DNA of 54,734 nt from contig JAQGMV010000252.1 of the NCBI GenBank assembly GCA_028292225.1, positions 1 to 54,734 of the forward strand, in the 5' to 3' direction. The notes below the pieces were generated by a model. The model saw only the letters and a program-made list of their open reading frames with translations, was not told the DNA's origin and ran no database searches. Source of the stretch: Betaproteobacteria bacterium (GTDB taxonomy: Bacteria; Pseudomonadota; Gammaproteobacteria; Burkholderiales; SG8-41). The translations under genes were made by a program, and so were the position numbers. Below, in pieces: positions 1 to 54,734 of this stretch; position 1 is the first letter of the stretch; every line of letters starts with the position of its first letter.

Positions 1-820
1 CGAGGAACGCGCCGGTGAAGAGCGCCACGAGCGCGAGCATGTCGAGGTTGGTGCGGTAAGCGCGCGAGAGGCTCGCGTTACGATCCGCTTCGGCTTCCGG
101 CGTCGCGATGATCGTGCCGGCGGGGAGCAGCGGGGCGAGCTCGCGGGAGAAATCGCCGGCCGAGGTGCCGGGCTCCAGCTTGACATCGATCCGTTGCAGC
201 GCACCGACCCGTCCGAATATCCACTGCGCCTGGGCGATGTCCATCAGCGCGACGCGCTGCCGGGTGGCGCCGGCCGCAAGCAGCGCGGCAATGCGCAGCG
301 TTACTATCCTCGTGCCCGATTGCAGCCGCAGCGTGTCGTGTGGTTTCAGTCCGAGCTCATCGGCAGCGCTGCGCGAGAGCAGGACCACGTCCGGCTTCAG
401 GAGATCGAGCAGCGCGTCGCGGCTTTCGGGCAGCAGGTGCGGCTGGACCTGAAGTGCGCGAAACGGGTCGAGCCCGAGCACCTTGATCGTTTCGCGTCCG
501 CCCGCGAGCTGCGCGTCGAGCTCCACGGCCGGGCTTGCGGCGCGAACGCCGGCGCGCTTGGCAATGTAGGGATACAGCGACTCGTCGAACCCGCCGCGCG
601 GACCGCGCACGACGAGGTCGGCTTCCCCCGCGAGCGAGCGCACCGCGAGGTTGAATTCGTTCGCCGCGCTCGCATTGATGAGATGCACCGCGACGCCCAG
701 TGCGACGCCGAAAGCGATGCCGAGGATCGAGAGCGCGAGCCGTCCCGGATGATCGCGCCACGCGCTGCCCGCGCACGCCCGCAGAATCGCGAATTTCGCG
801 CGCAGCAGCGACCCCGTCAC
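1..820 (-). CDS. ABC transporter permease, FtsX/MacB-like (N-terminal part; 3' end lies beyond the window start)
   Basis: My own translation of the minus strand from GTG at 820-818 (GTGA overlap with the stop of the upstream ATPase gene) stays open to position 1. It reads VTGSLLRAKFAILRACAGSAWRDHPGRLALSILGIAFGVALGVAVHLINASAANEF..., an N-terminal TM helix then a long extracytoplasmic segment, as in FtsX-family permeases. It is absent from the ORF track because there is no stop inside the window. Confidence 0.7.
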   Translation of the reverse strand, partial: MTGSLLRAKFAILRACAGSAWRDHPGRLALSILGIAFGVALGVAVHLINASAANEFNLAVRSLAGEADLVVRGPRGGFDESLYPYIAKRAGVRAASPAVELDAQLAGGRETIKVLGLDPFRALQVQPHLLPESRDALLDLLKPDVVLLSRSAADELGLKPHDTLRLQSGTRIVTLRIAALLAAGATRQRVALMDIAQAQWIFGRVGALQRIDVKLEPGTSAGDFSRELAPLLPAGTIIATPEAEADRNASLSRAYRTNLDMLALVALFTGAFL

Positions 821-1488
821 GGGGTCTGCACCGCCAGTCCGTCCTGCGTCAGCACGTAAACGCGATCGGCGGTGCGCGCCGCCGATTCGGAATGCGTCAC
901 GAGGATGCCCCCGCCCGCGCGCTGTTTGACCTGGTTGCGCAGCAGCGTGAGCACCTGCGAGGCGGCTTCGTGATCGAGGTTGCCCGTCGGCTCGTCGGCG
1001 AGCATGAGCTGAGGTTCGTGCACGAGCGCGCGTGCGATCGCGGCGCGCTGCGCTTCGCCCCCCGAAATCGACCGCGGAAAATCATTCGCGAGCCTGGCGA
1101 TCCCCACCGCCTCGAGGATCGCGCCGACGCGGCAGTTCGCCTGGTCGCGCGGCATCTCGGCGATATCGAGCGGCAGGCGCACGTTCTGCGACACGGTCAG
1201 GTGCGGCAGCAGATGGATCGCCTGGAACACGAAACCCATGCGGTGGCGGCGTAAGCGCGTTCGCGCGTTGTCGTCGAGGTCGGAGAGGTCGGTGCCGTCG
1301 AGGACGATGCGGCCTTCGTCGGGAAGATCGAGGCCGGCGATCAGATTGAGCAGCGTCGATTTTCCCGCGCCGGATTCGCCCATGATCGCGACGAACTCGC
1401 CGTCGGCGACGGTGAGGGAGATGTCGCGCAGCACCTGGCGCGCGCGCGGCCCTGCATAGGATTTTGTGACGGCGTCGAGAGTCAGCAC
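817..1488 (-). CDS. ABC transporter ATP-binding protein (LolD/MacB-type)
   Basis: Walker A GESGAGKST, signature SGGEAQR, Walker B LMLADEPTGNLD, H-loop VTHS. GTG start. Overlaps the downstream permease by 4 nt. Confidence 0.95.
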   Translation of the reverse strand: MLTLDAVTKSYAGPRARQVLRDISLTVADGEFVAIMGESGAGKSTLLNLIAGLDLPDEGRIVLDGTDLSDLDDNARTRLRRHRMGFVFQAIHLLPHLTVSQNVRLPLDIAEMPRDQANCRVGAILEAVGIARLANDFPRSISGGEAQRAAIARALVHEPQLMLADEPTGNLDHEAASQVLTLLRNQVKQRAGGGILVTHSESAARTADRVYVLTQDGLAVQTP

Positions 1489-1619
1489 GATTGTTTCGGA
1501 AAGCCGGTGGAATCGGGGCGGGATGGTAGGCGCGAGAGCGGCGACGATGCGCAGTGAGAAACGCGGTCGATGCTATCATGCTCGCCGTTTGTGACTCAGA
1601 TCCTCCGAGGAGAATAACT

Positions 1620-2597
1620 GTGAAACCAATGACCTTGCGCGTGTGCCTGGCCGCCGCTGCCGTGATCGCAGCGCTCGGTGGCCCCGCGGCCGCACAAAGC
1701 TACCCGGCACGTCCCGTGCGCCTGATCGTTCCGTTCTCGCCCGGCGGCGCGGCGGATGTGCCTGCGCGCATCCTGGGCGACCGCCTCACCAAGGTGCTCG
1801 GCCAGCAGGTCGTCATCGAAAACCGCCCCGGCGCGGGCTCGACGATCGGTGCGGAAGCTGCGGCGAAAGCACCGCCGGACGGCTACACGCTGTTCATGAT
1901 CAGCAACACCCACTTCGTGAGCGCCGGGTTGTACAAGAAGCTCACCTACGACTCGCTGAACGATTTCACGCCGATCACCCAGATCACCGCAGCGCCGAAC
2001 ATCCTGGTCGTTCATCCGTCGCTGCCGGCGAAGAACGTCAAAGAGCTGATCGCACTCGCAAAATCGCGGCCGGGCCAGATCAACTACGCGTCCTCGGGCA
2101 ACGGTAGCACCCAGCATCTGACCGGCGCACTCTTCTGCAAGATGGCGGGCATCAATATGACGCATATCCCGTACCGCGGCAGCGGCCCGGTAACCGCCGA
2201 CCTGATCGGCGGCCAGGTGCAGGTCGGTTTTCCGGGTATCGCGGGAATGCTGCCGCACATCAAGGCGGGCAAGCTGCGTGCGCTCGGCATCAGCAGCGCC
2301 AGGCGTTCGCCTGAATTGCCGGAGGTGCCGACGATCGCGGAAGCCGGCGTCAAAGGTTACGAGATGGTCGCGTGGTTCGGAATCGCGGGGCCCAAAGGCT
2401 TGCCGCGCGACATCCAGACCCGCGTTCACGGCGACCTGCTCAAGGTGCTGAAAACGGCGGACATGCAGAAGAGCATGAGGGACGTCGGCCAGGAGGTCGC
2501 GTACCAGGAAAAACCGGAGCAATTCTACGACTTCATGAAAGTCGAAGCCGCCAAGTGGGCGAAGGTGGTGCAGGAGAGCGGCGCGAAGGTCGAGTAA
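1620..2597 (+). CDS. Bug/TctC-family tripartite tricarboxylate transporter substrate-binding protein (copy 1)
   Basis: Signal peptide ending AAAQ, then the family hallmark SYPARPVRLIVPFSPGGAADV. GAGGAG lies 7 nt upstream of GTG 1620; ATG 1629 is the alternative start. The track ORF starts too far upstream, at 1554. Confidence 0.9.
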   Translation: MKPMTLRVCLAAAAVIAALGGPAAAQSYPARPVRLIVPFSPGGAADVPARILGDRLTKVLGQQVVIENRPGAGSTIGAEAAAKAPPDGYTLFMISNTHFVSAGLYKKLTYDSLNDFTPITQITAAPNILVVHPSLPAKNVKELIALAKSRPGQINYASSGNGSTQHLTGALFCKMAGINMTHIPYRGSGPVTADLIGGQVQVGFPGIAGMLPHIKAGKLRALGISSARRSPELPEVPTIAEAGVKGYEMVAWFGIAGPKGLPRDIQTRVHGDLLKVLKTADMQKSMRDVGQEVAYQEKPEQFYDFMKVEAAKWAKVVQESGAKVE

Positions 2598-2621
2598 GCC
2601 TCGCGCAGCGAGGCTTACTCG
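2591..2621 (+). terminator. Perfect 14-bp stem / 3-nt loop hairpin that includes the TAA stop codon of the TctC gene
   Basis: cgagtaagcctcgc-gca-gcgaggcttactcg. There is no U-tract after it, so it may be a stabiliser or Rho-assisted stop rather than a classical intrinsic terminator. Confidence 0.5.
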
Positions 2622-2649
2622 ACTTCGCGCCGCGGCCGCCGTAAACGAC

Positions 2650-2677
2650 TCGGAGGGAAACCAAGGTTTCCCTCCGA
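2650..2677. repeat. REP-like palindromic unit, copy 1 (tcggagggaaacc/ggtttccctccga)
   Basis: 13-bp perfect arms. Sequence is near-identical to the unit at 2708-2740. Confidence 0.8.
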
Positions 2678-2707
2678 ACTTCGCTACGCTCGGCTCGCCC
2701 ATCACCA

Positions 2708-2740
2708 CTCGGAGGGAAAACCAAAGGTTTTCCCTCCGAG
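2708..2740. repeat. REP-like palindromic unit, copy 2 (ctcggagggaaaacc-aaa-ggttttccctccgag)
   Basis: 15-bp perfect arms. Same core GGAGGGAAA(A)CC as copy 1, in the same orientation, 58 nt downstream. Confidence 0.8.
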
Positions 2741-2795
2741 ACCTCCTTTCCTTTAGGCTTGCTTACCGGCAAGCTCACTGTTCAAGAGGAACGAT

Positions 2796-4223
2796 ATGTA
2801 TGAAAAACTAGCGATGTACATCGATGGCGCGTTCGTCGAAGCCGAAGGCCGCAAGACCGAGCCTGTAGTGAACCCTGCGAGCGGAGAAGTGCTCGGGCAG
2901 CTCCCTCACGCGAGTCGCGAGGATCTGGACCGTGCGCTTGCCGCTGCGCAGCGCGCTTTCGAGAAATGGAAGAAGACTTCGCCGCTCGAGCGCTCGGCCG
3001 TTTTGCGCAAAGTGGCCGAGCTCGCACGCGAGCGCGCGGAGTCGATCGGACGCAACATCACGCTCGACCAGGGAAAGCCGCTGGCCGAATCGATCGGTGA
3101 GGTCATGGTGTGTGCCGAGCACGCCGAATGGCACGCCGAAGAGTGCCGCCGCATCTACGGTCGTGTCATTCCGCCTCGCCGTTCCGACGTGCGGCAGTTC
3201 GTGCTGCGCGAGCCGGTCGGGGTGTGCGCTGCATTTACCCCGTGGAATTTCCCGTTCAACCAGGCGATCCGAAAGATGGTCGCCGCGATCGGCGCGGGTT
3301 GCACGCTCGTCCTGAAAGGACCCGAAAGCTCGCCGAGCGCGGTTGTCGCGCTGGCGCGACTCTTTCACGATGCCGGCCTGCCGGCCGGATGTCTGAACAT
3401 CGTGTGGGGTGTTCCCGCCGAGATCTCGGAATATCTGATCAAGTCGCCGATCGTGCGCAAGGTGTCGTTCACCGGTTCGATACCCGTGGGCAAGCAGCTC
3501 GCTGCGCTCGCGGGTGCGCACATGAAGCGCGGTACCTGGGAGCTCGGCGGGCATTCACCCGTGCTCGTGTTCGACGACGCGAACGTCGAGCAGGCCGCGG
3601 TCACGCTGGCGAAGCTCAAGATACGCAACGCGGGGCAGGTGTGCGTATCGCCGTCGCGCTTTTACGTGCAGAGCAGGATCTACGATCGCTTCGCTGCGAA
3701 ATTCGTCGAGACGATCAAAGCGATCAGCGTGGGCAACGGTCTGGACAAGGCGACGCAGATGGGGCCGCTCGCTCACGCGCGCCGTGTCGACGTGATGCAG
3801 GCTTTCGTCGAAGACGCGGTGTCCCACGGCGGCGAGATCGTCGCCGGAGGCGCGCGTCTGAAAGGCTCTGGATTTTTCTTTCCGCCGACCGTCATCACAG
3901 GCCTTCCCGATCACGCCAAGCTGATGACCGACGAGCCTTTCGGTCCGATCGCGCCGCTCGTGCCGTTCACCGACCCGGAAGACGCGATCCGGCGAGCGAA
4001 CAGCCTGCCTTTCGGCCTGTCCGCTTACGTGTTCACCGAATCGCTGAAGACTGCGACGTATGCAGCCAACGCGCTCGAATCCGGTATGGTCAACATCAAC
4101 CACTTCGGCAGCGCACTCTCGGAGACGCCTTTCGGCGGGGTGAAGGAAAGCGGCATCGGCAGTGAAGGCGGGACCGAGACCTTCGATGGCTATCTGGTCA
4201 CTAAATTCGTGACCCAGATTTAG
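2796..4223 (+). CDS. NAD(P)-dependent aldehyde dehydrogenase (succinate-semialdehyde-DH-like)
   Basis: 475 aa. Contains FTGSIPVGK, the catalytic Glu region WELGGHSP and the catalytic Cys in [20 protein letters not shown] upstream of the ATG. Confidence 0.95.
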
Positions 4224-4368
4224 GGCCGCGCGCGCTGACACCACGTGGTGAATCGCCGCCGCCCGTGACTGTCGGCACGTCGGTTGCCTCTTTCCAGACA
4301 GGTCCCCGACCGGTTTTCCACGAATTGTCCGGCTCAGGGTGACCAGGGCCCGGGGCGGCCACACCCGC

Positions 4369-4407
4369 CCCGGGCTCTTCTTTTGCGCCGCAAAAGAAGA
4401 GCCCGGG
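4369..4407. terminator. 39-nt near-perfect palindrome (19-bp arms, 1-nt centre) between the convergent ALDH and recQ genes
   Basis: cccgggctcttcttttgcg-c-cgcaaaagaagagcccggg. Extendable by 4 more bp with one bulge. Probable bidirectional terminator. Confidence 0.55.
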
Positions 4408-4603
4408 CGGGCGCTACGTTCGACCCGGCAAAGCACATACCAAACGCTTGACGCAAAACATAGGATCTCCTGTCCTTTGGCCCGCTGCGCCCGCCCCGCC
4501 CTGAACCAATCGGGGACAGACCCCGATTTACGACTGTGGAAATCGGGGTGTGCTCCCGTCGAGCGAAGGGGCTGGCGCCGGTTTGAACCGAGGGGAGGCG
4601 GGG

Positions 4604-6403
4604 TCAGCCGCGGATGACGCAGAGCACTGCGGGGCCGTAGCGCTCCAGCTTCTTTGCGCCGATGCCGCTGATGGTGGCGAGCGCGGTGAGATCTTCGGGT
4701 TGCTCTGCGGCTATCGCCGCGAGGGTGCTGTCGTGAAAGATGACGTAGGCGGGTACCGACTGCTCGCGCGCTTCGTTCGCGCGCCAGGCTTTCAGGCGGC
4801 CGAGTAGCGCCTCGTCGGCGCCGGCAGGAAGCGCTGCCTGGACACGCTTGCGCGAGGAACCCCGGGCGCGCGTCACGGTGCGCCGCATTTCGACCGGCTT
4901 CTCGCCTTTGAGGACCGCGCGGCTTTGCTCGGTGAGACGCAGCGCGCCGTAGGCCTCGTGGTCGGGGCGAGCGAAACCGAGCGCGACGAGCTGCCTGAAG
5001 ACGTTGCGCCATGCATCGTCGTCGAGATCGGCTCCGATACCGAAGACGCTGAGCTTGTCGTGGTCCCATTGCGTCATGCGATCGGTGATCCGGCCTCGCA
5101 GAACGTCGATGAGGTGTCCCGCGCCGAAACGCTGGCCAGTGCGGTACATGCACGAGAGCGCCTTGCGCGCGGCTTCGGTCGCGTCCCACGTCTCCGGAGG
5201 CTCCAGACACGTATCGCAGTTGCCGCACGCGGCCGAAGCTTCTCCGAAATACTCGAGGAGCCGCACGCGCCGGCACGCCGCGCTTTCGCACAGGCCGAGC
5301 AGCGCCTCGAGCTTGGTGAGCGACACGCGCTTGTAGGCTTCGCTGCCTTCGGACTGGTCGATCATCCGCCGCTGCTGAACCACGTCGCCGAGGCCGTAAG
5401 CCATCCACGCGTCGGCAGGCAGCCCGTCGCGGCCCGCGCGGCCGGTTTCCTGGTAGTAGCCTTCGATGCTCTTGGGCAGATCGAGGTGCGCGACGAAGCG
5501 CACGTCGGGTTTGTCGATACCCATGCCGAACGCGATCGTCGCCACGACGACGATGCCCTCGTCGCTCTGGAAGCGCCCTTGGTGCGCCGAACGGCTCGCG
5601 GTATCCATTCCGGCGTGATAGGGCAGGGCGCGCACCCCTTGTGTCGCGAGCCACGCAGCCGTCTCGTCGACTTTTTTTCGCGACAGGCAGTAGACGATTC
5701 CCGATTCGCCCGGGTGCTCTTCACGGATGAAGCGCAGAAGCTGGGTGCGGGCATCGCTCTTGTCGACGATGCGATAGCGGATGTTCGGCCGGTCGAAGCT
5801 CGAGATGAAGACCTGCGCCTCATCGAGGGCGAGGCGATGAATGATCTCTTCACGCGTCTGCGGATCCGCGGTTGCCGTGAGCGCAATCCGCGGTACCGAA
5901 GGAAAGCGCTCGTGCAGGAGCGAGAGCTGGAGATACTCCGGCCGGAAATCGTGGCCCCACTGCGAGACGCAGTGCGCTTCGTCGATCGCAAAGAGCGCAA
6001 TCCGGGACTGGGCGAGCGCGTCCAGCATCCGCGGCATCACGAGCCGCTCGGGTGCGACGTACAGGAGATCGAGCTTGCCGGCACACAGCGCGCGCTCGGT
6101 CTCGAAGGCAGCCCGGGCGTCCAGCGATGAATTGAGGAACGCCGCGCGCACGCCGAGCTGCGTCAGCGCGGCGACCTGGTCCTGCATGAGCGCGATCAGC
6201 GGCGATACGACGAGCGCCGTGCCGTCGCGCAGCAGGGCCGGAAGCTGATAGCACAGCGACTTGCCGCCGCCTGTAGGCATCAGCACGAGCGCATCACCGC
6301 CGCCGGTGACGTGCGAGACGATTTCTTCCTGCCTGCCGCGGAAAGCCGGATGGCCGAAAGTGGTCTGGAGCAGATGAAGTGCGGGGTTTTCGGGAGAGGG
6401 CAT
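4604..6403 (-). CDS. recQ: ATP-dependent DNA helicase RecQ
   Basis: 599 aa. Motif [20 protein letters not shown] box [20 protein letters not shown], RecQ-Ct zinc cysteines ([12 protein letters not shown]...CGNCDTC), and a C-terminal HRDC-like region. Confidence 0.97.
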
Positions 6404-6548
6404 GCTCGAGCGCGCAGGTGCAGGCGAGGGTTGCTCGCGCTACGGATTATATCGGCGTGCACGGGCTTGCATCGGCGGAAGAAACATCAGCGCGAAGAAA
6501 ACCTCAGACGGCCGCGCTTGTGTCAGGTCGGGGTGTAGGCGGGTGAGC

Positions 6549-7439
6549 TCAGGCGGCAGCCCGGGCAGGCCACATCTCGGCGAGACCGTCCGCGTCGGTC
6601 GCGGTGATCGTCGTGCGCACCATGTGGCGAGGCTTGTCGGCTGGCCATGGACGCCCGCGATGCAGGCCCGCGCGATTGTCCCACATGATCACGTCGCCTG
6701 CGCGCCAGCGATGCTGATACGTGTGACCCTCTGCGGTAGCGAGAGCGGTGAGCTCGGCGATGAGTGCCTGCGCTGCGTCGTCAGTCATGCTGTCGATCGC
6801 AAAGGTGTGAGAAGCGATATAGAGCGCATCACGGCCGTTCTCAGGATTGCGCCAGCGCATGCGCCACGACACCGGCGGCATTGCGGCCTTCTCGCGCTCG
6901 GACGCGAGCTGCGGCGCGATCTTGCCGCGCGAGTGGGCATAGTCGTGCCACGCATAAGCGTGCTCGAGCTTCACTCGCAGCGACGCCGGGAGGCGATCCC
7001 ACGCCAGCCGGGTGGAAGCGAATTCGGTCTCGCCGCCGCTCGGCGGGACGATGCGCGCCGAGAGCACCGATGCGAGCGCCGGCGGGATCTTGAAACAGCT
7101 GTCGGTGTGCCAGAGCTGGTTCGCCTTCGCGCGCAGCTCTTCCTTGTGCCCGGGCGGGACGAGCCCACCGGTCGCGCGATCGATGTTGGTCAGGATGCTG
7201 TACGGCGTGCCTTCGCCGAGCGAAGCGGCCTTGGCGGTCTCCAGAGGGCCGAAGCGTTTCGAGTACGCGGCCTGGAGCTCGTCGGTGACGGGTTGATCGC
7301 GAAAGAGCAGCACCGAGTGCTCCTCGAATGCCGCCCGGACCAAGGCATAAGCGTCGTCGCGCTCGGCGACGTCTTTGAGGCCGACGCCTCGCAGCTCAGC
7401 AAAAAAACCGGGCCCGAGCTGCTCGACTTCTATGCCCAT
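6549..7439 (-). CDS. TauD/TfdA-family Fe(II)/2-oxoglutarate-dependent dioxygenase
   Basis: 296 aa. His-x-Asp in LWHTDSCF, GGETEF, and the distal His in WDNRAGLHRGRP. Confidence 0.85.
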   Translation of the reverse strand: MGIEVEQLGPGFFAELRGVGLKDVAERDDAYALVRAAFEEHSVLLFRDQPVTDELQAAYSKRFGPLETAKAASLGEGTPYSILTNIDRATGGLVPPGHKEELRAKANQLWHTDSCFKIPPALASVLSARIVPPSGGETEFASTRLAWDRLPASLRVKLEHAYAWHDYAHSRGKIAPQLASEREKAAMPPVSWRMRWRNPENGRDALYIASHTFAIDSMTDDAAQALIAELTALATAEGHTYQHRWRAGDVIMWDNRAGLHRGRPWPADKPRHMVRTTITATDADGLAEMWPARAAA

Positions 7440-7443
7440 CGCT

Positions 7444-8241
7444 TCACGCCGCGTAGTTGGGGTCTTCGCGGTCGAGCTTGCGGCGCAGCGCTGCCCACAG
7501 GAGCTTTCCGCCGGCGCCGCGGCCGCCGAGGCTCAGCTCGCGTCCCTGCTGCACCGTATAGTCGACGATCTCGCTCGGGATCGGATTCGGCTCGGCGCCG
7601 CCGGTGAGTGTGGCGAGCTGGAACCGGCACGCGCGCTCGATGCGGTTCATGCGCGCGAAGGCTTCGGCGACGGTCGCACCAACCGTGAGCGTTCCGTGAT
7701 TGCGCAGGATGAGCATCGTGCCGTCGCCGAGATCCTCGACGATTCGTGCCCGCTCGTCTTCGGCATCGGCGACGCCTTCGTAGCCGTGATAGCGCACTTC
7801 GCCCAGACAGGTGAGCGCCATCTGCGTGATCGGCAGCAGGCCCTGCTTCTGCGACGAGACGCCCACGCCTGCGCTGGTGTGGCAGTGCATGACGCAGTGC
7901 GCGTCGCTTGATGCCATGTGAACCGCGCTGTGGATCACGAAGCCAGCGCGATTGACCTCGTACTGCGACTCGGAGAGCTTGTTGCCGTCGACGTCGATCT
8001 TCACCAGCGAAGACGCGGTGATCTCGTCGAAGAGCAGGCCGTAGGGGTTGATCAGGAATTGATCTTCGGCGCCGGGCACGCGAAGCGAAAAATGGGTGCC
8101 GAGCATGTCGGTCCAGCCCAGGCTCGCGGCGATGCGAAACGCGGCTGCGAGCTCGCAGCGCGCTTCCCATTCCGCGGCGCTGATGCCGCGCGGCACGCGG
8201 GGCGGGCGGATACGGGTGACGGTCGATTTCTTGGCGGGCAT
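7444..8241 (-). CDS. Class II aldolase/adducin-family protein
   Basis: 265 aa. Has the metal-binding His cluster typical of the family (IHSAVH...VMHCHTSAG). Lies 4 nt upstream of the dioxygenase gene, so a probable operon. Confidence 0.85.
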   Translation of the reverse strand: MPAKKSTVTRIRPPRVPRGISAAEWEARCELAAAFRIAASLGWTDMLGTHFSLRVPGAEDQFLINPYGLLFDEITASSLVKIDVDGNKLSESQYEVNRAGFVIHSAVHMASSDAHCVMHCHTSAGVGVSSQKQGLLPITQMALTCLGEVRYHGYEGVADAEDERARIVEDLGDGTMLILRNHGTLTVGATVAEAFARMNRIERACRFQLATLTGGAEPNPIPSEIVDYTVQQGRELSLGGRGAGGKLLWAALRRKLDREDPNYAA

Positions 8242-8370
8242 GTCAGGGCTCCGGGTGCGTAGCCCTCAAGATTAATGCGATAGGACGGCTCAGGCAAATT
8301 GCACGCAGGCAGGACCACATCGTGATCGGGGCGGAAAGCAGCGGTGAGAGCCGCCTCATCGGGCGCCGTA

Positions 8371-8407
8371 AACATAAGGGGCAAACCTGACGTCTGCCCC
8401 TTATGTT
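8371..8407 (-). terminator. 13-bp perfect-stem hairpin downstream of the EF-hand gene
   Basis: aacataaggggca-11 nt loop-tgccccttatgtt. On the minus strand the stem is followed by a T-rich run (tgttt). Confidence 0.5.
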
Positions 8408-8444
8408 GCCATCGGTCGTTCAGCCCGGCCGACTCCAGCGCGCG

Positions 8445-9206
8445 TCAGCGCGGCCCATACACGGTGCCTGACGGCGTTGCGTAAGTCCCGCCTACACCCG
8501 AGCGGAAGAGATAGTCCGCTTCGGTGCGACTGAGGAACCCGTCGCGATTGGTGTCGTACCGATCGAACGTGAGCGGGTTCGCGATCGCCGCGGCTTCGGC
8601 TCGCGACAGGAAGCCGTCGCGATTCACGTCGAGCGACTCGAAGCTGACCACGGGTGCGGGCACGGTACGCGGCCCCGCATAGCGGTCCGAAGACATCAGG
8701 GGCGCGGCTTCGGCGCGGCTGAGGAAACCGTCGCGATCGAGGTCGAGCGATTCGAACGACATGACCGCCGGCCCGGCGGCGCGGCTCTGAAGGTACTGAA
8801 GGTGCGGTGTGGCTTCGGTCAGCGAGATGAAGCCGTCGCGATTGGTATCGAACGCCTCGAACGATCCGCCGGGAACGTTATTGAACGTGGCACCTGCTTC
8901 CGCCCGGCTGAGGAAGCTGTCGCCGTTGGTGTCCAGTCTTCTGAACATCTCCGCAGCGGTCTCGACGGAGACAGCAGCAACGCCCGCGGGCAGGTTGAGC
9001 GGCGCGGCTTCGGCGCGGCTCAGAAAGCCGTCGCGGTTGGTGTCGAGCCTGTCGAACAGCGCCGCCGGGTTTTCCACGGCGACGGGACCGCCGGAAGTGT
9101 AGACGCTCGTACCCATCGGATCGTATGGCGCGCACGCGGTCAGTGCGGCTGCGCAGGCGACAGGCAGCAGCGCGAGGCGGTAAGTGCTTTTCAGGCCGGT
9201 TTTCAT
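8445..9206 (-). CDS. Lipoprotein with six EF-hand Ca2+-binding loops
   Basis: Signal peptide plus lipobox (AALTAC). Six loops: DTNRDGFLSRAE, DTNGDSFLSRAE, DTNRDGFISLTE, DLDRDGFLSRAE, DVNRDGFLSRAE, DTNRDGFLSRTE. GAGGAG RBS 6 nt upstream of the ATG. Confidence 0.9.
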   Translation of the reverse strand: MKTGLKSTYRLALLPVACAAALTACAPYDPMGTSVYTSGGPVAVENPAALFDRLDTNRDGFLSRAEAAPLNLPAGVAAVSVETAAEMFRRLDTNGDSFLSRAEAGATFNNVPGGSFEAFDTNRDGFISLTEATPHLQYLQSRAAGPAVMSFESLDLDRDGFLSRAEAAPLMSSDRYAGPRTVPAPVVSFESLDVNRDGFLSRAEAAAIANPLTFDRYDTNRDGFLSRTEADYLFRSGVGGTYATPSGTVYGPR

Positions 9207-9299
9207 GAAGGTCTCCTCGTGATAGTTCGGAAAACCCTCTGAAGGACCAAGTTTCGTGCCTGAACCCGCGTGGACCGGACTTAGTGCCTGTCGCTGCGC

Positions 9300-9725
9300 T
9301 CAGGAGGTGATGGAAGTGCGTTTGACGAGCAGCTCGATCACGTTGCGCCCCTCCCGCCTGGCATAACTGCGATCCGATGAGAGCTCGTTGAGAAAGACGA
9401 TCCCGAGCCCGCCGACGGGGCGGTCTTCGGGCACGGCTGCATCGAGATCGGGTTCGTCGGCGAGGAAGGGGTTGTACGCGGCCGCGCAATCCTCGTACAC
9501 GAGCCTGCAGCCGTGGGAGTGTATGTCTATCGTGAGCCACACCGGCTGGTCGGAGTCGCCGCCGTAGCCGTGGTAGACGCTGTTGGCGAAGAGCTCTTCG
9601 ACGAGCAGCACGGCGCGTTCGCGCTCGTCGTGCTCGAGGCTCGCGCACGCGGCGTCGATGAACGCGCGGATGGCGTCGAACTCCGCCTGTTTCGCGGTGA
9701 AGCGTCGCGTTTCCGGACTATTCAC
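9300..9725 (-). CDS. RsbW/SpoIIAB-type anti-sigma regulatory factor (HATPase_c serine kinase)
   Basis: 141 aa. N-box EELFANSVYHG and G-box PVGGLGIVFL. GTG start with GGGAG upstream. Confidence 0.8.
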   Translation of the reverse strand: MNSPETRRFTAKQAEFDAIRAFIDAACASLEHDERERAVLLVEELFANSVYHGYGGDSDQPVWLTIDIHSHGCRLVYEDCAAAYNPFLADEPDLDAAVPEDRPVGGLGIVFLNELSSDRSYARREGRNVIELLVKRTSITS

Positions 9726-9819
9726 CCCTGAAGCTCCCTTTTGTTTTGCGGCTAGTATAGCGGCGGCGCGTAGGCGCGGTATAACATTCGCCCGTCGCTA
9801 CAACTCGCAGGTGAGCCGC

Positions 9820-10266
9820 ATGAAGCCCGTTCATTACACCCGGTCGATTCTTATCTGCGCACTCGCGGCGCTCGGCGCCACGAGCGCTCTTGCGGATGCC
9901 GGACGCGTGAAAGTGTCCTCGGGCCCCGTTCATATCGAGCGCGGCGGGCAGCGCATCGCGGCCCCCGTCGACACGCTGGTGCAGGCAGAGGATACGATCG
10001 TCACGGGCGCGAACGGATCGGTCGGCGTGACCTTCACCGACAACACGCGCGTCTCGGCAGGCCCGAACAGCGTCCTTGCGATCAACCGCTACGCGTTCGA
10101 TCAGGCGACGCATGCGGGCACTTTCGATGCGACGATCAAGCGCGGCACGCTCGGCGTCATCTCCGGAAAAATGGCGAAAGCGTCGCCTGAGGCGGTGACG
10201 CTGCGCACCGCGTCGATGGTGATGGGCGTGAGGGGCACGGAGTTCGTCGTGTACGCGGGAGAATGA
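9820..10266 (+). CDS. Secreted FecR-domain protein
   Basis: ATG 9820 gives MKPVHYTRSILICALAALGATSALA (signal peptide) followed by a beta-rich FecR-like body (GSVGVTFTDNTRVSAGPNSVLAI). The upstream part of track ORF 9583-10266 overlaps the kinase gene and is rejected. Confidence 0.75.
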   Translation: MKPVHYTRSILICALAALGATSALADAGRVKVSSGPVHIERGGQRIAAPVDTLVQAEDTIVTGANGSVGVTFTDNTRVSAGPNSVLAINRYAFDQATHAGTFDATIKRGTLGVISGKMAKASPEAVTLRTASMVMGVRGTEFVVYAGE

Positions 10267-10871
10267 TCCTGCGCTTTATCTTCATTGCGGTTGCGCTGGT
10301 TCTCGGCGCGTGCGCGCAACCACCCGCGGGGCCGGTATCGCACGATCGGGTGGTGCTCCTGCCCGGCAGCGACGGCACGACAGGCGCGGTCATCGTCAGG
10401 CAGGGCGGCAGTCAAGCGCGCATCGACCAGGCTTATGCGAGTGCTCGCGCGGCGCCCGACGGCGGTCTCGAAGTGACGCAAGCCGATCCGGCGCAGGTGC
10501 GCGCGGAATTCGCCGGCGCCCTGAGCGCAATGCCGCCGGCGCCGCTTTCGTTCATCGTGTATTTCGTCTTCGGACAGGATGAGCTCACCGACGAATCGCG
10601 CAAAGAGCTCGCTCCCGTGCTGCAGGACATCACGCGCAGGGTTGCGCCTGAAGTCACCGTGATCGGCCACGCCGACCAGGCCGGACCTGAGCGCGTGAAC
10701 GATACCCTGGCGACCCGTCGCGCAGAGCGGGTGAAAGAGCTGCTCGTGCAGCGCGGCGTTCGCGCCGAGCGCATCGTCGCGGTCGGACGCGGATCGCGCG
10801 AGCCTGCTGTGCGCGCGGCCGAAGGTGTCGCCGAAGCGCGCAACCGCCGGGTGGAAATCAGCGTGCGCTGA
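10263..10871 (+). CDS. OmpA-like (peptidoglycan-binding) lipoprotein
   Basis: Lipobox LVLGAC. C-terminal OmpA_C-type motifs VIGHADQAGPERVNDTLATRRAERVKELLVQRGV...NRRVEISV. ATGA overlap with the FecR gene stop. Confidence 0.85.
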   Translation: MILRFIFIAVALVLGACAQPPAGPVSHDRVVLLPGSDGTTGAVIVRQGGSQARIDQAYASARAAPDGGLEVTQADPAQVRAEFAGALSAMPPAPLSFIVYFVFGQDELTDESRKELAPVLQDITRRVAPEVTVIGHADQAGPERVNDTLATRRAERVKELLVQRGVRAERIVAVGRGSREPAVRAAEGVAEARNRRVEISVR

Positions 10872-10918
10872 GTGCGGCACGGTGCGGCTCACGCGCTCAT
10901 CGCCGGTTCGTTTCACCG

Positions 10919-13036
10919 CTAGATCCCTCCGCGCCACGACACGAGGAGCAGCGTCTGATCGTCGGCCGGCTCGCTGCCCGCTTCGAATGCCTTGATCGCT
11001 GCGACGATCTCGTGCCCCAGCACGGTCGGGTCGACGCCGCGCCGGACGGGGGACTCGAGCAGCGCGCGCAACCGCTCGCGTCCATAGAGGGCGCCGGTGC
11101 GGTTCATCGCTTCGGTGAAGCCGTCGGACGCGAGCACGAGCACGTCGCGCGGTTCCAGCCTCGCCCGCGCTTCCTCGTACGGGTAATCCTCTATCACGCA
11201 CAGCGGCGGGCCGCCGCCGTCGTCGAGCAGCACGGTTTCGCCCGAACGTCGCGTGAGTATCGGCGGCTCGTGGCCGGCGTTGCAGTACACCAGGTCCCCC
11301 GTTTTGAGATCGATGACGAGCGCGACCATCGTGACGAACATCTGCTCGGGGTTTTCGCGCGAAAGCTCTTCGTTCACAGTGGTCATGAGATCGGCGGGGC
11401 CCGCGTTGCGCCGCATCGCCGCGCTTTTCGCAAGCGCCTTGCTCACCGCCATGAACATCGCCGCGGGCAGCCCCTTGCCCGAGACATCGCCGACGAGCAC
11501 GAGGAAACGCTCGTCCGGCAGCGGAAAAAAGTCGTACAGGTCGCCGCCGACTTCGCGCGCGGCGCTCATCATCGCGAAGAGCTCGACGCGGCGCTCGGTC
11601 TTGAGCACCGAGTCGCGCGTGGGGAGCATGCCCATCTGGATGCGCCTGGCGGCTTCGAGCTCGCCCGTCACGCGTGCAGCTGCTTCGCGCTCGGTGGCCA
11701 GTCGCGCGCTCAACTGGCGCCGCTGAAGGTCGAGACCGACCAGCGTTGCCGCGAGCATGAGACCGTACAGCACCGTCACGCCGGCGATGGGCGCGGTCGG
11801 ATCGAGCAGCGTGCGGCCCCACGCATAGGCGGCAAAGCCGGCGAGCGCGAAGGTGAGCCAGCATACGAGCAGTATCGTAAACGAGCGCCTCGGCCGCACG
11901 CTGGGAACCGTCATGATCAGCACCGCGGCTGCGAACAGGAAGGCCAGCGCTTCGACAGGTCTCGCCCACGGCGGCCTCGACAGCAGCGCGCCTTCGAAGA
12001 CGTTTTCGACGAGTTGCGCGTGGATCTCGATTCCGGGAAGCTGCTCGCCGCGTGCGGTCGTGTGCTGATCGAGGAGGGCAAGCGCAGTCACGCCGACCAT
12101 CGCGATCTTGCCTTCGAGCAGGTCGGGGACGTCGCGTCCGTCGAGCACGTCCGCCGCGGAGACGAAGCGGGAAGGGTCGTGCTTCGAGAAGTGGATCCAT
12201 GCGCGGCCGTCCGCTTGCGCCGGCACGACGATGTCGCCGATCTGCACGTGGGCGACGCCGCGTTCGTGCGAGACGTTGAACGAGCGCACCGACGCGGCGA
12301 TCCTGAAGCTTTCCAGCGCGAGCGTGAGCATCGGCTCTCCGCCGACGTACGCGACGATCGGTACCCGCCGCACGATTCCGCGCTCGGGCTCCGCGTTGAT
12401 CATGCCGTGGCCGCGCGCCTCGCTGTCGATCAGCGGAAGGCTGCGCAGCACGCCGGTATAGCGGTAGAGCGGCATCTCGGGACCGACCACGGTTACGGCG
12501 CCTGAGGAGGCGCCGCGGTCGATCGGCTGCTCGATTCCCGCGACACCGAGCACTACAGGTGCGCGGCGTATGGACTCGGCGAGCAGCTCGTCGTTCGGGC
12601 GCAGCTTTGCGAGCTGGTCCGCGGCCGCCGGATCGCGTTTGCGCAGCGCCAGGGCGATGCGTTCAGGCGATGAACGATCCGGCTCGGTGAACAGCAGATC
12701 GAGCGCGATCGCGGCAGGCTGGCGCGCGGCGATGCGGTCGATCAGACGTGCGATCACGTCGCGCGGCCACGGCCACTGTCCGACGCGGGTGAGGCTTTCG
12801 TCGTCGACCGCAACGATGACGGCAGGCGCTGATTGCCGCACGCGGGGGAGCCACACCTGGTAGTAGTCGAACGCCGCGAGACGCATCGCGGGCAGCGGCC
12901 CCGGGTCGGGGATTAGCATCACTGCGGCGAACAGCGCCGAGAGCAGGATCCCGAGCCATCGCCCGCGGCCGCTCGCGAGCCATCGCCGCCATGCTACCGG
13001 GGCCGCTGCCGCGGGGCGATCCGGCGGGGACGCCAC
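10919..13036 (-). CDS. CHASE2 sensor domain / transmembrane / PP2C (SpoIIE-type) serine phosphatase
   Basis: 705 aa. N-terminal TM, then CHASE2-like AVIVAVDDESLTRVGQWPWPRDVIARLIDRI...IALDLLFTEPD. Three further TM helices and a coiled linker follow. PP2C motifs are GGDLYDFF and VLVGDVSGKGLPAAMFMA...ASDGFTEA. GTG start 3 nt after the MBL gene stop. Confidence 0.85.
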   Translation of the reverse strand: MASPPDRPAAAAPVAWRRWLASGRGRWLGILLSALFAAVMLIPDPGPLPAMRLAAFDYYQVWLPRVRQSAPAVIVAVDDESLTRVGQWPWPRDVIARLIDRIAARQPAAIALDLLFTEPDRSSPERIALALRKRDPAAADQLAKLRPNDELLAESIRRAPVVLGVAGIEQPIDRGASSGAVTVVGPEMPLYRYTGVLRSLPLIDSEARGHGMINAEPERGIVRRVPIVAYVGGEPMLTLALESFRIAASVRSFNVSHERGVAHVQIGDIVVPAQADGRAWIHFSKHDPSRFVSAADVLDGRDVPDLLEGKIAMVGVTALALLDQHTTARGEQLPGIEIHAQLVENVFEGALLSRPPWARPVEALAFLFAAAVLIMTVPSVRPRRSFTILLVCWLTFALAGFAAYAWGRTLLDPTAPIAGVTVLYGLMLAATLVGLDLQRRQLSARLATEREAAARVTGELEAARRIQMGMLPTRDSVLKTERRVELFAMMSAAREVGGDLYDFFPLPDERFLVLVGDVSGKGLPAAMFMAVSKALAKSAAMRRNAGPADLMTTVNEELSRENPEQMFVTMVALVIDLKTGDLVYCNAGHEPPILTRRSGETVLLDDGGGPPLCVIEDYPYEEARARLEPRDVLVLASDGFTEAMNRTGALYGRERLRALLESPVRRGVDPTVLGHEIVAAIKAFEAGSEPADDQTLLLVSWRGGI

Positions 13037-13039
13037 GGG

Positions 13040-13999
13040 CTAAAGGGTGATCTCTAGACCGTCGTATGCTGCCGTGACGGTGACCGGATGCTCTTCGCGG
13101 GTGATTTCTTCGAGGCGCTGGGTCTCGCGCCACACGCGCTCTATCGTCGCGTCGTCGTACGCGGGCTCATGGTGGAAGAGGACGAGGTGTTTCGCCTGCG
13201 CGAGCTGGCAGAGCTCGACGCCCACCACGTTGCTCGAATGTCCCCAGTCCTCCTTGACCGACACCGTGTCCGCGAGCGAGTACATCGCGTCGAAGATGAC
13301 GAGATCGGCGTCGTGGAAGAAGTCGATGAATTTCCGGGTCTCTTCGGCGTCCTCGACCTTGTGCTCCGAATCGGTCGAATAGATGACCGCTTTGCCGTCG
13401 CGCTCGAAACGATAGCCGTACGAGTCCCCGCCGTGGACCTGAGGCTTGGGCGTGACGCGGTAGCCCGCGATCTCGTAGGTGCGCAGCGGCTCGAGCACCA
13501 CGAACTCGATCTTCGCGGCCATCACCGAAAAGTCGACGGGGAACGACGGCTGCGCCTGCTGGCGCCTGAACGCGTGCTCGAGCTCGGCATGGCAGCCGTA
13601 GATCGTGATCTTGTGCCCCGGGATATACGCGGGCGTGAAAAACGGGAAACCCATGATGTGATCCCAGTGCAGGTGCGACTGGAACACGTGGAATTCGCCG
13701 GGCACGCCTTTGAGCTCGCGCAGCGCGTCGCCGGCCGCCGCGCGCGCACCCGAGCCCATGTCGAGCAGGACTCGCCCGGCGCCTTCGGAGCGTAGCTCGA
13801 TGCACGACGAGTTGCCGCCGAAGGTGTGAGACGTCGCGAACGGCAGGGTATCTGCGAAAGCGCTCGCTTTTTCGGGTGTGTCGAGATCGCGGCCCGATGC
13901 CGCCACGAGCGCGTCGACGAGCTTTACGCGCAACGCTTTCGCGGTGAGCGCCGCGGGAATCGAGCCGCGCGTGCCCCAGAACCGGACGTTGATCGACAT
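13040..13999 (-). CDS. MBL-fold metallo-hydrolase
   Basis: 319 aa with an intact HxHxDH motif (SHLHWDHIMGFPFF). The ATG lies 1 nt after the STAS gene stop. Confidence 0.85.
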   Translation of the reverse strand: MSINVRFWGTRGSIPAALTAKALRVKLVDALVAASGRDLDTPEKASAFADTLPFATSHTFGGNSSCIELRSEGAGRVLLDMGSGARAAAGDALRELKGVPGEFHVFQSHLHWDHIMGFPFFTPAYIPGHKITIYGCHAELEHAFRRQQAQPSFPVDFSVMAAKIEFVVLEPLRTYEIAGYRVTPKPQVHGGDSYGYRFERDGKAVIYSTDSEHKVEDAEETRKFIDFFHDADLVIFDAMYSLADTVSVKEDWGHSSNVVGVELCQLAQAKHLVLFHHEPAYDDATIERVWRETQRLEEITREEHPVTVTAAYDGLEITL

Positions 14000-14000
14000 G

Positions 14001-14354
14001 TCAGGCGGGGGCGCTCACCGCGGCGACCGCATCGTTGACGCCGACATGACACGCCACGACCTTGTCGAAGCGGCTGATCTGGAAAATTTCGTTGACCAGG
14101 GGCTGGAGTGCCGCCACGGCGATTTTGCCGCCGGACGAACGGGCTTCCTTGGCCGCGAGCATCAGTACGCGCAGCCCGGCGCTGGAGATGTAGTCGACGC
14201 CGGAAAAATCCAGCACGACCGATTCGCCGCCCGCGGCTGCGGAGCTGATGAGCGGGATCAGGCGCTCGCGGAACTGGTCGGCGGTCGCCATGTCGATGCG
14301 CCCTGCGGGCGCCAGCACGACCGTCTTCCCCGCACGTCGCTCGGTAAGTTCCAC
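14001..14354 (-). CDS. STAS-domain anti-sigma-factor antagonist (RsbV/SpoIIAA-like)
   Basis: GTG 14354 is preceded by GGAGG 7 nt upstream. Protein reads VELTERRAGKTVVLAPAGRIDMATADQFRERL...DFSGVDYISSAGLRVL (DSSG-like phosphorylatable Ser motif). The longer track ORF (to 14549) has no RBS support. Confidence 0.8.
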   Translation of the reverse strand: MELTERRAGKTVVLAPAGRIDMATADQFRERLIPLISSAAAGGESVVLDFSGVDYISSAGLRVLMLAAKEARSSGGKIAVAALQPLVNEIFQISRFDKVVACHVGVNDAVAAVSAPA

Positions 14355-14607
14355 CTGATGACCTCCAGTTGATGATCGGCTTGCCCGCTTGGTTGGATTG
14401 CGGAGGAGAAGACCCCTCACTGGCGGACAAAGGGCATTCTCGGTCAGACGCCGCACGGTGACAAGCCCGGAGTGCATAAGAAACACGTGCTTGCGCCCTT
14501 GTGGTATCCGTTGCGCGGGAAAAGCGATCCGGATTCGATTTTCCTGCAACCGGGCACACGGGCGGCGGCGTTCGTCGCCCTTCGCGTCGTTATTCGCCGA
14601 CGCTTTT

Positions 14608-15015
14608 TCACGTCGTGAACCACACGACGTGCCCGATATAAGCCTGATAGAGGCACATCAGCGCCTCGGCGATGATCACGACGAACGTGAGCACCGCGCC
14701 CCAGTAGCGGCCGAACGCGAAATCGCGCGTGAAAGACAGCGCATAGCCGTGGAGGGCGCGCGCGACCACCAGGCCGATGCCGATGGCATGGAGCGCGTAA
14801 ATCGAGAAACGGCTGAGCTCCAGTATCACAAGCAGCAGCAGCGCGAGCGGGACGTATTCGCAGAAATTCGCCTGGCCGCGAATCGCGCGCTGCAGGCCCG
14901 GGTTTCCGCCGTCGCCGAGGCTCACCCTCGCCGAGCGGCGCTGGTCGATCACACGCAGGCTCAATACCATCAGCCACAGCGCGAGCAGGCCTGCATACAA
15001 AGGGGTGACGACCAT
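14608..15015 (-). CDS. MAPEG-family inner membrane protein (YecN-like)
   Basis: MVVTPLYAGLLALWLMVLSLRVIDQRR...GQANFCEYVPLALLLL. AAGGAG lies 5 nt upstream of ATG 15015. Confidence 0.85.
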   Translation of the reverse strand: MVVTPLYAGLLALWLMVLSLRVIDQRRSARVSLGDGGNPGLQRAIRGQANFCEYVPLALLLLVILELSRFSIYALHAIGIGLVVARALHGYALSFTRDFAFGRYWGAVLTFVVIIAEALMCLYQAYIGHVVWFTT

Positions 15016-15057
15016 AGCGGCTCCTTCCATGTCGAGTTGACCGCGTGCAGGCGCTCT

Positions 15058-16164
15058 TTATTCCCGCTTCTTCGCTCGCTGCTCGCCGAGATGGATGCCG
15101 AGGCCGCGTGCAGTGTGCACGAGTGCATCGTTCGGGTCGAGCGTGCGCGCGCCGATCGTCACGTCGGAGAGCGGCACGTCGATCACGCCGCGGTCGCGCC
15201 ACGCGACCATCCGCGAAAACCTGCGCTGGGCCACAATGTCGACGGCATGTACGCCGAATGCCGAGGCCAGCAGCCGGTCACGCGGCGAGGGGCTGCCGCC
15301 GCGCTGAAGGTGGCCCAGGAGGGTCACCCTGATTTCCGCCGGCGTGTGGGACACGAGCTTTTCCGCGAGGTAATGGCCGATGCCGCCGTATCGCGCCTGG
15401 CCGCCGGCGTTCAACACCTGCGCGGCGCCGCCGGCTTCGGTCTTCACGCCTTCGGCGACGACCACGAGCGCGTGCGTGCGTCCTTGCGCGAGCAGCGCGT
15501 TGATGCGCCGCGCGACGCCTGCGACGGTATACGGCAGCTCGGGCACGAGGATGATGTCCGCGCCGCCGGCGATGCCACCGTTGAGTGCGATGTGGCCGGT
15601 ATCCCGGCCCATCACTTCGAGAATCATTACCCGATGGTGGCTCGCCGCGGTCGGCTGCAGCCGGTCGAGCGCTTCGGTAACGACGTTGATCGCCGTCGCA
15701 AAACCCACCGAGTACTCGGTGCAGTACACGTCGTTGTCGATGGTCTTGGGCACGCCGACCATGCCGATAGGCGCGCTCTCGCAAAGCTTCGAGACGATGC
15801 GCATCGAGCCGTCGCCGCCGACCACGATCAGTGCGTCGAGGCCGAGCGCCTTGACGCCCTGCGCGAACTCCGGCGACAGGTCGCGGAAGCTGCCGTCGGG
15901 CATCTCGCAGTGCAGCGGGTTGCCTTTACTCGTCGTACCCAGGAACGTGCCGCTTTCGCGCAGCAGGCTCGCGTCGAACGTGTCGATGCGAAGCTCGCGG
16001 TAGCGCGGCGGCCGGTCGAGGAGGCCGGCAGTGCCGTCGAGCACGCCGAGCACTCTCCACCCATAGCCCTGTATCGCGCGATACGTGACGGCGCGGATGA
16101 CCGCGTTCAATCCGGCGCAGTCTCCGCCGCTCGTGAGCACCCCGATGGTTTTGATGTCGCTCAT
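15058..16164 (-). CDS. pfk: 6-phosphofructokinase (phosphoryl donor not decidable from sequence)
   Basis: 368 aa with TSGGDCAGLNA, VVGGDGS, PKTIDND and MGRDTGH. It carries a mixed Gly104/Lys124-type signature (E. coli PfkA numbering). Confidence 0.9.
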   Translation of the reverse strand: MSDIKTIGVLTSGGDCAGLNAVIRAVTYRAIQGYGWRVLGVLDGTAGLLDRPPRYRELRIDTFDASLLRESGTFLGTTSKGNPLHCEMPDGSFRDLSPEFAQGVKALGLDALIVVGGDGSMRIVSKLCESAPIGMVGVPKTIDNDVYCTEYSVGFATAINVVTEALDRLQPTAASHHRVMILEVMGRDTGHIALNGGIAGGADIILVPELPYTVAGVARRINALLAQGRTHALVVVAEGVKTEAGGAAQVLNAGGQARYGGIGHYLAEKLVSHTPAEIRVTLLGHLQRGGSPSPRDRLLASAFGVHAVDIVAQRRFSRMVAWRDRGVIDVPLSDVTIGARTLDPNDALVHTARGLGIHLGEQRAKKRE

Positions 16165-16236
16165 CAGCGGCGTTTAGGCAAACGGCGCGCCCGAAAGGTC
16201 GACGCCGCTGCTCCGGCACGCTTTGGAGTTCGATGT

Positions 16237-16611
16237 TCAGGATCGGATCGCGGCGATGGCGAGGCAGAGCCATCCGGCGAGCAGCGCAAGCCCGCCGATC
16301 GGCGTGATCGCGCCCAGCCAGCGCACGCCGGTGAGGCTCAACACGTACAGGCTGCCGGAGAAAACGACGGTGCCGGCAACGAACAGCCAGCCTGCGGTCG
16401 TCACGAGCGTTCCCGGCCATTTTGTGCAAGCCCACGCGCACGCGAGCAGCGCCAGCGCGTGGAACATCTGATAGCGCACGGCGACTTCGAACACTGCGAG
16501 GAGGTCGGGGGTGATCCGGCTCCTGAGCCCGTGAGCGCCGAAAGCGCCGGCAGCGACCGCGATAAAAGCAGAGAACGAGCCGATCGCGAAGAAAAGCCGC
16601 TCGGAGGTCAT
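16237..16611 (-). CDS. DUF423-family membrane protein (YgdD-like)
   Basis: MTSERLFFAIGSFSAFIAVAAGAFGAHGL...; four TM helices. The ATG forms an ATGA overlap with the stop of the M48 remnant frame. Confidence 0.85.
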   Translation of the reverse strand: MTSERLFFAIGSFSAFIAVAAGAFGAHGLRSRITPDLLAVFEVAVRYQMFHALALLACAWACTKWPGTLVTTAGWLFVAGTVVFSGSLYVLSLTGVRWLGAITPIGGLALLAGWLCLAIAAIRS

Positions 16612-16821
16612 TGCACAGGCTTCGCGAGCTGCTCTTTGATGCGCGCGATGCGGCCCGCGGGACTTGGGTGCGCGCTCGCGAATTCGGGCGGGCGGCTTGC
16701 GCCGGAGGCCTGTTCGAGTTTTTGCATGACGGTGACCATCGCCTGCGGATCGTACCCGGCTTCGCGCATGAGCCGCAAGCCGATCGTGCGGGTGCTGCAC
16801 GGCGGGGCCACGAACGGCCCT
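16608..16821 (-). pseudogene. C-terminal remnant of an M48-family zinc metallopeptidase
   Basis: The frame reads ...TIGLRLMREAGYDPQAMVTVMQKLEQASGASRPPEFASAHPSPAGRIARIKEQLAKPVQ*. This matches the conserved M48 C-terminus (AGYDP..., STHPS...RI). The HExxH-bearing N-terminal two-thirds is missing, because the upstream sequence is occupied by the PhyH gene in another frame. Confidence 0.6.
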
Positions 16822-17598
16822 TCAGTCGTAAGCCGCAGGCTCGTGACCGCCGAGCAGGCGCAGTTGGCGTTTCGACGCGGTCGCGAGCACGCGCGGATCG
16901 AAACGCCACTCGAGGAAAGGGGAGTAATGCTGCGCCATTTCTCGCCGGCCGTAATGGACCTGGAGCAGATACCGAATCTCGCGCTGACTCGAGTTGTCGC
17001 TGCCGCCATGCCAGAGGTCGCTGCGGAAGATCAATGCGTCGCCGGCCTGCGCGAGGACACGCTCAGCCGCGCGGCCGTTCCAATCCGGTTCCGCGTTTCG
17101 CGGTGCGCGTCCCGCGCGGTGACTGCCGGGGACGATACGCGTCGGCGCGAGCGCTGCGGTGACTTCGCTCAGATGGAAATGCACCGTGAGTATGAAAATC
17201 GGCACGCGCACCGCGTCGGGCAGCGAGCCTTCGGACCAGTGGAGCGGAAGGTAATCCGCGTGCAGCGGCTCGCCCCGAAAGCCGGGATGCGACCGCCACG
17301 CCGTCTCTCCGATGACGTGGCACTCGGCACCGAGCGCGGCTTCGGCGAGATCGATGATGCCGGGACGATCGAGAAACCGGAGCCAGGAAGCGTCGCGGTT
17401 GAAGACGTTGAGATAACGATCCATGAACCGGCCGCCGATCGCGTGGGTTTCATCCCAGTGTATCGGCTCGAGCGCATCGATCGCCCGTCGTGCGTGGCTG
17501 CATTGTTCCGGCGTAGCCGCGGCGGGAACGAAGACACAGCCGTCGCGGGCCAGCCCCTCGAGCATCGCTGCGGTTTCGAAAATCGCGTAGCGCTGCAT
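16822..17598 (-). CDS. Phytanoyl-CoA dioxygenase (PhyH)-family Fe(II)/2OG oxygenase
   Basis: 258 aa with HADY (His-x-Asp) and a distal His in FRSDLWHGGSDN. Confidence 0.85.
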   Translation of the reverse strand: MQRYAIFETAAMLEGLARDGCVFVPAAATPEQCSHARRAIDALEPIHWDETHAIGGRFMDRYLNVFNRDASWLRFLDRPGIIDLAEAALGAECHVIGETAWRSHPGFRGEPLHADYLPLHWSEGSLPDAVRVPIFILTVHFHLSEVTAALAPTRIVPGSHRAGRAPRNAEPDWNGRAAERVLAQAGDALIFRSDLWHGGSDNSSQREIRYLLQVHYGRREMAQHYSPFLEWRFDPRVLATASKRQLRLLGGHEPAAYD

Positions 17599-17612
17599 GT
17601 CGAGAGCCGGCT

Positions 17613-17969
17613 TCAGCAGCCTTCGAGGAGCGCGTCCATGAGGTCGCTGCGCCGGCCGGTCGTGGTCACCATCAGCACGATGCTGGCACTCGAGCCATCG
17701 CCCGCACGCCGGAAATCACCGGTTCCGTAGAGCACGCCGTTTTTCACGCGCACGATCACCTCGAAGCTGTCGCCGCGCGGATGAATCTCGGCCACGAGCG
17801 CGCTGCTGTGCTCCTCTGCGTTGCGCGCGAAACACGCCGCCGCTTTGTCGGGCGGCTGCCGGAGGCGAACGGTTTCGCGCGAGCCGGCTGCGCCGGATTG
17901 CCGCGCAGGCGACGAGCATCCTGCGAGCAGGGCGGACACGGTGAATACTGCGATCGTCGTATAACGCAT
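17613..17969 (-). CDS. Hypothetical lipoprotein
   Basis: ATG 17969 with GGAG upstream. MRYTTIAVFTVSALLAGCSS (lipobox LLAGC). I recognise no family. Confidence 0.65.
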   Translation of the reverse strand: MRYTTIAVFTVSALLAGCSSPARQSGAAGSRETVRLRQPPDKAAACFARNAEEHSSALVAEIHPRGDSFEVIVRVKNGVLYGTGDFRRAGDGSSASIVLMVTTTGRRSDLMDALLEGC

Positions 17970-18040
17970 GTGAAAACTCCGGGCCCGATGGGCGTGCAGG
18001 CGGCGTTCCTGAAATTGCGCACAGCGCTGCAGGCGACGCA

Positions 18041-18679
18041 TCACTTGGTCATTCGCTTGAGCAGCCCGTTGGCTTCGCCGACGGTCAGAAGCCGCTCGCA
18101 CTGCGCGGAGGACAGATGCGAATTCTGCGGTGCGGTCTCGTCATGCATGAGATTGCCGGGCTCCTCGCTGTGCTCGCCGCTGTCGGAGAGCACGTGAACG
18201 AGCTCGTGCGCGATCGCGTAAGGAAGATCGCGCGAGCCGTAGGCAACCCAGATCGTGTCGGCGAGCTCGGGGCGCGTCGTCGAATTCGACCTGCCGATCG
18301 CTTCGGCGTCGAATGCGGGATCGTTGCGCGTGTCCTCGACGAAGAAAACCGCCGGCTTGGGCGCCCGGATCGTGCGCAGCAATTCGCGGGACAGCGGGGT
18401 GTAGTAGAAATGAAAGCGCCGAGGTGCTTCGACTTCGTTGATCACGGCGCCCGTGACAGCGACGCCGCACGTCGAAAGCAGGCCGGCGGATCGCGCGAGG
18501 GCCTCCACGATATCGTCGGTGCGCCAGCGCGAGCCGGAGAAATGAAAAAGCTTCACGCTCACCGAGTGGGTCGCGCGCGGGACCGCAGGCATGGCGGCCT
18601 CGACTGCGCGCTGGCCGGATATGCGAACGGGCGCGGACGCGGCGACCGCGCACGATGTGGCGACCAGCATGATCGTCAT
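18041..18679 (-). CDS. Hypothetical secreted protein with an HExxH zinc-peptidase-like motif
   Basis: ATG 18679 gives MTIMLVATSCAVAASAP... (signal-like). Contains the motif AIAHELVHVLSDSGEH. The upstream part of track ORF 18041-18985 overlaps the TPP-enzyme gene and is rejected. Confidence 0.6.
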   Translation of the reverse strand: MTIMLVATSCAVAASAPVRISGQRAVEAAMPAVPRATHSVSVKLFHFSGSRWRTDDIVEALARSAGLLSTCGVAVTGAVINEVEAPRRFHFYYTPLSRELLRTIRAPKPAVFFVEDTRNDPAFDAEAIGRSNSTTRPELADTIWVAYGSRDLPYAIAHELVHVLSDSGEHSEEPGNLMHDETAPQNSHLSSAQCERLLTVGEANGLLKRMTK

Positions 18680-18705
18680 GACCACCCCGCCACGCGCCGT
18701 TGCGA

Positions 18706-20253
18706 TCAGAGCGCGAGCTCGATCAGATACGGGCCGCGCCGGCTGAAGGCCTCGCGCAAGGCGCCGGAGAATTGGGCGAGCGTCGCAGCCCGCGCGCCTT
18801 CGACGCCGTGCCCGCGCGCGAGCGAGACCCAGTCGAGATTGGGCCTGTCGAGCGTCAGCATGTCGGTGGCGCGCTGCCCCGGCGTGCCTGCGCCCATGTT
18901 GCGCAGCTCGCCGCGCAGGATCTGGTAGGCGCGGTTGGCGAGTAGCACGACGGTGACGTCGAGATTTTCGCGCGCCATCGTCCACAACGCCTGGAGCGTG
19001 TACATGCCGCTGCCGTCGCCTTCGAGCGCGACGACTTTGCGCCCGGGCGCGGCGATCGCCGCACCGGTCGCTGCGGGCAACCCCCAGCCGATCGACCCTC
19101 CCATGATGTTCAGCCAGTCGTGCGGTGCGGCTCCGGCGAAGAACGGCCCGAAATTGCGGCCGGTCGATACCGATTCGTCGATGACGACGGCGTTCTCCGG
19201 CAGCAGCGCTGCGAGCACGGCCGCGATACCGTCGGGCGTGAGGTCGCCTTCGGGAAGCGCTGTGCGGGCGCGCTCGCTCACGTGAGCCGGCGGCGTTCGC
19301 GTGGCACCCACCGCGCTCGCCAGCGCCTGTAGCGCCCGCTCGAGATCGTCAGCCGTGCCGGCGAGAGGCGTCACCGCGCAGTCTTCAGGTGTCAGGACGC
19401 TCGGTTTGCCCGGATACGCAAAGAATGACACCGGCGGTTTCGCGCCGGCGACCACGAGCCGGCGCGTGCCTTTGAGCGTGGCGAGTGCGCCGTCGACCGG
19501 ATACGGCAGGCGGTCGACGCGAACGCGGCCGGCGCCGCCTTCGGCGCGCGCATTGTTGAATTCCGAGAGCAGACGGCAGCCGGTTTTTGCCGAAATGCGC
19601 CCTGCGTTCTCGAGGGCTTTGCCGCGCAGCGCCGCGCCGCCGAGCATGAGGATCGACGGCTCGCCCGAGGTCAATGCCCGGGCGGCGGCCTCGATCGCGT
19701 CCGCGGACACCGCCCTTCGAGGTGCAGGAGGTTCGGCTTCGGCAGGACCGTCGGCGTCGTTCCACGCGGTGTCTGCGGGCGCGATCAGCGTCGCGACACG
19801 GCCCGGCGGCTGGCGCGCTTCATGAATCGCGCGCGCGCAATCGGTTGCGAGGGTGCGCGAAGTCGCGCTCGTCTTCACCCAGTGCGACATCGGCCGCGCA
19901 ACGCCTTCGATATCGGCGGTGAGCGGCGCATCGTGCTTCAGATGATACGTGGCGTGCTCGCCGACGATGTTCACGATTCCTGAGCCGGCTTTCTTCGCGT
20001 CGTGAAGATTGGCGAGACCATTGCCGAGGCCGGGCCCGAGGTGGAGTAGTGTGGCCGCGGGTTTGCCCGCCATACGGTAATAACCATCGGCCGCGCCGGT
20101 GACCACGCCCTCGAACAGCCCGAGCACGCAGCGCATGCCTTCGACCTTGTCGAGCGCGGCGACGAAATGCATCTCGGAGGTGCCGGGGTTGGTGAAGCAG
20201 ACCTCGACGCCGTTCACGACCAGCGTGCGCACCAGACTTTCAGCGCCGTTCAT
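18706..20253 (-). CDS. Thiamine-pyrophosphate-binding enzyme (acetolactate-synthase large-subunit-like)
   Basis: MNGAESLVRTLVVNGVEVCFTNPGTSEMHF... and the C-terminal TPP motif EGDGSGMYTLQALWTMAREN. GGAGGAG lies 5 nt upstream of ATG 20253. Confidence 0.9.
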   Translation of the reverse strand: MNGAESLVRTLVVNGVEVCFTNPGTSEMHFVAALDKVEGMRCVLGLFEGVVTGAADGYYRMAGKPAATLLHLGPGLGNGLANLHDAKKAGSGIVNIVGEHATYHLKHDAPLTADIEGVARPMSHWVKTSATSRTLATDCARAIHEARQPPGRVATLIAPADTAWNDADGPAEAEPPAPRRAVSADAIEAAARALTSGEPSILMLGGAALRGKALENAGRISAKTGCRLLSEFNNARAEGGAGRVRVDRLPYPVDGALATLKGTRRLVVAGAKPPVSFFAYPGKPSVLTPEDCAVTPLAGTADDLERALQALASAVGATRTPPAHVSERARTALPEGDLTPDGIAAVLAALLPENAVVIDESVSTGRNFGPFFAGAAPHDWLNIMGGSIGWGLPAATGAAIAAPGRKVVALEGDGSGMYTLQALWTMARENLDVTVVLLANRAYQILRGELRNMGAGTPGQRATDMLTLDRPNLDWVSLARGHGVEGARAATLAQFSGALREAFSRRGPYLIELAL

Positions 20254-20421
20254 TCGACTCCTCCCGATTTCAGCAAGCACGCATTATGCAGTGGCGAAGT
20301 GCGGGTTGCATAACCGCAAGAACGCGCCAAAGCGCCGCCACGTTCGGGCTTTAAGGCCTCGCGTGGCGCCTCATCTTCCTTCTGTCACACGACGACCAGC
20401 CCGAATCCCGGAGCGTGAACG

Positions 20422-20868
20422 ATGCTCACGAGCATTCCGCAATTCGAACGCTTTTTCCGCGCGGCGGCGAGCCTCGACATCGACAAGGAAGACCTGCGCC
20501 GTTACCACGGCTTCCTCGATCGGCGGATCTACGATCTCATGATCCGCGCGCAGGCCGCAGCCAAGGCGAACGCCCGCGACATCATTCACCCGCACGACCT
20601 GCCGATCACCAGGGGCCTGCAGGAGCGCATACACGAGTTCCGCACGCTCGATGCAGGCATAGACCTGAAGTCGGTGCTGAAGGACACGGTGAAGCATCCG
20701 ATGGTCGACCTCGACTACGACGACGAGACCCGGGACGCCCTCCCGGAGATCGCCGGAGCGCTCACGGTCGCTCTCGCGCGCAGCTTCAGAATCGTCGACC
20801 CGGAGCTGAAGAACCCCATGACCTGGCACTGGGATCGTGTCTTTGCGCTCTTCGATCTGCTCCTGTAG
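20422..20868 (+). CDS. DUF1931-family (histone-fold-like) protein
   Basis: 148 aa: IPQFERFFRAAASLDIDKEDLRRYHGFL...DLPITRGLQERIHEFR...WDRVFALFDLLL. The family assignment is from memory of DUF1931 sequences. Confidence 0.65.
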   Translation: MLTSIPQFERFFRAAASLDIDKEDLRRYHGFLDRRIYDLMIRAQAAAKANARDIIHPHDLPITRGLQERIHEFRTLDAGIDLKSVLKDTVKHPMVDLDYDDETRDALPEIAGALTVALARSFRIVDPELKNPMTWHWDRVFALFDLLL

Positions 20869-20877
20869 AACGGCGAC

Positions 20878-21711
20878 ATGAGGACAGTGGAATTTCCGTC
20901 GGGAGTGCGCGTTCCGGCCATCGGGCAGGGAACCTGGCACATGGGGGACGACCCTTCGATGCGCGCGGAGGAGATCGCAACGATCCGGCTGGGGCTCGAC
21001 CTCGGCGCAACCCTGATCGACACCGCCGAGATGTATGGCGAGGGCGCGGCAGAGACGCTGATCGGCGAGGCCGTCGAAGGCCGTCGAGACGAGGTCTTTC
21101 TCGTGAGCAAGGTGTATCCGCACAACGCCTCGCGCCGCGGCGCGGTGGCCGCCTGCGAGCGCAGCCTCGGCCGATTGCGCACCGATCGCCTCGACCTCTA
21201 CCTCCTCCACTGGCGCGGCGCGATCCCGCTCGAAGAGACCCTGGAGGCTTTCACCCGCCTCAGGAAGAGTGGAAAGATCCGGCATTTCGGAGTGAGCAAT
21301 CTGGATTCCGAGGACATGCAGGAGTTGTGGTCAGCACCCGGCGGCCGGGACGTGCAGACCGACCAGGTGCTCTATAACCTCACGCGGCGGGGCGTCGAAT
21401 GGGATCTCCTGCCCTGGTTGCGCGAGCGTCGCATACCGGCGATGGCGTATTCCCCGATCGAGCAGGGCCGCCTCGTGCGCAATCCGAAGCTCGTCGATTT
21501 CGCGCGGCGCCACGGAATGACGCCCGGGCAGGTCGCGCTCGCGTGGGCGCTCAGAGGCGGTGATGTCATCGCGATCCCGAAGTCTTCGCACCGCGACCGG
21601 CTGAAGGAGAACATCGCCGCGGCCGACATCGAACTGAGCGCGAGCGAGCTTGCCGAGCTCGACAGGCTCTTCCCGCCGCCGGCCGGGCCGGTTTCGCTGG
21701 AGATGCTGTGA
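20878..21711 (+). CDS. Aldo/keto reductase
   Basis: 277 aa with GQGTWHMG, IDTAEMYG, LDLYLLHW and IRHFGVSN. Confidence 0.92.
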   Translation: MRTVEFPSGVRVPAIGQGTWHMGDDPSMRAEEIATIRLGLDLGATLIDTAEMYGEGAAETLIGEAVEGRRDEVFLVSKVYPHNASRRGAVAACERSLGRLRTDRLDLYLLHWRGAIPLEETLEAFTRLRKSGKIRHFGVSNLDSEDMQELWSAPGGRDVQTDQVLYNLTRRGVEWDLLPWLRERRIPAMAYSPIEQGRLVRNPKLVDFARRHGMTPGQVALAWALRGGDVIAIPKSSHRDRLKENIAAADIELSASELAELDRLFPPPAGPVSLEML

Positions 21712-21748
21712 TGGCGACCGTAATCCAGCACCGGCGGTAAAGAACAGG

Positions 21749-22027
21749 ATGGGCGCCGTGCCTCAATGCAGCCATCTGAAACAGATCAAGGTGACGCAAC
21801 CGGACAAGCATGTCTGCGAAGACTGCGTGAAGACCGGAGACGCGTGGGTGCATCTACGCATGTGCCTCACGTGCGGCCACGTCGGGTGTTGCGATTCCTC
21901 TCCGAACAAGCACGCCACGCGGCATTTCGTTCAGACCGACCATCCCCTGATCCGGTCGGCGGAGCCTGGAGAGCGGTGGACATGGTGTTACGTCGACGAA
22001 GTGATGCCGGGAGAGCTTGCTGTCTGA
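21749..22027 (+). CDS. UBP-type zinc-finger protein
   Basis: MGAVPQCSHLKQIKVTQPDKHVCEDCVKTGDAWVHLRMCLTCGHVGCCDSSPNKHATRHF; the Cys/His pattern matches ZnF-UBP. Confidence 0.8.
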   Translation: MGAVPQCSHLKQIKVTQPDKHVCEDCVKTGDAWVHLRMCLTCGHVGCCDSSPNKHATRHFVQTDHPLIRSAEPGERWTWCYVDEVMPGELAV

Positions 22028-22059
22028 GCGCCGCGCCGCGCTCAGACAGCAAGCTCTCC
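22010..22059 (+). terminator. 21-bp perfect inverted repeat with an 8-nt loop, embedding the TGA stop of the zinc-finger gene
   Basis: ggagagcttgctgtctgagcg-ccgcgccg-cgctcagacagcaagctctcc. Confidence 0.55.
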
Positions 22060-22226
22060 AACGCGACGAGCGATCTTGCGATGAACATGAGCCTCCTCCA
22101 TTTGCTGCGACTTGCGCTTTATTGTGTCGTGCGCTAATACACCATCTTACGCCGCGCGAGGCGCTGCCGATGGGCGCGGTGTCGCCGATAATCGGCAGCA
22201 TCGCTGGAGACGAGAGGAAAAGAATC

Positions 22227-23108
22227 ATGGACGGCGCATACGACCGCAGCACGGAGGACCTCGGCAATTCAGTCGGGCTCGAGCACCTGAACCTGACGGT
22301 GCCCGATCAGCAGACCGCGACTCTGTTCTACATCATGGGGCTCGGCATGACTCGCGATCCGTATCTGATGACCGGGCTCGAGAACATGTGGGTGAACGTG
22401 GGACGCAGCCAGTTTCACCTGCCGATCGGAAAACCTCAGGTGGTGCGAGGCCACACCGGTCTCGTGGTGCCGGACCTCGACGCGCTGCGGCAACGCCTGG
22501 ATGCGGTCGGAGAGCGACTCTCGCAGACGCGTTTTGCTTACACCGCGCACGCGGACCGGGTCGACGTGACGTGTCCGTGGGGCAATCTCATCCGCTGTCA
22601 CGCGCCGGACGAGGCGCAGTTCGGACCGATCGTGCTGGGCATGCCGTATATCGCTTTCGACGTTCCGGAAGGCGCGGCTGACGGGATCGCGCGCTTTTAT
22701 CGGGAGATCGTCGGCGCCGTCGCTCGAGTCGACGCCGCCAACGGGACAGCTTCCGCGAGCGTCACCGTCGGCATGGGCCAGCAGCTCGTGTTCAACGAAA
22801 TCTCCGGTGAGCTGCCCGCGTACGACGGACATCACCTGCAGCTTTACGTCGTGAATTTCTCAGGGCCTCACCGCCAGCTCGCCGCGCGCGGGCTCGTGAC
22901 CGAAGAGAGCAACCAGCATCAATACCGCTTCAAGGAAATCGTCGATCCGGAAAGCGGGAAAGCGCTCTATACGCTCGAGCACGAAATCCGCAGCATCACC
23001 CATCCGCTGTACGCGCGTCCGCTGGTGAACCGCGATCCCACACAGACCAACCGGGCCTACACGCCGGGACACGACGCCGGCCGATGGGCGAAGCGCCCGG
23101 GCGCGTGA
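22227..23108 (+). CDS. Hypothetical protein (possible VOC/glyoxalase-like fold)
   Basis: 293 aa from ATG 22227 (GAGGAAAA upstream); ATG 22170 is an alternative start. VGLEHLNLTVPDQQTATLFYIMGLGMTRDP resembles VOC N-termini, but the function call is weak. Confidence 0.6.
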   Translation: MDGAYDRSTEDLGNSVGLEHLNLTVPDQQTATLFYIMGLGMTRDPYLMTGLENMWVNVGRSQFHLPIGKPQVVRGHTGLVVPDLDALRQRLDAVGERLSQTRFAYTAHADRVDVTCPWGNLIRCHAPDEAQFGPIVLGMPYIAFDVPEGAADGIARFYREIVGAVARVDAANGTASASVTVGMGQQLVFNEISGELPAYDGHHLQLYVVNFSGPHRQLAARGLVTEESNQHQYRFKEIVDPESGKALYTLEHEIRSITHPLYARPLVNRDPTQTNRAYTPGHDAGRWAKRPGA

Positions 23109-23133
23109 CCGAATGATCCGACGCGAGTGATTT

Positions 23134-23334
23134 TCAGCGGCTGGCGGGCGGGTCGCCCGTCGGCACTCGCAGCGGCGGGGGCGTGAACCCGTTGAGCTTC
23201 GCGTCCTCGACGCATTCGTAGAGCACGGGGAAGGTCCGGGTCGAGCAGTTGACGATGGAGCCGGTGCTCTTGTCGACACAACGCCAGGACCAGCCGCCCG
23301 CTTTGGCTTCAGTGAATTCCCAGCTGTAGTCCAT
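23134..23334 (-). CDS. Small hypothetical protein (66 aa)
   Basis: GGAGGA lies 6 nt upstream of ATG 23334. MDYSWEFTEAKAGGWSWRCVDKSTGSIVNCSTRTFPVLYECVEDAKLNGF... I recognise no family. Confidence 0.5.
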   Translation of the reverse strand: MDYSWEFTEAKAGGWSWRCVDKSTGSIVNCSTRTFPVLYECVEDAKLNGFTPPPLRVPTGDPPASR

Positions 23335-23569
23335 AGCCTGTCCTCCGGCCGCGCGTCTTTTTCTGTAGGTATGTGACACGCTGTCCCGCGAGCTCGCGAC
23401 GCGGGGCGAGTGAAGCTGTTTTTTTTTGCTTGCGCTGTTGCGGTGGACTTTAGCACACCCGCAATAACCCGATGCGTCGCCGCTGAATACGCGCAGAGCC
23501 GATGGCATACTACGCGGGACTTGCGCGTGCCCCGGAGCCGCGCGGCACCCGGACGGAGGAGAAAAACGA

Positions 23570-24598
23570 ATGCAACGCAGGATAGCAGTGCTCGGCGCCG
23601 GAGCGATCGGCAGCAGCATCGGCGCCGATCTCACCGAAGCGGGATTTGACGTGGCCCTCGTCGACCAGTGGCCGGCACAGGTCGAGACCCTGAAAGCCGA
23701 AGGCATCCGCGTGCAGATGACCGACCGCGAGGTGCATGTGCCGGTACGCGCGCTGCATCTGTGCGAGCTCGCCTCGGCGAAGCTCGAGTTCGACATCGTC
23801 TTCCTGGCGGTGAAGTCGAACGATCACCGCTGGCTCGCTGAATTCATCAGGCCTTACCTGAAACCGGACGGGGTGCTCGTGCCGACGCAGAACGGTTTCA
23901 ATGATGATTCCATCGCATCGATCGTCGGGCGCGAGCGCGTCGTCGGTTGCGCCATGGAGCTTTCTGCGGAGATATTCAACCCCGGCCGGGTGAAGCGAAA
24001 CACGCCACGCGCCACCACGTGGTTCGCCATCGGCGAGCTCGACGGCTTCTATACCCCGCGCGTGAAAGAGCTGGAATCGATCATGGGCAAGGTCGGGCGC
24101 GTCGACGTCACGAACAACATCTACGGTGCGAAGTGGACCAAGCTCATCGCCAACACGATGACGATGGGCCCGTTCGGCCTTCTGGGGCTGGGCAACCGCG
24201 AAGCTTCCGCGTTGCCGGGAATGTTCGAACTGTCTGTGAGGCTCGGCAAGGAATCTCTCGCGGTGGGGACCGCGCTCGGCTATCGCATCGAGCCGGTCTT
24301 CGGCTTGCGCGCCGACGAGTTCGCCGGATCGAACGACGAGAACCTCGTGACCGCGATGAAGACGCTGCTCCAGCACGTGAGCAACGGGCGCACCGCCCCG
24401 ATCCACGACCACATCAAAGGCCGCACTAGCGAGATGGAATACATCCCCGGGCTCGTCGCGCGCAAAGGCAGGGAGCTCGGGATACCGACGCCGTGCAACG
24501 AGGCGGTGGTCGCGCTCGATCGCGAGATCAACCGGGGCAGCCTCGAGATGGACCGCTCGAATTTCGAGCGCCTCCAGGCGCGCATCCGTGACGCATAA
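23570..24598 (+). CDS. Ketopantoate reductase (PanE/ApbA)-family oxidoreductase
   Basis: Rossmann N-terminus IAVLGAGAIGSSIGADL. 342 aa. GGAGGAG upstream. Confidence 0.85.
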   Translation: MQRRIAVLGAGAIGSSIGADLTEAGFDVALVDQWPAQVETLKAEGIRVQMTDREVHVPVRALHLCELASAKLEFDIVFLAVKSNDHRWLAEFIRPYLKPDGVLVPTQNGFNDDSIASIVGRERVVGCAMELSAEIFNPGRVKRNTPRATTWFAIGELDGFYTPRVKELESIMGKVGRVDVTNNIYGAKWTKLIANTMTMGPFGLLGLGNREASALPGMFELSVRLGKESLAVGTALGYRIEPVFGLRADEFAGSNDENLVTAMKTLLQHVSNGRTAPIHDHIKGRTSEMEYIPGLVARKGRELGIPTPCNEAVVALDREINRGSLEMDRSNFERLQARIRDA

Positions 24599-25589
24599 AG
24601 TCCGGCCCACCCGTCATCTGAACCTGCCGCGAGTCGCAGCGCCTTTTGCGCTCGCGGCAGCCGCTTGCGCAGCCACGGCAATTTCAGCCGCACCTTATCC
24701 GGACAAGCCCGTCCGCATGGTCATAGCGTCGGCTCCGGGCGGCGGCACCGACATCGTCGCCCGGTTGCTCGCACACAAGCTGAGCGAAAGCTGGCGCCAG
24801 CAGGTGGTGCCCGACAATCGCGCGGGCGGAGGCGGCGTCATCGCGACCGACATCACCGCGAAAGCCGCGCCCGACGGCCACACCCTGCTCGTGCAAAGCT
24901 CAGGCATCACGTATGGCCCGGCGCTTTACGCCAAGCTTCCGTATGACGTGCAGCGCGATATCGCACCGGTCTCGCTCATCGCGAGCCAGGCTTTCGTCTT
25001 GACGGTGCACGCCGCGGTTGCGGCGAGCTCCGTCACGGAGCTCATACGGTTTGCCAAAGCGAAGCCCGGGCAGGTGAGATTCGGTTCGGGCGGCGTGAGC
25101 GGAGCGTCGCACCTCGGCGGCGAGCTCTTTCGAACGAGCGCCGGCGTCGACATCGTTCACGTGCCTTATAAAGGCACAGGCCCCGCGATGGCGGCGCTGC
25201 TGAGCGGCGAGATCCACATGCTCATCGCCGGGGTCGCGACCGTGCTCCCGCACGCGAAGCTCGGCAAAGTGCGAGCGCTCGGCGTCACCGGCGCCGGTCG
25301 CATCTCGTCGATGCCCGACATTCCCACGGTGGCCGAAAGCGGCCTGCCGGGGTACCGGTTCGACGTGTGGTACGGCTTGTTCGCGCCGGGCAGGCTGTCC
25401 GACGCGCTTGGCGTGAGGATCAACGCCGATGTCGATCGCATCCTGCGCGAGCCTGAAACGCGTCAGCAGTTCGCAGCGGCAGGCGTCGAGCCGGCGGGCG
25501 GCAGCGTCGCCGACTTCAGGCAGTACGTCGCGGCAGAGATGGTGAAGTGGACGAAGGTGATCCGCGAAGCCGGTATCCGCGCGGACTAG
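24588..25589 (+). CDS. Bug/TctC-family substrate-binding protein (copy 2)
   Basis: Signal-like AAACAATAISA followed by APYPDKPVRMVIASAPGGGTDIV. The GTG start is uncertain; it overlaps the preceding gene by 11 nt. Confidence 0.85.
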   Translation: MTHKVRPTRHLNLPRVAAPFALAAAACAATAISAAPYPDKPVRMVIASAPGGGTDIVARLLAHKLSESWRQQVVPDNRAGGGGVIATDITAKAAPDGHTLLVQSSGITYGPALYAKLPYDVQRDIAPVSLIASQAFVLTVHAAVAASSVTELIRFAKAKPGQVRFGSGGVSGASHLGGELFRTSAGVDIVHVPYKGTGPAMAALLSGEIHMLIAGVATVLPHAKLGKVRALGVTGAGRISSMPDIPTVAESGLPGYRFDVWYGLFAPGRLSDALGVRINADVDRILREPETRQQFAAAGVEPAGGSVADFRQYVAAEMVKWTKVIREAGIRAD

Positions 25590-25610
25590 CGCCGCATTGC
25601 GGCGCTAGTC
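25584..25610 (+). terminator. 12-bp perfect hairpin embedding the TAG stop of TctC copy 2
   Basis: gactagcgccgc-att-gcggcgctagtc. Confidence 0.5.
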
Positions 25611-25615
25611 GGCGC

Positions 25616-25698
25616 AGTGTTGAGTTGTGAGTGTTTAGTATTGAGTTGTTGGCGGGCGGACCGGACAGCTTGACGGCCATCACTCATCACTCAACACT
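25616..25698. repeat. Heptamer-array inverted-repeat element, copy A
   Basis: Left arm: AGTGTTG AGTTGTG AGTGTTT AGTATTG AGTTGTT. Spacer: 27 nt, GC-rich. Right arm: CATCACT CATCACT CAACACT. Lies between convergent TctC genes. Confidence 0.85.
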
Positions 25699-25702
25699 GA
25701 TC

Positions 25703-26686
25703 TTATTGCGCCAGCTTGATGTTCGCCGCCTGCACGACCTTCGTCCACTTCGCGATGTCGCGCTTGAGCACGGTGCCGAAGTATTCGGGTCCCAGCTCGG
25801 GATAATCGAGGCCGTCGGCGTCGAAGCGCTCCTTCAGTTCGCGCGACTGCATCGATTCCCTGATGATCGTCTGCCACCGTGAGGCCGCATCCTTCTGTAA
25901 TCCTCTCGGGCCCATGAGGCCGTACCAGGTCAGCGCGTCGTAACCGGGAATGCCCGACTCGGCGATGGTCGGTACGGCAGGCAGTGCGCGGCTTCTTTTT
26001 GAAGTCGTGATCGATACGACCCGCAGGCGTCCGCTGCTCATGTGCGGGACGACGACCGGAAGGCTTCCGTAGATCATCGAAATCTGCCCTGCGAGCAGGT
26101 CGGTGAGCGCAGGTCCCGAGCTCTTGTACGGCACGTGCACCGTGCGAGTGCCGGCGAGGAGGTCGAAAAGCTCGCCCGAAAGATGCGCGGTGCCTCCGGT
26201 GCCCGACGAGCCGTAGGTCACCTTGCCCGGATTGGCTTTCGCGTAGGCGATCAGCTCCTTCGTGGTCCTGACCGGCAGGGCCGGATGCATCGTGATGAGA
26301 TACCCGGTCTCGCCGATCATGCTGATCAGCGTGAGATCGCGGACCGGGTCGAAGGGGACGCGCGACGCGGCTGCGCTGATCGGCAGGCTCGCCGTGACGA
26401 TGCCGAGCGTGTAGCCGTCAGGCAGCGCGCGCACCGCGATCTCGGTGCCGATGAGACCGCCGGCGCCGCCGCGGTTGTCGACCACGATCGACTGCCGGAG
26501 CAGCTCGCCTGCTTTCTGCGCGACGATGCGCGCCACGATGTCGGTGCCTCCGCCGGGGGCGAAGGGGACGATGAGACGCACCGGGCGCGCCGGGTAAATC
26601 GGCTGTTGTGCGTACGCGGTGGCGCACAGCATGAGCGCAGCAAGACAGCACGACGGGGAGCGAAACCGGCGGCGGAATGCGAGCAT
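25703..26686 (-). CDS. Bug/TctC-family substrate-binding protein (copy 3)
   Basis: ATG 26686 gives MLAFRRRFRSPSCCLAALMLCATAYAQQPIYPARPVRLIVPFAPGGGTDIV. ATG 26710 is an alternative start. The track ORF extends to 26896 without support. Confidence 0.88.
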   Translation of the reverse strand: MLAFRRRFRSPSCCLAALMLCATAYAQQPIYPARPVRLIVPFAPGGGTDIVARIVAQKAGELLRQSIVVDNRGGAGGLIGTEIAVRALPDGYTLGIVTASLPISAAASRVPFDPVRDLTLISMIGETGYLITMHPALPVRTTKELIAYAKANPGKVTYGSSGTGGTAHLSGELFDLLAGTRTVHVPYKSSGPALTDLLAGQISMIYGSLPVVVPHMSSGRLRVVSITTSKRSRALPAVPTIAESGIPGYDALTWYGLMGPRGLQKDAASRWQTIIRESMQSRELKERFDADGLDYPELGPEYFGTVLKRDIAKWTKVVQAANIKLAQ

Positions 26687-26877
26687 CGAAATCGACTCCG
26701 TGTGTGGCATGCGAGGCTCGCATACTACAACGAGCCTGCGGCAGCGCGGGCCTCGCGCGGCTCCAGGGTGTGGAGGAGCGTCGCCGCTCCAGCGCCGCCG
26801 TCCGGACGGTCGGTACAAGAGCGTACTTACGCCGGTTATTGCTATGATCGCGCGGTGACCAACCGTGGGGGAAAAGC

Positions 26878-27711
26878 ATGCTGATCGTCGATTCACAGGT
26901 CCATATCTGGGGCGCGGACACGCCGGATCGTCCGTGGCCCAAACGCGCGGACGCGCAGCGGCCGGTTCCGCTCGGCGCGGACGATCTGCTGCGCGAGATG
27001 AACGAAGCGGGGGTGGACCGCGTGGTCATCGTTCCGCCTTCGTGGGAAGGCGATCGAAACGACCTGGCGATCCAGGCCGCCATCGAGCATCCCGGCCGCT
27101 TTGCCACCATGGGGAGGCTGGACCCGCAGGACCCGGGCTCGCGCGGACTGATCGCCAAGTGGCGCGAACAGCCGGGAATGCTCGGGCTGCGCTTCACCTT
27201 CCACATCCCCCAGCTCGTTACGCTCATCACCGAAGGACACATGGACTGGGTGTGGGGCGAAGCCGAGCAAGCGGGCGTGCCGATCTACGTGCTGGTGCCG
27301 CATTCGCTGGTGCACCTGATCGACGACGTCGCGCAGCGTTACCCGCAGCTGAAGCTCGTCATGGATCACCTGTCGCTCAACAGCAAGCAGAGGGACGCGC
27401 AGGCGTTCGGAGAGTTCGACAAGCTGCTCGCGATCGCCAAGCGCCCGAACGTCGCAGCGAAAGTGAGCGCGCTGCCGTGCTACTCGACCGACACGTATCC
27501 CTACAAATCCCTGCACGGCTATATCAGGCAGGCGTACGACGCATTCGGGCCGCAGCGGCTTTTCTGGGGAACCGATCTGTCGCGCTCACCGATCCCGTAT
27601 CGCCAGCACGTCACGATGTTCACCGAGGAGATTCCCTGGCTCACCAATGACGACAAGGCGTGGATCATGGGGCGCGGGGTTTGCGAGTGGCTCGGCTGGA
27701 AGATGCCGTAG
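26878..27711 (+). CDS. Amidohydrolase-2 family (ACMSD/LigI-like) metal-dependent hydrolase
   Basis: MLIVDSQVHIW..., VMDHLS and WGTDLS motifs. 277 aa. Confidence 0.85.
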   Translation: MLIVDSQVHIWGADTPDRPWPKRADAQRPVPLGADDLLREMNEAGVDRVVIVPPSWEGDRNDLAIQAAIEHPGRFATMGRLDPQDPGSRGLIAKWREQPGMLGLRFTFHIPQLVTLITEGHMDWVWGEAEQAGVPIYVLVPHSLVHLIDDVAQRYPQLKLVMDHLSLNSKQRDAQAFGEFDKLLAIAKRPNVAAKVSALPCYSTDTYPYKSLHGYIRQAYDAFGPQRLFWGTDLSRSPIPYRQHVTMFTEEIPWLTNDDKAWIMGRGVCEWLGWKMP

Positions 27712-27720
27712 CACCGGTCC

Positions 27721-28002
27721 TCACTTCTTCGGCGCGGCGCTCTTCTTCGCTTTCTTTATTGCCGTTTTCTTCTTCGTCGTTTTCTTCAGCGCTTTTTTAG
27801 ACGTCGCGCTGCGGATGACCGTTTTTGTCGACGGCGCCCCTTGGGGGTCCTTCCACCCTTCGGTCAGCGCAAGATCGTGCGCACTCGTCTTGATGAAGCT
27901 GCGCCACTCGCTGTCGAGCGCTTCGAGCCCGGCTTGTGGTTGCTCGCGTTTTTCAGCTGTGCCCGTCGAGGAGGGCTTTCGCTTCTTTTTAGCCGCTGCC
28001 AT
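27721..28002 (-). CDS. Small lysine-rich protein with a histone-H1-like C-terminal tail
   Basis: ATG 28002; the track starts at TTG 28008. MAAAKKKRKPSS...TSKKALKKTTKKKTAIKKAKKSAAPKK. The DNA here is conspicuously AT-richer. Confidence 0.6.
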   Translation of the reverse strand: MAAAKKKRKPSSTGTAEKREQPQAGLEALDSEWRSFIKTSAHDLALTEGWKDPQGAPSTKTVIRSATSKKALKKTTKKKTAIKKAKKSAAPKK

Positions 28003-28047
28003 GGTCAACCCTCTTCGATTGCGGTTCGTCGTGCGGTGCTTCCAGTT

Positions 28048-28887
28048 TCAGGAAAGCTCGACCAGATCGACTTCGAGCAGCCGGATCGATGCGGCGCCGG
28101 CGTTCTCCTCGGCGTGCGTTATCGAGCCCGTCCCCGGGATCGGCAGCATCACCGGCGAGCGCGCGAGCAGCCACGCGAGGGCGACCTGCGCCGGCGTTGC
28201 GCCCAGCCGCGCCGCGATGCGCTTGACCTTCTCGGATTGGAGCGCCTTGCCCGCACCGAGCGGATACCACGGGATGTATGCGATTCCCGCCTCCTCGCAC
28301 GCGAGGAGCACGTCCTCGTCAGCCTGGTCCTCGAGGTTGTAGCGGTTCTGCACCGACACGATGGGCGCGATCGTGCGCGCTTCGTTGAGCTGTTTGACCG
28401 TCACATTGGACACGCCGAGGTGACGTATCTTGCCCGCGCGCTGCAGCTCGGCGAGCGTGCTCATCGATTCCGCGAAAGCGACATAAGGGTCCGGCGCGTG
28501 TAGCTGGTACAAGTCGATGCGCTCGACCTTGAGCCTGCGCAGGCTGCCGTCGACCGCCTGCCGCAGATGCTCGGGCAAGCCGCACTCGTCCCAGCGCTTC
28601 GGGCCCGGCCGCACCAGGCCGCCTTTGGTGGCGATCACCAGCTCCCGGGGATAGGGATACAGCGCTTCGGCGATGAGCGTCTCCGAGACGTAAGGCCCAT
28701 AGCTGTCGGCGGTGTCGATCAAGGTGTGGCCGAGCTCGAATGCGCGCACGAGCACCTCGCGCGCAGCGACGCGGTCGGGCGGATCTCCCCAGATATCCGG
28801 CCCGGTCACGCGCATCGCGCCGAAACCGAGCCGGTTGACCGTGAGATCGCCGAGCTTGATCGGGCCTGCCATCGCTGCTGGCTTCAT
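28048..28887 (-). CDS. Aldo/keto reductase
   Basis: 279 aa with LGFGAMR, IDTADSYG, IDLYQLH and IRHLGVSN. Confidence 0.92.
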   Translation of the reverse strand: MKPAAMAGPIKLGDLTVNRLGFGAMRVTGPDIWGDPPDRVAAREVLVRAFELGHTLIDTADSYGPYVSETLIAEALYPYPRELVIATKGGLVRPGPKRWDECGLPEHLRQAVDGSLRRLKVERIDLYQLHAPDPYVAFAESMSTLAELQRAGKIRHLGVSNVTVKQLNEARTIAPIVSVQNRYNLEDQADEDVLLACEEAGIAYIPWYPLGAGKALQSEKVKRIAARLGATPAQVALAWLLARSPVMLPIPGTGSITHAEENAGAASIRLLEVDLVELS

Positions 28888-28970
28888 CGGGCGACCTCGA
28901 GCTCATGTGGTCGTACTGTACGAAAGCGGCGCGTTTGCGACAGCGCGTCGGCCACGCCTACCTCGCGAGC

Positions 28971-29948
28971 TTACTGCGGTTGGAGCCCCGCGGCCTGCGC
29001 GGCTTTGCGGTAGCGCGCAATTTCCTTCGGCAGCAGATCCGAGAGCTGTGCGACCGTCATCACCGCCGCCTCGGCGCCTTCGCGATCCAGGAACTCCTTC
29101 ATCTGTGGGCTTACGAGCACCTTGTTCACACCGTCGTTGAGCTGGTTCACAATAGCCGCGGGTGTGCCCGCCGGCGCGAACAATCCCCACCAGTTTTCGT
29201 AAGTGAATCCCGGAATTCCGGATTGGGCGATCGCCGGCAGACCCGGGACCAGGGGCGTCGGCGTCGCGCTGCTCACTCCGAGCGCGCGTGCTTTGCCCGC
29301 TTTCACCTGCGCCATGACCGCAGGGGAGCTCGCGATGATCGCTTCGACTTCTCCCGAGACCAGGGCGATGACGCCCGGCGCGATGCCTTTGTAAGGAATG
29401 TGCGTGAGCTTGATTCCCGCGGCCTGGGCGAGCAGCTCCATCGAGATATGGTTGTTGCCCCCGGTTCCCGAAGACGAGTAGGTGAGGTTGCGCTTCCTGG
29501 CCAGCGCGATGAACTCCTTCACGTTACGCGCGGGAACCGACGGGTGCACCGCGAGCACGATGGGTGCGCGCGCGATCATCGCGACGGGGATGAACGCGCC
29601 CGCGGGATCGAAAGGCAGCTTGGCGCGCACTGCGACGGTCCCGGGGTACGACGACGTGGTGCTGAGGAGGGTGTAACCGTCAGGCGCCGCCTTGGCGACC
29701 TGCTCCGCGCCGATCATGCCGCTCGCGCCGGGCCGGTTGTCCACGACGATGTTGCGTCCCCACGCGTCCCCGAGCAGCTTCGCCGTCGCGCGGGCGAGCA
29801 CGTCGGACGAGCCTCCGGCGCTGTACGGCAGGATGATCGTGATGTTCTTTGCAGGATAGGCCTGCGCGATCGCAGGTGAGGCGGTGACGGCGCACAGCGC
29901 CGCGGCGAACGCCGGCGCGATTCGTTTGAAAACGTGCTTGAGCTTCAT
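28971..29948 (-). CDS. Bug/TctC-family substrate-binding protein (copy 4)
   Basis: Signal peptide ...SPAIAQA followed by YPAKNITIILPYSAGGSSDVLAR. Confidence 0.9.
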   Translation of the reverse strand: MKLKHVFKRIAPAFAAALCAVTASPAIAQAYPAKNITIILPYSAGGSSDVLARATAKLLGDAWGRNIVVDNRPGASGMIGAEQVAKAAPDGYTLLSTTSSYPGTVAVRAKLPFDPAGAFIPVAMIARAPIVLAVHPSVPARNVKEFIALARKRNLTYSSSGTGGNNHISMELLAQAAGIKLTHIPYKGIAPGVIALVSGEVEAIIASSPAVMAQVKAGKARALGVSSATPTPLVPGLPAIAQSGIPGFTYENWWGLFAPAGTPAAIVNQLNDGVNKVLVSPQMKEFLDREGAEAAVMTVAQLSDLLPKEIARYRKAAQAAGLQPQ

Positions 29949-30024
29949 GACTGTCCTCGTGATCGAGACCGCGTGGTCGCGGTCTTTGGGTATCGGCTTT
30001 TATCGGTGAGCGCGGGACCGGAAT

Positions 30025-31269
30025 TTACGCCTCCGGACCCGCGTACACCCCCGCCGTGTCTGGGAACATCGCTTTTACGATTTTGAAGCGCGAGATGTCA
30101 ACGGTCGCGTCCCTGTGCAGGAAGAGCGAAGCGTCTCGCAACAGTTTCTCGACCCCGAAATCGAGCATGACGCCGTTGCCGCCGTGCAGCTCCATCGCGT
30201 GCTGGCAGACCTGGAACACCTCGACTGAAGCGAACATCTTCGCCATGTTGCACAGCGCCTCGGCGTCGGGCGCGCGGGCGTCCACCGCGCGGGTTGCTTC
30301 GCCGAGCAGCGCGCGCACGGCGGTGAGCTTGGTGGCCATGTCCGCGAGCCGCGTGGCGACCGCCTGGTGCTTGATCAGGATGCGCCCGCCCTGGACGTAG
30401 TTCTGCACGTAATCGGCAGTGCGCTCGAAAGCCGCCGTCCCGACGCCGAGATTTTTTGCGGCGACGATGATCTTTCCGGGCTTGAAGTAAATGCCGGCTT
30501 TGGTCATCGCGACGTCCTGGACGAGGCAATGATCGTGCGGGACGGCGCAGTCTTCGAAGACGATCTCGCCGTTGTTCATGAAACGTCCGCCCATCGTCTC
30601 ATTGCAGCGCATCACGGTAAGACCGGGCGTATCGCGCGGCACCAGAAAGCTGGACGTGCCTTTGGTGATACCCGCACCCGGGGTGGTCGTGGCGTAGACC
30701 ACGTACAGCTTCGCGTCGTAGCCGTTGGTGATGAACTGCTTGCGGCCGTTGATGACCCAGCGATCGCCTTTCTTCACCGCGCGCGTATGCATCATGGCTT
30801 CGGGCACGTCGTACGGCAGCCATCGATCGGAGGCGCCGCGGGGCTCGGTGAGGCAGTGTGCGAGCAGGAAAGTCGGGTCTTCGACGATGCGCGGAAACCA
30901 GCGCTCCTGGAGGTGCCTCGGCGCGATGTTGCGCAGGAGCATCGATATCTTCCAGATCTGCACCAGCTTGTCGGCGAGGCCCGAATCGCCGCGGGCGATC
31001 TCCTCCGAGATCATCGCGAAAGTCTGGACCTCGGTTTTCGGATCGAGCGGTGTGCCTCCGAATTCTTCGGGCACCCCCAGCGCGCGCACGCCGATCTTGT
31101 GGGCGCCTTGCAGCAGCTCGACCGAAGGCCGGTTCTCGGGCTTCATGTCCCATTCGAGCTGCCAGTTCTTGCGGATGAAAGGGATGACTTCCCCGTCGAC
31201 GAAGGCACGTATGGTCTCGCGCATCATGCGCTGTTCTTCGGTGAGGCTGCGGTCGATGATGTCCTGCAT
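30025..31269 (-). CDS. Acyl-CoA dehydrogenase family protein
   Basis: 414 aa. The ACAD N, middle and C regions are recognisable (CLTEPRGASD, ...HGGNGVMLDFGVEKLLRDA). Confidence 0.9.
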   Translation of the reverse strand: MQDIIDRSLTEEQRMMRETIRAFVDGEVIPFIRKNWQLEWDMKPENRPSVELLQGAHKIGVRALGVPEEFGGTPLDPKTEVQTFAMISEEIARGDSGLADKLVQIWKISMLLRNIAPRHLQERWFPRIVEDPTFLLAHCLTEPRGASDRWLPYDVPEAMMHTRAVKKGDRWVINGRKQFITNGYDAKLYVVYATTTPGAGITKGTSSFLVPRDTPGLTVMRCNETMGGRFMNNGEIVFEDCAVPHDHCLVQDVAMTKAGIYFKPGKIIVAAKNLGVGTAAFERTADYVQNYVQGGRILIKHQAVATRLADMATKLTAVRALLGEATRAVDARAPDAEALCNMAKMFASVEVFQVCQHAMELHGGNGVMLDFGVEKLLRDASLFLHRDATVDISRFKIVKAMFPDTAGVYAGPEA

Positions 31270-31436
31270 TCGTCCTCCGAGTGGCGTCAGCGGTCAGGGG
31301 TAATCGGTCAGCCGTTTTTATTCGAGCCGGCGCCCGATGTTCCGGGCAGACCGTGATCGAGGTCAAGGCCCCACCCGCACCGCGCCCGATTTTTGCATCT
31401 GGCGAGCATAGTCACGTCGGTTGAGGACTTCCAGCC

Positions 31437-34220
31437 ATGGCACTCGAGCTCTACAAGAAGAAGCGCAATTTCGGCATCACGCCGGAGCCGAAAGGCAAGG
31501 TCGTCAGGAATAAGGGTAAGGCGCTCGCGTATGTGATCCAGAAGCACCGCGCGAGCCACATGCACTACGACTTTCGCCTTGAGCTCGACGGCGTGCTGCT
31601 GAGTTGGGCCGTGCCTAAAGGGCCGAGTTACGACCCGGCGGTCAAGCGCCTCGCGATGCACGTCGAAGACCACCCGATCGAATACGGCGGTTTCGAAGGC
31701 ACCATACCGCCGAAGCAGTACGGCGCCGGCACCGTGCTCCTGTGGGATCGCGGCGTGTGGATTCCGAAAGGCGACCCCGCCGAGGACTATAAGAGAGGGC
31801 GGTTGAAGTTCGAGCTCGACGGCGAGAAGCTGCACGGCGGCTGGATGCTCGTGCGCAGCCACGGCGGCAAGTACGACAAGGACAAGGCATGGTTCCTCAT
31901 CAAGGAACGCGACGAGTACGCGAGGTCGGAAGCGGAAGGCACGGTGGTCGACGACGAGCCGAACAGCGTCGCCAGCGGCCGCAGTCTTGAGGAGATCGCA
32001 GCCGATCCCGATCGGGTCTGGCATTCGAACAAGTCGGTCGCTGAGAACGTGAAGACCGGCACTGTCAAAAAAAAGAAGTCTGAGTTCGACGCGGCGGCGC
32101 TCAAGGGCGCACGCAAAGCCGCATTTCCCGATTTCGTCGAGCCCGAGCTTGCGACGCTCGTGAAGGAGGCGCCCGCGGGAGGCGAGTGGGTGCACGAGAT
32201 GAAGCTCGACGGTTACCGCATGCTGTGCCGGATCGAGAAGGGCGAGGTGCAGATGATCTCGCGCAGCGGCAAGGACTGGACCGGCAGCTTTCCATCGATC
32301 GCGCGCTGTGTGGCGCGCCTGCCGGTCGATACGGCGTGGCTGGACGGTGAGGTCGTGGTCATGGAAGCCGATGGGCGCACCAGCTTTCAGGCGCTCCAGA
32401 ACGCGCTCTCCACCGATCATGCGGGCAAGCTCCACTATTTCGCGTTCGACCTGATGTATCTCGACGGCTACGACCTGCGCGGCGCGCCGCTGCTCGAGCG
32501 TAAGCGCGTGCTCGAGGCTGTGCTCGCAGGCGCCCCGTCGGCGCTTAGGTTCAGCAGCCACATCGAAGGCTCCGGGGTGGAATTCTTCAGGCAGGCGTGC
32601 AGCCTCAAGCTCGAAGGGATGATCTCCAAGCGCGCGCAGTCGAGCTATCTCGGAGGCCGCTGCCGCGACTGGGTCAAGGTCAAGTGCAGCATGCGCCAGG
32701 AGATGGTGATCGGGGGCTATACCGATCCTGAAGGCACCCGCAGCGGATTCGGCGCGTTGCTGCTCGGGGTCTATCAGCCCGACGGCACGCTGCGGTATTC
32801 CGGCAAGGTCGGAACCGGTTTCAACGATGCGACTCTGAAGGCGATGCACAAGAAGCTGAAGGCGCTCGAAACCAGGCAGCCCGCGTTCAGCAATCCGCCG
32901 CGGGGCTATGAGGCCAAGGGTGCGCACTGGATCAAGCCCGAGCTCGTCGCGGAAGTCGAGTTCACCGAATGGACCGACGACGGGACTTTGCGCCACCCGT
33001 CGTTCCAGGGCTTGCGTGAAGACAAGAAGGCGACCGACGTGATTCGCGAGCGTGCAACAGCGGCTGAAGACATCGTCGAAGGACCGGCACCGTCCAAAGC
33101 TGAAAAGACGAAGGCGAGCACGTCCGCCAAAGCGGTAAAGACGAGCGCTCGCGCCCGGACCCGGGCGGCCTCGACCCCGCCTGCCCCGGTCGAGGCAGCG
33201 CAGACGCAGGCCGCGACGGCTAAGCCTTCGCAAACGCGTGCGAAGCCCGCAGCTGCGCAGCCGCGGGCCTCCCAGCCTTCGAAAACGCGTGCGAAGCCGG
33301 CTGTGGCGGAGCCGCAGGAGCAGGGCGAGAACAGCGTCGCCGGGGTCAAGCTCAGCAACCCTTTGAAGCTGCTCTATCCCGAAGCCGGCGTGACCAAGAA
33401 AGACCTCGCGGTGTTCTACGAAGCAATCGCGGACTGGATCCTGCCGCAGCTGCGCGACCGGCCGCTGACGCTCGTGCGGTGTCCCAACGGCTGGGAGAAA
33501 CACTGTTTCTTCCAGAAGCACCCCGACGCCAAAGTCGATGCGCTCATCGAGCGCGTGACCGTTCAGGAAAGCAACGGCCCTACGCTGTACATGATGGCCA
33601 ACTCGCTGCCTGCGCTCGTGGCGCTGGTGCAGATGGGGGCGCTGGAGCTGCACCCGTTCGGTTCGAGCGCGCCCAAGCTCACGTGTCCGGACCGCCTCGT
33701 TTTCGATTTCGATCCCGACGACGGTATTTCGTGGGCGACGCTGGTGGAAGGCGTTCAGCTCCTGAAGACGCTGCTCGAAGAGCTGGGGCTGCGCACCTTC
33801 ATCAAGACCACGGGGGGCAAAGGCCTGCACGTCGTCGTGCCGATCGCACCGGTTTTCGGCTGGGACGAGACCAAGCAGTTCACCAAGTCGATCGCCGAGC
33901 TCCTGGTGCGCTCGTTTCCGGAGCGTTTCACGTCCACGGTGTCGAAGTCCAAGCGCAGCGGAAAGATCTTCATCGACTATCTGCGCAACGCCGACGGTGC
34001 GACGGCGATCGCGGCGTATTCACTGCGTGCGCGCAGGAATGCGCCGGTGGCGACGCCGATCGCGTGGGAGGAGCTCGCGACCGAAGTGCGCCACGATCAC
34101 TTCAACCTGAAGAACGTCCCCGATCGGCTGAGGAAGATGAAGAAAGACCCGTGGGCGGACTTCTTCGACGTGAAGCAGTCGGTCACGAAGGCGATGATGA
34201 AGAAGGTCGGCGCGGCGTGA
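31437..34220 (+). CDS. ligD: DNA ligase D (phosphoesterase - ATP-dependent ligase - polymerase/primase domains)
   Basis: 927 aa. PE domain: FVIQKHRASHMHYDFRLE-type (YVIQKHRASHMHYDFRLELDGVLLSWAVPKGPS). Ligase adenylation lysine in HEMKLDGYR. C-terminal LigD-Pol: LVRCPNG...FDFDPDDG...IKTTGGKGLHVVVPI. Confidence 0.95.
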   Translation: MALELYKKKRNFGITPEPKGKVVRNKGKALAYVIQKHRASHMHYDFRLELDGVLLSWAVPKGPSYDPAVKRLAMHVEDHPIEYGGFEGTIPPKQYGAGTVLLWDRGVWIPKGDPAEDYKRGRLKFELDGEKLHGGWMLVRSHGGKYDKDKAWFLIKERDEYARSEAEGTVVDDEPNSVASGRSLEEIAADPDRVWHSNKSVAENVKTGTVKKKKSEFDAAALKGARKAAFPDFVEPELATLVKEAPAGGEWVHEMKLDGYRMLCRIEKGEVQMISRSGKDWTGSFPSIARCVARLPVDTAWLDGEVVVMEADGRTSFQALQNALSTDHAGKLHYFAFDLMYLDGYDLRGAPLLERKRVLEAVLAGAPSALRFSSHIEGSGVEFFRQACSLKLEGMISKRAQSSYLGGRCRDWVKVKCSMRQEMVIGGYTDPEGTRSGFGALLLGVYQPDGTLRYSGKVGTGFNDATLKAMHKKLKALETRQPAFSNPPRGYEAKGAHWIKPELVAEVEFTEWTDDGTLRHPSFQGLREDKKATDVIRERATAAEDIVEGPAPSKAEKTKASTSAKAVKTSARARTRAASTPPAPVEAAQTQAATAKPSQTRAKPAAAQPRASQPSKTRAKPAVAEPQEQGENSVAGVKLSNPLKLLYPEAGVTKKDLAVFYEAIADWILPQLRDRPLTLVRCPNGWEKHCFFQKHPDAKVDALIERVTVQESNGPTLYMMANSLPALVALVQMGALELHPFGSSAPKLTCPDRLVFDFDPDDGISWATLVEGVQLLKTLLEELGLRTFIKTTGGKGLHVVVPIAPVFGWDETKQFTKSIAELLVRSFPERFTSTVSKSKRSGKIFIDYLRNADGATAIAAYSLRARRNAPVATPIAWEELATEVRHDHFNLKNVPDRLRKMKKDPWADFFDVKQSVTKAMMKKVGAA
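33223..33324 (+). repeat. 51-nt tandem duplication inside the ligD Lig-Pol linker
   Basis: agccttcgCaaacgcgtgcgaagcc and agccttcgAaaacgcgtgcgaagcc lie 51 nt apart. They encode KPSQTRAKPAAAQPRAS / QPSKTRAKPAVAEPQEQ. Confidence 0.75.
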
Positions 34221-34226
34221 GCGAGC

Positions 34227-34261
34227 CGTAAATCGTAAATGGTGAACGGCAAATCGTGGGC
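34227..34261. repeat. Short heptamer-periodic tract (CGTAAAT CGTAAAT GGTGAAC GGCAAAT CGTGGGC) downstream of ligD
   Basis: Read directly from the sequence. No matching inverted arm was found, so its relation to the AGTGNTN elements is uncertain. Confidence 0.4.
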
Positions 34262-34321
34262 GCCAGCGGCAACCCCCGCGCTCTGTCTTACTGGCGAAGG
34301 CCGGTATTCATTGAGAACGCG

Positions 34322-35905
34322 CTAGGCGACGCCTACGCGAAAGAGCTTCCTGTCCTCATCGTCGAGTTGCGCGATGAGCCCGGTTTCCCACGCGAGGTAT
34401 TGCTTCATCGCTTCGCGGTTCCCCGCGTGCCTGTCGTGGACGAAGAAAAGATAGTCGATGCAGTCGGGATCCGCAGGCGCGTCGGGAGACGCTTCGGCCG
34501 GGAGCCCTGCGGCAGTCCACGCGGCAAGACTTCCCTCCAGGATCTTCACGTGCCGGTGGCGCGCTTCGAAAAGGTCCGCGGCGGCGAGCCTCGCCACATC
34601 GAGGTCGTCGCAGACGAGCACGAGCGGCTCGCGCGCATCGTGCGCAGCGGCCACGAGCCGTGACCGGATGCTCCAGCGGCTGCGCGGGATATGTGATTTT
34701 CGAAAGCTCATGCTCGCTCGCAGATCGAAGACCGAGCACGCTCCGGTATCGAGCGCGCGCTTCAACTCTTCCGGCGTGATTTGCGCAAGCTGCGGCAGAC
34801 GGGGCTTGGGCGCAGGCTCGGCATTCACCTTCGCAGCGACGCCGCCTTTGAGCACGTAGACCTCGCACCCGAGCTGTTTGAGCCAGCTTGCGACTACCGG
34901 CGCGCGAACCCCTTCGTCGTCGACCAGCACGATGCGCGCGTTGCGCACCCCGACCCACTGGTCGGTCGCCTGGACGAGCTGGCCGCCCGGCGCATGGACC
35001 GCGCCGGGGATGGAGCCGCGGGCGAACTCCTCGGGCGTGCGGACATCGAGCAGGTACGTGGTGCGGGTTTCGTCGCGGAGCCACGCCTGTACGTCCGTGG
35101 CGGCGGCGGTCGTGACGCCGTGCCGCGCCATGAGGCTCTTTGCACGTGTCTGCAGTGAAGCAAGCCGCTCCGCATCCACGGCATCCGGGTAGCGCCGGGT
35201 CGCGCCGCGCTCGAGTTCCAGGTCGGCGAGCACCCAGCCCTGCGTGCCGTTCTCGAGGGCGTAGACCGGATTGTCGATTCCGAAATTGATCAGCGTCTGC
35301 GCGCCCATGATCGAGCGCGTGCGCCCGGCGCAGTTCACGATGATTTTGGTCGCGGGGCTTTTGACGATCTCGCCGATGCGGTAGGGCAGCTCCGCGTTCG
35401 GACAGCAGATGCCGCCGGGGATGTTCATCTTCCGGTATTCGGTCAAAGGCCGACCGTCGACGACGACGAAATCGTCACCTTCCGCCTGCATACGCGCGAG
35501 GTCGGTCACGCTCACCCGAGGCGTGTGGTACTCGTGCTCGACGAGCTCGCCGAAGAGCTTGCTCGGGACGTTGACGCCGGAGAAGAGGGCGTAACCGGCG
35601 GCTTTCCACGCGGTTGTTCCGCCGTCGAGGACCGCGACGGCGCTGTAGCCGACTGCCTTCAGGCGTGCCGCCGCGCGCGCCGCCACGCCCAGCTCGCCGT
35701 CATCGCACAAGACCACTCGCGCGGATCTTCGCGGTACCAGCGCGCCGACATCGAGCTCGAGGCGGCTGTAAGGCAGCGGTGTCGCAAACAGCAGATGCGA
35801 TTCGCCGAACTGTCCGGCTTCGCGCACGTCGAGGAGCGCGAGTTCCCTGCCGTCGTGGAGCATCGCTTTCAGTTCACGCGCCGTCACTGATTCGGGGGTC
35901 GACAT
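34322..35905 (-). CDS. Multi-rhodanese-domain sulfurtransferase-like protein
   Basis: 527 aa with four rhodanese-like modules. Only the second has a catalytic Cys loop (NCAGRTRS). Confidence 0.85.
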   Translation of the reverse strand: MSTPESVTARELKAMLHDGRELALLDVREAGQFGESHLLFATPLPYSRLELDVGALVPRRSARVVLCDDGELGVAARAAARLKAVGYSAVAVLDGGTTAWKAAGYALFSGVNVPSKLFGELVEHEYHTPRVSVTDLARMQAEGDDFVVVDGRPLTEYRKMNIPGGICCPNAELPYRIGEIVKSPATKIIVNCAGRTRSIMGAQTLINFGIDNPVYALENGTQGWVLADLELERGATRRYPDAVDAERLASLQTRAKSLMARHGVTTAAATDVQAWLRDETRTTYLLDVRTPEEFARGSIPGAVHAPGGQLVQATDQWVGVRNARIVLVDDEGVRAPVVASWLKQLGCEVYVLKGGVAAKVNAEPAPKPRLPQLAQITPEELKRALDTGACSVFDLRASMSFRKSHIPRSRWSIRSRLVAAAHDAREPLVLVCDDLDVARLAAADLFEARHRHVKILEGSLAAWTAAGLPAEASPDAPADPDCIDYLFFVHDRHAGNREAMKQYLAWETGLIAQLDDEDRKLFRVGVA

Positions 35906-35927
35906 GGGAGATCCTTTCTCAGAAATT

Positions 35928-36668
35928 CTAGCGTAGCAGGAGCGGTACGCCGCTCAGGATCAGGACCACTGCGACGAAGCGCTTGAATTTGATCTCGTCC
36001 AGATTGGTGTGCAGATGATTGCCCGCCCACACGCCCAGCGCCATCGCCGGCAGTGCAGCGGCGCATACGACCAGCGCCTCCCGGTCGAAAGCGCCGGCCC
36101 ACAGATAGCCCGCGCCGCGCATGACGCCCAGGCCCACGAGGACCGCGGCGACGGTCGCGCGAAATTCGATCTTCGGCAGCTTCAGCAGATCGAGATACAT
36201 CGCGAAGAACATCCCTGCGCTCGCACCGAAGAGCGAGCCTACGAAACCGCCGACGCTGCCCGCGAGCGGCGTGATGACCTTCATCGGCAGGCGCCGGTCG
36301 GGCGCAGGCGTGATCGTGCGCCACATCGAATGCGCGCCATAGCCGATCGCGAAGATGCCGAGTGCGTTGCCGAGGGTTTCGGAGTCGAGGTTCGCGAAAA
36401 GGTAAACGCCGAGCCCGACACCGAGCCCGCACCAGGGCAGCAGCTGGCGCAGCGGCGCCCACGCGATGTGACGGTAATCGTTGCGCAGGATCATTCCCGA
36501 CGACAGGATGCCGAGAACGGTGACCATCGGGGCGACGGTCTTCACCGACATGATGAGCGCGAGCAGCGGCACGGTGACGCCGCCGAAGCCGGTGCTGCCG
36601 CGGATCGCGTACGACACGAACACGACGACCGCGAAGAAAAGCCATTGGAGGACAGTGAGCTCACTCAC
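35928..36668 (-). CDS. TauE/SafE-family sulfite/organosulfonate exporter
   Basis: 246 aa, polytopic, Gly-rich TM helices typical of the family. Lies 22 nt upstream of the rhodanese gene. Confidence 0.85.
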   Translation of the reverse strand: MSELTVLQWLFFAVVVFVSYAIRGSTGFGGVTVPLLALIMSVKTVAPMVTVLGILSSGMILRNDYRHIAWAPLRQLLPWCGLGVGLGVYLFANLDSETLGNALGIFAIGYGAHSMWRTITPAPDRRLPMKVITPLAGSVGGFVGSLFGASAGMFFAMYLDLLKLPKIEFRATVAAVLVGLGVMRGAGYLWAGAFDREALVVCAAALPAMALGVWAGNHLHTNLDEIKFKRFVAVVLILSGVPLLLR

Positions 36669-36688
36669 GGCTCACGCGCCCCGGCTCG

Positions 36689-38170
36689 TCATTTATGGGA
36701 TTTGCGGTGTTCCGGATTTCCGCCGAGCAACGCGGCGGTCGGACGCTTGGGCCTGCCTCTGGAGGGCAGCGCCGCGTCGTCCGACTCGGGCTTGGAAGCG
36801 CTCGTCACGGACGGCTCATAAGGCTTCGAGAAATCGAAGTCCGACGCGGATGGTTGCTTGTGTCCTGACGACTTGGCGTGCGACGACGGCCGATGCTCGC
36901 GCTCCGGAGGCCTCGGCGCGCGCGCAGGCCGCGAGGACTCGCGCTCGCTGTGTCTCGGGCTCGAGCCGCCGCGCGAGCCGTGCTCTTCGCGTTCCCCGTG
37001 GCGCGGGGAGCGGGGAGCGCGCTCTTCGCCGTCGAAACCAGCGGGAAGCTCGAGCTTCGGAATGGGGCGCTTCAGCAGCTTCTCGATGTCGCCGAGCAGC
37101 CTGACTTCGTCGGCTGCCATGAACGAGATCGCCTCGCCGGTCTGGCCCGCGCGACCGGTACGGCCGATGCGGTGCACATAATCTTCGGGCGTATACGGAA
37201 GCTCGTAGTTGATGACGTAAGGCAGCTGCTCGATGTCGAGCCCGCGCGCCGCAATGTCGGTCGCGACCAGGACCGTCGCCCGGCCTTCCTTGAAATCGGA
37301 CAGCGCCTGTTCGCGCTCCGCCTGCGAGCGATCGCTGTGGATCGCCGTCGCGTTGATGCCGTCGCGCACGAGCTCCCGCGCGAGGCGATTGGCGTCGATT
37401 TTCTTGCGCACGAACACGAGCACCTGCTTCATCTCGCGCGTGCGGATGAGGTGAGCGAGGAGCGCGCGCTTGCGCGTGCCCGGCACTTCGTAGACCTGGT
37501 GCGTGATGACTTCCGAAGGCGTGTTGCGGCGCGCGACTTCGATCATCGTCGGGGTGCGCAGCATGACGTTCGCGAGCTTGCGGATCTCTTCCGAGAACGT
37601 CGCGGAGAAGAGCAGGGTCTGCCGTTCCTTCGGCAGCACGGCCTGAATCCGCCTGATGTCCGGCAGGAAGCCCATGTCGAGCATACGGTCGGCTTCGTCG
37701 AGCACCAGGATTTCCACGCGCGAGAGGTTGACTGTCTTCTGCTCGAGGTGATCGAGCAGGCGGCCCGGTGTCGCGATCAGGATCTCCACGCCGCCGTGGA
37801 GCGCTTTCTTCTGCGGCAGGATGTCGACGCCGCCGTAGACCATCGTGGAGCGCAGCGGCAGGTGCTTGCCGTAGACCTTCACGCTTTCCGCAACCTGCGC
37901 CGCGAGCTCGCGCGTCGGCGTGAGTATCAGCGCGCGGATCGGGTGGCGTGCGGGCGAAGGGCTGGTGTTCGCCTGGGGTGCGAGGATCTGCAGCAGCGGG
38001 AGCGTGAATCCGGCGGTCTTGCCGGTGCCCGTCTGCGCGCAGCCCATGATGTCGCGGCGCTCGAGGATCGCGGGTATGGCTTGCGCCTGGATCGGGGTGG
38101 GCTCTGTGTAGCCCTCATCGGAAACTGCCTGCAGCAGCTCCGGCATCAGATTCAGTGAATCGAAGGACAT
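36689..38170 (-). CDS. DEAD-box ATP-dependent RNA helicase (RhlE-like)
   Basis: ATG 38170 gives [33 protein letters not shown] (Q motif). Also [15 protein letters not shown] and [10 protein letters not shown]. Basic Arg/Ser/Pro-rich C-terminal tail. Confidence 0.93.
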
Positions 38171-38385
38171 CGCTCGCAGAAAAGATAACCCGTTACCGGG
38201 TGCTGGAGCGCGTGGCGCTGAAGGTCGACTCGGCGGCGGTGGGGTTGAAGGGCAGTCGAACGCACGTGCGTGCGACTGAGCACATAGTATAGCGCGACCC
38301 CACCGGACGAGCCAGCCGGGGCCTGAAAAGTGCCGATGATTCAAGAATCTGGTATATTTCTTCGCACCGGAGGACTGCGCAACGA

Positions 38386-39012
38386 ATGATGCCGCATGAA
38401 CCTGATTTCCCGGCGCCGGATGAAGGTTTGAGAGCTTTATACCCGCTCGTCCTGACGCTCGATATGCACGGGGTGCCGCACCGCTGGATCACCTGGCAGC
38501 ACGCCTGCTACTACTACGCCAAGAACCAGGTGGCGTGGACGCTGGGCGAGCGCGCTTTCACCGTCTACGGCGGCCTGAATCGCAGCACCGGTGCGCGATC
38601 CGAAATCACCGCCAGCAGCATCATCGCCGTCAAAGGCAAGGCGATGGCGATGAAGTCTTTCAACCAGATCCCGCCGCTGAACAACCGCGAGCTTTTCCAT
38701 CGGGATCGCCAGATTTGCGCGTATTGCGGAACGATGCTCCCGATTTCGAAGCTGACTCGCGATCACATCAAGCCTTTTTCGCGCGGGGGCAAGGATACGT
38801 GGATGAACGTGGTCGCCGCGTGCCGCGGCTGCAACGAGAAGAAGAGCGATCGCACGCCCGAGTCCTCCGGCATGGAGCTCCTGTACCTGCCGTACGTGCC
38901 GAACCGCGCCGAATACCTGATCCTCACCAACCGGCGCATCCTCGCCGACCAGATGGATTTTCTGGCCCAGCACGTGCCGGCGCAAAGCCGGCTGCACCAG
39001 AAAATGGCGTGA
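38386..39012 (+). CDS. HNH endonuclease family protein
   Basis: 208 aa. CAYCG...[11 protein letters not shown]...[15 protein letters not shown] (CxxC...H-N...CxxC) follows a roughly 110-aa N-terminal region that I cannot assign. Confidence 0.85.
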
Positions 39013-39118
39013 CCTCGGCGCAGCTCGCCTGCGCCACGCCCCTGGTTTCTTCCCCCGCGCCCACTCCGGGCACGCTTCCCGCAGCGCGATCGGCGCGCTT
39101 TTTCATACCACTCCGTCA

Positions 39119-39964
39119 ATGACTTCATCGCGAGTTTCCGCTTACGACCTGCACTGCCATTCGACCCGGTCCGACGGCGTCATGCAGCCGGGAGAGGTCG
39201 TGGCGCGGGCTGCGCAGCGAGGCGTGAAGACGCTCGCGCTCACCGATCATGACGAACTCAGCGGGCTCGTCGAGGCGGGCGCCGCGGCAGAGGCCGCAGG
39301 AATCCGCCTGATCGACGCAGTGGAAGTCTCGGTGACCTGGCACGACCACACGATTCATATCGTCGGCTTGCACGTCGATCGCGGCCACGAAGTACTGATC
39401 GAAGGCCTGCGCTCCAACCGCTCCGGACGGTACGAGCGGGCGGAGCGCATGTCCGCGGAGCTCGAACGCGTCGGCATCCCCGGAGCGCTCGCAGGCGCTC
39501 AGGCATACGTCACCAATCCCGAGCTCGTGAGCCGCACCCACTTTGCGCGCTTCCTCGTCGAAAGCGGCCGCGCCCGCAGCACGCAGGCCGTCTTCGACAC
39601 CTATCTGGGCACAGGGAAACCCGGCTACGTTGCCCACGAATGGGCGAGCCTGCAGGATGCCGTCCACTGGATCCGTGTCGCCGGCGGCATGGCGGTCATC
39701 GCCCACCCGGGGCGCTACAAACTCGACGATTCCCGGCGCGACGAGCTGCTGGGAACGTTCAGGGATCTCGGCGGCGTCGGAATCGAGGTGGTGACCGGAA
39801 GCCACACGCCCGACCAGTACGGCTACTGGGCGAGGCGCGCGGGCGAATTCGGATTCCTCGCTTCAACCGGGTCCGATTTTCATGGGCCGCGCGAGAGCTA
39901 TCGCGACCTGGGCGACTTGCCGCCGCTGCCGGCCGGCTGCCGCCCGATATGGGATGAGTTTTGA
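39119..39964 (+). CDS. trpH: PHP-domain phosphoesterase TrpH/YciV (RNase AM-like)
   Basis: YDLHCHSTRSDG...LALTDHD...HIVGL. Followed by yciO, as in E. coli. Confidence 0.9.
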   Translation: MTSSRVSAYDLHCHSTRSDGVMQPGEVVARAAQRGVKTLALTDHDELSGLVEAGAAAEAAGIRLIDAVEVSVTWHDHTIHIVGLHVDRGHEVLIEGLRSNRSGRYERAERMSAELERVGIPGALAGAQAYVTNPELVSRTHFARFLVESGRARSTQAVFDTYLGTGKPGYVAHEWASLQDAVHWIRVAGGMAVIAHPGRYKLDDSRRDELLGTFRDLGGVGIEVVTGSHTPDQYGYWARRAGEFGFLASTGSDFHGPRESYRDLGDLPPLPAGCRPIWDEF

Positions 39965-40051
39965 GTGTTCAGTGATGAGTGTTTAGTGATGAGTCGCCGA
40001 TACGCGCTGATATGCCGTTCACTAAAAACTCAACACTGAACACTTAAAACT
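39957..40051. repeat. Heptamer-array inverted-repeat element, copy B
   Basis: Left arm: AGTTTTG AGTGTTC AGTGATG AGTGTTT AGTGATG. Spacer: about 25 nt, GC-rich. Right arm: GTTCACT AAAAACT CAACACT GAACACT TAAAACT. The first heptamer overlaps the trpH stop codon. Confidence 0.9.
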
Positions 40052-40063
40052 GAAGTCCCCTCC

Positions 40064-40687
40064 TTGGCTCAGCTTTTCAACATCCACCCGGAGAACCCGC
40101 AGCCGCGGCTGATCCGCCAGGCCGCCGAGATCGTGCGCGCCGGCGGGGTGATCGTGTATCCGACCGACTCGTGCTGCGCGCTGGGATGCCGCATTGGCGA
40201 CAAGGCGGCGATGGAGCGCATACGCGAGATACGCGGGGTCGATGAGCGCCATCATCTGACGCTGGTGTGCCGCGATCTCGCGGAAATCGGCCAGTATGCG
40301 AAAGTCGACAACACGCAGTTCCGCCTGCTCAAGGCGACCACGCCGGGCAGCTACACTTTCATTCTGCAGGCGACGAGAGAGGTTCCCAAGCGTCTGCTCC
40401 ATCCGAGCCGGCGCACGATCGGGTTGCGAGTGCCGGAGCACACCGTCGCCCAGGCGTTGCTCGCGGAGCTCGGAGAGCCGCTGCTGTCCTCGACATTGAT
40501 GCTTCCTGGTGACGAGCAGCCGCTCAACGATCCGGAAGAAATCCGCGAGCGCCTCGAGCGCCGCATCGAGCTCGTGATCGATGGAGGCCCGTGCGGCATC
40601 GTGCCCACCACGGTGGTCGATCTCACCGGCGATGTGCCCGTCATCACGAGGGTAGGCAAAGGCAGCACGGCACCTTTTGGCGCCTAG
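40064..40687 (+). CDS. yciO: YciO (YrdC/Sua5-fold) protein
   Basis: TTG start gives (M)AQLFNIHPENPQPRLIRQAAEIVRAGGVIVYPTDSCCALGC..., collinear from residue 1 with E. coli YciO as I recall it. Confidence 0.9.
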   Translation: MAQLFNIHPENPQPRLIRQAAEIVRAGGVIVYPTDSCCALGCRIGDKAAMERIREIRGVDERHHLTLVCRDLAEIGQYAKVDNTQFRLLKATTPGSYTFILQATREVPKRLLHPSRRTIGLRVPEHTVAQALLAELGEPLLSSTLMLPGDEQPLNDPEEIRERLERRIELVIDGGPCGIVPTTVVDLTGDVPVITRVGKGSTAPFGA

Positions 40688-40701
40688 CGCGCCAAGAGCG
40701 C

Positions 40702-40839
40702 AGTGTTGAGTTTTAAGTGTTGAGTGGTGCGCCGCGAGCGGACGCAATGAGGTGCCGAAGTTGCCGATGTTAGAATCCGCCGCAGACGTGCTGCATGCGC
40801 GCGACCCCACTAAACACTCAACACTCATCACTAAACATT
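40702..40839. repeat. Heptamer-array inverted-repeat element, copy C
   Basis: Left arm: AGTGTTG AGTTTTA AGTGTTG AGTGGTG. Spacer: about 75 nt. Right arm: CCCCACT AAACACT CAACACT CATCACT AAACATT. Confidence 0.9.
40768..40776 (+). promoter_or_regulatory. Extended -10 promoter element (TGtTAGAAT) inside the spacer of element C
   Basis: Matches the TGnTAtAAT pattern. TAGAAT is also the -10 of the four rRNA-leader promoters in this window. No good -35. Confidence 0.4.
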
Positions 40840-40848
40840 GAATTCCAG

Positions 40849-41547
40849 GTGGACTTAAACCTCGTCCAGGTGATCGCGATATACGCGTTGCCGGTCATAC
40901 TCGCGATTACCCTGCACGAAGCCGCGCACGGTTATGTCGCGATGCGCTTCGGCGACATGACCGCGTATGCGGCCGGCCGCGTGACGCTGAACCCGATCAA
41001 GCACATCGATCCCATCGGAACCATCGCGCTGCCGCTGGCACTGCTCGCGCTCGGCAAGCTCTTCGGCGGCGGCGGTATGCTTTTCGGCTGGGCGAAGCCG
41101 GTGCCGGTCAACTTCGCGAACCTGCGCCATCCGAAGCGCGACATGCTCTGGGTCGCCGCTGCCGGACCGATGAGCAATCTTGCGATGGCCCTGCTGTGGG
41201 CGATCGTCGCGAAGCTGAGCATCTCTATGCCGCAAAGCGCCTTTGCGCTTCCGCTCGCGCTCATGGGCGCGGCCGGTGTTCTGGTGAACCTCATCTTCAT
41301 GGTGCTCAACCTGCTCCCGCTGCCGCCGCTCGACGGAGGGCGCATCCTGACGAGCCTGCTTCCGCATCGTATGGCGTACGCGTTTTCGCGCGTCGAGCCG
41401 TACGGATTCATCATCCTTCTGGTGCTGCTTTTCACCGGCGTGCTCGGCTTCGTTTTGTGGCCGCTGGTCAGCGTCGCGCTGTGGATTTTCGAGCGCGGTT
41501 TCGGCGTGCCGTTCGTCGAGCTCATCAGCCTCGCGCGCGCGCGGTAG
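40849..41547 (+). CDS. Site-2 protease (M50) family membrane metalloprotease
   Basis: ALPVILAITLHEAAHGYVAMRFGD (HExxH in a TM helix) and NLLPLPPLDGG. GTG 40849 is preferred because the first 18 codons of track ORF 40795 consist of the heptamer repeat. Confidence 0.85.
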   Translation: MDLNLVQVIAIYALPVILAITLHEAAHGYVAMRFGDMTAYAAGRVTLNPIKHIDPIGTIALPLALLALGKLFGGGGMLFGWAKPVPVNFANLRHPKRDMLWVAAAGPMSNLAMALLWAIVAKLSISMPQSAFALPLALMGAAGVLVNLIFMVLNLLPLPPLDGGRILTSLLPHRMAYAFSRVEPYGFIILLVLLFTGVLGFVLWPLVSVALWIFERGFGVPFVELISLARAR

Positions 41548-41583
41548 AAGCGTCGCGCCTTTCTCGTCCGCATATCACTGCAC

Positions 41584-42786
41584 ATGTTCACCAATCGAGT
41601 CCTGTCCGGAATGCGCCCCACCGGCGCGCTGCACCTGGGTCATTACCACGGGGTCCTGAAGAACTGGCTGAAGCTCCAGCATGAGCACGAATGCCTGTTC
41701 TTCGTCGCCGACTGGCACGCGCTGACCACACATTACGACGAGCCCGGCCAGATCGAGCAGCACGCGTGGGACATGGTGATCGACTGGCTCGCCGCGGGTG
41801 TCGATCCCGCGCAGGCCACGCTGTTCATCCAGTCCCAGGTTCCGGCGCACGCCGAGCTGCACCTGCTGCTCTCGATGATCACGCCGCTGCCGTGGCTCGA
41901 GCGCGTGCCGACCTATAAGGATCAGCAGGAAAAGCTCACCGACAAGGATCTGTCGACCTACGGCTTTCTCGGCTACCCTCTGCTGCAGAGCGCGGACATC
42001 CTCATCTATCGCGCGAGCCGGATTCCGGTCGGCGAGGATCAGGTCCCGCACATCGAATTCACCCGCGAGATCGCGCGCCGCTTCAACCACATGTTCGGGC
42101 GCGAGCCGGGTTTCGAGCAGAAAGCCGAGCAGGCGGTGAAAAAGCTCGGATCGCGGCGTGCGCGCCTTTACCGTGAGCTGCGCGCCAAATTCCAGGAGCA
42201 GGGGGATACCGCTGCGCTCGAGGCCGGACGCGCCTTGCTGGAGGAAACACAAAACCTCACGATGGGTGATCGCGAGCGCCTCTTCGGCTTTCTCGAGGGC
42301 GGCGGCAAGGTGATCCTCACCGAGCCGCATGCGCTCCTCACCGCTGCGTCGAAAATGCCCGGCCTCGACGGCCAGAAAATGTCGAAGTCGTATAAGAACA
42401 CGATCGCTTTGCGCGAAGACCCGGAGACGGTGACGAAGAAGATCCGGACGATGCCGACCGATCCGGCGCGCGTGAAGCGCACCGATCGCGGCGAGCCCGA
42501 AAAATGCCCGGTCTGGCGGCTTCATCAGCTTTATTCGGACGAAAAAACCCGGGAATGGGTGCAGGTCGGCTGCCGCAGCGCGGGCATCGGGTGTCTCGAA
42601 TGCAAGCAGCCGGTGATCGACGGGGTCCTCGCGGAGCTGAAGCCCATCCGGGAGCGCGCGGAGCATTATCTGGACGATCCCACCCTGGTGCGGAACATCG
42701 TTGCCGACGGGGCCGAGAAAGCCCGCAAGCTCGCGCAGGAGACCCTGCGCGACGTCAGGCAGGTGATGGGGTTGGATTATTCCTGA
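41584..42786 (+). CDS. trpS: Tryptophan--tRNA ligase (long form with an insertion and a Cys4 motif)
   Basis: HIGH-type GALHLGHYHG, KMSKS, and 400 aa in length. Confidence 0.95.
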   Translation: MFTNRVLSGMRPTGALHLGHYHGVLKNWLKLQHEHECLFFVADWHALTTHYDEPGQIEQHAWDMVIDWLAAGVDPAQATLFIQSQVPAHAELHLLLSMITPLPWLERVPTYKDQQEKLTDKDLSTYGFLGYPLLQSADILIYRASRIPVGEDQVPHIEFTREIARRFNHMFGREPGFEQKAEQAVKKLGSRRARLYRELRAKFQEQGDTAALEAGRALLEETQNLTMGDRERLFGFLEGGGKVILTEPHALLTAASKMPGLDGQKMSKSYKNTIALREDPETVTKKIRTMPTDPARVKRTDRGEPEKCPVWRLHQLYSDEKTREWVQVGCRSAGIGCLECKQPVIDGVLAELKPIRERAEHYLDDPTLVRNIVADGAEKARKLAQETLRDVRQVMGLDYS

Positions 42787-42817
42787 AAGGTCCACCCCGC
42801 TGCGTTCGGCTCGGCTT

Positions 42818-42837
42818 CGCCGGGCCTCCGGGCGTTT
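42818..42837 (+). terminator. Weak candidate intrinsic terminator after trpS
   Basis: cgccgggcctccgggcg (6 bp with one mismatch) followed by TTT. Confidence 0.3.
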
Positions 42838-43065
42838 AGAGCGAGCTTAAGCCGCTATAGCGGCTGGATACGCCTGATCTGCTCCTGCTCACTGCCCCCA
42901 CCGTTAGTGGTTCCCCTCACGCACGACCACGATAGCTTGTAGTTTGTCGCGAAATCAGCTGTAGAATACAGCGATGCTACGACGAACAGCGCAAGCCCGG
43001 TTGGAGCCGGCCCGAAGCACCCTCGGTGGGGCCGTCCGAAGCCGTGTTAGGCGCGGAGGAAAATC

Positions 43066-43896
43066 ATGACCGAGGCCGCTGTCGCCCCAGGCGCGGACGC
43101 TCCGGGGACGCAGGTTCCCCTCGCCCTGTTTTACGGGCAGCCGATGCTCGAGATGCCGCAGGATCTGTACATCCCGCCGGACGCGCTCGAAGTGTTCCTC
43201 GAGCAGTTCGAAGGTCCGCTCGACCTGCTGCTCTACCTCATCCGCAAGGACAACATCAGCGTCCTCGAAATCCCGATGGCGAAGCTCACCATCCAGTACC
43301 TCGCGTACGTCGAGATGATACGCACGCACACGCTCGAGCTCGCCGCCGAATACCTGCTGATGGCGGCGATGCTGATCGAGATCAAGTCGCGCATGCTGCT
43401 CCCGCGGCCGACGCACGCCGACATCGAGGAAGACCCCCGCGCCGAGCTCGTGCGCAGGCTGCTCGAATACGAGCAGATGAAGCTCGCCGCTCACCGTCTG
43501 AACGAGCTGCCGCAGGCCGGACGCGACTTTACCGTGGTGTCGGTGCTTTTCGAGCGCGACGTGGGCGAGCGCCTGCCGGACGTCGAGCCCGAGGATCTGA
43601 AGATCGCGTGGCTGACCCTGCTGACCCGCGCGAACATGAACCGCCACCACACGGTGACGCGCGAGCAGCTTTCAGTGCGCTCGCACATGAGCCGTGTGCT
43701 GCGGCGTCTGCAGGAGTCGAGCTTCGTCGAATTCAGCGATCTGTTCCAGACGGAGGAGGGCGTGTCCGTGCTGGTCGTCACCTTCCTCGCGGTGCTGGAG
43801 CTCGCGCGCGAAGGTCTCATAGAAGTGAGCCAGCACGAAGCTTACACACCGATTTACGTGAAACTGCGCGGCGGACAGCTCGCCGCGGTGGCCTGA
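43066..43896 (+). CDS. scpA: Segregation and condensation protein A
   Basis: FEGPLDLLLYLIRKDNISVLEIPMAKLTIQYL is typical of ScpA. GGAGGAAAA RBS. Confidence 0.93.
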   Translation: MTEAAVAPGADAPGTQVPLALFYGQPMLEMPQDLYIPPDALEVFLEQFEGPLDLLLYLIRKDNISVLEIPMAKLTIQYLAYVEMIRTHTLELAAEYLLMAAMLIEIKSRMLLPRPTHADIEEDPRAELVRRLLEYEQMKLAAHRLNELPQAGRDFTVVSVLFERDVGERLPDVEPEDLKIAWLTLLTRANMNRHHTVTREQLSVRSHMSRVLRRLQESSFVEFSDLFQTEEGVSVLVVTFLAVLELAREGLIEVSQHEAYTPIYVKLRGGQLAAVA

Positions 43897-43899
43897 AGG

Positions 43900-44766
43900 A
43901 TGGAGCCCATGGACGAAAACCTCGATTTGAGCTATGCCAAACGTGTCCTCGAAACCGCACTGCTCACGACCCAGGAGCCGCTCACGCTGAGCGACCTGAA
44001 GAAGCTGTTCGACGATGACCTCGCCAACGACACGTTGCGCAACATCCTCGACGATCTGCGCGGTGACTGGGAAGGCCGGGGCGTCGAGCTCGTGACGGTC
44101 GCGTCGGGCTGGCGGTTTCGCGCCCGGCCCGAGTCGCAGAAATTTCTGGACAGGTTGAGCCCCCAGAAGCCCCCGAAGTATTCACGGGCGGTGCTCGAGA
44201 CGCTCGCCATCATCGCGTATCGCCAGCCGGTCACTCGCGGCGACATCGAGGACATCCGCGGCGTCACCGTGTCGAGCAATATCCTGAAGTCGCTCGAAGC
44301 ACGCGGCTGGATCGACGTCATCGGTCATCGCGAGGTGCCGGGCCGTCCGGCCATTTTTGCGACCACCAGGGCTTTCCTCGACGACATGAACCTGCGCTCG
44401 CTCGAGGAGCTGCCGGCGCTGGATGACCTCGGAACCCTCGTCGAGGCCGCGCCCGCTGCGCAGCCCGAGCTCGACGCGTCGGCCGACGCGGATGCTCAGA
44501 TGGATGAGCCGACCGAGTCATCGGACGTCGAGGCCCCGGATGCTGAAGCTGCAGCCGACTTGCAGCCGGACTCCGAAGGCCTCTCACAAGCCGAAGCAGA
44601 CGAAGGACAGCCGCTCGAAGCCGGAGCGGACGAGGTCGAAGAGGCTCCAGCGGAAGACGACGCGCGCAGCGTCGAGATCAGCTCGGACGGGAGCGAGGAC
44701 GACGGCGGCGTTCCGCCCGCGAGCGCGGACGGTCATCACGGGCATCTCTCGACCCGCCTGCACTAA
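43900..44766 (+). CDS. scpB: Segregation and condensation protein B with a roughly 100-aa acidic C-terminal extension
   Basis: LEAxLL-type N-terminus ([22 protein letters not shown]) and winged-helix core. The tail is rich in D/E/A. Confidence 0.9.
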
Positions 44767-44769
44767 AGG

Positions 44770-46893
44770 CTAGATCGTCAGGCGCGCGTAGATCTCGGCG
44801 ACTTTCACCGGCAGTTTCGCCACGTCGTCGACGAGCGCCCAGCGCGCCGCGCCGTACATGTGCGGCAGGTAGTCGTGCGCTTCGCGGTCGATCGTGATGC
44901 AGAAAGGCTTCACGCCTGCGCGATGCGCTTCGAGCAGCGCCTGGCGCGTGTCCTCGATCCCGTACTCGCCCCGATAGTTGTCGCTGAAGTCGTCCGGCCT
45001 GCCGTCGGAGAGCGTGATCAGCAGGCGGGTTCGCGCCTCGATGGCGCTCAAGGTCGCGGTGAGATGACGGATCGCGGCGCCCATGCGCGTGTAATCGTGC
45101 GCTTCTATCCCTGCGATACGGCCTTGCACGTCGTCGCCGTAAGGCTCGTCGAAGCTTTTCACCCGGAACACCCGGCAGTCCTTGCGCGTCACGCCTGAGA
45201 AGCCGTAGATCGCATAGCGGTCGCCCAGCGCTTCGAGCGCTTCGCACAGCATCACCAGCGCTTCGCGCTCGGCGTCGTTGATCCACCCTTTGGTCGAGCC
45301 GCTCATATCGATCATGAACATGACCGCCACATCGCGCTCGGAGCGCTGCCGGCGTGTGTACACCAGTGAGGGGACCTCGGCGCCTTCCTTCATGTCCACG
45401 TAAGCGTCGATGAGCGCGTCGAAATCGAGGCCGTCGCCGTCGGACTGGCGCGACAGCCTGCGCTCGTCGCCGCGCATCAGCTCGAATGTACGTTTCAACT
45501 GGGCGATGCGACCGGCGTATTTGCGTGCGGTGGTTTGCACGAACTCGCGATCTCCCGCGACCACCTCGTGCTCACGCACGTGGCACCAGTTCCTGCGGTA
45601 GTGCCCGCGCTGGTAATCCCATTCGTCGTACACGCGCGCGGGTTCCGTGAGGGTTTCCGAGTCTTCTGCGGCTTTCGCGCCCGCACGGGCATCCGGTGCA
45701 GCCGCACCCGCGCCGGACGGCACCAGATAGTCATCGGGCACGTCTCCGAGGTCCTGCCGGATCGAAGCCATGAGCTGAGCCATGTCTTCGGAAGTCTCCA
45801 CGGGTGTACCGTCGAGCTTGAGCGTGCTGTGCTGTGCAGGCGCGTTCTCGTCATCACTGGCGGCCTCGAGAGTGAAAGCGGGGGCGGGCTCAAAACCGTC
45901 CTTGCGCTCTTCGAGGATCCGCGCAAGCTCTCCCTGGAACGCGTTTTTCTCCCGCGCAATGCGCGAGGCTCGCGCGGCTGCGGCGAGCCCCGGCTCGAGC
46001 GCGATGGGATAAATCGAGTCGAAGCACGGTGGGTCGGCATACATCTCCCGCATCAGTGCGATGCTCTCGTCCACGGTCGCGGAAGGTTCCCGAAGCCGCG
46101 ACAACCCAGCGTCCGCGAGGGGATCGCGAGCAATCGCGTGGAGGTCTTCGGCAAGACCGGGCAGCGCGCGCGCGACGCACGCTTCGAGCCTTACCGTTTC
46201 AAGGGCGTTGAGCAGCGACAGCGCGCGAAACGGATCGTCGAATGCGGCGACGGCAGCCGCAAGGTCCGCGTTGTAGGTTCCATAGCGGCTCTGCGCCCAC
46301 AGCAGCACGGCCGTGCCTTTGTACAGGAGGAAGTTTTCGTGCGCTCGCCCCTGCCGGTCGATGAGCGGCGGAAGATAGATGCGCTCGGTGTCGGTGTAGG
46401 CATGCGCCGCCGTCTCTACCGGCATCGCTCGTCCGGCGAGTCCCTGGACGAAGAGGCGCAGCACGCGAGCCGCGCTTTCGAACGAAACGGCCGCGCCGGC
46501 AGCGTTGCCGACGAACGCGTGCCACGCCCTGATCGCCGTGCCGCCGGCGTGGAGGCCGTCGCGGTCATAGGCGTCCACCGCACAGACGATCCAGCGCTCT
46601 GCCGCTTCGACGTCGAGGGCACACAGCGCAGCGCCGGCCGCGGCGGCGAACTGGAACGCGAGCTCCGGGCTCGTGCGCGCGACGACCGAAACCCAGTGCA
46701 GCACGAAATCCTGGGCGGGCCGGGTGAGCACCGCGATGTGTCCGGCCGCCTCCGCCGGCGTGCGGCGCGATGAGAGGACCGCGTCGAGGCGCTCGTGCAG
46801 GGCCCGTTCGATGTCGGCGGCAGCGAGGCGCGTGCTGAGTGCTCCGGCCTCGCCCGGATCAGAAGAGCGAGGAGGCGAGCTCATTGACCGCAC
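44770..46893 (-). CDS. VWA-domain protein of the CbbO/NorD family
   Basis: 707 aa. C-terminal VWA with the MIDAS motif MIDMSGST...TLSDGRPDD. The exact start is uncertain: ATG 46893 or 46884, both overlapping the upstream AAA+ gene. Confidence 0.85.
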
Positions 46894-47692
46894 GCAGCAT
46901 GTCTTCGTCGTCGGTCAGCGCTTCGGCGATCGCGCCGGTGCAGGCGGTGCGGGGGGCGACACCGAGGCGCATGAGCTTGGCAGCGTGGACGAGGAGCCGG
47001 GTCGACGCACCTTCGTCGAGCCCACTGCCTTTGAGATTGCGAGTCATGTGCGCGAGGCGCACCAGTTTTTCCGCGTCCGCGGGGTCGATGCCGCTTTCGG
47101 CGACCACGATCTTCGCTTCGACCGCGGCGTCAGGATAGGTGAACTCGATCCCGATGAAGCGCTGGCGCGTGCTCTGTTTCAGCTCCTTCATCACGTTTTG
47201 ATAGCCGGGGTTGTACGACAGCGCGAGCATGAACTCCGGGGGCGCCTGAAGGAGCTCGCCGCGTTTTTCCATCGGCAGGATGCGCCGCTCGTCCGCGAGG
47301 GGATGGATGACGACCGTCGTGTCCTTGCGGGCTTCCACGATCTCGTCGAGATAACAGATCGCGCCGGCGCGAACCGCACGCGCGAGCGGGCCGTCGACCC
47401 ACACCGTCTCCTGGTTCGTGATGAGGTAGCGCCCGACGAGATCCGACGCGGTCAGGTCGTCGTGACATGACACCGTGATGAGGGGGCGCTTGAGCCGCCA
47501 CGCCATGTGCTCGACGAAGCGCGTCTTGCCGCAGCCCGTCGGTCCCTTGAGCAGCACCGGAAGGCGGCTCGCGTACGCCGCTTCGAAGAGCGCGACTTCA
47601 TCCCGGACCGGCTCGAAATACGGCTCGTCCTCGATGAGCCGCGCTTCAGGCTGCAGCACCCGCGCGCGCAGTGATGTGATGTTCGTGTTCAA
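46859..47692 (-). CDS. MoxR-type AAA+ ATPase of the CbbQ/NirQ/NorQ family
   Basis: [45 protein letters not shown] 47692 gives the family-typical length of about 277 aa. The track start, GTG 47788, would add 32 residues. Confidence 0.85.
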
Positions 47693-47859
47693 GGCAATAT
47701 TCCCCGTTGTGCCCTGGTGCAGGTGCTCAAGAGTAGCCGCTTCGGATGCTGCGGACCATAGTGCCGCAGCGAGAGAGCCTCGAGACACTGCGCCAAGATT
47801 TTGATGCTAAGATGAATTATTCGGCCTCAACAATAAATCAGAAGGTCTGAGCACTACGT

Positions 47860-49317
47860 ATGCAAAGACTGGGATCGTTGGGACGGGCGTTGCTGGCGCT
47901 CGGTCTCATGTCGTATGGTGCGGGCGCATGGAGTCAGTTCTTCGGCGACGGTGATCCCTTCAGGACTCGGGACGGCGTCGCGCCGGCCCCAGGTGTTGCA
48001 TGGGAGCCCCGGCAGCCGCTGCCTCGTGTCGCTCCGCCGGAGCTCACACCCCCGCCACAAAGCACCGCGCCCCTCACGCTTGCCGAGCTGACCGAGTTCG
48101 CGCTGCGCAACAATCCACGCGCGCGGCAGGCGTGGTACGCGGCGCGTGCAGCGGCGGCAGGCGTGGGCATCGAGCAGGCGGATTACCTTCCCCAGCTCAG
48201 CGGCCTGTTCGGCGTGACCCGCATCCGGCCCGTTTCAGGGACCACGGGCGTGGTATCGCCATGGCAGACGCGATACGGACCGTCGCTCGGTCTGAGCTAC
48301 ATCCTTTTCGACTTTGCGCGCGCAGATCAGGTCAGGGCGGCGGAGTATCGGCTGCTCGCGGCCAATCTGAGCCAGAACCGCGTGCTCCAGGACGTCGTGT
48401 TCCAGGTCGAGCAGGCGTATTACCGCTTGCTCGGGCTCGAACTGCTCGTGCGGGTGAACGAGCGGAGCCTGGAGAACCTGCGCACATCGCTCGACGCGGC
48501 AGAGCGCCGTCGCGAATCCGGGCTGGCGACGGTGGCGGACGTCTACCGCGCCGAAACGCAGGTGGCGCAGGCGGATGGCGTCCTCATCCGCAGCCGCGGC
48601 GAGTTCGAAAAAGCGCGCGGTCAACTGGCTTCGGCGGTCGGCTTGCCGGTGACCCAGACGCTGCAACTGCAAACCTTCGCGGAGTTGCCGCCTATCCAGG
48701 ACGTGATGTCCTCGGTCACCGATCTGCTCGACCGCGCGCGCGAGGGGCGGCCCGATCTCGTGGCCGCGGAAGCCCAGGCGCGGGGTGCGCGCTCGGCAGT
48801 TGAAGCGGCCTCGAAGGCGCGTTACCCGACGCTCGAGCTCGCGGGCGCCGCAGGCCGGACCGCTTTCCTTGACGAGCCGAACCGCGACAGGCCTGCCGCG
48901 ACTAACTATAGTCTCGGCCTCAATCTGCGAATTCCGATTTTCACCGGTTTTCGCGACAACTATGCGCTCGCGCAGGCGCAAGCGCTGGCGCAACAGGCCG
49001 AAGCGTCGCGCGACACCCTGTACCGGCAGACCGAGCTCGACGTGTGGCAGGCTTATTACGACGTGAAGACCGCGGCCGGCGGCATCGGCAGCACTGACGC
49101 CCAGGTGAAATCCGCCGAGCAGACTTCGCAGGCGACGCTCGCGCGATATCGAGCAGGCTTTGGCAGCATCCTGGATCTCATAACGGCGCAGCAAGACGAA
49201 TCGAACGCGCGGGTGCAGCGCATCCAGTCGTATCTCGACTGGTACACCGCATTGGCGAGGCTGCAGTTCTCGACCGGATTCGCCGACATCATCACGGCGG
49301 CGAGTGGAAAAAAATGA
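47860..49317 (+). CDS. Efflux outer-membrane factor (TolC family)
   Basis: 485 aa with a signal peptide and two OEP-type repeats. Confidence 0.9.
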   Translation: MQRLGSLGRALLALGLMSYGAGAWSQFFGDGDPFRTRDGVAPAPGVAWEPRQPLPRVAPPELTPPPQSTAPLTLAELTEFALRNNPRARQAWYAARAAAAGVGIEQADYLPQLSGLFGVTRIRPVSGTTGVVSPWQTRYGPSLGLSYILFDFARADQVRAAEYRLLAANLSQNRVLQDVVFQVEQAYYRLLGLELLVRVNERSLENLRTSLDAAERRRESGLATVADVYRAETQVAQADGVLIRSRGEFEKARGQLASAVGLPVTQTLQLQTFAELPPIQDVMSSVTDLLDRAREGRPDLVAAEAQARGARSAVEAASKARYPTLELAGAAGRTAFLDEPNRDRPAATNYSLGLNLRIPIFTGFRDNYALAQAQALAQQAEASRDTLYRQTELDVWQAYYDVKTAAGGIGSTDAQVKSAEQTSQATLARYRAGFGSILDLITAQQDESNARVQRIQSYLDWYTALARLQFSTGFADIITAASGKK

Positions 49318-50585
49318 AACGTTTGACGATGCTTCTGATATTCGCACTGATCGGCGGCGTCGCCGGCGGGGCGTACTGGTACTGGAGTCAGCCGGCAGGA
49401 GGCACGTCCGCGGCCGAGCCGAAAGGAAAAGGCAAAGGCAAGGGCGGCGGCGTGCTCACGGTGCGCGCGGTGCAGGCGGTGGTGAAGCCGATGCCGGTCA
49501 TCGTCGAAGCGGTGGGTACCGTGGAAGCCGAGCACAGCGTGCAGGTGCGTGCGCAGGTCAGCGGCGCGCTTCAGTCGGTGCCGTTCAGGGAAGGCGACAA
49601 GGTCAAGGCGGGGCAGGTCCTGTTTCAGATCGACCCCGCCACCTTCCGGGCACAATATAACCAGGCGCTCGCGCAGCTCGACCGTGACAAGGCCCAGCTC
49701 GAGAACGCGCGGGCGCAGCAACAGCGGCTCGAACCGCTACTCAAGCGCGAGTTCATCACCCGCCAGGAATACGACGTTGCGGTGACTTCGGCCAAATCGC
49801 TGGAAGCGACTGTCGCAGCGGACCAGGCGGCAGCAGAGCAGGCGCGCATCCAGCTGAGCTACGCGCGAATCACATCGCCCATTTCGGGGCGAACCGGAAC
49901 GCTCGCGGTCAAAGCGGGCAATCTCGTGCAGGCCGCTGGCGCCGGGGTTCCGCTCGTCACGATCAATACCATGGATCCGATACTCGTCTCGTTCAGCATC
50001 CCCGAACGCCAGCTCGAGGATATCCGGCGCTTCCAGAACGACCGGAACATGCGCATCGAGATCCTCGCCGACCGCGCTGCCGCGCCGGTGGCCGAAGGCA
50101 AGCTCGTGTTCGTCGATAACACCGTGACCCCGCAGACCGGAACCGTGCTGCTCAAGACGCGCGTGCCGAATTCGAATGAAGTGATCTGGCCCGGACAGTT
50201 CGTGAACGTGAGGGTGGTGCTCACCATAGAGCCCGAGGCAGTGGTGGTCCCGGAGGCTGCGGTCCAGCCGGGGCAGGACGGAAGCTTCGTCTACCTCATC
50301 GACGAGAACGGCAAAGTGAAAGTGCAGCCCGTCAAAGTCTCGAGACAAATGGGCGCCGACGTGGTCATAGCTTCGGGCATCAAGGCCGGCGACCGCGTGA
50401 TCACCGAGATTCCACAGACGCTCACCCCCGGGGCGACCGTTCAGCTTGCGGGCGAGGGCAAAGGCGCAGGTAAAGGCAAAGGCGGCGAGAAGGGCAAAGG
50501 CGACAAAGGCAAAGAGGACAAGAGCGGCGGCGGCAAAAAAGCCGGTGGCGCGCCTGAAGAGAAAGCGAAGGCCGAAGCGAAGTAG
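49314..50585 (+). CDS. RND efflux periplasmic adaptor (MFP) with Gly/Lys-rich N- and C-terminal tracts
   Basis: HlyD/AcrA-like core (QVLFQIDPATFRAQYNQALAQL, ITSPISGR). Tracts are KGKGKGKGGG near the N-terminus and GKGAGKGKGGEKGKGDKGKEDK at the C-terminus. ATGA overlap with the OMF gene. Confidence 0.9.
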   Translation: MKRLTMLLIFALIGGVAGGAYWYWSQPAGGTSAAEPKGKGKGKGGGVLTVRAVQAVVKPMPVIVEAVGTVEAEHSVQVRAQVSGALQSVPFREGDKVKAGQVLFQIDPATFRAQYNQALAQLDRDKAQLENARAQQQRLEPLLKREFITRQEYDVAVTSAKSLEATVAADQAAAEQARIQLSYARITSPISGRTGTLAVKAGNLVQAAGAGVPLVTINTMDPILVSFSIPERQLEDIRRFQNDRNMRIEILADRAAAPVAEGKLVFVDNTVTPQTGTVLLKTRVPNSNEVIWPGQFVNVRVVLTIEPEAVVVPEAAVQPGQDGSFVYLIDENGKVKVQPVKVSRQMGADVVIASGIKAGDRVITEIPQTLTPGATVQLAGEGKGAGKGKGGEKGKGDKGKEDKSGGGKKAGGAPEEKAKAEAK

Positions 50586-50594
50586 GAGTAAGCC

Positions 50595-53500
50595 ATGAAC
50601 CTGTCCCGGATATTCATCGAGCGCCCCGTCGCGACCTCCATACTCGTTGCGGCAATCGTGCTGTTCGGGCTGGTGGCCTTCCGTGCCCTGCCGGTGAACG
50701 ATCTGCCGAACGTCGATTTCCCGACCATATCGGTGACGGCGGAGTTGCCGGGCGCGAACCCTGAAGTTATGGCATCGACCGTGGCGACACCGCTCGAGCG
50801 CCAGTTCAGCCAGATCCCCGGCGTAGAGACGATGAACTCGGTGAACAGCACCGGGCGCACCCGCATCACCCTGCAGTTCACCCTCGAGCGCAGCATCGAC
50901 GCCGCCGCGCAGGACGTGCAGACCGCGATCGCGCAGGCGATACGCCGCCTGCCTGACGACATGGACCCGCCGACGCTGCGCAAAGTGAATCCGGCCGATG
51001 CGCCTATCCTTTTCCTCGCGGTGACTTCCCGCACCCAGCCGATGACCGCGCTCGACGAGTTCGCCGACACACACATCGCGCAGCGGCTGTCGATGGTGAA
51101 TGGCGTCGCGCAGATCCAGGTGTTCGGCTCGCAGAAATATGCGGTGCGGGTCTATCTCGATCCTGAAGCGCTTTCGAAGCGCGGCCTCGGGCTAGACAAG
51201 GTGGTGAGCGCGATTCAGAACGCCAACAGCAACCTGCCGTCTGGCGTGCTGCAGGGGCAGGCCCGCAATTTCACGGTGAAATCCTCGGGCAAGTTGGAGC
51301 GCGCACAGAACTTCAACGAGCTCATCGTCGCGTACGCGAACGGGATGCCGGTGAGACTGCTGGACGTCGGCCGTGCCGAAAACAGCATCGAGAACACCAA
51401 GGTCAAAGCATGGCTCAACGACGAGCGCGCGATCCAGCTCGCGGTGTACCGCCAGCCGGGCACGAACACCGTGCAGGTGGTGAAGGACATACGAGCGCTG
51501 TTTCCGGCGATCGAGCGAGAGGCGCCGCCGGGGGTGAAGATCAGCGTGGTCAACGACCGCGCCGAGTTCATCCAGTCGTCGATCCACGAGGTCGAGTTTC
51601 ACCTGATCCTGTCGGTCATTCTCGTCGTGCTCGTGATCCTCGTCTTCCTGCGCGACGTGCGCTCGACCATCATCACTGCGCTGATTCTCCCGACCTCCGT
51701 GATCGGCACCTTCGCCGCGATGCACATGCTGGGCTTCAGCATGAACAACCTGTCGCTGATGGCGGTCATACTCTCGGTCGGGTTCGTCGTCGACGATGCG
51801 ATCGTGGTGCTCGAGAACATCACGCGGCACATGGAGATGGGGAAGAACCGCATGCAGGCGGCGCTCGAGGGGGCGCAGGAGATCGGCTTCACGGTGCTGT
51901 CGATGACGATCTCACTCTCCGCGGTGTTCATCCCGATCCTCTTCATGCAGGGCATGTTGGGAAGGCTGTTTCGCGAGTTTGCGGTGTCGGTCGGAGTGGC
52001 GGTGATGATCTCCGGCGTCGTCGCGCTATCGATGACGCCGATGCTGTGCAGCCTGCTGCTGAAACCGCCGGTACACCAGCACGGGCGCGTCTTCATGGCG
52101 TTCGAAAAAGGATTCGACGCGATGCGCGACTTCTATCGCGTGACGCTCACATGGACGATCAAACGGCCGGTCCTGATGCTGCTCGGTTCGGTGGTGTTCC
52201 TGGTGTTGACGGTCGTCCTTTACCGCGTGATACCGCAAGGCTTCATCCCGAGGCAGGACACCGGGGTGTTCTTCGGCAACGTCGTCGCGCCCGAGGGCAC
52301 AACTTTCGCTGACATGGAAAAGCGCCTGGCGCAGGTGCGCGAGATCATCCAGAAGAATCCCTACGTCGACGCGGTACTCGCGACGGCAGGGCAGGGCACG
52401 GGCGGCGTGGTCGGTGACAACATAGGCCGCATCATCGTGCGCCTGAAGCCGAAGGAAGAGCGCGGGATCAATGCCGACCAGGTGATTCAGGAGCTGCGTC
52501 GTTCCTTCACCGGCGGCGCGCAGGGCTTGCGCGTCTTCATGAACAATCCGCCGGCGATCAATGTCGGCGGGCTCATCAGCACCGCCGATTACCAGCTCGT
52601 CGTGCAGGGCACCGACCTTCGCACGCTTTACGGTCCCGCACAGGATCTGGAAGCCCGCTTGCGGCAGTCACCGATGCTGCAGGACGTGAACACGAGCCTC
52701 GAGCTGCGCAACCCCGAGATCCAGATCGACATACTGCGCGATCGCGCGGCAGCGCTGGGCGTGTCGCCCCAGCAGATCGAGACGTCGCTGTACAACGCAT
52801 ACGGCGGCAGGCGCATCAGCACGCTCTATGGCGCAACCGATCAGTACTCCGTGATGCTCGAGCTCGACCCGCGCTTTCAGCGCGACATCAACGCGCTGCG
52901 TTCGTTGTACGTCCAGTCGAGCAGCGGGCAGATGGTGCCGGTGAACGCGGTTGCAGACATCAAATCGAGCGTGGGGCCTGTGTCGGTGAACCACTATGGC
53001 CAGCTTCCATCGGTGGTGCTGTCGTTCAACCTCGTGCCGGGCGTGTCGATCGGCGATGCAGTGGCGCATGTAAACGAGCTTGCGCGCGACACACTTCCCA
53101 GCGGCGTCTCGGCCACCTTCGCCGGGAGCGCGAAGGCATTCGAGGAAGCGTTTCGCACACTGCCGTTGTTGCTGCTCGTCACCATCCTCGTCATCTACAT
53201 GGTGCTCGCGGTCCTGTACGAGAATTACGGGCACCCCGTGACCATCCTTACCGCGTTGCCTTTCGCGGGGTTCGGCGCGCTCCTGATGCTCCTCATCTTC
53301 GGCATGGAGCTGAACGTGTTCAGCTTCGTCGGCATCATTCTGCTCGTGGGTCTCGTGAAGAAGAACGGCATCATGATGGTCGACTTCGCGTTACAGCTGC
53401 AGCGCGAGCAGGCGCTGCCGCCGGCGGAGGCGATCGTGGAAGCCTCTATCATTCGCTTCCGTCCGATCATGATGACGACCATGGCTGCGATCTTCGCGAC

Positions 53501-53687
53501 TTTGCCGCTGGCACTGGGCACTGGTACCGGCTCCGAGATGCGCCAGCCGCTGGGTGTGGCCGTCGTCGGCGGGCTGGTGTTCTCTCAGCTGCTTACGCTC
53601 TACGTGACGCCTACTTTTTACGTGACGATGGAGCGGCTTGCGCAGTTCCTGAGGAAGCGGCGACAGCCTGCACCCGCAGTCCCGTGA
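50595..53687 (+). CDS. RND efflux permease (HAE1, MdtB/MdtC/AcrB-like)
   Basis: 1030 aa. MNLSRIFIERPVATSILVAAIVLFG..., 12-TM architecture. Confidence 0.95.
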   Translation: MNLSRIFIERPVATSILVAAIVLFGLVAFRALPVNDLPNVDFPTISVTAELPGANPEVMASTVATPLERQFSQIPGVETMNSVNSTGRTRITLQFTLERSIDAAAQDVQTAIAQAIRRLPDDMDPPTLRKVNPADAPILFLAVTSRTQPMTALDEFADTHIAQRLSMVNGVAQIQVFGSQKYAVRVYLDPEALSKRGLGLDKVVSAIQNANSNLPSGVLQGQARNFTVKSSGKLERAQNFNELIVAYANGMPVRLLDVGRAENSIENTKVKAWLNDERAIQLAVYRQPGTNTVQVVKDIRALFPAIEREAPPGVKISVVNDRAEFIQSSIHEVEFHLILSVILVVLVILVFLRDVRSTIITALILPTSVIGTFAAMHMLGFSMNNLSLMAVILSVGFVVDDAIVVLENITRHMEMGKNRMQAALEGAQEIGFTVLSMTISLSAVFIPILFMQGMLGRLFREFAVSVGVAVMISGVVALSMTPMLCSLLLKPPVHQHGRVFMAFEKGFDAMRDFYRVTLTWTIKRPVLMLLGSVVFLVLTVVLYRVIPQGFIPRQDTGVFFGNVVAPEGTTFADMEKRLAQVREIIQKNPYVDAVLATAGQGTGGVVGDNIGRIIVRLKPKEERGINADQVIQELRRSFTGGAQGLRVFMNNPPAINVGGLISTADYQLVVQGTDLRTLYGPAQDLEARLRQSPMLQDVNTSLELRNPEIQIDILRDRAAALGVSPQQIETSLYNAYGGRRISTLYGATDQYSVMLELDPRFQRDINALRSLYVQSSSGQMVPVNAVADIKSSVGPVSVNHYGQLPSVVLSFNLVPGVSIGDAVAHVNELARDTLPSGVSATFAGSAKAFEEAFRTLPLLLLVTILVIYMVLAVLYENYGHPVTILTALPFAGFGALLMLLIFGMELNVFSFVGIILLVGLVKKNGIMMVDFALQLQREQALPPAEAIVEASIIRFRPIMMTTMAAIFATLPLALGTGTGSEMRQPLGVAVVGGLVFSQLLTLYVTPTFYVTMERLAQFLRKRRQPAPAVP

Positions 53688-53704
53688 AAGTTTTTGCTAA
53701 AAGG

Positions 53705-53733
53705 CTTCCATTCGCGGAGTCGGTTCTATAGAA
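53705..53733 (+). promoter_or_regulatory. rRNA-leader promoter unit 1 (TTCCAT-17-TAGAAT)
   Basis: 17-nt spacer with an A-rich tract upstream. It is the first of three units whose -10 hexamers are exactly 92 nt apart. Confidence 0.45.
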
Positions 53734-53796
53734 TTCGCACCTCGCGTTGAGTCACACGCGGCTCCGCAAGAAAATCTGCGGAGGGGGCAAAAAGAA

Positions 53797-53825
53797 CTTC
53801 CGGAAATTGCTCTCGTCAGCTAGAA
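53797..53825 (+). promoter_or_regulatory. rRNA-leader promoter unit 2 (TTCCGG-17-TAGAAT) with a GCAAAAAGAAC UP-like tract
   Basis: Read directly from the sequence. Shares GCAAAAAGAACTTCC with unit 3. Confidence 0.5.
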
Positions 53826-53888
53826 TCGCGCTCCGCCTTGCAGCATGCGGAGCCGCCGATAAAAAGGCGGATGAGAGCAAAAAAAGAA

Positions 53889-53917
53889 CTTCCCAAACGC
53901 TCTGAAGTAGTATAGAA
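53889..53917 (+). promoter_or_regulatory. rRNA-leader promoter unit 3 (TTCCCA-17-TAGAAT) with a GCAAAAAAAGAAC UP-like tract
   Basis: Read directly from the sequence. Confidence 0.5.
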
Positions 53918-53963
53918 TACTAGGCTGACGCAGCGACCTTAAAAGCGCAACGGCAGCAAGCAG

Positions 53964-53979
53964 GACCGCTCTTTAAAAA
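53964..53979 (+). promoter_or_regulatory. boxA-like antitermination element, copy 1 (ACCGCTCTTTAAAAAT)
   Basis: Resembles the E. coli rrn boxA GCTCTTTAACAA. Identical 16-mer to copy 2. Confidence 0.6.
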
Positions 53980-54072
53980 TCTAGCAAGTTTCCTCTCCAA
54001 AACCGGCCGCAAGTCCCTAGGGATAGTTGCACCCGGAACCGGAGAATCGGCGTTAAGAAAGTTTCAGAAGTG

Positions 54073-54102
54073 TTTGACGCCGAAGCGAAAAACTTGTTAG
54101 AA
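54073..54102 (+). promoter_or_regulatory. Strong promoter P4 (TTGACG-18-TGtTAGAAT) 20 nt upstream of the tRNA
   Basis: Near-consensus -35 plus an extended -10. Confidence 0.6.
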
Positions 54103-54122
54103 TTGCGGTCTTGGTTGATCTG

Positions 54123-54199
54123 GCGCGGGGTGGAGCAGTCTGGCAGCTCGTCGGGCTCATAACCCGAAGGTCATAGGTTCAAATCCTATCCCCGCTACC
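54123..54199 (+). tRNA. Initiator tRNA-fMet (anticodon CAT)
   Basis: 77 nt. I folded the cloverleaf by hand:
- acceptor CGCGGGG/CCCCGCU with C1 unpaired against U72
- D arm GAGC/GCUC
- anticodon arm UCGGG-CUCAUAA-CCCGA, with three consecutive G:C pairs
- T arm AUAGG-UUCAAAU-CCUAU
- A73 and an encoded CCA. Confidence 0.9.
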
Positions 54200-54271
54200 A
54201 ACAATCGCACGAAAGGGCCCCGGCCCCGTGCCTCCGAAGTAGAGTCGCAGAGCAGCGCGATGTCGAAACGG

Positions 54272-54287
54272 AACCGCTCTTTAAAAA
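54272..54287 (+). promoter_or_regulatory. boxA-like antitermination element, copy 2 (ACCGCTCTTTAAAAAT)
   Basis: Identical to copy 1. Lies between the tRNA and 16S. Confidence 0.6.
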
Positions 54288-54427
54288 TTTACAGCCGATA
54301 AGTGTGGGCACTTGGTTTTGAGGGTGCCGCGTTGATCTTCGGATCATCTCGGAATCTCAAAGCAATTGTAGTTTGAAGTGCTCGCACGACAGTAATAACG
54401 TCAAGCGAGAGTAGCACTTGCAGTGAT

Positions 54428-54734
54428 TAAACTGAAGAGTTTGATCCTGGCTCAGATTGAACGCTGGCGGCATGCCTTACACATGCAAGTCGAACGGCAG
54501 CGCGGGGCAACCTGGCGGCGAGTGGCGAACGGGTGAGTAATATATCGGAACGTGCCCTGGAGTGGGGGATAACGCAGCGAAAGTTGCGCTAATACCGCAT
54601 ACGATCTAAGGATGAAAGCAGGGGACCGCAAGGCCTTGTGCTCCTGGAGCGGCCGATATCTGATTAGCTAGTTGGTGGGGTAAAGGCCTACCAAGGCATC
54701 GATCAGTAGCTGGTCTGAGAGGACGACCAGCCAC
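54428..54734 (+). rRNA. rrs: 16S ribosomal RNA, 5' end (continues beyond the window)
   Basis: AAACTGAAGAGTTTGATCCTGGCTCAGATTGAACGCTGGCGGCATGCCTTACACATGCAAGTCGAACGG is the universal 27F region plus a betaproteobacterial-type helix 6 region. Confidence 0.97.

Follow-up and report, generated by a model that had tools for sequence, protein, structure and literature searches.

A conserved partner-switch-like cassette with a CHASE2 sensor phosphatase and an MBL-fold enzyme as its probable output

Partner-switching modules such as RsbU/V/W and SpoIIE/SpoIIAA/SpoIIAB (Bacillus), BtrU/V/W (Bordetella), and HsbR/HsbA (Pseudomonas) combine a phosphatase of the PP2C/SpoIIE type, a STAS protein that consists of a single domain and has a conserved serine, and a small serine kinase of the HATPase_c_2 type. 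Activation of PPM phosphatases is linker-mediated, with exchangeable sensor domains (PMC12143880). In the SiaABCD system of Pseudomonas aeruginosa, a small protein switched by a PP2C phosphatase and a kinase serves as the activator of a diguanylate cyclase (PMC7647112, PMC8457831). CHASE2 sensors have been found together with FecR-domain proteins: in the Burkholderia 'BiofilmReg' system, a LysM-FecR protein accompanies a CHASE2 histidine kinase (PMC5192318), and in Campylobacterota, a cluster with a CHASE2 adenylate cyclase also encodes a phosphodiesterase along with FecR and TPR proteins (PMC9239204). As a related case, the cAMP regulon of the S. meliloti CHASE2 cyclases CyaD1/CyaD2/CyaK (PMC5498481; PMC13001267) includes the FecR-domain protein SMc02177, which is Clr-regulated within that pathway (PMC5498481). 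Among MBL-fold phosphodiesterases, YhfI prefers cAMP/cGMP (PMC9117128), and Rv1339 and CpdA, 'atypical class II' members of PF12706, act on cAMP (PMC9293780). Our literature search returned no known MBL phosphodiesterase described as fused to STAS or operonic with it.

Here, we describe a six-gene locus that carries the same triad as the Rsb-type modules, covering its genes and their domains, the catalytic motifs, membrane topology, conservation, and gene fusions. It lies on a betaproteobacterial contig (JAQGMV010000252.1), analyzed over a stretch of 54,734 nt referred to here as "the window." An earlier note on this DNA had read the locus as a sigma-less partner switch composed of a STAS protein, an RsbW-type kinase, and a PP2C phosphatase, and our analysis supports that core reading. 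An ORF check and Pfam searches reproduced the six genes with their coordinates, domains, and tight spacing (Table 1), and profiles hit all six proteins (Pfam, with NCBIfam for the STAS protein). Read directly from the sequence, the spacings of 1 and 3 nt between the minus-strand STAS, MBL, and phosphatase genes correspond to a STAS TGA, a single C, and the MBL ATG, and then to the MBL TAG, CCC, and the phosphatase GTG. GGAGG lies 7 nt 5' of the STAS GTG at 14354. A promoter scan gave one sigma-70-like site against 0.4 expected; this site, ~80 nt 5' of the STAS start codon, is a weakly indicated candidate for the promoter of the STAS-MBL-phosphatase operon. The ATGA overlap reported between fecR and the OmpA-like gene is likewise present in the sequence, and the two genes are predicted to be translationally coupled through it. 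The kinase gene and fecR diverge, as described, from a presumed shared regulatory region in which no consensus promoter was found; this divergent layout is conserved, and the domain envelopes of the two genes are a median of ~71 nt apart. Genes flanking the cassette in the window code for RecQ, TauD, aldolase II, an EF-hand protein, MAPEG, PFK, DUF423, PhyH, and similar proteins.

Table 1. Features of the cassette in window coordinates
Feature	Position	Strand	Basis or remark
RsbW/SpoIIAB-type serine protein kinase, 141 aa	9300..9725	-	Pfam HATPase_c_2 E=1.6e-17
Divergent intergenic region, kinase gene/fecR	9726..9819	.	94 bp, sequence read
FecR-domain protein, secreted, 148 aa	9820..10266	+	Pfam FecR E=5.5e-10
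OmpA-like peptidoglycan-binding lipoprotein, exported, 202 aa	10263..10871	+	Pfam OmpA E=5.4e-20
Membrane sensor phosphatase, 705 aa	10919..13036	-	Pfam CHASE2 1.9e-48 + SpoIIE/PP2C 2.8e-50
Cytoplasmic SpoIIE/PP2C domain	~10934-11518	-	follows helical linker
Three TM segments after CHASE2	~11726-11968	-	hydropathy
Periplasmic CHASE2 domain	~11918-12928	-	within phosphatase, about aa 47-356
MBL-fold hydrolase, cytoplasmic, 319 aa	13040..13999	-	Pfam Lactamase_B_2 E=1.9e-17
STAS protein, single-domain, 117 aa, GTG start	14001..14354	-	Pfam STAS E=9.5e-18
Sigma-70-like promoter match	14436..14464	-	~80 nt upstream of STAS start; consensus match only

Hydropathy gives the phosphatase one TM segment, CHASE2, three TM segments, a helical linker, and PP2C; with one TM segment before CHASE2 and three after it, the PP2C domain is placed in the cytoplasm. 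This topology and the Pfam match back the extracytoplasmic CHASE2 input that had been proposed. The aligned family shows no variation at the metal-binding aspartates (D499, D517, D638, D692, and D693), and among the listed members of >1900 homologues all have the same two-domain architecture. Membership in the SiaA family was rejected (NCBIfam SiaA, 35 bits against a cut-off of 700). The STAS protein scores 73.6 bits with the NCBIfam anti-sigma-factor-antagonist superfamily model (ant_ant_sig; cut-off, 53.45) and has SpoIIAA, TM1442, and RsbV as PDB relatives. Its phosphorylatable, DSSG-like serine motif YISSAGL, already pointed out in the earlier note, follows a pattern that is essentially invariant in the family (Y[IV]SS[VAMI]GL in 140/141 sequences), and we take the protein to be the switch protein of the cassette on these sequence features. 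The kinase keeps its N box (EELFANSVYHG) and G2 box (VGGLG); the G1 box glycines are replaced (EDCAAAYNP), which counts against the explanation that we favor below.

The FecR-like protein consists only of a Sec signal peptide and a FecR domain, with no anti-sigma domain and no TM segment. Its OmpA-like partner has the lipobox LGAC (a lipobox-like Cys occurs in 80/97 homologues), an N-terminal domain of ~95 aa that matches no family, and OmpA_C at the C terminus, with the motifs GHAD...TRRA...NRRVE. The input is organized in the same way as in the Burkholderia and Campylobacterota CHASE2-FecR systems, where CHASE2 lies between TM segments and an exported FecR-domain protein adjoins it; a cAMP phosphodiesterase is also encoded in the Campylobacterota cluster. 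Those systems use a histidine kinase or a cyclase as transmitter, whereas the cassette uses a PP2C phosphatase feeding a STAS/kinase switch. Furthermore, the peptidoglycan-binding element is LysM in 'BiofilmReg' but OmpA_C here, and the cassette assigns it and the FecR-like function to separate proteins whose translation is coupled. The earlier suggestion of an uncharacterized system stands for the conserved cassette but not for the pairing of CHASE2 with FecR, which is already documented with other outputs.

Conservation was assessed in 62 CHASE2-PP2C loci from species-representative genomes, selected only through CHASE2-PP2C. Co-occurrence was near-universal for STAS (59/59 assessable loci) and the MBL hydrolase (58/59); the accessory FecR-like and OmpA-like genes are co-conserved, each in 51 of 56 loci, and the RsbW-type kinase was found in 44 of 56. 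The exact gene order and orientation of the window recurred in 41/53 loci, and a second, metagenomic set of loci had the same arrangement. Among the hosts are Burkholderiales, Methylomirabilota/Rokubacteria, Alpha- and Gammaproteobacteria, and Acidobacteriota; Duganella flavida FT135W, D. guangzhouensis FT80W, and Rugamonas sp. CCM 8940 are carriers available in culture. This six-gene order and orientation is repeated across dozens of unrelated genomic contexts, with flanking genes that are unrelated between loci, and is far beyond chance. Clustering of flanking genes revealed no seventh conserved gene (no further family in >8 of 63 loci), and when the two closest genes to either side were assigned to Pfam families, the most frequent family reached 6/110, with no sigma family listed. 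Three sigma probes had no match over the window, and across 164 loci (within 10 kb) plus the window they found only 2 unrelated ECF-like ORFs, neither of them cassette-adjacent; the reported lack of a nearby sigma factor therefore extends to relatives, in which none is consistently adjacent. The six genes form a conserved signaling cassette, which these patterns suggest is self-contained and horizontally mobile. It departs from Rsb-type modules in having no linked sigma factor or anti-sigma target in >100 loci, an input made of a periplasmic CHASE2 domain and two exported partners, an obligatory MBL-fold enzyme, and a kinase that is dispensable in cis in ~20% of loci. Since the adjacent kinase is absent from these loci (L081, L082, and L057, which carry fusions, among them), it is either encoded elsewhere or the switch differs there.

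The MBL protein has an intact HLHWDH motif and the downstream His/Asp ligands, and HxHxDH is kept in 146/150 family representatives. The top Foldseek matches of its AF2 model (pLDDT, 77.5) are YhfI of B. subtilis (6KNS), ElaC/RNase Z, PhnP, yeast PDE1, and phage Apyc1 (E about 1e-12; TM-score, 0.56-0.74 by either normalisation), and it shares PF12706 with Rv1339 and CpdA (PMC9293780). It differs from these known phosphodiesterases in sequence (identity of only 13-19%) and in having ~50 additional, helical residues inserted after strand 1, and all NCBIfam matches fall far below the curated cut-offs (62.8 against 293 for RNase Z; 48.5 against 400 for cyclic-nucleotide PDE). The model assigns the protein to the RNase Z/PhnP/YhfI/class-II phosphodiesterase branch, and a cyclic nucleotide or RNA is a plausible substrate.

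Fusions to STAS account for 43 of the best 150 representatives of the MBL family. STAS-MBL proteins (~448 aa, 67-70% identity) form many independent clusters, and the reverse order occurs as MBL-STAS, MBL-STAS-Pkinase (a Hanks kinase), and MBL-STAS-Pkinase-AAA_16-TPR; across these architectures the MBL and STAS pair persists while the kinase type changes. Some fusion loci also encode CHASE2-PP2C (L081, L082, L120, and L128) or an RsbW-type kinase; the kinase gene immediately follows STAS-MBL in L129 and comes behind the phosphatase gene in L120 and L128. Standalone STAS-MBL fusions occupy unrelated metabolic neighborhoods without an adjoining kinase or phosphatase. An AF2 model of a natural STAS-MBL fusion reached a pTM of only 0.66 and has a disordered linker. 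Given the recurrent fusions of its family to STAS, the MBL protein is the best output candidate, and it is probably the output enzyme and not a passenger. The earlier note had left the output of the pathway open and gave the MBL hydrolase no role; the fusions narrow the output, with the MBL protein as the leading candidate.

We therefore favor, with a probability of about 0.55, a partner-switch-like phospho-switch that is envelope-sensed and has an enzyme, the MBL phosphodiesterase, as its output in place of a sigma factor. Translational coupling would supply the FecR-domain protein and the OmpA-like lipoprotein to the periplasm in a fixed ratio, where they would contact the CHASE2 domain and relay a cue from the envelope or the cell's surroundings. 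The signal would travel via the helical linker across the membrane to the PP2C domain, as for RsbU-type phosphatases. The RsbW-type kinase would phosphorylate the conserved STAS serine and the PP2C domain would strip that phosphate; whether STAS is phosphorylated would determine how active the phosphodiesterase encoded immediately downstream is, most likely by direct STAS-MBL contact. The enzyme would in turn change the level of a phosphodiester substrate, most likely cAMP, cGMP, or another cyclic nucleotide and otherwise an RNA 3' end or a cyclic phosphate. Every interaction in this path, as well as its regulatory direction, cue, and substrate, is inferred from sequence. The closest functional analogue is SiaABCD, which also has a membrane PP2C phosphatase and a small kinase and in which the switch protein directly controls a nucleotide-second-messenger enzyme of the same cluster. 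However, SiaC is a Thr-phosphorylated DUF1987 protein whereas the cassette has a canonical STAS protein, the enzyme is a GGDEF cyclase and not an MBL phosphodiesterase, and the sensor of SiaA differs from that of the cassette phosphatase.

Alternatively, the MBL protein could be an input or co-factor that binds or converts a cytoplasmic metabolite and so modulates STAS, the kinase, or the phosphatase, with the real output being a protein encoded elsewhere that partners STAS or the RsbW-type kinase, much as for RsbQ (a hydrolase)/RsbP or the N-terminal sensor domains of RsbR and YtvA. Sensor-STAS architectures are well known, and the fusions could equally fit the X-STAS pattern of RsbR and YtvA, in which X is the sensor. 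The kinase could also be the effector in the MBL-STAS-Pkinase-AAA16-TPR proteins, about half of which have a residue other than Ser/Thr at the canonical phospho-site, and RsbP is controlled by a hydrolase/PAS module (cited in PMC12143880). We nonetheless consider this unlikely: it leaves two inputs and zero outputs in a unit that moves between phyla with unrelated flanks, the catalytic motif is conserved across the MBL family, and the neighborhoods of standalone STAS-MBL proteins fit a regulated enzyme better than a sensor of the local pathway.

Somewhat more doubtful is a classical Rsb-type cascade in which the kinase is an anti-sigma factor, the sigma factor or sequestered regulator is encoded elsewhere, and the MBL protein is a co-transcribed accessory. 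It would leave the STAS-MBL fusions unexplained, and both the sigma survey, empty barring the two ECF-like ORFs, and the lack of a conserved seventh gene speak against it. Moreover, STAS, MBL, and PP2C stay in the loci without a kinase, so the kinase cannot be an indispensable output arm. In its favor, the kinase is of the RsbW/SpoIIAB type (by Pfam and by weak PDB matches to SpoIIAB and RsbW), and the target is unlinked in several Gram-negative systems (Chlamydia Rsb, PMC4552016; HsbA/FlgM); judged from contig-level data, the same may hold here. Textbook logic could also be kept with cassette-encoded proteins only, if the kinase binds and inhibits the MBL protein until unphosphorylated STAS captures the kinase and frees the enzyme. 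The co-occurrence of kinase and MBL in 44/56 loci and the kinase positions in L129, L120, and L128 agree with such sequestration, which we regard as improbable even so: STAS/MBL fusion in cis in both orders and the kinase-less loci (L081, L082, L057, and others) are hard to reconcile with it, and the kinase homologues found are all single-domain, with no kinase-MBL fusion among them.

Given that CHASE2/FecR pairing was already known, the new point of the preferred phospho-switch is the MBL protein as its probable output. Control of a neighboring hydrolase by the switch protein, instead of control of a sigma factor, would represent a variant of partner switching.

The six genes lie at the positions, and encode the domains, that the earlier note had assigned to them, with Pfam matches for all six proteins. 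The tight spacing it had described is likewise borne out, with a STAS/MBL junction that reads TGA-C-ATG and an MBL/phosphatase junction that reads TAG-CCC-GTG, and the ATGA overlap by which it had coupled fecR to ompA is present. In the sequence, the GTG start of the STAS gene follows a GGAGG 7 nt upstream. Hydropathy analysis of the phosphatase gives one transmembrane segment, the CHASE2 domain, and three further transmembrane segments, an order that puts CHASE2 on the periplasmic side of the membrane and PP2C on the cytoplasmic side.

Positions in the window, strands, and Pfam matches of the six cassette genes
Gene product	Position	Strand	Pfam match
RsbW/SpoIIAB-type kinase (HATPase_c_2)	9300-9725	-	E = 1.6e-17, 64 bits
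FecR-like protein	9820-10266	+	FecR, E = 5.5e-10
OmpA-like protein	10263-10871	+	OmpA, E = 5.4e-20
CHASE2 + SpoIIE phosphatase	10919-13036	-	E = 1.9e-48 / 2.8e-50
MBL hydrolase (Lactamase_B_2)	13040-13999	-	E = 1.9e-17
STAS protein	14001-14354	-	E = 9.5e-18

The window flanks encode RecQ, TauD, class II aldolase, an exported EF-hand protein, MAPEG, PFK, DUF423, PhyH, and a TPP enzyme; these are unrelated genes of housekeeping or metabolic function. The EF-hand protein (8445-9206, minus strand), a probable lipoprotein that carries six or more EF-hand-like DTNRDGFLSRAEA repeats for calcium binding, is encoded directly downstream of the kinase gene, and we rejected it as a cassette member because it stands beside the cassette in the window only and at no other locus. 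An open reading frame of 1113 aa at 14389-17730 on the plus strand is antisense to the real MAPEG, PFK, DUF423, and PhyH genes and was rejected as a high-GC artifact with low GC3 contrast. A megablast search of the region against PLSDB plasmids returned no match. The closest relatives are uncultured Burkholderiales from metagenomes.

The CHASE2-PP2C protein has >1900 homologues; those listed all share the same two-domain architecture and are almost all metagenomic. Using this protein alone as bait and one genome per GTDB species, we obtained 80 loci, 62 of them with a full CHASE2-PP2C. Co-occurrence was counted with profiles of the window proteins against six-frame stop-to-stop open reading frames, only at loci with enough flanking DNA. 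This check, which the earlier note had named beforehand, came out in its favor: STAS was present at 59/59 assessable loci, MBL at 58/59, the OmpA-like and FecR-like genes each at 51/56, and the kinase at 44/56, and all six genes kept the order and orientation of the window (STAS > MBL > CHASE2-PP2C > < OmpA < FecR, kinase >) at 41 of 53. A further 80 metagenomic contigs, collected with the MBL/STAS proteins as bait, had the same layout wherever the contig was long enough. All-against-all clustering of called flank genes found no further conserved family in >8 of 63 full loci, and in a Pfam census that took in the two genes flanking the cassette most closely on either side (224 proteins), the commonest family reached 5/114 upstream and 6/110 downstream. 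Two OmpA-like/FecR-like gene pairs stand in tandem at one comparison locus (L004:3392-5627) and an additional OmpA-like gene lies upstream of STAS at another (L012:3908-4576), so this periplasmic accessory pair can be duplicated.

Carriers are many among the Burkholderiales, including cultured Duganella and Rugamonas, and also Rhodoferax, Ideonella, Propionivibrio, Dechloromonas, Casimicrobiaceae, Usitatibacter, and Gallionellaceae. Others are Methylomirabilota/Rokubacteria, Alphaproteobacteria including Minwuia, Gammaproteobacteria (Lysobacter and Methylophaga), and one Acidobacteriota MAG. The cassette abounds among Burkholderiales of soil and fresh water and among Methylomirabilota.

At the sensor end, a transmembrane-flanked CHASE2 domain is accompanied by an adjacent exported FecR-domain protein, a pair found at 51/56 loci. 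The FecR-like protein (148 aa) comprises a Sec signal peptide and a FecR domain only; we rejected a role as a FecIRA-type anti-sigma factor, given that it has no anti-sigma domain or transmembrane segment and that the window contains no ECF sigma gene and the flanks no conserved gene. The OmpA-like protein has a lipobox (homologues are lipoproteins in 80 of 97 cases) and an OmpA_C domain with the Asp/Arg motifs of peptidoglycan binding. Its N-terminal 95 aa match no family, and it scores below the cut-off of every NCBIfam equivalog model (YiaD, 82 versus 175; Pal, 59 versus 125). Comparable pairings have been described elsewhere: a CHASE2 histidine kinase with a LysM-FecR protein in Burkholderia (PMC5192318) and CHASE2 adenylate cyclases with a FecR-domain protein and a phosphodiesterase in Campylobacterota (PMC9239204). 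In Sinorhizobium meliloti, Clr has the FecR-domain protein SMc02177 among its targets, as part of the cAMP pathway of the CHASE2 cyclases CyaD1/CyaD2/CyaK (PMC5498481), and the signal in that species passes via the outer-membrane protein NsrA (PMC13001267). By analogy with RsbU, where signal transfer runs through a helical linker (PMC12143880), we infer that the signal would reach the PP2C domain through such a linker. A role in anti-phage defense was rejected, as searches of PADLOC defense families gave only a generic MotB/OmpA match of the OmpA-like protein to ZorB and none for STAS, MBL, kinase, phosphatase, or FecR.

The MBL protein has the MBL fold, the HxHxDH motif (kept in 146 of the best 150 family representatives), and the downstream His/Asp metal ligands; HLHWDH, H189, D210, H254, and H276/H277 are invariant. 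Its AF2 model (mean pLDDT, 77.5; pTM, 0.76) was matched by Foldseek, at E values of ~1e-12 to 1e-6, to Bacillus subtilis YhfI, a Bacillus anthracis ElaC homologue, RNase Z, PhnP, PqqB, yeast PDE1, and Apyc1. Of these, YhfI acts preferentially on cAMP/cGMP and Apyc1 is a cyclic mononucleotide-cleaving enzyme (PMC9117128), and the "atypical class II" PF12706 enzymes Rv1339 and CpdA are cAMP phosphodiesterases (PMC9293780). Scores against curated NCBIfam models fall far below their cut-offs (RNase Z, 62.8 versus 292.95; cyc_nuc_deg_phdiest, 48.5 versus 400; PhnP, 29.1 versus 272), so we assign the protein at branch level only, as a predicted phosphodiesterase of the RNase Z/PhnP/class-II branch, and assign no substrate.

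Close homologues of the MBL protein (67 to 70% identity) include many STAS-MBL fusions of ~448 aa, in independent clusters from NCBI, ENA, and JGI, that consist of an N-terminal STAS domain with YISSAGL, a linker of 30 to 40 aa, and the MBL domain, both domains being confirmed by Pfam. A HMMER search of 1.84 billion representatives (E <= 1e-30) returned 655 MBL family members, and 43 of the best 150 carry STAS in cis, as STAS-MBL, MBL-STAS, MBL-STAS-Pkinase (~705 aa), or MBL-STAS-Pkinase-AAA_16-TPR (1200 to 1640 aa). Operon read-through cannot be the origin of the MBL-STAS order, and together these architectures indicate that MBL plus STAS is a persistent two-domain unit, to which Ser/Thr kinases of two unrelated kinds have been coupled. 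Some fusions lie together with other parts of the cassette, with CHASE2-PP2C, OmpA, and FecR at loci L081 and L082, with CHASE2-PP2C and the kinase at L120 and L128, and with the kinase at L129; others stand alone amid metabolic genes. From these arrangements, the MBL protein is likely to be the output of the cassette. An AF2 model of a natural STAS-MBL fusion, in which we sought an interface, had a pTM of 0.66 and a disordered linker and was uninformative on a docked interface. The homologues P0397, P0398, P0382, P0416, and P0429 are MBL-STAS-Hanks kinase(-AAA_16-TPR) proteins of 700 to 1640 aa with an N-terminal MBL domain of the window-type subfamily; proteins of this kind form an uncharacterized STAND-like family. 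Thr occupies the canonical phospho-site of the STAS domain in about half of them, and others have a hydrophobic residue there.

Going from gene content, conservation, and fold to function, we infer that an envelope cue would act through the FecR-like protein, the OmpA-like protein, and CHASE2 on the PP2C domain, which would strip phosphate from phosphorylated STAS and so oppose the RsbW-type kinase; the phosphorylation state of STAS would then gate the MBL phosphodiesterase. We rate this model as a whole at slightly better than even odds (about 0.55). The coupling of MBL to STAS could also be read with the MBL protein as an RsbQ-like or RsbR-like input, which we judge unlikely. The only CHASE2-PP2C locus that lacks MBL (L014:6600-13000, from a Methylophaga MAG) has STAS and kinase genes directly after the phosphatase and a glutaminase gene (PF04960, L014:8581-9561) at the head of its FecR-OmpA operon, and this single case is consistent with a switch that controls whichever enzyme the cassette encodes. 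The window STAS weakly matches the C-terminal part of the NCBIfam glutaminase model NF002134, which suggests that glutaminase-STAS fusions exist and that control of enzymes by STAS may be a wider theme.

Partner-switching modules are commonly taken to regulate sigma factors. The STAS protein exceeds the cut-off of NCBIfam ant_ant_sig (anti-sigma-factor antagonist). To our knowledge, the output of most Gram-negative "orphan" partner-switching modules is unknown. An unlinked sigma factor or regulator as the target of the kinase seems to us less likely still than an input role for MBL. The cassette co-encodes neither a sigma factor nor another kinase-sequestered regulator, and searches of the flanks and of the whole window agreed with the earlier note in finding no sigma factor nearby. 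That note had held that a sigma factor consistently adjacent in relatives would make this an ordinary cascade; none emerged by flank clustering, Pfam census, or sigma probes. No sigma gene is conserved in the flanks of >100 loci, and no sigma family is among the 25 commonest of the flank census, which bounds any such family at <=2 of ~110 genes per side. Probes of Escherichia coli RpoE and FliA and B. subtilis SigB matched only two open reading frames in 164 loci plus the window, one 6 kb from a cassette and one in a CHASE2-only locus; this negative is supportive only, with the flank census as an independent check. Textbook partner switching, in which the kinase sequesters the MBL protein itself, is in our view improbable, the least likely of these readings.

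The switch components look functional by their residues: STAS is a single-domain protein with a conserved phosphorylatable residue (Y[IV]SSxGL is retained in 140/141 homologues, kinase-less loci included), and the PP2C/SpoIIE phosphatase has intact metal-binding Asp residues (D499, D517, D638, D692, and D693, invariant in the family). The kinase conserves the N and G2 boxes, with Ala in place of Gly in the G1 box by family comparison; its G1 region reads E-D-x-A-P-x-F-D-P in the family and EDCAAAYNP in the window, versus DxGxG in RsbW/SpoIIAB, and its PDB matches to SpoIIAB and RsbW are weak (E, ~0.5 to 0.9). No kinase-MBL or kinase-STAS fusion was found, all 153 of 153 homologues being single-domain. 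About 20% of loci have no adjacent kinase, with unrelated neighbor genes there, and the conserved STAS serine implies that theirs is encoded elsewhere. L007, L023, L027, L048, L049, L065, L057, L081, L082, L127, and L147 have no kinase nearby and keep the other five cassette genes. We rejected as a rule that fusion goes with kinase loss: L081, L082, and L057 fit it, whereas L120, L128, and L129 combine a fusion with an adjacent kinase.

For the STAS-gated phosphodiesterase that we favor, the closest functional precedent is by analogy SiaABCD, in which a protein switched back and forth by a PP2C/kinase pair activates a diguanylate cyclase (PMC7647112, PMC8457831). The likeness lies in function alone: the window phosphatase reaches 35.2 bits with the SiaA model, whose cut-off is 700, and does not qualify as an ortholog, the switch protein is DUF1987 there but STAS here, and the cassette has no GGDEF gene. 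In the literature searched, we found no paper that connects partner switching with CHASE2 or an MBL enzyme with STAS, and the phosphatase, the MBL protein, and the kinase all lie outside the curated NCBIfam families. Partner switching as a module type and CHASE2/FecR as an input pairing are already known, whereas their combination and the STAS-MBL output unit appear to be undescribed. We tentatively propose, at somewhat less than even odds, that a STAS-gated MBL phosphodiesterase is a previously unrecognized, widespread signaling output unit that may be wired to two or more unrelated types of Ser/Thr kinase (RsbW-like HATPase kinases, and Hanks kinases in STAND/TPR giants) and here also to an OmpA-like/FecR-like/CHASE2-PP2C trans-envelope sensor.

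Comparative genomics here singles out a specific output that can be tested, namely a phosphodiesterase with a physical coupling to STAS. Should its substrate be a cyclic nucleotide, the cassette would be a new route from envelope signals to second-messenger degradation, mirroring the control of synthesis by CHASE2 adenylate cyclases; if it is RNA, the enzyme would be a signal-gated RNase. The cassette is also a tractable handle on CHASE2 and secreted FecR-domain proteins, sensor elements that have long gone unassigned, and its cultured Duganella and Rugamonas carriers make genetics feasible. If confirmed, the model would add an enzyme class to the targets controlled by STAS, tie envelope sensing to the turnover of nucleotides or RNA, and account for a family of large MBL-STAS-kinase-STAND proteins.

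Follow-up and report, generated by a model that had tools for sequence, protein, structure and literature searches.

Heptamer-armed intergenic hairpin elements around yciO and across the genome of a Betaproteobacteria bacterium

Two heptamer-armed elements on either side of yciO

We analysed a stretch of 54,734 nucleotides (hereafter, the window) from a Betaproteobacteria bacterium (assembly GCA_028292225.1, here G000; contig JAQGMV010000252.1). It contains a string of genes for which a sequence-only reading had proposed the names trpH, yciO, M50 and trpS, and Pfam confirmed these names (PHP, Sua5_yciO_yrdC, Peptidase_M50 and class I W/Y tRNA synthetase, respectively). The same reading had described tandem heptamers facing their reverse complements on both sides of yciO and at a third site; the three elements were confirmed in position and in all their sequence details.

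The first of them (copy B) has a left arm of five tandem heptamers (AGTTTTG, AGTGTTC, AGTGATG, AGTGTTT, AGTGATG; 39957-39991), a unique GC-rich spacer of 25 nt (39992-40016) and a right arm (GTTCACT, AAAAACT, CAACACT, GAACACT, TAAAACT; 40017-40051), none of them assigned to a strand. Its arms, 33 nt each, are 91% complementary. The PHP/TrpH-like gene takes its last Phe codon and its TGA stop (39962-39964) from the first of these units, and the element ends 12 nt upstream of the TTG start of yciO (40064), with no Shine-Dalgarno motif between the right arm and this TTG. We checked the start positions of yciO and of the M50 gene against homologues; the N-terminus of yciO presumably agrees with that of E. 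coli YciO.

Copy C begins 14 nt past the TAG of yciO; 9 nt separate its end from the GTG start of the M50 peptidase gene (40849). Its arms (40702-40729, with AGTGTTG, AGTTTTA, AGTGTTG and AGTGGTG; 40805-40839, with CCCCACT, AAACACT, CAACACT, CATCACT and AAACATT), also unstranded, enclose a spacer of 75 nt (40730-40804, forward strand) that carries an extended -10-like motif, TGTTAGAAT (40768-40776). A GC-rich hairpin on the forward strand (TTGGCGC-CTAGC-GCGCCAA; 40677-40695), the loop of which holds the yciO stop (40685-40687), lies 6 nt upstream of the element. The third copy (25616-25698, unstranded; five left units, a 27-nt spacer and three right units) is located between two convergent genes, directly after a GC-rich hairpin.

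The pairing of the arms that had been suggested was supported by RNA folding, with -53 kcal/mol and a z-score of -9.8 for copy B, -4.3 for the third copy and -2.5 for copy C. No Rfam family was matched, either by the window at gathering thresholds or by 39900-40900 at an E-value cut-off; these scans returned only sub-threshold miRNA-precursor-like hairpins. Among the roles proposed for these elements was that of attenuators. Identity as intrinsic terminators or attenuators was unsupported, as a terminator scan of 39900-40900 was empty and the stems are AT-rich, lack a U-tract and have start codons directly after them. A consensus promoter scan, which needs a -35 element, found nothing, including in the copy C spacer.

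One design and several dialects in a single genome

A genome-wide search retrieved 105 AGTGTTK-type arrays, forming 41 cleanly paired elements and ~15 more with a degenerate second arm (about 55-60 in total), which bore out the idea of a dispersed intergenic repeat family. These elements are far beyond chance: the reversed-pattern control gave 0 matches in the same genome. They share a design of 3-7 tandem units, a unique GC-rich spacer and reverse-complement units, with arms of about 4.5 units on average (~32 nt) and interiors of 7-117 nt without any ORF. The unit is well defined (A.95, G.95, T.97, G.81, T.68, T.85, K.80) and devoid of GGG runs; AGTTATC is a rare variant. AGTGTTK does not stand alone: G000 has at least five dialects of identical design, the others including GGTAAAC, GAATGAT/GAATGCG, GTRAATS and GAGGGAT. 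More generally, tandem repeats of AT-rich units in this genome comprise 135 arrays of period 7 versus at most 14 for periods 5, 6 and 8-11.

At the threshold used, G000 contains 223 heptamer arrays, 189 of them intergenic. The elements occupy entire intergenic gaps, at medians of ~8 nt after stops and ~6 nt before starts, gene boundaries having been set by a crude GC3-based ORF caller that biases the distances to start codons short; right arms finish 0-12 nt from start codons, leaving no room for a Shine-Dalgarno site. Where an element has two near neighbours, these are co-directional in 22 of 29 cases. RNA folding z-scores fall below -3 for 34 of the 41 family members, and GC-rich hairpins abut 18 of the 41 (24% of flanks versus 5% of random 35-mers). 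We found no cargo-bearing element in G000; one array pair, 931 nt apart, encloses an ordinary membrane-protein-like ORF of 256 aa. Contig ends show no overall excess of arrays (7 observed, 6.7 expected) in this assembly, from which about 6% of the genome is missing; the ends of contigs C108, C100 and C327 adjoin positions occupied by elements in relatives.

The sequence-only reading had also considered MITE-like mobility. Classical MITE- or REP-type DNA elements, mobilised by a transposase reading the arrays as terminal inverted repeats, would account for inverted and repeated ends, for presence/absence polymorphism at orthologous junctions and for a patchy occurrence among relatives. However, target-site duplications are absent (flanking direct repeats average 1.73 nt versus 1.93 nt in shuffled partners), copies share no interior and arm length is variable, and we rejected MITE identity. 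RAYT/REP identity was rejected as well, since the sole Y1 (RAYT/IS200-type) transposase gene of G000 (Y1_Tnp; C467:12646-12972) is flanked by a different palindrome family, AATCGGGGACAGACCCCGATT, without heptamers. Together with the arrangement of the arms at the yciO-M50 junction (see below), this makes a transposase-borne origin of this type highly improbable.

The arms of an element do not appear to be matched to each other. Complementarity within elements (0.78) is no higher than that between arms of different elements (0.77; p = 0.19), arm lengths within an element are variable and uncorrelated, and no covariation between arms was detected. In the GAATGAT/GAATGCG dialect the unit types of the two arms are even anti-correlated (r = -0.71, p = 0.003), and therefore perfect pairing is not the conserved feature. 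Such statistical independence would be expected if the arrays were neutral heptanucleotide microsatellites, grown by polymerase slippage from native 7-mers near gene ends without dedicated machinery, the hairpins being functionless by-products. Work cited in PMC4692102, as far as that account relays it, ascribes the heptamer excess of many bacteria to polymerase slippage. Nevertheless, slippage leaves unexplained both why arrays almost always come in pairs (inverted in 46 of 47 adjacent pairs) and their polarity, with the G-rich arm coming first in 36 adjacent pairs versus 1.

Orthologous junctions and PF05635 cassettes in other genomes

The distribution of these repeats among relatives is burst-like and mosaic. 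The AGTGTTK dialect (A) is abundant only in G000, G011, G020 and G022 (4 of 41 relatives), and another dialect, labelled B, only in G000 and G015. Among other genomes of the order, 5 of 300 contain the AGTGTTK dialect, each with at most 11 matches. A scan of contigs across phyla found at least 120 stretches, a sample and not a census in which single short matches in AT-rich genomes may be due to chance; among the matches listed, identical elements occur in Chloroflexota, Planctomycetota, Armatimonadota, Bacteroidota and Firmicutes.

Comparison of the trpH-yciO and yciO-M50 spacers of relatives confirmed the presence/absence polymorphism that had been proposed as a check: orthologous junctions are empty in some relatives and hold a decayed copy or a different dialect in others. 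In G000, G011, G009 and G015 the trpH-yciO junction carries the AGTGTTK dialect, and G012 has the GAATGAT dialect there; the copy B spacer has no similarity to those of G011, G009 and G015 (spacer identity of 0.46 versus 0.47 for shuffles). In the same way, the junction C277 has the GGTAAGC dialect in G000 and AGTGTTK in G011. The yciO-M50 spacers of G003, G009 and G015, which have no arms, contain the motif TGnTAGAAT as well, and the G012 spacer has a weaker TGTTAAACT in its place. The arms thus lie outside a promoter-like core common to arm-less relatives, so that simple one-piece insertion fails as an explanation at this junction.

Other features of the orthologous copies speak for slippage. 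Their unit number and order vary, decayed copies were seen in G001 and G007, and native near-units occur at empty sites: the trpH-like gene of the element-free G006 ends in cAGTTTTGA, and the empty site C283 of G000 contains GCGTGAGGGGCG. However, the all-or-none mosaic of dialects among close relatives, the sharing of the AGTGTTK unit and of the design with distant phyla and the constant association with PF05635 described next would not follow from slippage, and we regard a purely neutral origin as quite improbable.

In relatives, arrays of assorted dialects bracket small PF05635 genes at 12 of the 12 loci of the first set fetched and at most of those of the second set. They are inverted, with the same polarity as in G000, also at tight gene junctions. 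An IVP-like ORF of Alishewanella (L068, 955-1518) has AGTGTTK-type arms on both sides. G015 contains an IVP cassette of which one arm was found, the right one, of GGTGAAC type; its genome gives 291 matches of this dialect. At a junction between what we take to be the end of a dnaK-like gene and the start of a dnaJ-like gene, G001 has an IVP cassette that is intact and G011 one that is broken, and G000 has the native spacer. We detected no PF05635 gene or remnant in G000 using Pfam, a custom HMM (E up to 10) and tblastn, ~6% of the genome being unassembled, and no reverse transcriptase (RVT_1) gene. PF05635 is missing from G020 as well, and the sole copy in G011 is broken and has arms of another type; therefore, the arrays persist without their proposed partner. 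Our literature search found no work linking PF05635 to heptamers.

Possible roles and relationship to known heptanucleotide repeats

It is well supported that the G000 elements are gene-less members of a class of intergenic heptamer-armed hairpins. In each, two convergent arrays of 7-nt units, with their G-rich strand inward, surround an arbitrary interior, and in related genomes the identical architecture surrounds a small PF05635 gene (encoding the 23S-rRNA intervening-sequence protein, an Avd-like four-helix bundle). Our preferred explanation goes further. The gene-less elements would sit within transcription units, and RNA from either strand would have (AGUGUUK)n as its 5' arm and (MAACACU)n as its 3' arm, able to pair as an imperfect stem of about 25-35 bp, its base a few nt from the upstream stop and the downstream start codons. 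Such a stem is of the type cut by RNase III, which excises 23S rRNA intervening sequences at their 28-bp terminal stem (PMC4990558). By analogy, the element may be clipped from the operon mRNA, or at least tolerated there, separating the cistrons. The arms would stay near the consensus unit rather than remain complementary to the partner arm, unit number would drift in line with replication slippage, and the family would arrive or expand in lineage-specific bursts. mRNA processing is the best functional guess, probably with cutting by RNase III; for the whole account (gene-less relatives of the cassettes, transcribed inside operons as hairpins, cut by RNase III and spread in bursts) we consider the chances of being right or wrong about even.

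A broader proposal is that the arrays would be more than slippage products: they would be traces of a single system, so far unrecognised, that moves horizontally and has the PF05635 (Avd-like) cassette as its autonomous form. Arrays would be added or renewed at gene boundaries, with the same junctions hit repeatedly and orphan arms left behind. Inward G-rich arrays might sometimes be placed around pre-existing regulatory DNA, as at yciO-M50; repeat targeting might be seen at trpH-yciO, at C277 and at the junction that we read as dnaK-dnaJ (two different cassettes, in G001 and G011); and orphan arms could be long-lived in genomes that lost the gene, such as G000. Taken as a whole, this seems somewhat unlikely to us.

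Alternatively, the arrays might be single-stranded RNA or DNA sites for a protein reading ~7 nt per module, for instance cold-shock proteins or ribosomal protein S1. Directly ahead of start codons, the A/C-rich (MAACACU)n arm would be a Shine-Dalgarno-independent site for ribosome loading or regulation and the G/U-rich arm its anti-sequence, making a switch that the protein could titrate. MacGregor made the same proposal for the TAACTGA repeats (PMC4679880), the reverse complement of which rotates to AGTTATC, a minor unit variant in G000, and the closeness of right arms to start codons agrees with it. In addition, the unit is conserved over genera and even phyla yet the trpH-yciO spacers are unrelated and partner arms do not covary, which points to sequence-specific reading over pairing. 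Against this, the elements are equally frequent beside stop codons and in the gaps of convergent gene pairs, the coexistence in one genome of at least five dialects that look unrelated would not be accounted for by one binding protein, the M50 gene has no Shine-Dalgarno site even in arm-less relatives, and no candidate protein was identified. We therefore consider these protein sites an unlikely explanation. The RNase III reading, if true, would make the elements a common and overlooked punctuation of operon mRNAs; if wrong, the conserved unit sequence would point to some reader protein.

An excess of intergenic heptanucleotide repeats has reportedly been noted since the description of the cyanobacterial STRR in 1990, and we know of no accepted function or origin for them to date. 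A 2007 survey noted such an excess in bacterial genomes, according to its citation in PMC4692102. G000 is useful in this respect because it holds several dialects side by side, shows gain, loss, decay and dialect replacement clearly at orthologous operon junctions, and has kept 223 arrays although the PF05635 gene that such arrays bracket in relatives is missing. Any mechanism has to accommodate the 36:1 inward G-rich polarity, arms of ~32 nt, the lack of arm covariation and the lack of target duplication.

Several known systems resemble the G000 elements in part. Like REP/BIME sequences and MITEs, they are short, dispersed, intergenic and hairpin-forming, with tens of copies. However, each REP is one conserved palindrome linked to a Y1 transposase, a type of system that G000 possesses separately, with another sequence, whereas MITEs have conserved interiors and target-site duplications, of which the G000 elements have neither. 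The protein-coding 23S rRNA intervening sequences of Coxiella and Leptospira (S23p/PF05635; PMC4990558) also have inverted ends forming a long stem (~28 bp); in contrast, the G000 copies lack an ORF and lie outside rRNA, and their excision by RNase III would be an analogy.

The AGTGTTK elements belong to an already described class of repeats (Xanthomonas GGGAATC inverted pairs, STRR and TAACTGA). The sequence-only reading had asked whether they form a new family: the AGTGTTK unit has indeed no match in Rfam or in the literature, where a search for the literal repeat strings found no bacterial paper, but the design was already known (PMC4692102, PMC4679880). A close parallel is that of the GGGAATC/GGGGAYT repeats described by Rehm et al. 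(2015, PMC4692102) in Xanthomonas and Nostoc, of unknown function. These are also tandem 7-nt units, about 90% intergenic, which hug the nearest ORF end in any orientation and vary much in length and sequence among close relatives; Xanthomonas has 70-75 pairs per genome of convergent arrays, one on either strand, the G-rich arm leading. Unlike the AGTGTTK arrays, those repeats are rich in G-tracts, have been studied as G-quadruplex formers and reach 14 or more units, compared with 3-7 here. Moreover, a single unit type was considered there, versus several coexisting dialects in G000, and PF05635 cassettes were not linked to the repeats.

Unit sequences of the STRR/TAACTGA type include CCCCAGT, TTGGTCA and CAACAGT (STRR), whereas the G000 consensus is AGTGTTK. 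As in cyanobacterial STRR and in the TAACTGA repeats of marine Beggiatoaceae, cyanobacteria and Bacteroidetes (MacGregor 2015, PMC4679880), the G000 arrays lie a few nt from starts without a Shine-Dalgarno site; in Beggiatoaceae, arrays of 2-6 units are placed directly upstream of such start codons. Nearly all TAACTGA repeats are direct and lack a partner (169 direct sets versus 1 indirect), in contrast with the G000 arrays, nearly all of which have an inverted partner. Both are patchy across phyla, which suggests horizontal spread, with no known vehicle (PMC4679880). Read on the other strand and rotated, TAACTGA becomes AGTTATC, a rare unit in G000, and has the AGT..T. skeleton in common with the elements described here.

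Heptamer elements of the window and their genomic family

The window elements have the architecture described in the sequence-only reading, namely AGTGNTN units, a spacer and reverse-complement units. In copy B (39957-40051), a GC-rich spacer of 25 nt separates five units from five reverse-complement ones, and the arms of 33 nt are 91% complementary, in agreement with the imperfect ~30-35 bp stem proposed. Copy C (40702-40839) has 4 + 5 units separated by a 75-nt spacer, and a third copy is indeed present at 25616-25698. Pfam supported the gene names trpH, yciO, M50 and trpS (PHP, TrpH-like; Sua5/YciO/YrdC; peptidase M50; class I Trp/Tyr tRNA synthetase), and the placement relative to these genes was also as claimed: the PHP gene stop TGA falls within the first heptamer of copy B, the yciO start TTG lies 12 nt beyond its end, and the M50 start GTG 9 nt beyond the end of copy C. 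The window also carries a tRNA gene (54124-54197) and ends within a 16S rRNA gene, of which it includes the initial 306 nt (54429-54734).

The motif is not confined to the window. A phase-aware scan of the source draft genome G000 (5.40 Mb, 544 contigs, 64.9% GC), in which the window corresponds to contig C541, detected 105 AGTGTTK-type arrays, including 41 elements cleanly paired left and right; most of 23 'single' arrays have a degenerate partner, giving ~55-60 elements. A family of dispersed AGTGTTK elements therefore exists; the initial observation is confirmed and its interpretation partly supported. The unit logo is A.95 G.95 T.97 G.81 T.68 T.85 K.80, the mean arm has 4.5 units, and the spacers (7-117 nt) show no mutual similarity. 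The expected hairpin potential was found, with folding z < -3 in 34 of the 41 elements (-9.8, -2.5 and -4.3 for copies B, C and the third copy). Rfam scans of the window and of 39900-40900 yielded no match to the window elements. No intrinsic terminator was predicted over 39900-40900, so that the attenuator role that had been considered is not supported.

These elements fill nearly the entire intergenic gap (median ~8 nt past the stop and ~6 nt ahead of the start), with stop codons inside the left arm in seven cases (-2 to -15 nt). Neighbouring genes are co-directional at 22 elements, convergent at five and divergent at two. Operon transcripts would carry the elements as long, imperfectly paired hairpins that RNase III would process or that would at least be tolerated. 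Complementarity is no higher between the two arms of the same element (0.78) than between arms taken from different elements (0.77, p = 0.19), and left and right arm lengths are uncorrelated (r = -0.17). The unit sequence is conserved although the arms do not covary, which points to a factor that recognises the heptamer itself and keeps protein binding as a less probable alternative.

Short GC-rich hairpins, some with a stop codon in the loop, lie just outside many elements (window 40677-40695 and 25590-25606; G000 contig C277:~6050-6080). They adjoin 18 of 41 elements, at 24% of flanks versus 5% of random genomic 35-mers, a weak control for intergenic DNA. Arrays are not enriched overall near G000 contig ends (7 observed, 6.7 expected); contigs C108/C100 and C327 end beside positions of AGTGTTK elements in relatives, so that the repeats may cause some assembly breaks.

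Several dialects of one design

Tandem Repeats Finder, applied to AT-rich units in the whole of G000, revealed a large excess of period 7, with 135 arrays compared with no more than 14 for each of the periods 5, 6 and 8-11. Besides AGTGTTK, at least four further unit types, or dialects, make up inverted elements of this design: GGTAAAC/GGTGAAC, the most abundant in G000 and exceeding AGTGTTK, GAATGAT/GAATGCG, GTAAATS/GTGAATG, GAGGGAT and others (e.g., C154:786-920, C1:1534-1651, C420:3075-3203, C133:4377-4453, C249:8590-8653 and C170:15008-15114). Among adjacent period-7 array pairs, 46 of 47 are inverted and none direct, the arm with the G-rich top strand comes first in 36 pairs versus one, and most AT-rich arrays (189 of 223) lie between genes. 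We suggest that this orientation, with the G-rich strands pointing inward, may keep Rho from loading on the C-rich arm.

In the GAATGAT/GAATGCG (AATGATG/AATGCGG) dialect each arm contains both unit types, in proportions that are anti-correlated between the arms (r = -0.71, p = 0.003, n = 15; 12 same versus 27 different unit by unit), as at C133:4371-4459, C249:8583-8666, C400:8321-8401, C302:15460-15604 and 11 others. Such opposite mixtures would put regular 2x2 mismatches into the stem. An unusually long pair at C10:10005-10250 (~13 GCGTGAG-type and ~10 CCTCACT-type units) shares its dialect with PF05635 cassette arms of the closest relative, G001 (L148).

Orthologous junctions and distribution

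Comparison of trpH-yciO and yciO-M50 orthologs, proposed in the sequence-only reading, revealed presence, decay, absence and dialect change among relatives. At trpH-yciO, AGTGTTK elements occur in G000, G011, G009 and G015 (another genus), and decayed copies in G001, G007 and G014, the position being taken in G012 by an element of the GAATGAT/GCGGAAT dialect; the junction is element-free and tight (1-16 nt) in G003, G004 and G006, and element-free with a 38-nt spacer in G008. Spacers of the four AGTGTTK copies are unrelated (identity 0.46 versus 0.47 for shuffles), in contrast to the arms, which agree with the unit skeleton at 0.8-1.0. The element-free trpH of G006 ends in cAGTTTTGA, a native near-unit, and the first G000 unit, AGTTTTG, retains the Phe codon and stop seen there. 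At C277:6080-6180, directly after a hairpin (aaacttcctcc..ggaggaagttt) conserved between both genomes, the element is of the GGTAAGC type in G000 and of the AGTGTTK type in G011; C483 and C506 each have an AGTGTTK element common to G000, G007 and G009. These comparisons indicate that the same junctions were hit repeatedly or that elements were replaced in place.

At yciO-M50, an extended -10-like TGnTAGAAT (window 40768-40776, and the same spacer in loci L129-L138) is conserved across genera. It is found in arm-less G003, G009 and G015, with a weaker TGTTAAACT in its place in arm-less G012, and is probably a promoter inside the gene string that serves its M50-trpS portion. The arms of G000 and G011, like the decayed ones of G001 and G007, lie outside this core, adjoining the coding sequences, so arms can enclose pre-existing regulatory DNA. 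Neither this nor the repeated hits or in-place replacement fits one-piece insertion of a MITE-like mobile repeat, as had been envisaged, and no target-site duplication was found at element flanks. G000 has a single Y1 (RAYT/IS200-type) transposase gene, which lies within C467:12250-13150 and is flanked by AATCGGGGACAGACCCCGATT palindromes, a REP-like family that carries a AATCGGGG motif and is separate from the heptamer elements.

Three consecutive AGTGTTN units (one mismatch allowed) matched 79 times in G000, 80 in G011 (same genus), and 70 and 68 in G020 and G022 (other genera of the family), a few times in five further genomes and never in the other 32, with 0-1 matches for the reversed pattern. 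High counts of GGTAAAC x3 were confined to G000 (149) and G015 (291). Across the order (300 genomes, 61 families), five genomes had any AGTGTTK match (maximum 11). In a scan with one genome per species, the unit occurred in many phyla among the matches listed, and elements of identical design were found in Chloroflexota (L036, L084), Gemmata and Urbifossiella (L043, L098), Fimbriimonadaceae (L085), Prevotella (L056, L123) and Ruminococcus (L126). Such a mosaic has the appearance of bursts in particular lineages combined with horizontal spread.

PF05635 cassettes and known heptamer arrays

PF05635 proteins resemble the DGR accessory protein Avd (PMC10053308), and RNase III cuts S23p-type intervening sequences at the terminal stem (PMC4990558). 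Genes for PF05635 occur in 14 of the 41 genomes compared (1-7 copies each). Heptamer arrays, with their own dialect each time, bracket the gene at 12/12 loci fetched first and at most of a second set, which makes the architectural kinship with AGTGTTK elements real. An Alishewanella IVP-like ORF (E = 2e-12, HMM built here) likewise lies between AGTTTTA/AGTGTTT units and ~13 AAACACT units. At a dnaK-like/dnaJ-like junction, identified from translated ends rather than Pfam, G001 has an intact cassette (L158, G001:C20), G011 one interrupted by TAG (L153, G011:C13:181200-182600), and G000 a native terminator-like spacer (C336:2622-2739); the two cassettes differ in their arms (CGTGAAA; GTGAAGG).

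PF05635 is absent from G000, whose arrays are orphans, and from G020, and is broken in G011. AGTGTTK-rich G022 has one cassette with AGTGATT arrays, and GGTAAAC-rich G015 one with a GGTGAAC-type right arm, the only arm found. Dialect abundance does not simply follow PF05635 gene presence. If the cassette system does write arrays, the finding gains interest.

The sequence-only reading was aware of no described equivalent in Betaproteobacteria. Inverted intergenic heptamer arrays are a class already described in the literature (PMC4692102), and the AGTGTTK family is a member of it. The family is also similar to start-proximal heptamer arrays (PMC4679880) and has the same design as the PF05635 cassettes of its relatives.
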